DNA of 64,000 bases from Octopus vulgaris (taxonomy: Eukaryota): the NCBI GenBank assembly GCA_951406725.2, contig OX597825.1:35154001-35218000 (forward strand), given 5' to 3'. A program made the position numbers and the translations under genes. The notes beneath the pieces are model-generated. The model searched no databases, was not told the DNA's origin, and worked only from the letters and a program-made list of their open reading frames with translations. Below, piece by piece: positions 1 to 64,000 of the stretch (positions within the stretch are counted from its first letter, which is position 1; each line of letters opens with the position of its first letter).

Positions 1-607
1 ATCGCAGGTAATGATTTGATGCAAAAATGGTCTTTTTCCAGTCGTGAAAGCAATAAGGAGCACACTTCGAGCCGTCTGTTTTTTAAATCCCGTTCAGTTG
101 ATGAGTAACAAACCTATCCGTTTTCTTGACCTTTCCAATGTTTTACAGGTGTCCAAGAACAGTTGTGCGAAATATTTGGAGTTTTGATGAAAATTTTCGA
201 ACTTTTGTCCTCGGATTTTGTTGAACCAAAGGATTTAATCCATCATGTCGAATAACTTATTTTGGCCTACCTCTTTGTTTATTTTCAAGGCTATCATCTC
301 CTGAGCGAAAGCTTTGGAACCATCTCTGAACAGTCCTGATGTCAACAAAACCATTACCAAAGGCCCGCTTGATATTCTATAGAGCTTCTGTGACAGAGTG
401 ACTCAGTTTGTACTTATACCAGAAAATCACTCAACATAGTTTCGTTGTTAACATTTTCATAAGGTCTGTGTGTACGAATTTTGTATGCCGATTTTGTTGG
501 GAAAGAAAAGAGTCAATATTAAATGCAAGGTATACATAATTGAGCTTTTAAATGACTGAAATAACAAGTAATTAAAAATGCGACATTTCATGTGAAACAA
601 TCTAATA
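1..607 (-). mobile_element. Degenerate mariner transposon, 5' part (TIR plus N-terminal transposase with stops/frameshift); continues off the window
   Basis: Minus translation from ATG at 460: ...NIKRAFGNGFVDIRTVQRWFQSFRSGDDSLENKQRGRPK*...GKVKKTDRFVTHQL...(frameshift) HQIITCD, matching mariner HTH, WVPHEL-like and TCDE motifs. Mariner-like terminus tattagattgtttcacatgaaatg ends near 607. Confidence 0.88.
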
Positions 608-775
608 CATTCTAATGTGTCTTTTCCTCATTTAAGCGATACGATTTGGCTGCTGGTTAATTAAAGAGCTTCACACAATGTGTGTATATATATATGGACA
701 TTTAAATGCGTTCAAATTTGAACGGATTAAAAGAAATGACAGTGAGTGACGGTGAGTAAAAATAACAATACTTAC

Positions 776-1519
776 GACTGATGGAGGATCCTCAGTAATG
801 ATTGTTGGTGATTGTTTCTTTCGTTTACATATCCACCAGCCGTTATCTTGTGCGTAGGCGTGGAGTACGAAGGCAGGGAAGTATAGGAATGTTACCCAGG
901 CTTCCCAAATAGTTACAACTCCGGGAGAGATGAAAGCTGTTACGATATACATCCATATATAAGCCCATAGAGACCAGATAGACGTTGTAATAAATACTCC
1001 AAACGTTTTGATTTTCTTTACTTTGTTATTTGGTAAACTGGATATACAAACGGAGGTTATCATTAACAAATTGAAAGCAGCGCTACCTACAATGGTAAAA
1101 GTACCAAGGTTTTTCTCCCCGCTTTGGTCCCCAAGTCTTAAAACATTCTCTATTGTGGCCAATAATATCTCTGGAGCACTGCTTCCAAGAGCTAGAAGTG
1201 TAAGATTGGCGACAGTTTCGTTCCACACCATTACTTCTTTTGCAATTCTCTCCTGTCGCTCCTCATCCCACTTGTAGACTGTTTTCTTTTGGCTGGTAAT
1301 TACTTCAATACTACTCATGAACAAATCGGAGACAATAGCAATTCCTAAAAATATGTACAGCATGGCTATTATATAAATCACACCTCGTGTTGTATGAAGC
1401 CAAAGGTTTTCTCCTGGCACAAGAATCCAACTCGAACATCTGGTGTGGTTTTCTGGGATGTATTCCACTATATACCCGTAGGTATAGTTCTGTCTGAACT
1501 CCATTATTACTTCATTCAT
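776..1519 (-). CDS. NCX: Sodium/calcium exchanger (NCX/SLC8 family) coding exon: N-terminal TM segments and alpha-1 repeat
   Basis: Motifs YIFLGIAIVSDLFMSSIEVITSQ, VWNETVANLTLLALGSSAPEILL, TIVGSAAFNLL, ISPGVVTIWEA. Acceptor ttctgttttcag| places the exon start at 1521; donor |gtaagt follows 776 (phase 0). The ORF tail 671-775 is intronic read-through. Confidence 0.95.
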
Positions 1520-2120
1520 GACTGAAAACAGAATAATAAAAAGCTTTATTAGATTTATTTATTAAACTGAAATGTGGTGGCTCAAAAGAAAATAACAAAA
1601 ATCATACAGCTCTCTCACACAAAAAGCAAAGAACAACAATAAATCTCAGTGAAACTCCAAAAAGCAAGCAAAACAACGGGAAATAAAAATGTTCTCTGTC
1701 GTCTGAATGTATTTTGAAATATAGGAAAGGGATAAAAGAAAACGTTTAAAGCTTTTTTCTTCAAAATCTACCGAGTAACACGTGTAAAACCGCTACTCCT
1801 AGCTCACGCTTTTTTTCATTTCTGGCTCCCGTAGGAATGAACCACACGCTTTGCTTTTATATTACTATTATTGTTATCTTTTAAACATTATATATGTGTA
1901 TATGTGTCTGTGTGTTCTCTCACTCTCAAACATATACATTCATAATGCATGACTCATGCATATATGCTGAAATTTTAAAAAGTAGATGTAATGGTAGTAC
2001 TAAATCAAAAGCTCATTGCACTCTTGGTTCCGATATGGAACTGGTGAACTATTCACTCAACAATTTTAAAATGGCACAATAGTTAATTTATACAAGCACA
2101 AAAGCAATACATGTAAATGT

Positions 2121-3630
2121 AATTATCAGCGTGGTACGTCACTCCTTTCAACTCCATGCAAAATTCTTTCGAGCGATTTAAAATAGAATAAACATCAGCT
2201 TAATCAGCACTGTGTATCCAGAAAAATAGTATGGATTCAGGTCTGGTCGAAGAATAATGTGCATGATATTCAACATGCAACAAGCGCAGGAAAAGGTTTG
2301 TAAATGAGATAAGGACTTGCATGTAGTTTTTGTGTATCTCACAAAAGCCTTCAGTATAATATCTCACGTGGTCCTATGGAAAATTTTGGCAATGGTTGTG
2401 GTACCTGAACAAATGTTAAAAGTTATGATAACTTTACACAAAGATATGAAAGCCTTTGTCCGTTTAAATGGAGATCAATCACAATTATTTAAAGTGACAA
2501 TGACACAAAGCAAGGTGTGTGTTGGCACTTGTACCATTTTCCTTATTCTTTGCTGTTTTGTTAGAATACGCCTTTATTGACGTTTCAGAAAGTATCCTCG
2601 TGGAATATCGCACCACTGAGAAATATCTTCAATCAGAAATGTTTCTATACAAAAACAAGGATTTTCTCTCAAATTATCAGGGACTTGCTCTTTGCAGATG
2701 ATTGCGCGAAGCTTGCACATTCACTTGAAAATATTCTACATATTGTCAAATATATTTGCTGCAGCACTCATATCTTTTGGTTTGACCATAAGCTTAAAAA
2801 ACAGAGTCTCTATTTCAGGTGCATATTGTCAGTAATTCAGTGGTTATATCCTAAGTGTATGTTGAAGCTAAAGATTTTAAAATAGTCGATGTTTTCAATT
2901 ATCTTGGTTCTCCAGTGACAAATGATGTTTAGTTTGATAAAGGAATTAAAACACGGATAGGAAAAGCAAGCATAACTTTTGGGAAAATCTATGGAGGAGC
3001 TTTGGAATAATCTTGCTGCCCGAGTTAAAACAAAAGCCAAAATATACAAAACGGAGTTGTTTAACCACTCTTCTTATACAGGGTAGAGTCTAAGAGGTCT
3101 TATTGAAAATATGTTAATCAATTGAACAGCTAAAATGGGTAGGCAAGATCAAATGGGAAGACAAAGTGAAGAGCAGTGATATTCTGTCAATGTGTAATAT
3201 TCTTGATATTAAAACTTTACTGATCAGTGCTCAATCGAGGTGTTGTGGCTGTGTTTTACAAATAAGCGATAAGATTCTAAAGCAAGTCATTTTGGGTAAA
3301 TATAAAATATTTATTGGATAATTGGCAAGCCACTACTACGGTATAAAGGGAAATTAATGGAAAAACCTAAAATACCTGAACACGAATGTACACGATTAGG
3401 GATATGTTGCAAGAAGTCTAACGGAGTGGAGAAGCCAATGTTGCAGAAACATAAACTTTAAGGCACAAAGAGACCTTCGTCATAAAATGCTGTGTAATTG
3501 TGCAGCCAGGTCAAATTCTGGTTTAATTAGTCCTCTTCGTGCCCATGCTGTTCAATATAATACCAATTTGATGTGTGCCGGATGTAACTGCCTTTGTAAA
3601 ATACTTGCATGTCTACGTGTGTAGTCGTGA
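2121..3630 (+). mobile_element. Decayed RTE-clade LINE (reverse transcriptase pseudogene to C-terminus)
   Basis: Frameshifted fragments RGTSLLS, YGFRSGR, HVVFVYLTKAF, LAxxxFSLFF, IRDLLFADDCA, EIKTRIGKASITFG, and a terminal C-x2-C motif. Confidence 0.88.
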
Positions 3631-3778
3631 AGTAGAATAAATTAATTTATACATAACTATGTTTCAAGTATATAATAAAGGCAGCAGTGGACGAGTGAAG
3701 GGGTAGCAGTGAAAGGTAGTATAGTATGGATCTAAAATAAATTACTTTAGCGTATGTCTATGTAGATAATAAATTCTG

Positions 3779-3911
<133 letters not shown>

Positions 3912-4227
3912 CTCTTTTATCCTTTACTTGTTTCAGTTATTAGATTGAAGCCATGCAGGAGCACCGACTTGAAAAATGTTTAGTCGAATGAATCGACCCC
4001 AATACTATTTTGTAATAGATAACCACAGTTTGGCCACAAAATCAGCATTTGGTCAAGGAATCAATAGAATGGTAGAGTAACTAGAAGCTGTTCAGTGTTT
4101 ATTTCTGTCATCTTCTGGTTTCCATGTATGCTTGAGTTTATCCATTGCATAAACGATCAAATAATTACAAGGATATAACATGAGGTAATCACTAGTCTGT
4201 TCATCTACACTAAAATTTCATTGACCT

Positions 4228-4370
4228 ATGAGTGCCTATTTTTTAATGGTTGGTACTTATCCTATCGGTCTCTTCCGACTACTAAGTTTCAAGGAAGTAA
4301 ACAAACCAACACAGGCTGCCAAGCGGTTCCGGGTGAGAAACGCAAACACAAACATAAACATATATATATA

Positions 4371-4445
<75 letters not shown>

Positions 4446-4670
4446 AATGTGTTTGGTAGACGGATATTGAAAGAAGCCTGCCGTATGTATATACGTATAT
4501 ACATACGGCAGGCTTCTTTCAATATCCGTCTACCAAACACATTTGCAAGGATTTGGTCGGCTCGAAGCTATAGTAAAAGACACTTGTCCAAGGTGCCACT
4601 TAGTGGAACTGAATATGAATCCATAGAGATAGGAAGCAAACATCTTACCATACAACCCAACCACGCCTGC
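4228..4670 (-). mobile_element. tRNA-derived SINE family A, diverged copy with internal palindrome; its 3' tail piece probably lies at 3911-4010
   Basis: Reverse-complement similarity to 14107-14526 (gacacttgtccaaggtgccac, gtctaccaaa, cctatcggtctc). Confidence 0.82.
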
Positions 4671-5131
4671 GTCTGCGAACTTTCAAAGGACCAGTGAGCG
4701 ATAGACTAAATACCACTAAAGTACAGGATTATGTATACTCTTCCGGCTATAAAGTACAAGTTCATAATTATCACTTGAACCGAGAAGGAGAAAGAGAAAG
4801 AGAGAGAGAGGGGGGATGGGAGGAGTAAGAGGGAGAAATGGAGTGATTAAGGAAATAAACCGATTGGGATGCATTACGACAGTTAGAAATGAACTAAAAG
4901 GTTAAAATGTTTCCCATTGAGAGAAAAGTAAAATTATTTATAGATATAGGATATGAATTTGAATGAGTAAAATCATATTTATTACACACACACACACACA
5001 TATATATATATTATTGATTTCGGGATGGTAATTTTATTCTGTTTTTCTTTTGCCAAATAAACACACTCACTATATATTTTTTCTTCACTCGTTTATTACT
5101 GTTCTTATTTTATTATTTTAACTCATGTCTA

Positions 5132-5178
5132 TTGTCTGGAAATCTTTCGTCACACATCTGCGACCTCTTCAGCGACAC
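5132..5178 (-). ncRNA. Hammerhead-ribozyme-like motif in a module between (TA)n tracts
   Basis: Minus: tgtcg CTGAAGA g gtcgca-gatg-tgtgac GAAA gatttc cagaca. Stem II is 6 bp; stem I is tgtc/gaca; stem III is weak. Confidence 0.55.
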
Positions 5179-5317
5179 TTTTCGTTGTCGTGTGTGCTCT
5201 TGCTCCTCTAAAATGATGAATAATAGTATTAATGTAATATAAATATCAAATGTTTTGGTGCGTAACTTTTGGCCCACATTGTGTTTGTGTATGTATGTAT
5301 GTATGTATGTATGTATG

Positions 5318-5354
<37 letters not shown>

Positions 5355-7311
5355 GTTTAATAAATATTTCAATATATGCACATATCTATGTCTATTTATC
5401 CACGCACACGCGCGGTACTCTTCAGAAAATGCATTGTAACTGTTTCATAATTAATTAATTAATTAATTAATTAATTAATTGAACAATCACATTTGTTGAA
5501 ATTTTAATGTTGGAACTGTACGGGATTTTCGGATTTTGGTGCAGGGCTTGAAATACAGGGTGTGAATCATAACATTAACATATGAGATTTTTTCCTTCAT
5601 TTGTTAGGAAAACGTACAAAAACGTACATGAATACAGAGACGTGTGTGATTATATGCACATGCGAGTCTTTGTAAAATCACTAATAAAGCATTCTATATG
5701 GAAAGCCGTGTATAACAAAACAGAGAGGGAGAACCCACCTGGTTATATGAAAAAGTGAATAGCATATGTGAAAAGTCGATTTAATTTGGTGGTGTAATGA
5801 ATTTCATCTTTCAGTAAGTACTTATCAAACTGGTGGCACAGGATACATTCAGATCTTGCGCTTTGGTAGTTGAATTACGAAGATTTCAAAGTTCGGGAAT
5901 TCTTTCGGCTGTACATAAATTACATCTTTTGTTCGGATTCTCTCAAGAGCCATCCACTTATTGTTGAAATTAGCGGCATTTTCTTTCAAATGCGAGATAT
6001 ATTTTTGCCAGTTTTATAACATTCTTCTTCACTCTATGTCTGAGTATGATAGAAGTGCCGTTGTTTAAATTAACTTTCAGTCTTACTTATATATAATGTT
6101 TGCACAGTGCATGAAGGTGTGGTTTATTGGAGGTGTCTTTCGCTTCCAGTTAATCGCTCCAGCATTAAATGATTAACTTAAGAGGTATGCATTATTTCTA
6201 CATGTGCAATTATTCCAAGTTAGTTTAGGAGATAACCAAGTAATTAGATTCTTTGTATTAGAAGCGCAAACGCAACCCAGTTTAAGTCTTTCCTAACTAA
6301 ATAATATTCTGCATCCAACGGTAATAGGGAAATGTATATCAATCGAAACTAATCCCAAAAGAAGTGTAGCAAGATAATGATACGGCATGTCCTCTTTGTA
6401 TAAGATAGCAAAATCTTAGGGTATGTAAGTAATCTTATCTTTGAAATCACTAAATTCTAATGTTCTATTATAGTAGAGAGTCGCTTGAACGAAGTTCTAC
6501 TTATTAGATAGCTTTCTAATAATATTATTTGCAAGGTTTTTTAAAATACAAAGTTTGTAGCAGAAACCTCTATTAATATATTTGAGTTACTTATTAAGTT
6601 TGCATGAGTATGTAATTAAATTTAAATTTAAATCCCCCAACAAAAAATGACTATACACGTGTGTTTATATTTACGATGAAATTATTGTTTACTCGAAATA
6701 TGTAAAGTAAGTTCGTGAGAAAAAAAACCCTTAATATCTAAAATAATTTAAACGCAAAATAACTATTACAACTGTCTAAAGGAAAATAAATTTCCTAAAT
6801 GTTTCCTCCAATTTAACTGCAGCTTTCGCAAACCCAATGAAAATTTCACATGTCTAAAAAAAAAAAAATAATAATAGTAAAAGACAATATAATTTGTCAT
6901 CGAATGAAAATATATCTTCGATAGTTCAGTTCCTAATGGATTCAATGATAAAATTACTTGTGTCCCTAACCGCACGTTTTGTTTTCATTAAAAAAAAAAA
7001 GATCCTGCAACCTTCGTGTGCACCGTTTAATTAATAGTTTTATGTATGAGTTACATGTAGCTGTATATAAACATATGTATGTATGTTTGTACGTTATATC
7101 AGGTCACTGTTAGTGTAACTGGTAACCCAATACAAGCTGTCGCATTTTCGGGCCGTCGGCGTTTAATCCAGCAGCCCTACCAATCCTGCTTGGTAAGGAG
7201 GGTGGGCTTCATTGGACACTCTGCAGGATGAGAAATAAAACTTGTCAGGAGAGTCAACGGTCATCCAACAGCTGGAAGTGAAAGACTTCGTGTTTATACA
7301 TCTCTCTTGGA

Positions 7312-7609
7312 CAGCGGTTTTCAACCATTTTTTTTTATCTATAAATCCCTTTGATAACTATTTTATTCTGGTGAATTCCCATAGCCATTCGATGTTTAAA
7401 AATTAGTTTTATAGAAACTTCTTCCAAAATTCCTATTTTGCTTTTCGAGAAAGAAGCCTAGCTGTTTCTTACAATACGCACCAATATACTTTTTTCAGGG
7501 GCTCTTAAGATACTATTATGGATCCCCATTTTACTAATTTGTTGTGTGGATCCCCAGAAATCTTTTATGGACCCTTAGGGTCCATATGGACACCAGTTGA
7601 GAACCAATA
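7312..7609. mobile_element. hAT-type MITE
   Basis: Ends cagcggttttcaac ... gttgagaaccaata; 8-bp flanks ctcttgga / ctctagga (7/8 TSD). Related copy at about 30622-30866. Confidence 0.78.
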
Positions 7610-7857
7610 CTCTAGGAGAAGAAAATTCCGAAATAATAAGAAATTCTTCATTGTAAAACCAGAGATGTTCCACTTGCTTGTTTCTGGAAGACTCGGACTT
7701 TTAGATGAGCGTCTTAGCGGCGTTGCACAAGCTGTCATTGTCTTTAACTTTTAGCATGGGCATTGCTGACAGCTAATGACTTTAACATCTAGGATAAGAA
7801 AATTCGTCAGTAAGGCTCGACAGCTAACATGTCTCTGGTTGCATATAACTTCTTTCA

Positions 7858-8266
7858 TACCTATCTCTTTACTACCCACAAATGGCTAAACACAGAGAGG
7901 ACAAACAAGAACAGACAAACGGATTGAGTCGATTATAAGTAACTGGTACTTATTTAATCGACCCCGAAAGGATGAAAGGCAAAGTCGACCTCGGCAGAAT
8001 TTGAACTCAGAATGTAACGGCAGACGAAATACCTATTTCTTTACTACCCACAAGGGGATAAACACAGAGAGGACAAACAAGGACAGACAAACGGATTAAG
8101 TCGATTACATCGACCCCTGTGCGTAACTGGTACTTAAATTATCGACCCCGAAAGGATGAAAGGCGAAGTTGACCTCGGCGGAATTTGAACTCAGAACGTA
8201 AAGACAGACGAAATACCGCTAAGCATTTCGCCCGGCATGCTAACGTTTCTGCCAGCTCGCCGCCTT
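7858..8266 (-). mobile_element. SINE family B (GGCGGCGAGCTGGCAGAA head), with tandemly duplicated body
   Basis: Matches the copies at 31481, 47149 and 57408; core gcctttcatcctttcggggtcgat occurs twice. Confidence 0.9.
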
Positions 8267-8461
8267 CATACCTATTGCATTACAGAGCTCATTTTAGTTT
8301 TTGCTTTTACTTTAATTTTGTAATTATTACTTATTTTCTATCGAATTTCATCTTTCTTCCCACCCTCTCTCTCTCTTGCCTTTTCTCCACCTCTAGTCTT
8401 TAAACATGCATGTGTATTTGTGCGCGCGAACCTGTGTGTGTGTGTGTGTGTGTGCGGTTGC

Positions 8462-8665
8462 TTTTTAACCTCATGTCAGCTCCGACCGAGCTCATCTATG
8501 ATTATCGAAGGCGTTCCAGCCGTGCCAATCTCATCTGTTTAGTATATCTGCGATATATTTTCGAATATGTACCCCTTTTATAAGAGAGAAGGTTGATTTG
8601 AGAGCGATTTTGCTGCTGTCTCTAGTAGATCGAGCAATCTTCTTAGATGTTCTTCCATCAGCTTT
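8462..8665 (+). repeat. Old dispersed repeat (gatcaaaggc-ttccagcc ... gctgctatttctag motifs)
   Basis: Similar degenerate segments in either orientation near 17440, 19500, 22620, 23260, 27290, 31010, 39900, 44450, 47000 and 55000. Confidence 0.6.
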
Positions 8666-9548
8666 GTACGTATCAGCTCAGACTTTATAATGTTCCGGGT
8701 GGATATAAGCGTTGTGACCAAAAGAGAGAAAGTGTGTAAGGAAGAAAGGAAGGAAACTTACGTAAGAGATTGTTGAAATAATTTCATTTACTGAAATTAT
8801 TTCAAAGGGAATTATAAAGTGTGTGTGCGTGTGCGTGCGTGCGTGTGTGTGTGTATGTATATGTGTGCATGAGTGCGAGCGTGCGCGTGTGTGTGTGTTT
8901 GTGTGTGTGTGTACGTACGTGTGTGTATGTGTGCGAGCGTGTATGTGTGTGTGTGTGTATGTGTTTGAGTGTGTGTTTGTGTGTGTGTATGTTTATGTGT
9001 GTCATATTCTATAATCTGAACTAATCACTGTAGAGCAATAAATATTGGTCATGTGAGAGAGGGTGAAAGAGAGGGAGAGAGAGAGAGAGAGAGAGAAAAG
9101 GAAAGAGAGAGGGAGAGAGAAAGTGAATGTGAGAATGGATAAAATATGAGAGTGAGAAGGAAAAGTAAAAGAAAATAAGCGAAGGAAAGTAAGTGAAATA
9201 GAGAGGGTGAGATAATGAAATAGATATAGGAACATTCAGAGAGAAGAAAAGGAGAGAGAGAGAGAGGTGGAAGAGAGAGGGGGAGAGAAATGAGGAGGGA
9301 GGGAGAGACGAAGAGAGAGAGAAGTTGACAAAGCTGTTGCTACAGTTATGCTCTAAAGGGATTATACACGAAATAGTCCCGGATTCGAGTCGATTATTGA
9401 AAGACAGAGAAGATAAATGAACAATCGATACGAACAGTGTGTTAATAACTTAGATATTAATTCACAGGACATCTAACACTTCCTATGTAACACACACAAA
9501 TAACTACGAGCATACATATATTATTGAGAGAACAAAGTGTACGTACGC

Positions 9549-9600
<52 letters not shown>

Positions 9601-9605
<5 letters not shown>

Positions 9606-9790
9606 AAATGGGACAAGAACGCAAAACATCCAGATAGACGATACAAAAAACACGGACGGGTGATTCGAAGCCTTTAATCTTCAGTCAAGATCCGGATTAT
9701 CCTCGCAATTTCGGCTGACGCTTCGAATGACCTGTCCGTGTTTTTTGTATCGTCTATCTGGATGTTTTGCGTTCTTGTCCCATTTTGTAT
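9601..9790. repeat. 71-bp inverted repeat (2 mismatches) with 48-bp loop, next to (TA)n
   Basis: 9601-9671 is the reverse complement of 9720-9790. Confidence 0.95.
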
Positions 9791-10382
9791 TTTTTTTATA
9801 TATACATATATTATTGCCTGATATCTTAAGACTAGTGTTCTCATTTTGTGCCACACTTATGCAAGGTATTGGCAAATTTTTTCAAGAAGCAGGCTGCATG
9901 AAACATGAGTCAGTATCAGATGGGCCGCACTGCTAAGAAAAAAATCCAAGCTAATTTTTTTTATTGTTGGGCGTGCTTATTTTTCAGAAAGTCCTGCGGA
10001 CCGCAGACCGCCTATGACTGATTTAGGCCCTTGGAGTCTTTGTCATAAAAGCGAAGTACTCATTGTTTAATATCATCCCGAATAAACTGTACCCAACAAA
10101 AAATGCAAAAATACAATAACATAATGACTACGGTTAGGTTTATGATTACAGATTTCTTGAAGAAGAGCTGATCAGGAGGCACACAACAGCAGCAACAATA
10201 AAAGAGAAGTGATGAATGATGGGATCGGTAAGGCTTTGGAATAACCGACTCGCCCTTTGATTATCTTCTCAAGTCGATTAAAAGTCAGGCAAATACTGAG
10301 TAATGAATGTTGAATAATGACCGAAAGAGTACGATCGTGAATACAAGTGATGGAAAGGGGACACCTTCAAAGGATCTCTAGA

Positions 10383-10738
10383 GTAATGTTATTGATAGAG
10401 AGAGTATCTCGGAGATCAGGGAGTCTTTCCAGATTGAGTCCTTACTTTACTGCATTGAGAGGTCCCAGCCCCAGGATTACGGACATCTGATTTGAATGTC
10501 GTGGTAAAGAGTCCCAAGACAGATTATTCAAGGTTGACCAACCAGTAGGTGACCTGAGAGTAGACGAAGAACGTGATCGTTGGATGATATCCATTGCCTC
10601 AGTTGGTCACGCTTGGGAGTCCAGCTGGAAAGTCTAATAGTGGTTGCTTCTGATCGGACTCTATGGAGAAGGTGCCTGAAGACTACCCACATACCCCTCC
10701 CAGGGATAGCAGATGGAGAAGAAGGATACTGGATTGAT
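10383..10738 (+). mobile_element. RTE-type LINE 3' end remnant
   Basis: IESLLYCIERSQ..YGHLI..RVPRQI..LDDIHCLSWSRLGVQLESLIVVASDRTLWRR resembles the RTE C-terminus. A related tail is at about 37690-37760. Confidence 0.75.
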
Positions 10739-11047
10739 ATAATAAACGGTTCGATTCCCTAAAATTTCAGGTGTTGTGCTTATGTTAAAAGTCTTTATTA
10801 GGGTTGCAGAGATAGATTAGAAGCATTGAAAGATAAAGTACTTTACGTGTTTTAGATGTGTGTGTTCATGTTTCAAGCCGAAATCGTACCGAGATTAATT
10901 TAGTTTTTTATCCTTCAGAACTGGACAAAATAAGTACCTGCCAAATACTGAGATGGAGGTAATTAGACCATCTCACCAAATATTTGGTTTTGTGCTTCAG
11001 TCAGGTAAAGACCTGAAATCGTCACTTACTAATATACGAGAAATGCT

Positions 11048-11096
<49 letters not shown>

Positions 11097-12005
11097 ATGT
11101 GTGTAGTAAATGAGGAAGCTTAATTCATTAATATTCAGCAACCAACAGCAAATCCCGTCCGCCTAGAGCCAAGGAGTAAGCTTCACGCGGTCATTTTGGA
11201 TTGCAGAAAAATAAAACAACAAAAACAGTCATATCTCCCCAAATCACTCACTATTACTTTATACAAGAGAAGACATATTGGATATTACGTTTTTGTGTTA
11301 AAGATGACGAAATGATCACAGATAGAACATTTTACCTGGAGCTAAATGAGAGAGAGAGAGAGAAACAACGATAACACTGTCAGATTGTTGGGTTCTACAT
11401 CCTAGCTCTATCTTTTCTACCAACCAAAACAATTTCTGAACTAATAAACTGTGTTCTTTCCACGACCAAACTCACTCGATGAATACACTTATTTTAACTT
11501 TAATATCTCTTCTATATCTCGTCCACCCGATCCTTCCGTTTCAGCACTGGCGATATCTTCAACTCTGCTCATTGTTCACATATTCCTGTCCGGACAACCT
11601 AGCATGGAAAAAATAATCCTTTCTACTAAAGGCCTGAAATTTTAAAGGAGGGGACTAGAACAACAATAATGACAATCATGTATCAGGCAAAGACATAGAG
11701 AAATTATTCAAATATACAAATCTAGAAATAGAAATAACTAGAATGTTCCAGGTGAAAACTGAAACGATCCCTACCATATTAGTTGACTTGGGAATTATTG
11801 AAAAACATGCAGGCAAATACGTAACAAAAAGCACTTGGCGTTGATCTTGGACAGACCCAGTTGACGGCATTTCCATGCCTGTAGAATGTATCTCAAACAT
11901 GCTCCTTGTAGTACTGTCCTTTTAGTACTGCTAGGGCAGGGATTCCTGTAATATTCATAATGTATGGGCTTAAAAAAGAACTCTAGAATAGACAGCACGG
12001 TTTAT

Positions 12006-12166
12006 TCTTGTGGACAAGCAGATTTCATCGAGAAAATTGTCACCCTTGCTCACTACTAGTCCCCCATAGGACATTCTCCATCACACTCATTTTTCTTATA
12101 TTTTTTGTGTTATTATTGAATTATGATACGTAAATATTTTTCAGGAGTGTACTTTAATAGAAGAGT
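12006..12166 (+). repeat. About 160-bp direct repeat, copy 1 (copy 2 at 15249-15409)
   Basis: cagatttcatcgagaaaattgtcacccttgct ... tttttcaggagtgtactttaa is shared by both copies. Confidence 0.9.
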
Positions 12167-13312
12167 AATATTATAGACGGTAAAAGTGAATACGCTAAAA
12201 GGTGAAAAAAGGAAGTATATGAGAGATGTAGAAAGTAAGGTATGGATTGTGAAGGAGGAGATCTAACAGAGAGAACTATTTAGTGTGAGAGGTGGTGAGG
12301 AAAAGGGCTGAATGTGAAGTGTGAGTTTAACAATGATTTGAAAGTTTGGAAGTTGTGTTTTGTTTGTGTATAAAATTTTCTTTCATTCTATTCCGTTTCA
12401 TTTCCTTGAAAAATTTGAAAACTTTTTGTACCAATACGTAACTAAACAGAGGAACAGTTCTTTCATTTCATCTAACATCATTATTACCTACCAACCTACC
12501 TATATATTATATCTATATATATGTATGTATGAATGTAGACACACATTTTTATATTGTCAAGAAGTATGTCAGCGCAGACGACGCTTGTCAAATGAGCTTG
12601 TGTACTTGATGTCTGTCTTTTAGTTCGAGAGAGAGGGAACGACCGCGTTGCCAAACGATTTTTCTAACGTGAAAGCAGTGACTAAATATTTCGCTCTTTT
12701 AGTTCAGGTAGGACCCAGGATCGTGTGAGTCTTTTAGAATTATTCTCTTCTCAGTCAAGTAAAGCTTGCAACGCCTACCTCCACTCAGGCATGGTGCAGG
12801 TTGTTTCAGCAGCTTCCACGGCGTTCAATTGCCATATATAGCTGGTTAATGAAATATTGCGCTCTTCCTGGATTATAAGATCGGACCTCTCAATATCGAC
12901 CGAACCAGGTCTGTATATTCCCCTCCAGCATAAAGAGGCTGTGTGTAAGTCATTACTCGGTATTTGTTTTCATAAGGAATTAGCAAAATGAACACCGAGC
13001 AGTCATTCTGAGACTCACTTATAAATAGATATTAATAGATATTATTATTCCTGCCTACTTCATCGTATTGAGTACTTACTTTCTTATGCTTAATTGCAGT
13101 TACGCTAGTGTTTTACTCTCAGTTCATTATGTGTGTATGCATGTGTGTGTGTGTATGCGTATGTATGTTTGCGTACAAGAGCGCGCGTATGTAATAAGGA
13201 TTATCTCATGGATTTAATGTGCTAAGTCATTTAGTGGAAGTTTAGATTACGGCTAATTAGCAACTGTGCACCTGACTCTGCTTCCTTATTTATACATAGA
13301 TAGTGCATACTG

Positions 13313-13363
<51 letters not shown>

Positions 13364-13764
13364 TAAATGTATATATATATGTGTGTGTGTACACACATAC
13401 ACACACAAACACACACATATATATACATACACTGAGGCACATATACACAAGCATTTATTCCGTTAGGCCTACGCCCATTCACATACAGACACAACCTGAT
13501 TACGGATATAATTTCTAAATGACACACATTCAAATATAAATAAATACTTTTATACATATGCATAATAATCTGTTTATAGAAAACAAATTATAAAAACATC
13601 CAATTCATTTACAGTTATGTACTGAAATAAGTATACCTACACAAGCATGCACACACACATGCGCGCGCATGCACGTGAGCGTGAGTGCGCGTGCACACAA
13701 AGAAATATGCATAAAAGCAGATGCACAAAGTGTTATATCTAACTGGCACAACATCAGTTACAAT

Positions 13765-13990
13765 AGACACGTGTACCCTTGACGTAGTTCTCAGAGAGAT
13801 TCAGCGTGACACAGAAAGTGACAAGGTTGGCTTTCTGAAATACAAGTGTTACACACTTTTATCCTGTTTAAGCGGACTGGAGTATCGTCAAATAGTGCAG
13901 CTCGATCGAGGACACAAAGTGCCATCAGGACTCAAACAATCCCTTACGATCTTGAGCGGAATACCCTAACCTCTAAGCCACGCGCCTTCA
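13765..13990 (-). mobile_element. tRNA-derived SINE family C
   Basis: Minus head gaaggcgcgtggcttagaggttagggt (A-box). Relatives at 32201 (+) and about 45975-46115 (-). Confidence 0.72.
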
Positions 13991-14033
13991 CTCCCTCTGT
14001 CTGTCTATTATCTCTCTCTCCCCCTCTCTCTCT

Positions 14034-14102
<69 letters not shown>

Positions 14103-14106
14103 TATA

Positions 14107-14526
14107 GGTGCAGGAGTGGTTGTGTCGTAAGTAGCTTGTTTACCAACCACATGGTTCTGGGTTCAGTCCCACTGCATGGCACCTTGGGCAAGTGTCTTCT
14201 ACTATAGCCTCGGGCTGACCAAAGCCTTGTGAGTGGATTTGGTAGACGGAAACTGAAAGAAGCTCGTCGTATATATGTATATGTATATATATGTACGTGT
14301 GTGTGTGTTTGTGTGTCTGTGTTTGTCCCCCTAGCATTGCTTGACAACCGATGCTGGTGTGTTTATGTCTCCATTACTTAGTGGTTCGGCAAAAAGAGAC
14401 CGATAGAATAAGTACTGGGCTTACAAAGAATTATTCCCGGGGTCGATTTGCTCGATTAAAGGCGGTGCTCCAGCATGGCCGCAGTCAAATGACTGAAACA
14501 AGTAAAAGAGTAAAAGAGTAAAGAGT
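14107..14526 (+). mobile_element. tRNA-derived SINE family A, full-length copy
   Basis: tRNA-like head with B-box-like ggttcagtccc, internal (TA)/(TG) tract and (gtaaaaga)n tail; many copies in the window. Confidence 0.92.
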
Positions 14527-14529
14527 ATA

Positions 14530-14893
14530 TTAGCAGTATCGCCCGGCATTGCTCGGGTTTGTTTCGACCCTTTAGAATTGGAATTTTTGAAAAGTAAAAA
14601 TATTGCATTATGTAGCTTGTTATTCTCTTTAAGCGAACATTTTTCTGGTTGAAATACACCGTTAAATTGCAACACAGCAGTCAAGAAACTGTAAAAAATA
14701 GGGATTTTCATAGAAAAAAAGCACCTTTTTGATGTAAATAATTTTTGGTCTTAACATGGTCCGATTTGAATTTCATCTTCTACGGAATGAAGAGCAAGCC
14801 TTCTTCTATCACGGTCTCGGAGGAGATAGTGTTAGTTGAAGGCTACCAAACCTGCCACACACAGACAACTTCAGCTTTATATATATATATAGA
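14530..14893 (-). mobile_element. Non-autonomous Helitron
   Basis: Minus strand reads A|TCtatatata... and ends with hairpin cccgagcaatgccggg followed by CTAA|T (CTRR end, A/T insertion site). Confidence 0.8.
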
Positions 14894-15193
14894 TATAATA
14901 TACGCGAGTATATTCAAATATACATCATATCCGTGTGTGTGTATGTGTGTGTATGTGTGTGTGTGTGTGTGTGCATGTAATCGTCTAAGAGTCCAGAACC
15001 CAGAAAAACAGGCATTCATATATTTGCCCATTAAGTGGGAATATTAAGAAACATGCCATCTCTGAAGACCACGTGTATTAGATGCCCTGATCAAATGTCC
15101 GGTTATCTAATATCCAGTGTTAAACCAATTGATAAAATCGGCTGCATCGGAGCTATAATACCGTTCGCATTGATTAATATAGTATATATATGA

Positions 15194-15244
<51 letters not shown>

Positions 15245-15248
15245 TATA

Positions 15249-15409
15249 TCTTGTTGGCGAACAGATTTCATCGAGAAAATTGTCACCCTTGCTTACTGCC
15301 AGTCCCCTATAGCACATTCTCCATCACACTCATTTCTCTTATGTTTTTAATGTTATTATTGAGTTATGATACATATATATTTTTCAGGAGTGTACTTTAA
15401 AAGAAGAGT
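15249..15409 (+). repeat. About 160-bp direct repeat, copy 2
   Basis: See 12006-12166. Confidence 0.9.
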
Positions 15410-16444
15410 GTACTTTAATAGAGAAAGAGCAGCTAAATTTCCTACAATCGACACTATCGAATGCTGTCTATTGAATATGCACCTACCCTAAAAATATTGT
15501 CTTGCACCAGATCAAAAGAAATAACCAGCACTTCGCATGAACTTAGGTAAGTTCCCGGAAACGGAGAAATTGCAAACCGAGTTTCCTTCTCCATTTAAGT
15601 CTTGTCACTCCATTTCCGCAAGAAATACACAAGCGAAAGTAATGAACGTCACACATTTCCCTCCACCTCCATTATAAAGTGTATGAAGTTGTGTGTTAGT
15701 AACAGATCAATATTTTCCATAAAGTCGTTTGGCACTTTTATTACACATATCTTTCGACTCGTTTAACAGAAAACAGATCGAATAATGTCACATATCATTC
15801 ATAAAGACAGTTACATAAATGTCAAGTAACTTGGCCAATTGTGAATACTTGTTGACATTTAGTAGAAAACATTTCAAACAGCTAATTAACGTTAGAAAAC
15901 TTTGAAATATAACAGCCACAATAAAACGTGTAGTTTCTCGTTTGCCTTTACAAGCTATCTATATATTAAAACATGCTTGAATAAAGATGACATCCAAGGT
16001 GGCCAATTACCACTATTTCAAGTGTTCAGCAGTCTGACAGAAGTATTAGAATTCTGGGCTAAATGTTTCAGAGAATTTAGTTTCGATCTGCTACGGCTCG
16101 ATTTGAAACTTTTGTGTTAGATTTTATAGCATTGTGTAGACATTGTCTTCAGATAGGGTAGATTAACCAAGTAGATTCCATCTGGCTTTTGGCAATCCTC
16201 ATTGAATAGTTTCAAATTATTTCAGAAAGCTACAGCTTCACATGGTCAAGTGCAATATATTGTGTTACTTGTTTGTGGCTAAAGTGGAGTAAGTCAGTAA
16301 GTGTTCAGGTCGTCCGTTGTAAACATAGCAGAATACACGTCATGGACATCAAAACATCTTTTCGACGGTTTGGCTGATAGTCTGGTCATACATACATACA
16401 TGCATACATACATACATACATACATACATACATACATACATACA

Positions 16445-16478
<34 letters not shown>

Positions 16479-17826
16479 GATATATACATGTGTTTCTATG
16501 TATGTGTGTATGTATTACATTTCTATCGACATAGACCAGACTAAAGCCATCTTTCTCATTCCTAATTCTATCAAATATCTTGTCTTTAAATAAGCAGAGA
16601 CACTCGATCCACGACACACGTTCGATATATAATTGTAGACATCTTGCTTTATTCCAGTCACTAACGCTCTTCAGAAAGGAATGAATGTCAAACTACCTAG
16701 CTTCTCCCACTCATTAAAATCCTAGACATAATGAGACTATATACGAGAAATCGATCCTTGATTAGCAGCAATTGACAAAATGTACCGTTTTTATTAACGA
16801 TCAACAGTAATAAACGATAAAAGAGAACCAGTCCAAACCAACGCCTAAAATAAAACATAAAATCCAGTATATTTTATCGGATTCTTTTTTGTTAAATCAA
16901 TAACGCTCGATTTACTAAACTATCTAGTGAATTAGTTGTTATAAAAATCAGTACCAATGATGAATGAAAGAGTAACCTGCGCTAAGGAACCTTTGTCCGA
17001 TATTAAAATATCCAGTAGATGATCGATATCTTACATTTAACCGAATACAATTTGAGAGTTGTGTAAAGTTTAGGGGAAAAGTTCTTTAAAAATGTCCATC
17101 CCATTGTAGCTGAAACCACAAGTGGCGTAAGAATGAATCTGAGAGAAAAAAGAGACAACAGCCTGTCACCTTGGGCTAGAGTGGGAAAGATGGCATGAGA
17201 ATAGTTACGAATTGGTGCTGATGGTGGCTGGGCAATGTAGAAATATTTTAAACAACTGAGAAACGAAGTTGTAGATATATCTTCTCCAAGGATGCCATGT
17301 GTCAGTGAAACAGAATCATAAACTATGGAAAACATGTCCTCTGAAGCAGAACCATGCCTTTCTGCTGACTCTGCAGTCGATCACGTAGGGGTGCTTTCTC
17401 TTTGTTAGTGTTGGTGATACTTATCCTATTTAAACTGCCATCGAGCAAACATATGACTAAAAGTGCTCTAGTCGTGAATATCCATCGTTTTTATACATAC
17501 AATGTATCTAGGAGTGTATAAAATAGGGAAATTTACAATCACATATGTGTAAAATGGTCAAAGTTTGCCAATGAAATGATTATAAATATATAATTTTAGT
17601 GATAAAGGAAGTTGAGACAAAAGTATTCATATTGTTTTGAAATTGTTATTTGTCCTGAATTCTCTGTTCGGATGTACTTAGGCGCAGGCATAGCTGTGTG
17701 ATCAAGAGGTTCGCTTTGCAACCAATTGATTTTGGTTCGGTCACGCTGTGTAGCACCTTGAAGGTGACTTCTACTACAGTCCAGGGTTGATATATACATA
17801 TGCGTATCTATATATATACATATGCG

Positions 17827-17928
<102 letters not shown>

Positions 17929-19121
17929 CACGTATGCATACAAACATATGTGTTCCTGGCTTTCAAGGTGTCGCGAAAGACCTAGTTGGAAGCCTAGCCT
18001 TCCAAATTCTTTTATAGGGCTTAGAAAAACTGAAGGACCGCTACAATTAGTGTGTGAATCTGAGAGGGGAATTTATTTGAATAAAATCATAATAACTGAT
18101 CTTCTTGTATTTTCTTTTACTTAAAGCCAAGAACTTTTCAGCAGCCCCTCGTGTGTGTGTCTGTGTGTGTGTGTATACAAAAACATATATATCCACATAC
18201 ACACACACACACATATATATATGTAGATGTATACTTGTGTATTCATACATATACGTACGTATAAAAACGTATGCAAATACGCACACACGGACAGGCGCAC
18301 GCAGGAACCCACATACATGTGCTCATTTTCATTATGCAATATACAGTATGTAGTAGAGACTCATGCAACGCTGCAGGCTTTACCCATTATATATCATGAA
18401 TTACACAACACAGAGTAACACAATACAATCTACATTACGCAACGTTACAACAAAAGAAATATATACATATAAAAACATACACTGCATACACTGCACAAGA
18501 TATATTGCATAACACTTGTACACACACCTACATCTTCTCACAAATCAACCTACACGCGAAGGTTTACTGTGACAATATACTGAGAAAATGCGGCAATAAA
18601 TTTCTCTTCTGAAAACATAGAGGGCAGAGAATAACAAAATAATAGAATGAGGCAGATTTCTGGTTGATTAATGTGAAATAGTAAGAAACGCACCCAGATA
18701 CACATTCAATAATGGCTTAAAACTTAGCTAAGCCTTTTCTGAATGAAATCGCGTTATAAAATAGGATTTCGCCTAAACACTTTGAGACTGATCCCTGATA
18801 ATATAATTGCAATATATTTGCTACTGTTTAATCCACGGTCAGCCATCGATGATCTAAACTGTTGTTTTTCTTTTATAGTTTTGAAGCTTTCCTCACTGGA
18901 CGGCGACCATCTGGATGGATTATATCGACCTCAATACTTAGTTTTATGTCTGCTACACAATTTATCGATCTCTAATTGTCGAACTAAAAGTTTACGAAAT
19001 ATTAGTAAAAAGCACCGTTTCAACCGTTTTTCAAGCAATGTTAATATAAAAGTAGGAATGAGAACAGACACATGCAGATCTGTCTATCTGTCTGTCTATC
19101 TCTGTCTCCCTCTCTTTGTAC

Positions 19122-19159
<38 letters not shown>

Positions 19160-19366
19160 GGAAAGGCAAACAATTACGCAAGACAAGACAAGGACATTTA
19201 ATTTAATTTAATCCAATCTAATTTAGGTATATAACGAATGATAAACAAATGGTAAAAAAAATAGCTAAAAATAGTAAAAAATAGTGATCCAGACAAAAAT
19301 TCATACCATTTATATATATAAATATATACATGTGTGTGTGTGAGTGTGTGTGTGTGTGTGATGTGT

Positions 19367-19416
<50 letters not shown>

Positions 19417-19679
19417 TGTGTGATCTCCTGCTCTCTCTGTCCTTCTCTCTATATATGCATATCAATAGACACAGATATGTATGAATTTCATTAAGATATG
19501 ATGAGTATGGTTGGAATGCTTTTGATCAGAGGTTTGCGTGCTCAGCATTGATGTATGTCTAAACATCAACGAAAAGGTGTCTCTACGTAATTGTTCAATG
19601 TGCTAGAAATAACAGCTAAGTGACATTGAAATCATACTTTATCATTTTAAAATGTACTTGTGAATTGTATATAAATATC

Positions 19680-19895
19680 AGCGAACAGACAGAATCGTTA
19701 GCACGCCGGTCAAACTTGTTAGTGACATTTTGTCCGCCTTTACGTTTTGTGTTCAAATTACTCCGAGTTCAACTTTGCCTTTCATCGTTCTGGGTCGATG
19801 AAATAACAACCAGTCAAGTACCGGTGTGGGGTCAATAAAATCGACTGTCTCCCTTTCCCTTAAGACCTTGTGCCTATAGTAGAAAGAAAGATTAT
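19680..19895 (+). mobile_element. SINE family B, diverged
   Basis: cagaatcgttagcacgccgg ... ctttgcctttcatcgttctgggtcgat. Confidence 0.8.
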
Positions 19896-20404
19896 GAGCC
19901 TTTTAAATTTTAGTCTAAGGCCAGTAATTTTAGTGAGGAGACAAAACGATTACACCGTCTCTAATCGGCAGAATTGAGACAGAGTGTAAGGAACCGAAAG
20001 AAATGCTGTTACGCACTTTGTCCATCGCTCTAACGATTGTGCCAGCTCATCGCCTTTTGAGTTGTAAATAATGTTAATACATACATTTAGAGTTGTAATA
20101 TTTTCCAGTCGCTGTATTTTATGAATGAACAGAAGATTACTGGAAAACTCAATGTTCCTGAATTGTGTTCTATTATCGAAGAAAACGAATATAGCCGTAG
20201 GCATAACAAAACATTTAACTAATTGTATTGATATATAGCCTCAGATACAGTCGTGTTAGGAAGTTCTTTTCGTAAACGCCCGTTTTCCGATTCGATTCCA
20301 CTTCGCAGCACCTTGGGCAAGTGTCTTCCATCAATGACTCGATTTTGCCAATAATAATACCTTGTGACGGAAATCTGTGGACGGAAACTATAAAGAGGCT
20401 CATC

Positions 20405-20440
<36 letters not shown>

Positions 20441-20536
20441 ATCCAAACATGAAAACACAAGAAGAAAACACAACAACGCGAGGACGTGGAACAAGTATAG
20501 TGTTATTGGACGCTCAGGAAAGGAAAGAAAGAAGGA

Positions 20537-20574
20537 GGATCTAACGTTTCGAGCGGAGCTCTTCGTCAGAAACA
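20537..20574 (-). ncRNA. Minimal hammerhead-like motif (CUGACGA-A variant) inside module 20436-20641
   Basis: Minus: gttt CTGACGA A gagc-tcc-gctc GAAACGTT agat. Confidence 0.65.
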
Positions 20575-20658
20575 TAGAAAAAAGAAAGATCTAAGGAAGG
20601 GAATACGGAGGAAAAAATCGCCGACGATACATACGCGGTCACACACACACACATATAA

Positions 20659-20731
<73 letters not shown>

Positions 20732-20893
20732 AAGAAATAAGGTACTCAGAAATTCGGATGGTTTTATATTTACAGATATCTATTTGAATAATACATGTTT
20801 TTATACATCATATAACCTATATCATATGTCATATATTAGCGCTTTCTCGCATTCTAGTGGAGTATTCAAATCGAACTAAGTTCCTATGAAAAC

Positions 20894-21021
20894 ATTTTGA
20901 CCATTTTATAGGGTTATTGAGTGTGTAGTGGTGGGGAGGAATATAAGATAGTACAAAGGGTGATGAATGGGGATCCCTCCCTACTACTACACACTCAATA
21001 ACACTATAAAATGGTCAAAAT
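20894..21021. repeat. About 46-bp imperfect inverted repeat
   Basis: 20894-20939 versus 20976-21021. Confidence 0.88.
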
Positions 21022-21211
21022 CTTTTATGTTACCGTTTGTAGACAGTTGTGATTAACTTTTTTCATGTTTAATAAAAAGTATGACGAAAGTAGTAATCAT
21101 TGACCAGTTGTGCAAACCTATCGGTAACGTACCTATAATGACTACTGGAAATCCTCTAAAAAAGGAAGAATACGTAATGACCATTATTTATATCTTGTCT
21201 TATATGTGTAT

Positions 21212-21284
<73 letters not shown>

Positions 21285-21287
<3 letters not shown>

Positions 21288-21480
21288 AGGTCCCGGGTTG
21301 AGTCGGGGTTAACCACAGTAAATAAGGTACTCAATACATAGCAGAGTAAAATAATTTATTATATAGAAGGAGTTCTACAGGACTAGAACTGTTTCATTCA
21401 AAAGAAATCATCAGGAACCTTCCTGATGATTTCTTTTGAATGAAACAGTTCTAGTCCTGTAGAAGCTCCTTCTATATAAT

Positions 21481-21483
<3 letters not shown>
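21285..21483. mobile_element. Short (TA)n-embedded module with a 63-bp fold-back hairpin; inverted copy of its left part at 59231-59333
   Basis: 21355-21417 versus 21420-21483 (one indel, 2-nt loop); each arm carries CTGATGA...GAAAC. Confidence 0.8.
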
Positions 21484-21539
<56 letters not shown>

Positions 21540-21619
21540 CATTTTCATCTAGTTTCAGCTTACGAGCTGTGGCCATGCTGAGACACCGATATATATATAC
21601 ACATATATATATATATATG

Positions 21620-21780
21620 AATAAAAAATGGAGTTAACGCAGGTTTAAACAAGTATTTTTACTTTCTACACATGTTTCGAAAATTCCACTGATACTATTC
21701 AAAAGAATAAATGGTATAAACAATGCAATCTTCTCTTCGTGTTAATTGTTAACAAGGTAAAAATACACTCATCTATTCAT
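21620..21780 (-). mobile_element. Diverged PLE terminal-repeat remnant with decayed long-stem-II hammerhead
   Basis: Minus gaagagaag...ttttcgaaacatgtgtagaa...ctgcgttaactccattt parallels the PLE repeat gaagagaaag...ctttcgaaacacgtgtagaa...ctgcgttcagctccattt. Confidence 0.7.
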
Positions 21781-22819
21781 ATATATATATATATATATAT
21801 TAAAATTATAATTTAGAGTATCTAAGAGATACTTCCAAGCTGGAAATAGCAGCCAAAACGTGTCTCTAAAATCACATTAAATGTTCATACAGCACCAGGA
21901 AAGAAGACAAAAGGATAAGATGAACTAGCAAAATATTACTGGATAATTCCAGATCCCGGATTTCTGACTTTACATAAGAAATGCTTTGCCTCATCAGTGG
22001 CATAAATACAGATAGTAACATAAATACACATATATATACACATAACATACGAATACTTACATATACGAACGTATACATACATATATATTCACGTATGCAC
22101 ACAACCAGTTTAAATTGCCCGCCTATAACTCCTCGTGTGATATGGTCAAAATACCAACCGTAGTAAATATAATGAAATAAATATAAATTTTATAGATGGA
22201 GACTTTTAGATAGAATTAACCGGTTGATAACTTTAGGCATCTAATATGAATATATCCCTACCATGTTTGCAACCCACTATGTGTCATTAAGACAAGTTTG
22301 TAACATCATCCATGATTATAATAGGCAACTTCCATTGCATATAAATATATATACGCACGCAAACACGCATGTGCCTGCGCGCGTGTGCGTAGGGGCATTG
22401 ACGGTTGCGCCGGGGGAGACCGCACTATATGTGTGCGAGCGCGCGTGTGTGCTTGTGTGTGCATGTGTTTATATTTGCCTCCCCCACCGCTTGATAACCG
22501 GTGTTGGCTTGTCTTCGTTCCATAGCGGTTCGACACAGGGTATGTGGATGGGATGGATTTCGGTAACTGTTAAAGATAAGTATTTATGAATGTGAACACG
22601 TTTCAGAAGCCGTATAAATGGATGATCACAACCGAAATTGACTGATCACAGATGTGCTGAATCAGGAATGACTTGGTGTTGAACAACAGCGACACCGGTT
22701 CACTGCTTAGCTCACGTCCGTAGCATACGAGAAGGTCGACCTACCAATGTTATTAGCCAAAACTTTCTCAAATCAAACTGAACCGTATTAAAAAAAAAAG
22801 ACATTTCTTTATATGATCT

Positions 22820-22978
22820 TTCTTTTCCTTGTTTCACTCACTGGACTGGTCATGCTGGGGCACCGCCTTGAAATGCTTCCTAGAAAAAAAAAACATCCCA
22901 GTCTAGTACTTATTCTTTTGCCGAAACATTTAATTACGGCAGCACAAACAAAGCAACACCTGTTATCAAGTGATATGG

Positions 22979-23061
<83 letters not shown>

Positions 23062-23240
23062 GCGTACTCACATACACACACAATTAGCCTTCCACACAGT
23101 TTTCATCTGCCAAATCCATTCACAAGGCACTGGTTTGCCCAGGGCTACACTAGGAGAATCTTGCCCAACATGTGGCACTGTGGGACTGAACCAGAAACCA
23201 TATGGTTGCAAAGCAAGCTTCTTAACCACGCAGACATGCC
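22820..23240 (-). mobile_element. SINE family A, diverged, with (CA)n core
   Basis: catgctggggcaccgcc ... cttgcccaacatgtggcactgtgggactgaacc. Confidence 0.8.
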
Positions 23241-24255
23241 CGGATTCTATGATCATAGGAAATACGGGATGGTCGTGGCAAGAATGCCTTTGATCAGAGG
23301 TGGTGTCCAATGAGGGCTGACCTCTGTCTAAAGAACAACAACAACAGCATCCTTTGATTTCTTGGATCATGTACGTCTCCCGCACCCTGCTTTAGTCATA
23401 TTCCGTGTTAGCCTAGGGAACGGCCAGATTCTCTTTACCCGACCTAAGTCCGCAGCATGTGTCTGTCATCGGTACTAGCTTCCTGTGTTAACTGAGGCAA
23501 CACTCGTAACCTGTGGATACCTGCTACAATATCACAGCTTACGTCAGTCTAGTCAGTACCCATAGTCTATTCCTGTTTACTTAGCCCCTTGTTTGCCAAG
23601 TCCACTGTTGCAGACTCCGTGCACCTATTTCATGGTTTGCAAAATATACATCAATAAGTTGAAGTTTATCTATGGACATCAATGCATTCTCTATGCAAAG
23701 GTCGACATTATCAGAGGCTATGTATATAAAGACGTTATTTATAGTTCTTGGAATATCTAGCATTTATCTACAGCCCTATAATATCGAATCTATATCTCAG
23801 ATTATATCATAAGCAACGAGCAAATTACCAATTATATTACCGTAAATAAAATCTATATAAACTTTCATATTGCCTCTATCTATTCTAAATAAATGGAAAA
23901 GTATTGGAAAAATTGATGAGCTGGAATATATTTATTTTCTTGACAAAAGCTAAGCTGGTCGTAAGCCTAGCATAACTTTTGGCTAATCGCTGGTATTTGT
24001 CTCTGTGTGTCTGTCATACACACGTCCACAAACACGTATACCTACATAGAAATACATAAACGTGAGTGTGTGTATATATATATGTGTGTATGTGTGGTGT
24101 GTGTGTTACATATATATTACATATATATATAGACACATAAGCACCTAAACTTACACATATACACAAATACATATATACACATAGGTGCACAAACATATGC
24201 ACACACGCATTAAGTTGGCTCACTGGAGCTTCGTGGTGTTATTTCTTCAGACAGG

Positions 24256-24537
<282 letters not shown>

Positions 24538-24939
24538 GGCGTGAGTGTGTGTATGTGTGTGTGTGTGTGTGTTTACAATCACACCCACAATCCCTTATGT
24601 GTAGATGCGTTTCATAATACGCCAGTACGTTAAAATTTGGCTGCTAAGATTTATGAGAGGCTAGCTGTTAATGTATATATGGCTTCTGTAGTAGTTATAG
24701 TTAAGGTGTTCAGTAATAAAAAAAAGTTTCTTAATTGCTATCTGTTTATCATTATCTATCCTGTTTGTAAACATAACAGATTTTTCTTTTATACATTTGA
24801 CATTTATTTCCCTCAAAACGATGTGCTTACTTGATTTAAAACAACATTAAGTATAGTTTTTTTTTTCCAAAAGCTACACTCTTTACAAAAGTGTGTGAGG
24901 TTGGGGGGTTGGATGGGGGGTTGGATGGGGGGTGTATAG

Positions 24940-24980
<41 letters not shown>

Positions 24981-25079
24981 TAAAGATTGAATTGCCCTGT
25001 CTGGTCAGTTCAAATTCTTGATTTACACTTAGCTTGTCTTAAATTTTATTTTAGTACTATTATCAGTAAGTACAGCTTA

Positions 25080-25127
<48 letters not shown>

Positions 25128-25578
25128 CTAGCAGCTAAGCCCAGTTTCATCCGGTCGGTTTGGATGATGTGGCTGTAAAACCTGCTCTGTGTAAGCATTC
25201 GACTTGCTTGGTCATACTTACGTTAAAAAACAACTTTAGAATGACTTTTTCTGCCAAAACGCTAAAAATAACTGACCAAAAAAAAAAAAAAAAACGACCA
25301 AGATTCAGCCAAATCAAAATATAAACCCAAATACTAAGTGAATAAAGGTGAACCATCCTACTTCCATTACACGCACACACGCACACACACACATTTACAT
25401 ACCCCCTTTTACATACACACACATATATTCACACAGAGTTGAAACACTGTTTGATTTATTTTTTCAGCGTACAATATTCATCATCCCACTACCAAGTATG
25501 GCATCATCCCTTCCTTCCTTATTCATCTATCATCCCTTCCTTTCTCATTCATAAACACAAGAGTATTATTATAGTAGA
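25128..25578 (-). mobile_element. Non-autonomous Helitron (second family)
   Basis: Minus A|TCtactataataat... start; 3' hairpin ccggatgaaactgg followed by CTAG|T. Confidence 0.68.
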
Positions 25579-25744
25579 TTATCTCGGTAACCATGGAAGC
25601 TATGAAAAATACAAAGCCCAGCAACGCCACCGGATCATTCTACACATCTGTATCATTTTTTGCGCAATTCCACCCAGCCGTTTGACCGTGAATCCCAAGA
25701 TAAGAAAGAATCGCCCATGTCAAATACATATGCATGTATGTATA

Positions 25745-25853
<109 letters not shown>

Positions 25854-25941
25854 ATTCAAATCTACAGAAAACAAAAGACGAAGACAGGTGAGAGAACAGC
25901 AAGGAGATATAATTGTTTGACGCTCGGGAAGAATGGAAAAG

Positions 25942-25979
25942 TCTTTGACGTTTCGAGACCACACTCTTCGCCAGAAAGG
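25942..25979 (-). ncRNA. Minimal hammerhead-like motif (CUGGCGA-A, core mutated) inside module 25850-26062
   Basis: Minus: cttt CTGGCGA A gag-tgtggt-ctc GAAACGTC aaag; stem I is cttt/aaag. Confidence 0.6.
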
Positions 25980-27621
25980 ACTGAGAGGCAAAAATGGAGG
26001 GAGAACGTAAAAGAAAAAAGAAACGGAGAGAGGACAACGTGTGTAGGGATAACGGTTCAAAGCACACACACACATATACACACATGTGTGTGTGTGTATG
26101 TTCGCACATACACCCACACATCTATATACACATATATGTATGTATGTAACATGCTTATGTTTCTTAAGGTCTATAGTTTGTTTTATCCACCAACTCAGGC
26201 CATGTGTATATTAGTAAGCGTGTCTGTGACTAATATTTTTGTTATTTCTTGGCGAATTTTGTTTGATATAGAATTAGAATCAACTGATCACACGCAGTAT
26301 ATTACTGGTTTTGGAAAACCGGTACGCTGTTGGAACTTGAACGTACACTAAAGGAATAAGTACTAAAATCGCGATGATGAATAATCGATGATTTTCGATT
26401 CAGTAAACATATGATTAAAAGAATGGCTTTCCAGCCATGACCAGTCAATAATTTTCTACGGGAATATGTACTCTGGAGCACATATGTCCCTTTTTTTAGA
26501 TGGTAGAATGTAGTTTGAGATTTTAGCACTTCCAAGCAGAAGCTCCCACATTTGCTCGTTTGCAATCATTCGTATTGTAAAAGTCCTTAGAATGGCAAGA
26601 TACAAGTAAAGGTGTTTTTGAGAAACACGAAGCCAGAGCTAAATCGTGATGTACACGTTGAACAGCGAGAACCAGAAGGTTGACATACACATCTGCCAAA
26701 CAAGAGCTAAAATCTTTTGTTTGATTCATTAGTCCGAAGTAGCTTTGGCTGAGGAAACGCAGCAAGGTCGAAACATCAAGTGTCCTAAAGTAACCTTACT
26801 CTTATGAATCGAGTGTGTTGAGAATACATAATCATCTAAAAAGAGAAGTTATTAACTAATGATGAAATACGACAGAGATTAACATTTTTACATTCAAATC
26901 TGCCAGAACGTATTAAGAATGAATATATGTCATCGTTCTGTTATAAGCAGGTAACTGCACGCATTAGCAAAATAATTTGTTTACTGAATGTATACATAAG
27001 AGCCAAACTCGTTAAATTCATTAGTGCGATGTAGCTTTGGCAATAAGGTCGAAACTTCGGGTGTAACAAAGTCCCCTTATTCCAAGGAATTGAGTATGTT
27101 ATGAACACACATTCGTCAAAATACAACAACGATTAACATTTTCAAACCGGCCAGAATGTATTAAGTACGTATCAGAGTTAATATTGAAAATTATACTCAA
27201 GAATGCCAGATATTTTAGGGAATAGTTGACACTATTACTGAGATGAAGCATCTGAAGAAACTTCAGTGATAAGAAAGTTGCTGTTTAACCCTAGCAGCCT
27301 GGTTGTATAAACCAATGATCGGAGATGTTCCAGCTATGGCCTTCAAATCGTTTTATCAGATAGTGTACTTTCAAGCTCATTATCTAATGCATCCTTCCTG
27401 CTTGAAACAAAGAAAATTTGGCTGCAAGTTTTAGCAAGTGGAACGACTACGTAAGACGCACTTTCGTAATACCGTGCAAGGCAAGGTAAAACAAATAATT
27501 GCGGACTTTTGTAAAATTGTATTATTTATTTAATATGATTTTATTTCATGTTGCATTTGATGAACAAGAACGTCATTTTTGTAGGTTTCTAACGGGCAAA
27601 AATTATTTACATTGCATTTAT

Positions 27622-27694
<73 letters not shown>

Positions 27695-28139
27695 GGAGAG
27701 AGAGACAGACAGACAGACAGAGACAGAGACAGAGCAAAAGAAACTGATAATGAGTGTCTGTGACTCTTCCATTCGAGCTCTGTCGACTCTCTCGTCATTG
27801 CTCTTCTCATCACTTATGTCAGAAACCAATTCCCCTGGCCCTCCAGTTCTTCCTAACCCAAAAGGTCAGTTCTAGCAATTTGCTCACTATTCATGCTTGT
27901 CCTATCGTCAACGAGTGCTGCCACAGCTTAGGCAGAGAGTTACTAGGATCAATCTCAACTGCCTTAGGAGAGAGTGGGAATTCTATGAAGGCCAGGATTA
28001 TTGATCTCTCTAGTAATTGGAAAAACCAAACACACACACACACACACACAGAAGTATCTTAGAGGGCATTCACTGAAAGACAGTGATTATTAGAAAATAT
28101 TAATTTTACATTATGCTACTGCCATTGGTTCATAGACAC

Positions 28140-28784
28140 GTGGGGGAGACAGAGAGATAGAAAGAGAGAGAGGAAATAGAGAGAAAAAGAAGAGATGGAA
28201 AGGGAACAAAAGTGAGAGAGAGGGGGAGAGAGGAGAGAGAAAGAGTGGAAGAAGAGAGAAGAGAGAGAATGAGGGAGGGAAAGGAGAGTAGTTGAAAGGA
28301 AAAGAGAGAAGGTGAATTGAAAGAGAGTTAGACAAAAACAGAGAAAAGATGATAAAAAGAGGGAAATAATTATAGAGAAAGAGAGGGAGAGAGAGCGAGA
28401 GAGAAGGAAAAGGAAAAGCTAAAGAAGCTATGAAAAGGAGATAAAGATAAAGATGATAACAGTAAGAGACAAAAGGGAGGAGATGAAGAAAGATAGCGGG
28501 AAAGAAGATGACTGTACAAGAGAGAGGAAGATAGAAAAGAGTAAGAGAGAGATAGTGGGAGAGAGAGAGAGAGAGAGAAAGAGAGACTGTCAGTTAGATA
28601 GGAAGAGGATGACTGTGTGAAAGAGAGAGAGGTTGACTGTAAAAGAGAGAGAAAAAGAAGGAAAGAGAACGCCTGTAAGAAAGCGAAAGAGAGAGAAAAG
28701 GGAGAAAGGGGATGACTGTAAGAGAGAGGAAAGTGAGAGTGACAGTGAGAGAGATAACTGTGTGAGAGAGGCAAAGAGACCGTC

Positions 28785-28835
<51 letters not shown>

Positions 28836-28935
28836 AAGAGAAAAGGGAGAAAGAGGATGATTGTAAGAGGGCGAGAGAGGGACAGAGATAGTGAGGGAGA
28901 GAGATGACTTTGTGAAAGGAGGAAAGAGAACGTCT

Positions 28936-28981
<46 letters not shown>

Positions 28982-29046
28982 AGAGAAAGAAGATGACTGT
29001 AAGAGGGCGAGAGAGTGAAAGAGAAAGGGGATGATTGTGTGTGTGT

Positions 29047-29089
<43 letters not shown>

Positions 29090-29090
29090 T
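28140..29090. repeat. Long GA-rich low-complexity tract with recurring gatgactgtaaga units
   Basis: Direct reading. Confidence 0.9.
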
Positions 29091-29951
29091 ATATCTATTA
29101 AGAAGAGAATGTGTGAGGAGAAAAGGGAAAAGTTGAAATTATTTGCATTAAGCATGATAAAAACGTGTGTTCGAAGATTGACATAAATAGAAGATTAAGA
29201 ACATCGATTAGTAGGTGTTATCTAAAGTCTGGTTAATCCGAAAATACTCTTTTGGCTCACATACACTTACATCCACTAACGCTTTTCATTTCCCTCTCAC
29301 ACACACACATACATGCATAAACATACCCACATACATGCATACTTATACACATACTAACATATATATACACACATACATACATATGCACACATACAAGCAT
29401 ACATATACACACATAGTCGTTCCATTCACCTTCATTGATGCTGACAATTTTGACTAATTATTATTGCTTGACACCAGCTCAATATTGATTGGCCTGTATC
29501 ATTGACGTGAAAATCCCTGAATTAAATAAAATCTGGATTTTGGGTGCTTTTAGTAGAGTAAAGTCTGTTGTAAGCATTTGGGTGAGGTTGCCGTTCGGTG
29601 GGTAGTGGGTAACTTCCTCTCACCAGTTTCTGAGACTCCGAAAAAGCAATGGGCACTGTTTGTCCTCTTTTGACTACCTACGTCATGACAAAATAAAATT
29701 AAGAAATAAACAATTCCGATTTTAGCACAAAACCAGACATTTTAGGGTGGTGGTGGAGGGCTTGTCAACACAAGGACTCCAGCATTCAATTGGTACTTAT
29801 TTTTCCGACATCGGCGGAATTTGAGCTCAGAGCCTAAAGAACCAGAAGAAATATCGCTAGGCATTTTGTTCAACGTGCTAACGATTCTGCCAGCTCGCCA
29901 CTTTAATGATAATAAATATAATACTATTTACAAACTGAGGAACATCTAGAT

Positions 29952-30430
29952 CAGCGTTTCCCAACCTATTTTCCCCTCAGGTCCCACTATAATTTTTTAA
30001 AAACATGTATGCCCCACCGGTGGTTGAAGAAAAACCAACTTTATTTTGAATATTTTATCACAATTATTTAATACCAAAGTATCTACCGGTAACTCTTTTA
30101 TTAAGCACTGAGTACAACAAAAATCATTGACTCAGAAAAAACAAAAGTGAATCACTTTACTGAAAACCTTGTGCCTGGCGACTACGGCAGATTTTCTTGA
30201 TTCGAGGAGACAATTTTGTTAACTTCAGCTGTAAATCGCCACGTTTTGTAATTTCAAGTTTGCTTCTGTTGGCTTGAAGCAAATCATCAACAGCACTTAA
30301 GTTACTTTCAACCAAACAAAACGTGGGAAAGTGAATCAAAAGCTCTTTTGGCGAAATGGTAATCTTACAGTATTTCATTTCAACTTCATCATATAACCAC
30401 CTGCTGGTAGTTTTCAGTTTGCACAAAGTA
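29952..30430 (-). mobile_element. hAT (Charlie/Buster-like) transposon 3' end remnant
   Basis: TIR cagcgtttcccaacct preceded by an atctagat target; C-terminal peptide LLIHFPTFCLVESNLSAV...RSKLEITKRGDLQLKLTKLSPRIKK...QAQG. Confidence 0.85.
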
Positions 30431-30621
30431 TTCACTGACTCTTGTGTATTCCCCGCGTTGGGAATCACTGAAGAGAATATAGTCGCATAAACGGTTCCCA
30501 ATAACTAACTTTACGTTATTGTCCTTGGAAGAATGAAAAGATAAGGCAACATCCGCAGGGTTTGTAATTAGGACATAAAAGGTTGTAGCTTCAATAACAC
30601 CTTCTACAGGTTATGTGTACA

Positions 30622-30866
30622 TAAGTGATTCTCAACCATTTTTTATCTATGGTTACCCTTTGATTCTCATTTTACTCTGGCGGAGCCCATAGCCATTCAG
30701 TGTTTAAAAAGTCCTATTGTATTTTTATTATTAAATATTAATAGGTATTTTAAAAAAGGTTAAAATATTTTGTGCATTGTAAAAGTATAAGCAATTCATT
30801 GCAGATAAATTTTACCCCAAATTCTTTTATGGGCTCCTCAAAGGTCATATGAACCACTGATCAACA
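30622..30866. mobile_element. hAT MITE related to 7312-7609
   Basis: Shared tcaaccattttttatctat, cccatagccattc and ttttatgg...catatg segments. Confidence 0.7.
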
Positions 30867-31480
30867 TTAATTCTCCGGTTTGACGATAACGTTTTAATTT
30901 CTTCCAGCAAGTTTTAGAGGGACCATTAGAAAACAGAGGGTTACATCCGCTGGTCTTTTCTCTTTGACTAATTTCTAAAAAAACAATGTCCGAAAGAAAA
31001 AAACCAGAGCAATGGCTGGAATGGTTTTAATCATAAGTCTGCTCATTTAGAGCTGACCTGGTGCTAAATAACAACGACGACAACCACAGTAACAGTCTTG
31101 AGTTACCTCTACGTTGGACGTTCAGCGTTGAAATTCCTGTGAACCATAGATCTACTCGATCAAGGCTAGCACAAAGCTAAAGAACAATAACGACAAAAGT
31201 GACGATGGCAGCGGCGGTGGTTGAGACGACGATTTGTATTTATTTTAATGATCCGAGAAAGATGAAGGCAAGGATTCTTCTTCTTCTTCTTCTTCTTCTT
31301 CTTCTTCTTCTTCTTCTTCTTCTTCTTCTTCTTCTTCTTTTCTTCTTCTTCTTCATCTTTTTCTTCTTTTTCTTCATCTTTTCCTTCTTTTTCTTTTTCT
31401 TCTCCTTCTTTTTCTTCTTTTTCTTCTTTTTTTTTCTATGCTACCTTTGAGTCAAAAATTTGAAATGATAATTATTAGAA

Positions 31481-31832
31481 GGCGGCGAACTGGCAGAATC
31501 GTTAGCACGCCGGGCGAAATGCTTAGCGGTATTTCGTCTGCCGCTACGTTCTGAGTTCAAATTCCGCCGAGGTCGACTTTGCCTTTCATCCTTTCGGGGT
31601 CGATTAAATAAGAACCAGTTACGCACAAGGGTCGATATAATCGACTTAATTCGTTTGTCTGTCCTTGTTTGTCCTCTCTGTGTTTAGCCCCTTGTGGGTG
31701 GTAAAGAAATAGGTATTTCGTCTGCTGCTACGCTCTAAGTCCAAATTCCCCCGAGATCGACTTTGCTTTTTGATAAGACAATAGCCCCCTCCTCCAAAAT
31801 TTCAGGCCTTGAGCCTAAAGTGGAAAGGATTA
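31481..31832 (+). mobile_element. SINE family B
   Basis: ggcggcgaactggcagaatcgttagc...gagttcaaattcc...gcctttcatcctttcggggtcgat. Confidence 0.92.
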
Positions 31833-32200
31833 TTATTATTTCAGTTTCAGATATTTAGTTACTAATTTTAGAAGGTCAAGCGACTGCGCAAGCTCCTTCG
31901 TTGGCGCCGACATTTCAGTTGCTTATGTAGTGGTGATACAACAATGAGGTGATGATACCACGCGAGTATGACCTAATAGCAACATTTAACCTCTCTTTCT
32001 CAATTATCCAGAGTATAAAAGTTCGGTATGTTATTTAAACGAAATTAATCCAACATAATCCATGCTGCACTCAGAGCCATATACTATAAATATATTACTT
32101 TGGTTTATATGTTACAAACATATTTAAATTTAGCCTGTCATATTAATGCACATTACTATGCGTGTGTGTGTGTGTGTGCGTGTGCGCACGCACGTGTAAA

Positions 32201-32440
32201 TGGAGGTACGTGGCTTAGTGGTTAGGGTGTTGTACTCATGATCAAAAGATTGTCGTTTCGATTCCTGGACTGAGAAATCTGTTGTATTCTTGAGCAATGC
32301 ACTTCATTTCACGTTGTTTCCATTCACGCGGCTGGCAAAAATGAGTAATTCTGCGAAGAACATGCGACCCATCCAACGAGGAATATATACGTCAAAGTAT
32401 CCGGGACACCAGCCTTATGAGCCGATGGATCGAGAAAGAC
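32201..32440 (+). mobile_element. tRNA-derived SINE family C
   Basis: A-box tggcttagtgg, B-box-like ttcgattcc, followed by cttgagcaatgcactt. Confidence 0.75.
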
Positions 32441-32816
32441 CTTTGATCATTTTGATATTTGTATTATAACAAGTTAATACTCACATTACTTTTATTGGGC
32501 TCAATCTGTGGCCATGCTGGGTCACCGAGTTCAAGGATTTAGGCGATTCTATTGACCCAAGTATTTACGAGATGCGTTCAAAAGGTATCTGATTTTAATT
32601 TTTCCCTGTCAAAACTAATATTGCATGGACAAAATCTTTGGGGTGGAAGGTGACATCACCCGTCCTGAGTAAGCATGGAAATTTTATTATTATTATCATT
32701 ATTATTATTATCCTACATTATACCGGCACAGCTCGATACAACCCCAAAAACTGCTGTTGCAAGTTCGTATCATTGAGCCGTAGCCGACATAATGAAATAG
32801 GGACGTGACTTAGAGG

Positions 32817-32847
<31 letters not shown>

Positions 32848-32850
32848 CAT

Positions 32851-32888
<38 letters not shown>

Positions 32889-35102
32889 GTTAATATAGAT
32901 ACAGACGCATAGGTATTCATATATGTGTGTGTATATGTCTGTGTGTATACATACATTTACACATATATTAGTTTTGTACAATCATGTTTAGTGTTCGTGT
33001 ATGCACGGACATGGAAAGACAACACGTTGCACAAGATGTCTCGAAAGAAACTCCCCTTACAGACAATACATCAACAGACAAAGATCCACGTGCCCCTGTG
33101 TCATTAAGCTCCATCTGCTTTGTATAACAAACCGGTATTCATTTCCAGTAAGAGCTGTTCGTTCTTATATTAGATTCGCAAATGGTACATTTGCTGATGA
33201 GCGAAAAGCTTTATGGGGATGGAATTAATTAATTAGAGGTGCATTAAGTCTGCGTTGAAGGAAATACATTTATGTACAGTCATATTGAACTTGTACGTGT
33301 ACACTCGGACATGGGAAAATAATACATTGTGAAAATTGTCTTGAAAGAGGAAATTCTCATGAGGCTTGTGAAGGTAGAAAACCCTGTCCACAACTTTCTT
33401 GAGACAATCAGATTTTTTCCTGAATGGCTTGTCGACTTTGGCGAACTGTTGACTCTTTAGATTATCTCATTTCCTCATTGGTCTCAATCACAGTAAAGTG
33501 GCTGTATTACTATTCCTGGAAGCGGAGATAATTTTAATCAATAACCTATTATAGTATTTAATGTACCCTTATTCGTTTTTGTTGGTCAAATATATGGTCA
33601 TAGACCACATTGAGTTATTTCTCTTATTTTCCTTTCATATATAATCTATAACTATGTTTAATTGCCAGATTATGTTTTTAGCAAATGAATCCAACATTAA
33701 ACACACGCTCAACATTTTATGCTGACTCTTTTTAGATATGCTACATAGCTTGTTAGATTTCATACAAGCCATAAAAACTATAGGTAATATAAAACAGTTT
33801 TTAACTCACAGTTGTAAGCAACTGTAACACTGTTTAATTGACAAGTGTTTTGTGAGATCATTGTGTTGAATTCAGTTTCTACTTTGGGGGCCATCATTGA
33901 AGTGCTGACAACTGATTTTGTTTAACAAATTCTATCAGTACTATTCCAAAACAGAACTCAATAAGGCACCGACGATGTATCCACGCGAGACAAGGAAAAG
34001 AAACTATGTTCCTTTTTGACCTGCTAGATATAATAAGATAATACTCGCTCTATCCAGGCACACTATAACATCTTAAAAATGGAAGGGTACAATTGGATAA
34101 TGTCAAGGTCAATTATGGAATCAGCGAAAACTAGTAAAGGTCTAGATCAATGACAAATGTTGTAGCTAATCAAGTTGGCTGTCAATAAGTTTTGTTGTTG
34201 TAAGGAGTGCAAAAAGTTGACGTATCTACCATTGACTAATGTAGTTTTATTTACATCATATCTGACACGGCAGGAACTTCTTTGACTATAGACCTGTTCT
34301 ATTAAGGATGTACCAAGAAATGAACTTATTAAGAATAATATTATCGACAGTCTTGAACCTTTATTGTAATCCGGTTCAAGTGTAATTTATTTGGTGGGTA
34401 AATCGATCCTATATATATAATTGATGAATAAATTATTTCCCAAACGGTTCAGTATGGACAGTGGAACTTTTGGTTCTTATTAAAATTCTCTAACTACGAT
34501 GAGACTGATCCTATCAATCATCTTTCCTTTGGTTAAATCTGTAAACCTCATTTATTTTATAATATTTATCTTGACATTTCTATTTTCAGATTACAACTTA
34601 TCTGAACAAAAGAAGAAAAATAAAAACTTCCACAAAATAGATTTCAAAGCTAATATCTAACCAATGAAGAGAATCTACATTCTAATTAGTGTGTGTGTGT
34701 GTGCGTGTGTATGTGGGATGGTGGCGGGAGAAGAGGGAATGTAGAAAAAATGCTACTCAAGTTTTGCGCTTTCAAGATTATTTAATGCCAAGATTTTATC
34801 TTTTTCGGTGTATTTTACCAATTATTATCGAGCTAGCTGTGGTTTTCTTCTAAATTATTCACCTAACTGTATACGCACGCAGCTTAGCTTATCTGATGGT
34901 TATTGGATGTCTTTGATGAGAGTTCAATTACTGTTGATGCAAACATTCGTACCTAACAGGCGATTCTTCCCTTTGCTAGTGAGAAACCCGAATAAATTAA
35001 GGCTAGGCCTCATCTGCATCGATTTTTCAAGTCAGATTCTGATTCAGTCCTGCGGTATTTCGTCTGCCGTTACGTGTGTGTGTGTGTATGTATGTATGCA
35101 TA

Positions 35103-35140
<38 letters not shown>

Positions 35141-35566
35141 GTTCGGCAAATGAAACCGATAATATACCAGACTTTAAAAAAAGCGGTCGATGTTTTCAAC
35201 TGAAATTGTCCAAGGCGATGCTCCATCATGACTGCAGTTCAACGACTAAAACAAGTAAAAGATTAAAAACATGAAGATCAAATACAACAACAACAACAAC
35301 AATAGGGAATTTGTTGTCACAAACCCGGACATCTGATCAGGGTACATCAGTGCAGGGCAAATTCAATATTAACAGCAAGTCACGTAATTTAAACTGTGAA
35401 GAAACTATCATTAACGCAGACGATATCAATAGGACTTAAATACCGGAAGCACAAAAAAAGGAAGGCGATTGGACAATGAGTGGAAGAATTTCCGAAAGGA
35501 AACTTCCTTTCCGTGTTGTAACGTCAACATTGAAAATGTCATAAATAATGTTTCACTCAGTAGGTG

Positions 35567-35638
<72 letters not shown>

Positions 35639-35656
35639 CATACATACATACATACA

Positions 35657-35692
<36 letters not shown>

Positions 35693-36442
35693 TAATGTGT
35701 GTGCATTTGCGTGCACACGCAAACGTGCATACAAAAATACAGTTACAAATCACAAACAAGATTTTAAAGCAATTTTGAGTGGAACTGTACGTATATACGT
35801 ATGTATGTATATATGTATATGTGTATGTATATATATGTGTATGTATACATGTATTTATATCTGTATAGTCTTCTACTATATTGTAGGGCCGACCAAAGCC
35901 GTGTGTGTAGATATTTGAAGAATGTTTTGATGTATGAGAAAGCGAATTAATAGCACGCTATGTTTGCTAATTAGGTTGGATTCACAATTGAGTAATTCAA
36001 ACGTCTTTACCGGGCATAAATTACAATTGCACCGCCCCCCTTTATAAGGAAGAGCACTACCTATAATAGACCATAAACGAGTACAAAAATCTCACATAAT
36101 GAACTTAACTGGGTATAAATAAGTAAAACGAATGCCTAAGTTGTATAATTAACGATTTTCCCGCTTTCTTCTTAATTTACCTACAATGGAATATACTAAA
36201 TACTCTTTTCCTAACTAATTTCTAATCAAATCCTTAATTATTGCGTCTGACGTAATTAAGTTTAATTTTATTTAATTGAAGTCACTTTAACCGTACTAAA
36301 CCTGATATTTCTCGAAAGAATCATAAAGGTACCTATTAACTGATGAACTCAACAAAATGTTACTTTGCATCTTATTGGCATTCCTTTACTTTTTCCTCTA
36401 GTTTACAGACGTCTCTGCTGCAGACTAGCTAATAAATATAAT

Positions 36443-36980
36443 TATTAAATTGCAATAACATTACTGCTTTAGATTTCTGTTTGTATTTCTAGTCTTCCTT
36501 TTTGTTTACCGTTTTGGAAATTTGAACAAATTTTACCTCTCTTCATGCACATGATGATAGAGTATCAAGTAGAATAAAAATGAACATTTTTGACGCTTGC
36601 GCTTCTTCGCTTTCAGTCAAGATTTCAAAGCTTGCTGAAGACATTTGTGCTGCGTACGGAGCTGTTATTACTAAAAGAACTTCACACAAATGGCTTTCAT
36701 GCTTCAAGTAGGGGAAAGTCGACCTCGCAGACTCTCCTTATTCCGGTCGGCCTAATCAATTCATTGAGAACAGATTGAACCATCTCATCCAGGATCTACA
36801 TCAATTCACTCGAGAATTCAACCCACCAAATGGGAGACTCTCATGATACCGTCGCAAATCACCTTTATACAATGAGAAATTCAGCTGAAACGATCCGACC
36901 GACTACACGACGTGCTTCTTCGACACGACAATGCTTTCCACCACGTCGATAATTTGACCTGAGCTGTGATTTCTCAATGA
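36443..36980 (+). mobile_element. Internally deleted, degenerate mariner element
   Basis: Fragments EHF.RL.FFAF, DICAAYG, RTSHKWLSCFK, DLADSPYSGRP, later VLLRHDNA. Confidence 0.8.
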
Positions 36981-38451
36981 CATGAAGTCCCTATACGAAT
37001 GCTCAGATGTTTGTATTCGGGTAAATGACACTGATACATTGTAGGACTTCAGCAGGGGGACGTTTTGTCACCTCGCCTCTTCATAATTTTTATGAACTGG
37101 ATAGACATGCGCAACAGTTGTGAAAGTGATATCATAATCACACCGATATTTGCTACTTGGTTCATCAAGAGGTGATCTCCAGTATGCACTGCATGGGTTC
37201 GCTGCTGAGTGCTGCAAGTCAGAATGAGGTCTAATATAGACTCAATATTAAAAGATGATAAGTTTATTCCTCAATGTTTTTCAGGAAAGTTAACATACGG
37301 TATATTGATCAATTTGTTTTACATATTCTAATCATATAGAAATGCCTTCAGACGTGAGAATAAGCCATGTTTAACTAAATCCGAAGAAGAATATATTAAT
37401 TGGAGTACCATATTTAGCATAAAAAGTTAATGTCACATGTGCGGAAACTATTTTAACACTTTTACGATTGAAGTCATACAGTCGTTTTTGATTTGAATTT
37501 ATGCGTATACGATAAAAACCAATTATCACATTAGAAATACTGGAGAGGTAGGGCAAGCCCTGTTGTTCTGTACACCATGGCAACTAGAAAGTTTGATTTC
37601 TAATTCTTTTCCTTTTGCTCAGTTTGAAGAATCCTATTTTTTCCTGCGACATTCTAATTACATACCCGTAGGAACGGAGCTGTAAACTCTCAGAAGGTGC
37701 CTGAGGACTCTACCCTCCCGACTCTTCCAGGAATAGTGAATGGAGAAGAAAATGGATAGCTGTTCTGTGGATTGAATAATTTTTGAAGTTTTGTAGGAAG
37801 GTGTTTTGACATGGTAATAATGTTAAGGGTATTTTTAGTAAGCAAGAAGTGAATAAGTTAAAATGTGAGAAGATGAAAGAAGAGGAGTATGTAATGAATG
37901 AAAAGTTGAGAGAATGAAATGCGGTTTCGGAGAGTGATAAAAGGGGAAATGTAAGAAGCGGCGTGAAGTATGTGTTGTTTTGAAAGAGAGATGTTTGGTG
38001 CTATACAGAAGGTCGGAGAAAGAATGTAGTGTGAGCTACCCGGCGACGCCACACGATCACATATATGTATAGATATGCGGATAAAATAAAAGCACAGTAA
38101 TTCAGAAGAAGTGTGGGAATGTAGTGATCCTGGATTTTTCGATTTTACAACAAACACAGACACGCAGACACTAATGAAGACACTGAAAGCCATACACAAT
38201 AAATTATTTAAATGTCCTTCATGGAAGAGACGGAAAATAAAAACTTGGTGCCAATTATGCAAAGCCCTGAGTGATGAGATTCAATTTCAATAAATTAAGA
38301 ATAAACTGAATGCCGAGTTTAATGGACAATCTGAATTTTGTTTTGAAGGCGTAGGGCAGCTTTTAGCACTGAATTTCAGTTTGGTTTTGATCTTATTAGC
38401 ATAACATTTTCGTAAGTTTCATTCACCCCACTTACAATTCTCTCGCAAATG

Positions 38452-38575
<124 letters not shown>

Positions 38576-38726
38576 AATATATAAATATATATATGTAGAC
38601 TTATAGATATACAACATATGTTTATGCATGTGTATGTATGTATGTATGTATGTATGTATGTATGTATGTATGTATGTATGTATGTATGTATGTATGCATG
38701 TATGTATGTATGTAAGTATGTATATA

Positions 38727-39558
38727 CAGGGTGTGGTGAATATATTGTCGTCTAAATTACGCAAAGATGAAATAACACTGCGTCTTATTTTAACAGATGT
38801 ATTTACCAAAATTACATCCAAATATCTTGAAATACTAACGAGTAAATTTATTCAATAAAATCGCCATTGGCTTCAACAACGGCCTCCAGACGACTTCGGA
38901 ATCTACTGTAACTCTTCTTGACTGTCTCCTTGTTTAAGTTGGTGAATGTTGCCACAATCCTTGCCTTCAATTCATCTTTGGTATTATAAAGAGTTTTGCT
39001 GGACTCACGCTCAACTGCGCCCCACACATAACAATCAAGGGAGTTGCATTCTGGGATGTAAGAAGCTAGATGTTAGGGGTGATGTGGTCGCTGAAATTGT
39101 CTGATAATCATGACTGGGTTCTCCTGCTTGTGTGATATGATGCATAGTCCTGTTGCCAGACATAAGGTCTTCCAGCAGCCACACTCAAGAATGTAGCTGC
39201 TGGAAGATCCCGTGTGGGAAGATGAATGGGGACATAACGTCGCCATCACTCCAAATACCATAATGTTGACTGGATGTTTGATTTTTATAACTCTCGGTAG
39301 ATGTTTTGGGGACACGGCAAACCAACGGTTGTTCTGTGTGTTCACCATCTCTTCGTAGTGGAGCTTCCGGCGCAAATGACAAGCAGTACAGTATGTCGTT
39401 TCCAAATTTCTGGCAGAGTGAATTGCGCCATGGTGCTGTTTTTCTCACAGACGGTGCCCAACTGATCCTATTATACTGTGTAGTCGACAAAATCAAAAGC
39501 AAACCATGCACATGCGCGAAATTAAAAATATAAAATGGTGACAATTTACCCATCGCAT

Positions 39559-39562
<4 letters not shown>
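38727..39562 (-). mobile_element. Internally deleted Tc1/mariner element (maT/DD37D-like) with TIRs and TA flanks
   Basis: Ends TA|cagggtgtggtgaatatattgtc and gacaatttacccatcgcatccta|TA; minus peptides KHPVNIMVFGV and VAAGRPYVWQQD..YHTSRRTQS. Confidence 0.82.
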
Positions 39563-39619
<57 letters not shown>

Positions 39620-40556
39620 GTACGAGGTGGGGCTGAAGATATAGGACGATCAGTTAATTATCATTTTATTCAACATATTCCCCTCTCAGCACTCTTCCTC
39701 GGGGTAAAGTAGCTAAGTTGTCGTTGAGTGTTGTTCATTAGATGCTACAAACTCATGAGAGTAGACCCAGCTAATGAAACTCGTCATTTATACAATGTTA
39801 TAGTTCAGTTACACACAGTAGATCTCTTTATAAACCTTAGGTAAACTTTGTATACTTGATTTGTAATTAGTGCTGTGTACCTTGCATTGTATGAACTAAA
39901 AGAGAAGCCTCTATATAGTCGCTTAATGTCTTATAAATGGCAGCCAAATCTCCCTCACGCTATGCACTGATGTCTTACAAAAAAGAACACATTCGACAAT
40001 GAACGTAGTTTCGGATACGCTGGTCACGACAGCAGATCAAATTTGGCTGGTGACGGCTAAAAAAATTTTGATCATATTTCTACTTAAGCAGGATCAAGCA
40101 ACGACAATCTTACATATTAAGATCACCGAAACAGATTGGTTATTCAAACATGTAATGAAAGCATCACGACAACTCTGTTTATATCTCTCATGTCAATTGG
40201 ATTGACAGAAACAGAAACAGCCTTATTAGTCAACAATACTAACTAGTGTTTTCTGCGTTGTTTTTATAAATAAGGAAAGATATTCGTAAATCATAGAAAC
40301 TATTTGTAATCTTTGTGTTTTTATAACTTGGGCGTTATTTTGTTCCACTCCATCGTATCTTAAAATCATTTCTCATTATTTTGTGTATATTGACTGAAGA
40401 GGTGTTTATTTATTTACAGCACTTGCTTATATACATACATACATACGTACATACATACATAAATAGATACATACATACATACATACATACATACATACAT
40501 ACATACATACATACATACATACATACATACATACATGCATACATACATACACGCAC

Positions 40557-40624
<68 letters not shown>

Positions 40625-40806
40625 CACAAACATATGTGTACACACACTCACACACATATATATTTACACACAAATATATATATACTCACACATATATATA
40701 CTCACAAATATATATATATATATTTATATATATATACACACACAAACAGTTGTATACATACATACCTATACAAACATGCCTGTGTATCCTACACACAAAC
40801 ACACAC

Positions 40807-40869
<63 letters not shown>

Positions 40870-41389
40870 CACTACAATTTATTATCCTCGACAATGTGGT
40901 CGAAGATAACAAAAGGAGAGGAAGGTCATAGTTGATCATAGGTCAGCTTGATCCGAGTTGGCCAGGGGTTAAACAATAACAACAACGACACAAGGTAAGC
41001 ACATACCGAAGAGTATAATCATACAAGTGTGTGCACGTTCAACACGCACATACACAAACGAATACATGTATATGTAGGTATATATGGATGGATGGATGGA
41101 TGGTTGTACGTGTGTGAATGTGTAAGTGTAATTTGATCCTGTCGACTGATTCACTCTCTCTCTCTCACGCACACACACAGACACTTACACAGACATACAG
41201 ATGGTGATAACATTACGATGGAAATTATGTATAAAGAAAACCTAAAAAATTAATACTCACCTGTCAATAATAACAATGTTTTCCACTTAAAAAAATCAAG
41301 CAATCCACATTTGAAATCCGAAAAGGCTGCAGTGTTCTATATAATAATAATGATTATTGTTTGTGCTGTTGTTGTTGTTGTTTGTTTGT

Positions 41390-41492
<103 letters not shown>

Positions 41493-41562
41493 TATACAAA
41501 AAACGATCCAGCAACAGTTTTCTATTTCTAATACACACTCTCCACCATCGTCGTCATGATAC

Positions 41563-41593
<31 letters not shown>

Positions 41594-41988
41594 GATTTCT
41601 TTTTTTTTTTTTAATCTTTCTTTAATTTACAATTCCTTACAATTATAATACAATTATTGTTTCAAATTTAATAATTGTTTTTTTTTTTCTTTTTCTGCAA
41701 GAAAATTCATTTTCATTTCAATACGTTCACTTCATTATCTTCAATTTTTTTTCATTATTTTTCATTTATGCTACCACCACCACCACCACCATCATCATCA
41801 TCATTATCGAAACCGTCCGTGAAATCCCCAGCATCATTATCAGCATCATGGGTATAGTGAAACTAATTCCAACACTTCCTTGTTTTCTTTCTCTGGCATT
41901 TTACAAGTCTAATGTTGACACTAGTTTGCACTTTTCTATATATACATATCTTATAATTAATATCATTAGAATATTTCTATTATTATTA

Positions 41989-42035
<47 letters not shown>

Positions 42036-42588
42036 GAGTGAGAGAGCAGTTCATGCCATCAAAGTGACACTGGGGTAAAATATACGAAGCCCAATATACC
42101 CATCATGACTACCCGTCTGATAAAGGTACACCAGGCACATGCATCACAACCATATGTGCGCGACATGGTGATCTCATATCAAGATAAACAGCACATGACC
42201 TTGCAGGTGGGGCCCAATTAGAATTTTCTTCAGGTTGAGTAGCCCATCCCACTCAAAAGGTCCCTGAGTAAGGGTTGTTTAAGGATGTTGAAAGAACCAC
42301 CCATGTTTCCAGAGGTGAATTATTCAAACCCCAAAGAATCCCTCTCAACACATGGCTATGATGCTCCCCCACTACTTCTGCTCGTGATCAGAGATGCACA
42401 TATCGTCAGCCACTAAGGGACATGCTCAACTGGTTAAAGTCAAACAACTGACAAGCAAATCTGTGGTATTGAGCAGAATATTTGCTGTAGCCCATCTTTT
42501 ATACCAAGACAAAACAATGTACATGATAACACTTCCAATCAGTTAAGATCAGAAGCCATGAGAGCCACTGCCTGGTACTGCATCAGGG

Positions 42589-42590
<2 letters not shown>
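42036..42590. mobile_element. About 550-bp dispersed element inserted in (TTA)n; truncated copy at 58306-58435
   Basis: Flanked by (tta)n on both sides; its last ~130 bp recur at 58306, again followed by (tta)n. Confidence 0.75.
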
Positions 42591-42628
<38 letters not shown>

Positions 42629-42779
42629 TACCGTTACATTGTGCCGTTTTTGTTTGTTTTTGATCTGGCTTGTAAATGCCGTTTCAATTTTAACGTGGCT
42701 GCCAATTTAAATGTCACTGGCTCTGCGCCTGCCACCACGCCAGTAAGTATGTACATACTTGCATATATATCTGTGTGTT

Positions 42780-42815
<36 letters not shown>

Positions 42816-42822
42816 TGTGTGT

Positions 42823-42854
<32 letters not shown>

Positions 42855-43117
42855 ATTTCAGTGTGTATGTGTTTGCTTGAGTGTGTATCTTGTTGAAGAT
42901 AAAATATTTTGTCTGCCAGTGTGTTGTTGACAGGAACTAAAACACACATATATATATATTTATATATATATATATATACATACAATATGAAATAGCTTCA
43001 AAGATCTTAAATATCAGCGTGATGCTGCAAGCGGAGTGTGTCAGCGGGAATTCGTCGTTACCTATTATTGATCAATTTGCAATATCTGCCTCTAGAGAAT
43101 TCCAGTTATTATTTTTA

Positions 43118-43263
<146 letters not shown>

Positions 43264-43269
43264 TAACAC

Positions 43270-43666
43270 TGTGAGCTAGCAAAATCGTTAGCGCGCCCCG
43301 GGTTATATGTTTAGCGGTATTTCGCCCGTCTTTACGTTCCGAGTTCAAATTCCGCCGAGGTCGGCTTTGCCTTTCATCCTTTTGGAAATTGGTGTAATCG
43401 AATTATCCCCTTCCCCGAAATTGCTGGCCTTGTGCCAAAATTTGAAATGAATGTTAGCGGCGAGTTGGCAAAATCGTTAGCAAGCCGGGCAAAATGCTTA
43501 GCGGCATTTCGTCCGTCTTCACGCTCTGAGTTCAAATTCCACCGAGGTCGACTTTGCCTTTCATCTTTCCTGGGTCAATGAAACAAATACCAGTTAAATA
43601 CTGGGGCGGGGATGTAATCGACTTGTCCCCTCCCCTGAAATTTTTGACCTTGTACCAAAATTTGAA

Positions 43667-43668
<2 letters not shown>
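43270..43668 (+). mobile_element. SINE family B, tandem dimer
   Basis: Two heads (about 43270 and 43457), each with gagttcaaattcc. Confidence 0.85.
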
Positions 43669-43717
<49 letters not shown>

Positions 43718-43867
43718 GTTATTGTTATTATTATTATTATTGTTATTGTTATTATTATTATTTGTTGTTGTTGTTAGACTATTTCTCTTGCTGCTGCTGC
43801 TGCTACTACTACTGCCACTACTACTACTGCCACTACTATTACTACTACTACTACTACTACTACTACA

Positions 43868-43939
<72 letters not shown>

Positions 43940-44379
43940 GCTACTACTATTCCTACACTGCTATATTTCCGATGCTTTACGCTTGTTCAGCTGTTTTTAC
44001 ACCTAACTTGATTGGTTCTGTTCGCCTGCTTTCACCTGTTTCGTGTGGCAGGCGGAGAAATAACTTTTTTAAGTCGTTGAGCGAGATGCCAACGAGCTAC
44101 TTGTCTTGGTGTAGTTGTTCTTGTTGATTGACTGAGATGACGATGATGAGTGTAACGGTGGTGGTGGTGGTGGTGGTGTTGCTTACGATTATCCTGTAAT
44201 GTTAGCGGGCAGTAGAGATAATAACAGTGATGATAATGATGGTGGTGGTGTTAGTGAGCATGGTAGTGCTGCTACTGCTGCTGTTGCTGCTGCTGCTGCT
44301 GTTAATGATGAGCAAGTAATAGATGTGGTATTACCCGGTTATAATGTTGGAGTCAGTATTATCTCATAATGTAAGATAC

Positions 44380-44425
<46 letters not shown>

Positions 44426-44682
44426 ACAGCAGCAGCAGCAGGAGCCGAATCTTTCCCATAGCTATAGGTCAACACCCTGATCGTCCATAACATGTCATTT
44501 ATGTTGCAGAGCTAGCTGCTATTTCTAGAATATGGAATGACTACATAAAGACCTCCATAAGTGGATCATCGATGTTACTGTTGTAAGGATTATTGGAGGG
44601 GGAAGAGGAAGCTTCAGTGATACGGCCCCGGATAATTTAATAAATAATTAGAAAAGGAGGAGTTGATAAATATGAATTTAAG

Positions 44683-44712
<30 letters not shown>

Positions 44713-44713
<1 letters not shown>

Positions 44714-44859
44714 CGTGTTAGAAGCTTGCTTCCCAATCACATGGTTCCGGGTTCAGTCCCGTTGCGTGGCACATTGGGCAAGTGTCTTCTACTATAGCCT
44801 CGGGCCGACCAAAATCTTGTGAGTGGATTTGGTAAACGGAAACTGAAAAAGGCCCGTCT

Positions 44860-44914
<55 letters not shown>

Positions 44915-45491
44915 TTGTGTTTGTGTTTGTTACCCCACCATCGCTTGACAACCGATGTCGGTGTGTTGTTTATGTTCCCGTAACTTAGTGGTTCGGCAAA
45001 AAAAATCAACAGAATAAGTAATAGGCTTGCAAAGAATAAGCGGTGCTCCAGCATGGCCGCAGTCAAATGACTGAAACAAGTGAAAAATGTATATATGTAT
45101 ATATGCACACGCACACATGCATATATACAAGCTTATACGCACATACGTACACACATACAAATAAATACAGACATACATACACATGCACCCATACATATAC
45201 ACACATATACACATACATACACACATACACATATACGCATGCATATATACACACATATACATATATACGCATGTATACAATAACATATATTCAAATACAT
45301 GCTTTTTAATTGACAACCGATGCTGGTGTGTTTACGTCCCCGTAACTTAGCGGTTCGGCAAAAGAGACCGATAGAATAAGTACTAGGTTTACAAAGAATA
45401 AGTCCTGGGGTCGATTTGCTCGACTAAAAGGTGGTGCTACAGCATGGCCGCAGTCAAATGACTGAAACAAATAAAAGAATAAAAGAAAAGA
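44713..45491 (+). mobile_element. SINE family A copy (44713-45086) plus a second 3' half (45310-45491)
   Basis: Similarity to 14107-14526. Confidence 0.88.
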
Positions 45492-46611
45492 ATGAACGAA
45501 ACTCTTGGCCTTGAGTCACTTAGTAACTTCAGCCGATTAAAAACGCAAATGCAGTTATGTAAATATAAATGCATAAATTTGCCATATGATGTAACATTCT
45601 ATATACCAAGAGACGGTAGGTCGGCAGATTCGGTGGAGCATCAGACGAAATGTACTGAGGTATTTAGTTACCCCTCTTTTCGCCATGCGAAACCCAGCGT
45701 GAGCGACTTTGGCTTTCGTCTTTCAGCATTGGATAACATAAAAGTTGTTATTGATTAATCTCAGTTCAGGCTTGATGGAGAAGCGTTATTATATATATAA
45801 AAAATCTTTCATTTATGACCTTTTTACCCTTATCTCAGGTTCTCCATTATTAGAATCGAGCAAGGCTGAGTATAGTTTTGAGTCTAAAGAATCATAGGGA
45901 TGTTTACTCAGTTACGATGGAGTATAAGTGATCACAACATGCCCCCACTCCCCTCAAGAGGATGCTAAGTCCGTTCATTTATAGCTAAGTGAATTGGAGC
46001 AAGATCAAATGAAGTGTTTTGCTTGTCAATAAAAGTGCACTACCATATCTGGTAATTCGAAATCACGGTCTTGCGAGCGTAAGCTCAACACTAATCCATA
46101 GATCACATACCTTCGAAGACTACATTATGTAAAATACAAATCTGAATGGCAGCGTTTGCTGAGTATTTTATCATTATATTATTGTATTTTTAATGCCAAA
46201 AGCCCTATGACTCTTGGTTACTTGCAACCCGAAACTTTACCTTTAGGTTATAATGATGGTTACTGAAATTATACTTAAATATATTGCTGATTTTTCCCTG
46301 CTCTTAATTTCATTTGCTGTGCAGACAGTATATGCTCCTTTAGAATTGTATAGTTTATGCTACAATCTGGAATCAATCATATTAACATACACATGATATC
46401 AACTTTAACAAAGTAGGAACTGTAGCATGCTAGGTTAAACTGACCCAGGATTGTTGTTTTATTTCCAGCTCTCCTCTGTGTTAGTGAAGTTAGAGTTTTC
46501 TCTCTAATTGTTCTTGTTTAGGTCCATGTCAGCTCTGACCAAAGACGATTTAGTAAACGTAGATGAAAAAAAAGAAGAAGAAAAAAGACGGGTTTCAGAG
46601 ATGACGATCCT

Positions 46612-46958
46612 GTAGTTAAGAAGCTCGCTTTGCAACCATGTAGTTTCGGGTTCAGTCTTACTGCGCAGTACCTTAAGTAAGTGTCAAAAGGAGTTGGGCC
46701 GACCAGCTCCATATGAGTGAACTTGACGAAACTGTGTGAAAGCCCGTCGTCTGTGTGTTTGTCTGTCTTTGTGTTTGTCTCCTTCACAATTCGACAAATA
46801 GTGTTGGTTTAATATCATTCCCGTAACTTAGGGAACAGGCAAAAGAGATCGATAGAAGTACTAGACTAAAAAAATACGTACTGGGGTTGATTTCTTTGAC
46901 TAAATCCTTCAAGGAAATGGCTCAGCATGCCGCAATCCAATGACTGAAGCAAGTAAAT
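46612..46958 (+). mobile_element. SINE family A, old diverged copy
   Basis: gggttcagtc...agcccgtcgt...cccgtaacttag...cagcatgccgcaatccaatgactgaa. Confidence 0.75.
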
Positions 46959-47148
46959 GGTAGCGTATCAAGGATTATATTATGTGTGTCAATTTTAAGA
47001 CAGATGAGTACGATTTGGAAGACATTACGCTGCAATTTCTTGCAGGTCAAGGGATTACATCAAGACTCCTTTGTAGTCTCACAGAGATCTTTTGTTAGCG
47101 TATTGGCTATCTAGTCGTATCACCACTCAGCGTAACTCTTTATTCTTT

Positions 47149-47698
47149 TCTTTTCTACTCTAGACACAAGGCACGAAATTTTTTGTGGGGAAGAGGCCAG
47201 TCGATTAGATCAACTCCAGTACGCAACTGGTACTTAATTTATCGACCCTGAAAGAATGAACGTAAAGACAAACAAAATACCTATTTCTTTACTACCCACA
47301 AGGGGCTAAATACAGAGAAAATAAACAAGGACAAACAAACGGATTAAGTCGATTACATCGACCCCAGTGCGTAACTGGTACTTATTTAATCGACCTCGAA
47401 AGGATGAAAGGCAAAGTCAACCTCGGCGGAATTTGAACTCAGAACGCAACGGCAGACGAAATACCTATTTATATACTATCCACAAGGGGCTAAACACAGA
47501 GAGGACAAACAAGGACAGACAAACGGATTAAGTCGATTATATCGACCCCAGTGCGTAACTGGTACTTATTTAATCGACCCCGAAAGGATGAAAGGCAAAG
47601 TCGACCTCGGCGGAATTTGAACTCAGAACGTAGCGGCAGACGAAATATCGCTAAGCATTTCGCCCGGCGTGCTAACGTTTCTGCCAGTTCGTTGCCTT
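47149..47698 (-). mobile_element. SINE family B with triplicated body
   Basis: Three repeats of aactggtactt...atcgacc. Confidence 0.9.
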
Positions 47699-48014
47699 TA
47701 GCGAAACCTTTATTTTGCAAACTTTAGGTACCTCGAAGGAGTTGATAGCTTCGAGAAACATGTTCAAGCCCTGATCTTAATTTATTTTATTTAATTATGC
47801 GTCACAATGTATGTGAAAAAACTATGATATATAATTGTAAACATACTTAGAGGAAGTGTAAAAATTGATTCAGGATTACGCTTCAAGAACTTTCGTTTTC
47901 AGGATACGTAGAGATTGTTATGGCCGAGAAAGTTGTTGACTCATAATGTTATATATGGAGTAGACGAGTGTTTACTTCTTTCACGGAGGAAACGTATGCA
48001 CGCACATACACGTT

Positions 48015-48367
<353 letters not shown>

Positions 48368-49826
48368 CATATATATACATATACACGCATGTATGTGCTT
48401 TATGCGTATATATACATATACAAGTATGTATATATGTTTTATGCATATACATACATACATACACACACATATATTTCTTGCTAACCATAGAACTAGAGGA
48501 TGGTCATCTTCAGTTGATGAAAGTAGTTTTTAAGAAGCACCACCGACAGAGGATGAAGCCTTACTAATGACCGGTGAATCTTGACTGCGCGTTTGTGCTA
48601 CACACCTCACCGCGTGCGCTCACGAATGAAGAAACTACGGAAATAGAATTATTTCACCACCGTGGACATATGTAATATCTTGATCTCCATAACGATAGCC
48701 CGTCCCCAACCCGAGATCCCACATTCATGGTCCGCATTGCGAGAGAAGATACTAGCACTATTGTGTCTTAGAACGGTATTAAGAGTGGAGGACACATTCC
48801 CCAGTATTACTAAAGAAGATAGATCCAGTGGCAATGATGACTCAAGTCGATTGATACCGTCTCTCAAATGCAGGATGTTGCTAGATATCTCACCTGTTAC
48901 AAATAGTCCTAAATGTAACCGTTACTAATTGTTTTTCTGTTGTAGTGTACTCCCTGAGCTTTGCTCTTTCTGGACCCATACACAACACTGCTTAGTCATG
49001 CATACAGGTCACCTCCACCACTTTTAAGGAGCTTTATCAATCTTTCTCAGAGACAGATGTTCTCATAAAATAAACCGAGGGTCCGTAGCTTATAACGACA
49101 TCTTAGAACCTCTCGTTCACCATCTCGTATATTTCAATATCCCTGTGCTAGATAAGTAACTCATTCATCAGTTTGAAGTTGATGTGATTTGTGCTGAAGT
49201 AATTCCGTTACTCCAATTCGAAATTGGGACAACAACAAACATAATGTATCTAGAATTACATTACCTCGTATGTAATTTCCAAATTAGAATGAAGTGTGTG
49301 CTTTCAAGGAAATGAAAGATCTGATGTTTCTGGTAGACCTGGCGATTGCATAGAAACCATTTCTGCGGCTAGGGGTTGTTGAAGTTGTTGGATGTAATGT
49401 TATTATTGATCTGTGTGTAAATTACATGACTACAATGAAAGAGTAAAGACGTTAGCTTATCCTTACTTATTCATTCCCACATAGGTTTGCTCGTTAGATC
49501 GTAGAGATACTGTAGTACAAGAAGGTCGGACACGCAAGAAGAGAAGTTGGTTTGTTAACAAACTCCAAGGCAACAGAAAAGACAAGGTGAGAAGCAACTG
49601 ATGGACTAGCAAGATAAGGTAGTGTTCTGAACATACATTAGAATATAGAGCACCATTCGATAAGAACGTATAAGAAATAATGATGGCAAAGAAAAACACT
49701 AGTAACGACACTCGTAAATTGACTGTATGCAATTGCATATCTGCAGGCTAGCGGATATCTTTTGACAGACATGAATATATGAAGATATACCACTGATTAT
49801 GGGTACATGCAAACATACAAAAACAT

Positions 49827-49873
<47 letters not shown>

Positions 49874-50007
49874 ATATATATATATATATATATATAAATA
49901 AGTATATATATATATACATACGTATATATATATACACACAAATGTATATATTTTTCATACATACATATGTATATATATATTCATACAAATATACATATAT
50001 ATAAACA

Positions 50008-50105
<98 letters not shown>

Positions 50106-50830
50106 TATGAGGAAGATATGTTTATAAAATCTAGTAAATAATTATAAAATGAACGGGAAGATGATTCATTAGTTGTGAGTTGATATGCTAATATAACAGG
50201 ATCGCAGTTGGAATATTGGAATATCTCATGTGTCTGACTGAATTTATTAACTGAAATACAAGTAACGTCAATGATGTAACTGTAGCAATCAGTTGAACCT
50301 GTGTGTGGTTTTCACTTCAACTAACAGGCAGAAGAAATACGGCGCTAATGATGTGCACGTGCGCACACACACGTATGCACGTGTATACATAAACACACAT
50401 TAGTGACAGTTCGATCTTTTCAATGCTATTTGTGTATTTTTAAACCTTTACAAGTACTTTCATGTTTTACAACACGCTTCAGATTAATGCATGCGTATTG
50501 TCGTTAACAGACTATATAGATTTGCACAATAGTAAATTAGAAACAATACAGTAATGTCATATTCAGTTTGTTAATGCCGCTATATAAATGGTTTCAGATT
50601 ATTTCCACTTTTGTATACAGCGATGCTATCTAGTTTGTTAATGCCTCAACGCATACTTTTATCTGAAATGTGATAAAACATTAACGTACTTATGGAAAGA
50701 TGAAATCAAAAATTAAAATGTGAAAATCTGACTGTCTAAATTCATTTGAATGATATATTTATCTATACATAATGTTACAAATTTACTCGGACTATTCTTT
50801 CTTTTCTCTCCGGACCTTTTCTCTTTCGAC

Positions 50831-50865
50831 TTTCTGACGAAGAGCCATCCGCGAAACGTCACACA
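50831..50865 (+). ncRNA. Minimal hammerhead-like motif (CUGACGA-A variant, degenerate stems) inside module 50770-50915
   Basis: ttt CTGACGA A gagccatccgc GAAACGTC aca, followed by ctgagcgtc at 50888. Confidence 0.55.
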
Positions 50866-50958
50866 CCCAGTCTTTTTCCATCTTTAACTGAGCGTCAGCC
50901 TAATATATATATATGTAATAAATCTCTGAACGAGGTATAAACAGTAGCTGCACGACAA

Positions 50959-51370
50959 TGTGAAGTATATTTGCCACTTAAATGTGGCTAACCACTAAGG
51001 GTGGATGCTACTGTAGCTTGTAGCCCCAGGAGAACATCTCCAGTTGGCTATTGACACATTTTCTGTGCCCTGTTAGCATTTGCAAAGGGAAGCCATCCTT
51101 CCCATCGTCGACCTGACGTGATACGCACAGACCCGGGTTTCTGAATATTTATCCGTCGTCAGCGCACGACAATCACCGGTCTTCGATGCGAAGGGGTCCC
51201 AATGCAAATACATATATCCTTTTTCCAGTGACGAAAAGTCACTGATCTTGGAAAAGTGTAAACAAGAAAGTGTATCAATAGCCAACTGGAGAATATGTTC
51301 TGGGGCTACAAGCTACAGTAGCATCCACCTTTAGTGCTTAGCCACATTTAAGTGGCAAATATACTTCACA
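50959..51370. mobile_element. MITE/foldback element with about 105-bp terminal inverted repeats
   Basis: 50959-51064 versus 51265-51370; about 200-bp unique spacer. Confidence 0.85.
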
Positions 51371-51467
51371 CACACACACACACACATATATATATGTATA
51401 TATGTATAATGGATAATAAAACGAATGGTTTATGCCGGGTACCTTACTGGTAAAGCACGGACAAACA

Positions 51468-51800
51468 TGCTTCCGGGTTCAGTCCCACTGCATGTCACCT
51501 TGGGCACCAAAGCCTTGTGAATGGATTTGGTTGATGAAACTGTATGGAAGCTTGTCGTATATGTGTATGTGTGTTTGTTCCTCTTTTATTTTATCACGGT
51601 AGGGTAAGATTTGAGGAGAAAATTTGCAGGCTAGGTTGTGTGACGAAGGAGCCTCTTCCTTGTTGGCTTGTGTAATTTTAATATTTTCCTTTGGATAGGA
51701 TTTCATTACAAACGCGCAGGCGCTCACATAATGTCTGCATACACACACACACACACACATATGTATACGTATATGTGTGTGTATAAATAAATAAATAAAC

Positions 51801-51895
<95 letters not shown>

Positions 51896-52172
51896 CATTA
51901 TGTGAGTGCATGCGATTTGTAATAGAATCCTATCCCAAGGAAAATACTAAGATTAGACAAGCCAACAAGGAAGTGGTTCCTTCGTCACTGAACCTAACCT
52001 GCAAATTCCCTCCTCGGCGTTTATGTATCCAAAACTTAGCGGTTGGGCAAAAGGTGACAGATAGAATAAGTACTAGATTTTAAAACAAAGTTCTGGTGTC
52101 AATTTGCTCGACTAAACACTTTAAGGTGGTGCTCGGACATGGCCACAGTGTGATAACCGAAACAAAAAGATA
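51468..52172 (+). mobile_element. SINE family A copy interrupted by a foldback element
   Basis: 5' part gggttcagtcccactgc...; 3' part aacttagcggtt...ggtggtgctcggacatggcc. Confidence 0.75.
51613..52015. mobile_element. Foldback element: about 127-bp inverted repeats around a (CA)/(TA) microsatellite core
   Basis: 51613-51740 versus 51889-52015, roughly 85% identical by eye. Confidence 0.85.
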
Positions 52173-52723
52173 CAAGTCAGTAGCTTTGTTTACTCATGAA
52201 ATCCATACAGAAACACTTTCTCGTCATTTGTTCCTCACGAGCCAAAATAAATCAACTTTACAGGTGTGGAAACTTAACCTGTGCTGCACCAACAAAGTGC
52301 AGTTATGGTTATTAACATTTATCCTCAAAATTATCATTATGTTATCTAGTCATTTCTACGTGAACACAGTGTTGTACATCACTGTACATCTTTCACGGCT
52401 TAAACGTGAATTAGAATTAGCCACGTTAAAGACCCGAGGGAAAAGCTTTTAATCCGAGTTAATAGCGAGGAAGAGACAGAAGCTTAACGATATGTACTTT
52501 AATATTTATTTATTTATGTGTTTATTAGTATTTTCTCTTTTTTTTTCTTTTAATTTCGAGTTATTGACAACTTTAAGCTGAAGCGAATTGTCTTTCGCGC
52601 ACGCTCACTGCCTCCGGGAAGAGCAGCTTCTCAGGCAGGCTCTTCCAGTGCGCGCGTTCACACATAATCTAAAACCGATTAATAAACGCTAGAGCATGAA
52701 CCACACACACTCACACACATACA

Positions 52724-52776
<53 letters not shown>

Positions 52777-55700
52777 TACACAGACACACACACATGCTCT
52801 CTGTCTCTCTTCTCTCCATAACTCTCGTCATTCATTATAATAACCAAGAAGCTTCCTGTATTTCAATACCATTCATTATTTCTCCTTTCATTCTAGCAAT
52901 ATTTATGAAAGTTTTCTTAAGCGAGAAGGGTGGGGTGGGGGCAAGAAAGTTAACATAATGGAAAGCTTGTTAACGTAATAAACGTAATACATACGTTTAT
53001 TAAGTTATATTCTGTACTAGACATATTGCATAATGCTACTAACTTACTGCTTATTGTAAACGTAATACCGTGTATGCGTTTAGAAGCTTGCTTCCCAACC
53101 ACATGGTTCTGGGCTCAGTCCCACTGCGTGGGGCTTTCTGCAAGTGTCTACTACAATATTGTACGTCGATGTGTATATGTGAGCGTGTAAAAGTTTCTAC
53201 CTACATCAATTATATAAGACCGATTTTAAGTAATGTCTGTAAACGATCAAATGCATTAAAACAGTTAGACTATGAAGTGATAAGAAATCAACCCATTATA
53301 TCACTTCTTTCAGATTTTGGCTTGCGACCAAGCTGGGGCAGCATCTTCAGGCTTTGTGCATTAATTTACTTGTCGAATATATAGATATACTCGTAAGAGA
53401 TCGATAAGTTCAACTGCACTTCAGTGTAAAGTGACTTAACTATTTTTCTTGAGTGCGCCGATTTATTGGAAATTGCTTACAAATGTGCAATATGTGCATG
53501 TGTGTGTGTGTGTGTGTGTGGATATGTGTGTATATATGTGTATGCGTGTGTAGATGTGTGTATTGATATGTATGTGTGTGTAGTGTGGCGTGTGTGTGTG
53601 TATGTAAAATCTCTTGTTTTATAAATATGTGTACTAACGTCCACTACAGTATAAAAGGTTCAATACTAATGCATTTACTTTGAGATTTCGCCATTGCCGG
53701 CTTTGCGAAACACAATTTTCGAAGTCAGTTTCATCAAAATTTCCGTAAGTATTTTATACATACATACATACATACATACATACATACATACATACATACA
53801 TACATACATACATACATACATGTACGTACGTACATACATACATACATACATACATACATACATACATACATACATACATACATACATACACACACACACA
53901 TGTTTGAGTGTGTGCTTACATTAAGAGTTGGCAGTCTACCCAGTTCCGCTCAGTATCTTGCAGGTCATGGAAGTCATAAAGAACCCAGCCGAAGGTGAAA
54001 CCCGGACTAGACTGTAAACATTTGAGATAATATACATATCTATCCACTCTACTCAACGTTTTGAACGCTATATCAAAGGATGTTTGCACTGTAAAACATA
54101 TTATGATATACTTTTACTACACCGATATATTTATATATATGTGTGTGTGTAAGTGTGTCTGCCATTTTGTCTGTGCGCATGCGCGCGCGTGTGTGTGCGT
54201 GCGTGTGTGTATGTATACACAAAAAGCGTTCATATACAATAGCCGTTTACCACATTTAACTCACATGGTATTAACATATGTCGTCGACTATAGAGATCGA
54301 ACCCCTGACACTATATTTATCTGGATGGCAAACGATTTAGTCACACAACTCTCTTTGAACTCCAAACTGTTCATTTATAATTGTGCACTTATGTGCAGAT
54401 TATGTGCACTTAAATCATTCTCAAACAAGAAAATTTTGAAGAGAGAACCAATAAACCAAGATAGATTAAACTGACCCAAGTACTTCTTAAGTACTTATTT
54501 CAGTACTCTGACAGAATGAAGAGTAGAGTTCGTCTCCATGAAATTCGAAACCAAAAGCTAAATTCATGACATTTTGCTCAGCACTCAAGAGATTCTTATA
54601 GTCCTTTTTAATTGTTTAGTTATGGTGGGGGGCAGTATCTATAAGTTTCTGGACGGCTAAGATTGTTGGGAGAAAGGGAAGCAGTTATCCTCGAACAGGA
54701 CAGGTCTGATCCGAATATTTGCCGTAGAGTAGTTTCCGAATAGACGGATTAGGTGCACATAATATTCTGTCGATTCAACGTCCTTGTTTTTTTATTTGTT
54801 TCGTTCATTGGACTGTTATCATACTGGGGTACCGACTTGAAGGATTTTAGTCAAACGAATCAACCTTTAAAGTTTGGTGCTTATTTCATCGGTCTCTTTT
54901 GCCGAACGGCTAGTTTACGGGGACGTAAACAAACCAACATCAAAGAAAGGACTTTGGATAAGGGAGTCACAAACACTCTTAAAAAGACAGGATAGTTATA
55001 GCTATAATACTTTTGAAGATTTTCTGCTCGATCAAGACTGATCTTGGGTTAGACTAAACTATAACTTGTCGATGTTTATACTGCCCTTGTTTTGATTTTC
55101 CTGCGTATGAACATTTGTAGAAGTTTACATATTTCTTTTACTGGCTATAAAATAAAACCACAAAGAGACACGTGAGTAAATTAGATTGGAAGCAGTATTT
55201 TCCAGCAAATATATTGCCTTTTAGTATTTAAACCGGTCATATCGGGCCTACATATTTATGTTCCAGCCTGCCAAATCCAACCTCTCGTGCCTACCCTAAA
55301 ATGCCATTGTAAAAATAAACAATTAGCAAAATCTCGAAGCTACGAGATAATGCATGATTAATTAAAATCAATACAAATAAATAAACGTTACATTTGACAG
55401 AGCAATCTGAATGCTAACAGCTTAGAGAAAGACATCAAAACTCTCAGATATTGGAAGCTTGCTTTAGAGTACCCACGACAAACAATTTTTTTTTATTACT
55501 AGGGCTCACAGCCCCACCAAATTATAGGAGTGTTTGCTTCCTTATTTTAATGGTCAGTGAAGGATTAAGTGCGAATTGGCAGAGGTAGTAGTGTTTTCAG
55601 CTATCTGTACTATAAGGTCGAGGTTGGGTAGGGTCGATAAATAAAATACCAATCAAATACTGGAAAAATTCTTAAATGATGTACGTCATTTAATGGCAAC

Positions 55701-55929
55701 TACCACACTAATTACAATTATTCTTTCTACTATAGATACTAGGCCTGAAAGTTTTAGGGGCGGGATGAAAGGAAGAAAGACAAAATCGGCCTCGGTAGAA
55801 TTTGACCTCAAAATGTTAATTCGGAAGAAATGGCTCAAAACTTTTTGTTTGGAGTGCTAACGATTCTGCCAGCTTGCTGTCTTATACAGTAACTATAATT
55901 AATGATGTCTAATATAAGATCGAAGCCAA

Positions 55930-56135
55930 GGCGGCGAGCTGGCAGAATTGTTAGCACACCGGGCAAAATGCTTAGCAGCATTTCTACCGTCCTTATGTTC
56001 TGAGTTCAAATTCCGTTGGGTTCGACTTTGCCATTCATCCTTTTGCAGTCGATAAAGTAAGCACCAGTTGAGTACTGGGGTCGACGCAATCGACTAGCCC
56101 CTCCCTCGAAATTGCTGGCCTTAAGCCATTTGAAA
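55930..56135 (+). mobile_element. SINE family B
   Basis: ggcggcgagctggcagaattgttagc head. Confidence 0.85.
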
Positions 56136-56534
56136 CTCAATATAAGAACGAAGCTGATAATTTAGTGTGAGGGAGGAGTTTGTTATATCAACTCCAGTAC
56201 ATGGAATAATCTGAATTGTGTATTATTAGTACACCATTTGTGGCAAGGAGCGGTCGGTTTTATTGATTTCGGTACTAGATTGGGGCATAATTTTATTGCC
56301 TCACAAAATGCTGAAAATCAAAATCGATCTTGGAGTGAGTTGGACAGAGAACGTGAAGATGAAAAAATTGGCTAGGAATTTTGATCCGGTACTTCTTAAC
56401 ACTTTGGCACTTAACCATCTGTGTTTAAGCGACAGAATGACAAATAAACACACAGTATATGATTCAACTATCCATTTCTAACTAACGCAATACAGGTATG
56501 CTATTTAGAGATAGGAACACTCAATTATGATAAT

Positions 56535-56955
56535 TAAATACGGTATTGACTAAATGCAGCATTAACTGAATACTACATTGACTAAATGTGGCAATTACTA
56601 AAAACTATGTTAACTATATGTGGTATTAACTAAACGGTACATTGGCGAAATACTATGTTAAATACGGCATTAGCTAAATACTATGTACACTAAAACAGTA
56701 TTAATTAAATACTATATTAGCTAACTATATGGTATTATTTAAATATCATATGAAATATATTAAGATACGTCATTAAACATAACTTTAATTAAATGTCATT
56801 AAATGTAGCATCAATTAAATCCTATGTTGGCTAAAAATGGAATTAACTAAATACATCATTAACTAAATATTGTATTAATTACTACATTAAATACAACATT
56901 GACTTAATATAGAACGAAATACTATGCTGGCTAAAAGTATATTAACCAAATATAG
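56535..56955. repeat. Degenerate 16-bp minisatellite (about TAAATACNRYATTAAC)
   Basis: taaatacggtattgac / taaatgcagcattaac / tgaatactacattgac / taaatgtggcaattac ... Confidence 0.8.
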
Positions 56956-57407
56956 CAAAACATTTTAATGAGATTCTACATCTTCATATTCTGACATTCT
57001 TCTGTCTTTGAAATGATCTTCTGAGAAATAATGTTATCGAACAAATGAAACAAATACGATAAAACAATAAAACGAGAAAAAAAGTTCAACATTAAATGTG
57101 AATTTAAAAAATAAATAAATAACTAAATTAAAAACGAAAGGAAATATATTTTTCACTGCTCAATTTACTTGTCAATTATTGAAGATGGATTGAAACTGTG
57201 TTGTGTGACTGAAACTCGATGTTACAACGTAGAGAGATGTTCTTAATATAAATTGGGAGTTGAAATATGAACCTTTGTTATATGAGAATGTGGGACTGTT
57301 TTAGTAATTACACAAAAATTAGAAATAGAGACGGAGAAGGGTTAAGAAAATATTAGCAAAAAGACCGGTAAAACACAACACTGTGTGCGGCAATAATGGT
57401 AAGGTAA

Positions 57408-57805
57408 GGCGGCGAGCTGGCAGAAACGTTAGCACGCCGGGCGAAATGCGTAGCTGCATTTCGTCTGCCGATACGTTCTGAGTTCAAATTCCGCCGAGGT
57501 CCACTTTGCCTTTCATCCTTTTGGGGTAGATTAAATAAGTACCAGTTACGCACTGGAGTCGATATAATCGACTTAATCCGTTTGTCTGTCCTTGTTTGCC
57601 CTCTCTGTGTTTAGCTCTTTGTGGGTAGTAAAGAAATAAGTATTTCGTCTGTCTTTATGTTCTGAGTTCAAATTCCGCTTAGGTCGACTTTGCCTTTCAT
57701 TCTTTGGGATCGATAAATTAAATACCAGTTGCGTACTGAGGTCGATGTAATCGACTGGCCCCTTCCTCAAAAACTTTGAGCCTTGTGCCTAGAGTAGAAA
57801 AGAAT
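57408..57805 (+). mobile_element. SINE family B with duplicated body
   Basis: Matches 31481-31832. Confidence 0.9.
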
Positions 57806-58432
57806 ACTGGTAAAGTCGTGGTTTCAAATTTTGGCATAAGGCTAGCCATTTTAGGGGCGAGTGGGTTAGTCTATAATTATCGACTCCAGTATTCAATTGA
57901 TACTTATTTTAACGACTCGAAAGCATAAAAGTTAGAGTCGATCTCAGAGAAATTCGAACTCAGAACCTAATAGTGCATCGGACAAACTGCACAGCGTCAT
58001 TTAATTCACCTCTTTCCATTCTCAATTCAAATTCCACCAAACTCGACTTTGCCTTTCACCCTTTCGGGGTCGATAAAATATGTACCATTTGAGCATTGGG
58101 GCCGAAGTAATAGACTAGCCAACTCTCCTTAAAACTGCTGGCCTTCTTTTGAAACTATATTAGTAATGTCGTATCGCTACCGGGATCCCCTGCTTTTGTT
58201 ATTCTTGGTTTCACTTTGTCTCCTAACTCTTCTTTGTTTTTTTTTTAGTTGGCTTTTCCTTCTTCCTGGGTCGAAACAATCATGCCTTCTTTCTAATATA
58301 TTATAACTGTGGTATTGAGCAGAATATTTGCTGTAGCCCTTGTATACGAAGACAAAACAATGTATAAGATAACACTTCCAATCAGTTAAGATCAGAAGCC
58401 ACGAGAGCCACTGCCTGGTACTACATCAGGAC

Positions 58433-58496
<64 letters not shown>

Positions 58497-58561
58497 ATCA
58501 TCATCATCATCATCGTCATCATCATCATCATCATTATTATTATTTTTATTATTATTATTAA

Positions 58562-58742
58562 GGCCGCAAGCTGGCAGAATCGTTAGCACGCCGGGCAGAA
58601 TGCTCAGCGGCATTTCGTCCGTCTTTACATTATGAGCTTACTTTACAGTCATTCGGGGTCCATAAATTAAGTACTAGTTGAGTATTGGGGTCGATGCAAT
58701 CGACTTACACCCTTCCCGATATTGCTGACCTTGTGCCAAAAT
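58562..58742 (+). mobile_element. SINE family B, diverged
   Basis: agctggcagaatcgttagcacgccggg head. Confidence 0.8.
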
Positions 58743-58750
58743 TATTGTTA

Positions 58751-58794
<44 letters not shown>

Positions 58795-59331
58795 GACGTC
58801 ACGCATTATACAATATCGTGATGTTGATGATTGAAGGTATTGTATCTACCGAGGTTTTGTACTATTTGTCAAGTCACAACAAGGACCTCAGACAAATAGT
58901 ACTTTACGCAATATGCACGCAGTTCCAAGTAATGCCGACTTTTGCAATACATCTAGATTGTAGGGTATTTCTAAAGTTTTCAGATGTTTTTTCTTTCAGA
59001 TTGGGTGGTATTGAACCCAATGGTCCGATGGCAATAGGGATAACATTTATGCTTGAGTCTCGTAGCTGCCACATTTTGGAATTCGAAACATTTTAAGGAA
59101 GATTTGGCTGTTATTTCTTGAAAGTGTTTTGTTCAAGAACTTTAAGCACTCAACTGTTTGAAAATAGAAATCACTGTCTTGCATGTAACACTGGAACCAA
59201 TTGGTGTGCATGTGTGTATATATATATATATAGTCCTGTAGAAGCTCCTTCTATAAAATAAATTAATTTACTCTGCTATGTATTGAGTACCTTATTTACT
59301 GTGGTTAACCCCGACTCAACCCGGGACCTAC

Positions 59332-59412
<81 letters not shown>

Positions 59413-59624
59413 TATTATGTGAAATAGAAAGATGAATAATCTTGTAGTAGATTAATCAAAAGTTTAACCGATACCTTAGTAGCAAAAATCACAGCAGTAA
59501 AACAGCACGGTTGGAGGTACAACCATATGGTGTTGCAACCGTGCGTTGGTGCGGATAATTGAAATTAGAACATTATTGGTGAATTGAAGAAATGGAGCTG
59601 AACGCAGATTGAACAGAAATCGTT

Positions 59625-59719
59625 TTATTTCATTCTACACGTGTTTCGAAAGGCACAAATTACCAAAATCCGATGGAATAATGGGACCATATTGTGTCTT
59701 TCTCTTCAGGAAGAAAATA
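59625..59719 (-). ncRNA. Hammerhead ribozyme in the PLE 3' terminal repeat (sense copy)
   Basis: Reverse complement of 62419-62513. Confidence 0.8.
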
Positions 59720-60308
59720 GGAAATCCGTTGGAAAAACAAAAACAGAACAGAGGCGGAGCAAAAACAAATCGAACTATGCTCCTAAGAGCCCATGGCGAA
59801 ACTGTTTATCAGTGTATGTTGAGAACCGGTGGCTGAAGAATTCAACGGGTCAAGCATCGGTCAATCATGTGGGTGAGGGTGCGTAGATGTTCTTTGTGAC
59901 CGAGAATACAGTGCTGACTATTTAAAGAATATTGGATGTTTTATAAGGGGCGAGAAAAAATCTACTTAGAGACGTGTGTGTGTGTATACTGTTCTATATA
60001 TGTGTGTGTTGGCGTAGGGGTAGAAAACATTTTTTGTGTACGTGTGTGCGTTTGATCGTTCGGCTGTCAGTGGCTACTGCCGTGATAACCGTTGGGTGGC
60101 AGAAAAAAAAAATATATATATATCATGTTTTATGTGTGTGTGTGTTCATCTAGGCCTGCCTTGTCAAGGAAACCCCCCGCTGTGAAAAAACCAAGCCCCG
60201 TTTGTCTTACAGGAGTAATTCCCCTTGCAGTGGTTAATCGTAGATATCTTAAAGGCTATTTCAGAATTTGTTACCAAGGGCTATGGGTGCCGGTATTATT
60301 TATAAACG

Positions 60309-62093
60309 CTATTTAAAAGCCAGATAAGTGTAACGCCGCCAATGGGGGCATCGAAAAGCCGACTGTAAAAGCCCGTTTACCATCCGGTCTCTGGCAAACA
60401 AAATATGGAAGAGTTCGGAGACACAAAGGTTGCACTGCCTTCTGCCCCTATCAAATGGGAGGGCCACCGACAAAATGGACCATTCCAGCCTGTAGCTTAA
60501 GTTCGTATCCTTCAGTCGCCATATTAGCTTACTGAGTCCCGTGGTCTGGCGCTTGTTCATGTCCCGAAAAGTTGCGTAATGGTTGGAGACACGCAAAGAC
60601 AATCTTGAGGATGAGGCCCCTACATAAGTGAAGACATCTGAGTCCGTGTAAACCTTGCATTGGTAGACGGCGTTTTTGATCTTGGAGTTCGCCGACGTGA
60701 ATCTAATTCTGCTAGGATTAGTTTCTGAAATTAGAACTGCGTTCCTGTCACTATATTCGTTCCGAGACCTGCAGCCGCTTACTACTCTATTTTCCACTAC
60801 GTCACTATTAACTATAGGAATAACCCCTGATTCTCCACTATCTATCAAAGTGCTGTCATTGCTACTGCCCGTGGTGCTGCTATAGCGGGAAATGATGCTG
60901 GGGATGCTATTGGGGCTCTCTACCCTACTCCCATTGTTACCTTCAACCACAACACCCCTATTTATAACTATACCCCTAGTAGGTACTCCCTGGCTGGAGC
61001 TGAGATTATGTGTCACTGTACTGGCTCTCATATCATTATTACTACTATAATTATTCCTACTGAGCATTAAACCGGGAGCGGAAGAGGCTGTGCCTCCGGA
61101 AAAAGGTGATAGGGTCTTAGTGAGTAGCCTATTATTATGGGAGGCGATTATCTGGGCGAGGTTTTTAGTGTTGGAGAAAGCTATCCTAACTTTATGCGAG
61201 TTAACCGTGGAGTAATATTTGGAATTTCTGGGGAAGTTATTGGCGATGGCTTGTCTAAACATGAGGGGGAGGTTAGTTCTAATCTGCTTACCAAAGGGGA
61301 TTACAAACCATATATGCTTATTCCTATCAGTGTGATGGATCGGGACGCCAGCTCTCGCATTCGGGTGGGTGATTCTCGGATGAATAACGGGTCTTGGGTT
61401 AGTGTAAGACCTCCCGGACCGATAATTATCCTTGTTCGCTAAATTAAATGCGGGAGCGACTACCCCGGCATCCACCGCGCTCCCGTCCTTACTTAAAATG
61501 TTAATGTTATTATATACGGCCCTATCCTGATGACCGAATGATGGCATCGGAAGGGCCGGATCAATATAAATTACCTTCTGCCTATAACCGGCCTTGGATA
61601 GTGCGGCGTTATAAAATTCCGCTTTCTGCATAAAAATATCGGCACTGGCGGACAAGCCAGACAATCTTAGAGAGATGTTTTTAACCAAATTGTCTGTTAC
61701 GGTTTTGGCATGATTTGAGAAGACACTGACATACTTCAAATTAGTGGAAGGCTTATGGTAAGGGCAGTATGAGTCGCTATTAAGGTTAAGTGTAACGTCT
61801 AGGAAATTGGCCTTGGTGAGTTCATTATCAAAAACTATACTCATGCCCATTCTATTAAAAAACCTAGCTAACCCGCTCTTAGTTTTCTGCACTATTCTGT
61901 TCGTGGTGTTTTGCAGGTAAAACAGACAATCGTCACGATACAGGCCGCCCGCGATCTCCGGGAATTGGTCGGACAATTCGTAGAGAATATATATTCCGAC
62001 CAAATCGGCTATCTGCGCACTATCCGAACTACCCATAGGCACATCAAATTCATTGGGAGTATCTTTACGGATCCACAACTTATTATCAAACTT
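60309..62093 (-). CDS. PLE polyprotein fragment: RT C-terminal half, thumb and GIY-YIG endonuclease (no true start; truncated)
   Basis: FDVPMGSSDSAQIADLVG, GGLYRDD, FLDVTL, YHKP, IWFVIPF, AVYQC..YVG..R..H, CNLCVSE, CPH; no stop codons over more than 589 codons. Confidence 0.9.
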   Translation of the reverse strand, partial: KFDNKLWIRKDTPNEFDVPMGSSDSAQIADLVGIYILYELSDQFPEIAGGLYRDDCLFYLQNTTNRIVQKTKSGLARFFNRMGMSIVFDNELTKANFLDVTLNLNSDSYCPYHKPSTNLKYVSVFSNHAKTVTDNLVKNISLRLSGLSASADIFMQKAEFYNAALSKAGYRQKVIYIDPALPMPSFGHQDRAVYNNINILSKDGSAVDAGVVAPAFNLANKDNYRSGRSYTNPRPVIHPRITHPNARAGVPIHHTDRNKHIWFVIPFGKQIRTNLPLMFRQAIANNFPRNSKYYSTVNSHKVRIAFSNTKNLAQIIASHNNRLLTKTLSPFSGGTASSAPGLMLSRNNYSSNNDMRASTVTHNLSSSQGVPTRGIVINRGVVVEGNNGSRVESPNSIPSIISRYSSTTGSSNDSTLIDSGESGVIPIVNSDVVENRVVSGCRSRNEYSDRNAVLISETNPSRIRFTSANSKIKNAVYQCKVYTDSDVFTYVGASSSRLSLRVSNHYATFRDMNKRQTTGLSKLIWRLKDTNLSYRLEWSILSVALPFDRGRRQCNLCVSELFHILFARDRMVNGLLQSAFRCPHWRRYTYLAFK

Positions 62094-62418
62094 AAATGTT
62101 TTCTACCCCTACGCCAACCCCTACGCCAACACACACATATATAGAACAGTATACACACACACACGTCTCTAAGTAGATTTTTTCTCGCCCCTTATAAAAC
62201 ATCCAATATTCTTTAAATAGTCAGCACTGTATTCTCGGTCACAAAGAACATCTACGCACCCTCACCCACATGATTGACCGATGCTTGACCCGTTGAATTC
62301 TTCAGCCACCGGTTCTCAACATACACTGATAAACAGTTTCGCCATGGGCTCTTAGGAGCATAGTTCGATTTGTTTTTGCTCCGCCTCTGTTCTGTTTTTG
62401 TTTTTCCAACGGATTTCC

Positions 62419-62513
62419 TATTTTCTTCCTGAAGAGAAAGACACAATATGGTCCCATTATTCCATCGGATTTTGGTAATTTGTGCCTTTCGAAACACGTG
62501 TAGAATGAAATAA
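62419..62513 (+). ncRNA. Hammerhead ribozyme (type I) in the inverted PLE repeat
   Basis: attttcttc CTGAAGA gaaag-acacaa...ttgtgc-ctttc GAAA c-acgt-g TA| gaatgaaat: canonical core, extended stem II, short palindromic stem III, GUA site at 62500-62502. Confidence 0.82.
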
Positions 62514-62617
62514 AACGATTTCTGTTCAATCTGCGTTCAGCTCCATTTCTTCAATTCACCAATAATGTTATATACATATATATATATACATATATATATA
62601 CATATACATACATACAT

Positions 62618-62676
<59 letters not shown>

Positions 62677-63399
62677 TACACATATATATGCGCACACATA
62701 TCTATATATATAGGCTCACACACACACGCACACCTACACACACTCACATACACATATTTGTATACCTTTACGTGTGTATGTACTGGTCTATATTATCTAT
62801 ATTAAAGGTATTTATGTATTAAGTAGAAAACCTAAATTGGGTTTCAAGTGTTACTTCATATTTTAGTAACGCCTTCCCTTCTTCGTTTCTCCTCGTCTCT
62901 TAAGTGATATCCCTTCCCCTTCCTCTAACCCTTATCCAACCTCAGTGTCCTCCCGAATCTCAGAAAATTAACTACTTTGCTGATTGTTTGAGGTGATTGC
63001 ACCAGCTGGTGCTTATTCGGTGTAAACCAAATTAGCATTGAAGGAAGTACTATTGCATAGATAAATTGCACACACACGCACACGCACGCACACACACACG
63101 CAATATGCACGCACACATACATCAACACACACGGATATATGTGCGTGTATGTGCGGGTGCAAATATACGTGTAAATGAGTTTGCGGATGTGTGAGATTAC
63201 ACACTTGTATCACATGCATATATTAAGCACTCTTAGAAATGTTTGCCAAGTACACACACGCACGCGCGCGCCCACACACACGCACACACACATATACACA
63301 CACACACACAAGTATATGTGCTTGGTGTGCCTGCGTGTGTGTCTATCTGTATATATATGCGTGTGTGTGTGCGCGCACGCATAAATATATATGTATATA

Positions 63400-63457
<58 letters not shown>

Positions 63458-63470
63458 TATATGTATATAC

Positions 63471-63520
<50 letters not shown>

Positions 63521-64000
63521 AAAATCAAGAGAAGTTACACTGTTACACTGTGTGAAAGTGTGTGTTTAATATATATGTAAGTAAATATATCTGTATGTAT
63601 GTATGTATGGATGGATGGATGCTAGAGATAAACAGAAATTTCGTGATACACGTTAAATAATGTTCATTGTTTTTGATTTTTGTTGCTTTGTTCTGAACCT
63701 CAGATGTTTACCAGATGTTCACGACATGTTTCTTCTACTAAAAAGATGTGAATTGCCCCTCTAATAGCCAAGTCGGTAAGATGATGGCGCCAGTTAGTAT
63801 GCATGTTGCAGATTTACATTTCAATATGCTCTTCACTATAAGCAGAGCAAATGTTATTAAGTGTTAACCAATCTCTTTTCTGTCTAAAAATATATAAATC
63901 TTATTTATGAAACTATTTTAGTAATGTGAGTAATTTAAAAGTGATTCCTGTCTTTATCTCCATCTTAGATTGCCGCTTCGTTCTCCTTTAAAAAAATATC

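Follow-up and report, generated by a model that had tools for sequence, protein, structure and literature searches.

Hammerhead-bearing modules of Octopus vulgaris appear to be 3' ends of Neptune-like Penelope elements and show a preferred 5' boundary

The three hammerhead-bearing modules in a 64,000-nucleotide stretch of Octopus vulgaris contig OX597825.1 (the window) are, judged from their sequences, 3' terminal repeats (pLTRs) of a Penelope-like element (PLE), probably of the Neptune type, each from a different subfamily. They represent ordinary PLE ends with a standard minimal hammerhead and not a new family. Two unexpected results were less ordinary, namely a wall of 5' ends at ~210 bp and the dominance of altered hammerhead cores. 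We consider it probable that the window modules are solo pLTRs of three autonomous subfamilies in which copying stopped ~210 nt in, most likely by run-off inside the pLTR. The features that speak for this explanation are the continuity of modules with an ORF, the fixed 3' end in (TA)n, and the accumulation of 5' ends at a distance of 70-90 nt upstream of the hammerhead core, with none at the cut site.

The modules lie where the original prediction had placed them, with the layout it described and each with a minimal hammerhead motif (Table 1). A pattern for the full layout matched the window exactly three times, compared with a mean of 0.08 (maximum 1) in 50 dinucleotide shuffles of it. Taken by themselves, the GAGCGTC box (4 matches, 1.9 expected) and a loose hammerhead core (46 matches, 47.5 expected) were not above chance in the window as judged by shuffles. 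The subfamily labels F1, F2 and F3, as well as F1y and F2y for younger branches, are our own. Copy 1 has its 5' end at about -74 from core C3, runs to the fixed 3' end GGATTAAC followed by (TA)n, and is 85% identical over 146 nt to the 3' end of the ORF-bearing element L061. Its hammerhead consists of stem I GUUU/AGAU (two wobbles), the canonical core CUGACGA, an extra A, stem II GAGC/GCUC and GAAACGU; N17 is U, and the cut is predicted between 20543 and 20542. The other two copies also had the predicted placement and layout, with some departures in detail. Copy 2 combines stem I CUUU/AAAG and N17 = C with a core reading CUGGCGA, in which position 6 is G where its subfamily mostly has U, and with U opposite U at one place in stem II. 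In copy 3 the core is canonical, stem II contains two mismatches, and stem I is reduced to its first and third pairs; the 5' end of this copy lies at about -57, and its tail stops ~9 nt past the box, followed by a short (TA)n and without the last ~55-60 nt of the F3 tail. Copies 1 and 2 are thus wall-length products of 207 bp each, and copy 3 is shorter at both ends. The relatives L161 (same place as L079) and L131 (same place as L108) carry a GIY-YIG segment 967 and 682 nt upstream of the module, respectively. The spacers between core and box are 73-89% pyrimidine in the three copies. Mean column identity in an alignment of the three was 64%, and each was 77-94% identical to many copies of its own subfamily.

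Table 1. Positions of the modules and their parts in the window
Feature	Position	Strand	Remarks
Copy 1, solo pLTR, subfamily F1, 207 bp	20437..20643	-	92% to L019 over 204 nt
(TA)15 at 3' end of copy 1, putative target	20407..20436	.	
Copy 1, minimal type I hammerhead motif	20539..20573	-	core 20544-20569; matches consensus in PMC4209133 supplement
Copy 1, GAGCGTC box	20509-20515	-	28 nt after GAAACGT
Copy 2, solo pLTR, subfamily F2, 207 bp	25854..26060	-	80% over 206 nt to L161
(TA)n after copy 2	25737-25853		
Copy 2, hammerhead motif	25943..25978	-	core 25948-25974
Copy 2, GAGCGTC box	25919-25925	-	22 nt after GAAACGT
Copy 3, degraded pLTR, subfamily F3	50777..50905	+	80% over 123 nt to L131
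Copy 3, hammerhead motif	50830..50864	+	canonical core 50834-50859
Copy 3, GAGCGTC box	50890-50896	+	30 nt after GAAACGT

Elsewhere in the window, tblastn found no PLE ORF remnant, blastn with 7 subfamily queries found no further module pieces, and an Rfam scan gave no hammerhead family among the 150 listed of 211 matches, the top ones being microsatellite matches to miRNA models. The window also contains near-perfect palindromes around short AT-rich spacers (4451-4538 and 21379-21460) and a SINE-like repeat in two tandem 184-bp copies (47275-47647). Two opposite-strand CTGATGA...GAAAC matches were discarded as hammerheads; they come from the palindrome at 21379-21460.

To identify the modules we turned to the whole genome (2.8 Gb in 227 contigs), in which a pattern search of the kind originally proposed, with Y at position 7, gave 5,006 matches versus 0 for the reversed control. 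In the first 30 matches the 3' end was constant and passed into (TA)n, whereas the 5' end varied from copy to copy, and in one short copy (L029) the start of a PLE-like ORF lay directly upstream of the module. A search with the L029 peptide produced 150 scored matches, many of them in open frames of 884-1,061 aa. Twenty stretches around these matches were fetched, and among those listed we found 6.2-kb units composed of an ORF, a 3' UTR of up to 2.9 kb and the module; such units form head-to-tail tandems in L051-L053, with a module ending each unit, and a further unit (L331) measures 4.6 kb. Sixty loci were then chosen by GIY-YIG similarity alone, without use of the module (two of them being the queries), and their 1.5-kb downstream flanks were examined. 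The module lay 446-1,015 nt downstream on the same strand in 43 of the 60, upstream in 2 and antisense in 1, and several module-less loci ended in a long CA-rich UTR. Of the loci related to copy 2 and to copy 3, of which 30 were collected for each, L079, L108 and L124 have GIY-YIG sequence ~680-970 nt upstream on the same strand, in the form of fragments and not of intact ORFs. All three subfamilies consequently have members continuous with a GIY-YIG ORF, and they share an upstream TTCCGGTCA-like landmark. Because loci picked by GIY-YIG carry the module downstream and copies are continuous with the ORF, we regard the modules as pLTRs of paralogous PLE subfamilies. The suspected link to PLEs is borne out by the 43 loci, whose modules lie downstream of GIY-YIG sequence, and the suspected targeting of (TA)n by the presence of TATATA within 12 nt of the 3' end in 58 of 70 F1 copies. 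The idea of a separate, undescribed non-autonomous family is not supported, since all three subfamilies have members continuous with a GIY-YIG ORF and the fetched loci showed no same-subfamily tandems of short units; structurally the modules are ordinary PLE terminal repeats, an outcome that the original prediction had itself named as contrary to it. The elements may already stand in the Repbase or Dfam catalogues.

The parent elements have a single ORF combining RT with a C-terminal GIY-YIG domain (L054, 1,008 aa stop to stop; L331, 1,119 aa) and showing the motifs DKG, G..MG, YIDD and GIY-YIG. Pfam matches of this ORF were weak and below cut-off, and its Atlas neighbours carry RVT_1/GIY-YIG/HTH_animal at 0.98. 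The upstream pLTRs vary in length, forming partial tandems. A CX2-5CxxC linker between RT and EN (CSRSRCNTC, CSRPRCRTC) places the parent elements in Neptune or Nematis, to which this linker is common (PMC8557442). The clade looks like Neptune from a by-eye comparison, not a tree, in which the spacer before GIY was long, like that of two Neptune rows and unlike that of two Nematis rows of the supplement.

Some further observations concern these elements and their surroundings. The 3' UTR of the young 6.2-kb subfamily (L054:6025-9000, L051-L053) is ~2.9 kb long, CA-rich and microsatellite-like, so that the element would spread simple-repeat-like DNA through the genome. At L069:8363-8638 and G000:C1:1878305-1878476, modules lie on opposite strands, 140-250 nt apart. 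They represent either two insertions placed tail to tail in a single (TA)n or inverted structures of the sort that PLEs typically form. F1 3' flanks (L191-L220, L251-L290) start with TTTA in 23 of 70 cases, as does a tandem junction of the sister subfamily (L058, L067), so RT may have two start sites next to each other. Beside the studied elements there are also pieces of more distantly related ones, with RT or GIY-YIG sequence, at L065:4-2384 (-), L012:2127-3026 and L063:8088-8891 (-); those of L065 and L012 have ~31-33% identity to the L054 RT.

With regard to length, the short copies pile up at ~210 bp, in keeping with the predicted preference for a length near 200 bp. The sample used to measure this was anchored at the 3' end only, as a guard against sampling bias, and came entirely from contig C1. 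It comprised 70 of the first 71 of 4,952 F1 matches (one was left out because another match of that locus lay only 42 nt away) and the first 70 of 5,511 F2y matches; the neighbouring pairs L214/L215 and L307/L308, which look like duplicates, were kept. For each group a single long copy served as the reference on which 5' ends were placed. Truncation was slow from the 3' end to -69 (0.002-0.003 per nt). Among the copies reaching -70, 44/46 of F1 and 28/44 of F2y had their 5' end between -70 and -90 from the core, compared with ~5% expected from the truncation rate downstream of the wall. Sixteen F2y copies pass the wall, 11 of them beyond -700, and in F1 only 2 of the 70 do so. At the predicted hammerhead cut site there was no pile-up, as one F1 end and one F2y end fell within 4 nt of it versus 1.1 expected. 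The fine peaks fall on AT dinucleotides, as expected from microhomology with a (TA)n target. On its outer side the wall is bounded by a TCA at about -86 to -84 in both F1 and F2y, which we take to resemble an initiator. The 5' ends of F2 and F3 also thin out, in samples biased by the queries, at the same upstream landmark, there without a stable hairpin. In one locus (L029:1206-1420, which coincides with L212) the pLTR begins at -85, the outer wall edge, and is directly preceded by a fragment from the N-terminal part of the ORF, itself preceded by proline-rich coding sequence; a template jump or an internal deletion may have produced this joint. Contigs of the 4 runs searched for expression contained no element start, end or joint.

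Run-off at an RNA 5' end is in our judgement about an even call as the cause of the wall. The pLTR of PLEs holds a promoter and start site (PMC2377424, PMC8557442), and a PLE protein has been found to nick AT-rich DNA and to start copying inside the RNA downstream of the pLTR, giving an insertion product that shortens as the template 5' end shortens (PMC11167929). By analogy with these other PLEs, target-primed, internally started reverse transcription and a pLTR promoter would operate here too. The element's RT/GIY-YIG protein would nick (TA)n DNA, copying of the RNA would begin at the fixed 3' edge of the pLTR, and an RNA starting at about -84 within the pLTR and running into the ORF would yield a run-off cDNA of ~210 nt, i.e. 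a solo pLTR. The pile-up at the wall may accordingly mark the transcription start. Longer copies would arise from read-through tandem RNAs or template jumps, and the joint at -85 in L029 would fit a jump. Against run-off, the wall is weak in the youngest U4C subvariant of F1y, where 12 of 14 copies pass it. This count covers contig C1 and compares two 19-mers, one within the zone (a rare variant, with 78 vs 570 matches) and one 40 nt further upstream: of 14 copies containing the first, 12 contained the second too. Moreover, only 2 of 13 upstream pLTRs before ORFs start at the wall, both looking like one duplicated event; most extend further, and their 5' ends range from -20 to beyond -1,500. 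Finally, a hairpin of 6-7 bp straddles the wall in the two groups where the wall is strongest.

This hairpin points to a different cause of the wall, which leaves the PLE identity as it is and is an alternative to run-off alone. The RT may be stopped by a short hairpin or a pause site, or the cDNA may fold back there, with the end being joined to the target at an AT in the loop. In F1 (-9.7 kcal/mol) and older F2y (-9.7, -7.3) the segment from -105 to -55 folds into a hairpin over the zone, the fold is weak or different in young F2y (-6.3) and F1y (-2.9), and wall strength follows the same order. The pLTRs of A. vaga also have 5' palindromes (PMC3846280). However, only four groups were compared, and in F2, F3 and F1b, where this hairpin is missing (0 to -4.4), ends nevertheless fall in the corresponding zone. 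A stem of 6-7 bp is also a weak block to RT. We therefore rate a pause as somewhat unlikely. A hairpin conserved at the wall in all subfamilies was rejected, the structure being present only in some.

The original prediction had called the hammerhead a variant. The traits concerned, a nucleotide between 9 and 10.1 and a palindromic 15.2-16.2 pair, equal the published metazoan PLE consensus, which further includes G10.1-C11.1 and a U-rich lead (PMC4209133), and they are therefore the norm. Most PLE hammerhead motifs are single and probably derive from truncated PLEs (PMC4209133). The consensus core (CUGANGA plus the extra nucleotide, G10.1-C11.1, GAAA, the palindrome and UH) is present in copies 1 and 3, with copy 2 departing from it by its G at position 6. 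The covariation that had been anticipated was minimal, with one stem I pair switching between G-C/G-U and C-G in one lineage split and no two-sided change in stem II; 89% of stem cells pair in 23 hand-picked representatives, and F3 lacks most of stem I.

It is also evident that most cores are altered. Exact matches in the genome numbered 20,549 for A6U, 9,322 for U4C and 5,006 for the canonical core, the last being a slight undercount because its pattern allowed only C/T at position 7, which was free in the A6U pattern. U4C or A6U thus accounts for 29,871 of 34,877 matches. Both altered cores are found on subfamilies with long open ORFs and near-identical copies, from which we infer recent activity. 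Since altered cores dominate, including in young subfamilies with open ORFs, transposition probably needs no fast cleavage. Such cores are predicted to cut poorly: A6C and U4C lower cleavage in other hammerheads (PMC3088659, PMC7151607), and no A6U hammerhead came up among the papers listed in a literature search, although such core variants may already have been described. In the anole PLE, hammerhead mutants leave in vitro insertion unaffected and cleavage needs protein (PMC11167929), and the function of the hammerhead in EN+ PLEs has been called unclear (PMC8557442). Stem III would form only as a dimer, through the ACGU palindrome, and the hammerhead is predicted to be a weak or protein-assisted cutter. 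As templates are copied straight through the cut site and most cores are U4C or A6U, these insertions do not appear to need hammerhead cleavage. The motif could conversely still be under selection as an efficient ribozyme, one that reduces tandem transcripts to unit-length pieces which then circularise. All 23 aligned representatives agree at G8, A9, the extra A, G10.1-C11.1 and GAAAC..U, the variation at position 7 and N17 is as free as hammerheads allow, and stem I has its one compensatory change. We nevertheless find this unlikely in view of the excess of A6U and U4C over canonical cores, the lower activity of A6C and U4C in other hammerheads, the broken stem I of F3, a predicted stem I probability of 0.00-0.24 in 10 monomers and the lack of 5' ends at the cut site.

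The GAGCGTC box did not hold as an invariant sequence. The 43 GIY-YIG-linked modules have GAGCGCC in 30 cases, GAGCGTT in 3, GAGCGTC in 2 and other sequences in 7, and in 1 it is absent; in modules found without using it, the box is conserved as GAGCGYY, 19-31 nt past the core. Our guess is that the pLTR probably uses it as a cis-element recognised by its sequence, either in the promoter or for binding of the RT. Pairing of the box with the 3' strand of stem II had a predicted probability of 0.05-0.78 in 10 representatives; a switch based on this pairing showed no compensation and is kept only as a lead.

Wall, fold and box can be joined in one reading, which we hold to be less likely than not: the short copies would be a strong-stop PLE product, and the hammerhead fold would be kept without a need to cut. 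(The term strong-stop did not occur in the literature surveyed for it.) RT would begin directly downstream of the 5' pLTR on RNA of its own element and run off at the transcription start; solo pLTRs of fixed length would record the start site and, when joined to a longer copy, may regenerate pLTRs. The hammerhead fold, preserved over tens of thousands of insertions with A6U or U4C cores, and the GAGCGYY box would then together serve as a protein-recognition or promoter element.

Whether the ~210-bp copies are by-products or a lineage of their own was approached through F2y haplotypes (42 of the 44 copies). The older haplotype comprises 19 wall copies and 1 long copy, the younger 8 and 14 (permutation p < 0.0005). 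Each of the 19 older-haplotype wall copies had a GIY-YIG-linked locus matching it at 94-99% identity, and of the 27 wall copies in total, 3 did not differ from a long copy by any substitution. On account of these matches and substitution-free copies we read the ~210-bp copies as by-products, although the uneven distribution over haplotypes would also be expected from a separate short lineage. The skew thus leaves room for a self-propagating pLTR-SINE, that is, a solo pLTR whose internal promoter drives transcription into the (TA)n flank and whose RNA the PLE protein copies in trans. The short copies have the defined 5' end and length of a SINE-like element, with the wall at -70 to -90 in F1 and F2y and a fixed 3' end; only 2/70 F1 copies pass the wall, just 1 in 20 of the older haplotype is long, and non-autonomous pLTR derivatives are known in Chlamys and Xenopus. 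As to a lineage of its own, the skew, seen in 42 copies only, stands against the fact that every short haplotype has a GIY-YIG-linked counterpart at 94-99%. The same boundary moreover recurs in successive subfamilies, no same-subfamily tandem units were found in the fetched loci, and the anole PLE protein depends on RNA downstream of the pLTR, namely the initial 172 nt of the ORF (PMC11167929), a segment missing from solo pLTRs. All in all, a pLTR-SINE seems quite improbable. Recombination between the two pLTRs of full elements, suggested for solo pLTRs of A. vaga (PMC3846280) and in line with the higher share of wall copies in older groups, is very improbable here, because the product of such recombination would inherit its 5' end from the upstream pLTR, and this end in our small sample, mostly from other subfamilies, varies from -20 to beyond -1,500, so that no wall is expected.

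No obvious mechanism for pLTR regeneration is known according to PMC2377424. Both this process and hammerhead function become directly testable in the octopus genome, whose subfamilies are young, high in copy number and equipped with open ORFs, and in which a 5' boundary can be measured and core variants occur naturally. The by-products of the analysis should also be useful to PLE specialists. A literature search found no account of these hammerheads in a cephalopod. An octopus repeat annotation from 2026 describes 31 recently active Penelope-like families (PMC13282606), and its main text does not contain the words hammerhead or ribozyme. Repeat annotation may file the ~210-bp ends as unclassified SINEs.

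Among known systems, the modules most directly recall the minimal PLE hammerheads of Cervera and de la Pena 2014 (PMC4209133), with which they share the U-rich lead, CUGANGA with an extra nucleotide, G10.1-C11.1, GAAA with palindrome and UH, a short stem I, several consensus families per genome and mostly single motifs from truncated PLEs. They differ in a stem II of only 4 bp and in that most copies carry U4C or A6U, which were not met in the material of that paper, where U3-A8 is reported; its searchable supplement does not mention cephalopods. As in the C-terminal EN+ PLEs of the Neptune clade (Craig et al. 2021, PMC8557442), the parent elements have a single ORF in the order RT, CX2-5CxxC linker and GIY-YIG, partial tandems, pLTRs, 5' truncation, microsatellite insertion and a hammerhead near the 3' end. 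In contrast to these, the 3' UTRs are 0.5-2.9 kb long and largely of CA-rich simple repeats, and the short copies have a sharp 5' boundary instead of the variable truncation described for the clade. Animal non-LTR retrozymes (PMC7229834; bioRxiv 10.64898/2026.07.22.740005) are likewise short, non-coding, hammerhead-bearing and related to PLE pLTRs, and monomers exist. However, their definition requires tandem units, with two or more short units in succession, each having a complete hammerhead; in PMC7229834 the hammerheads are canonical and there are circular RNAs. Among 249 module detections in the fetched loci (some of which overlap) we found 3 same-strand pairs less than 1 kb apart, all between different subfamilies. 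Since same-subfamily tandems are lacking and the short copies match GIY-YIG-linked loci, the modules fall outside the retrozyme definition; they differ further in their minimal hammerhead and in a sequence continuous with an ORF-bearing parent. In A. vaga, solo pLTRs occur, as do pLTRs of ~200 bp that carry the 5' palindromes (PMC3846280). Poseidon of the green anole, PAc (PMC11167929), belongs to the Penelope/Poseidon clade and its hammerhead overlaps the ORF start, whereas here it lies ~100 nt before the pLTR end. PAc nonetheless resembles the octopus elements in its AT-rich targets, in a fixed RT start downstream of the hammerhead and in copies made through an uncleaved hammerhead.
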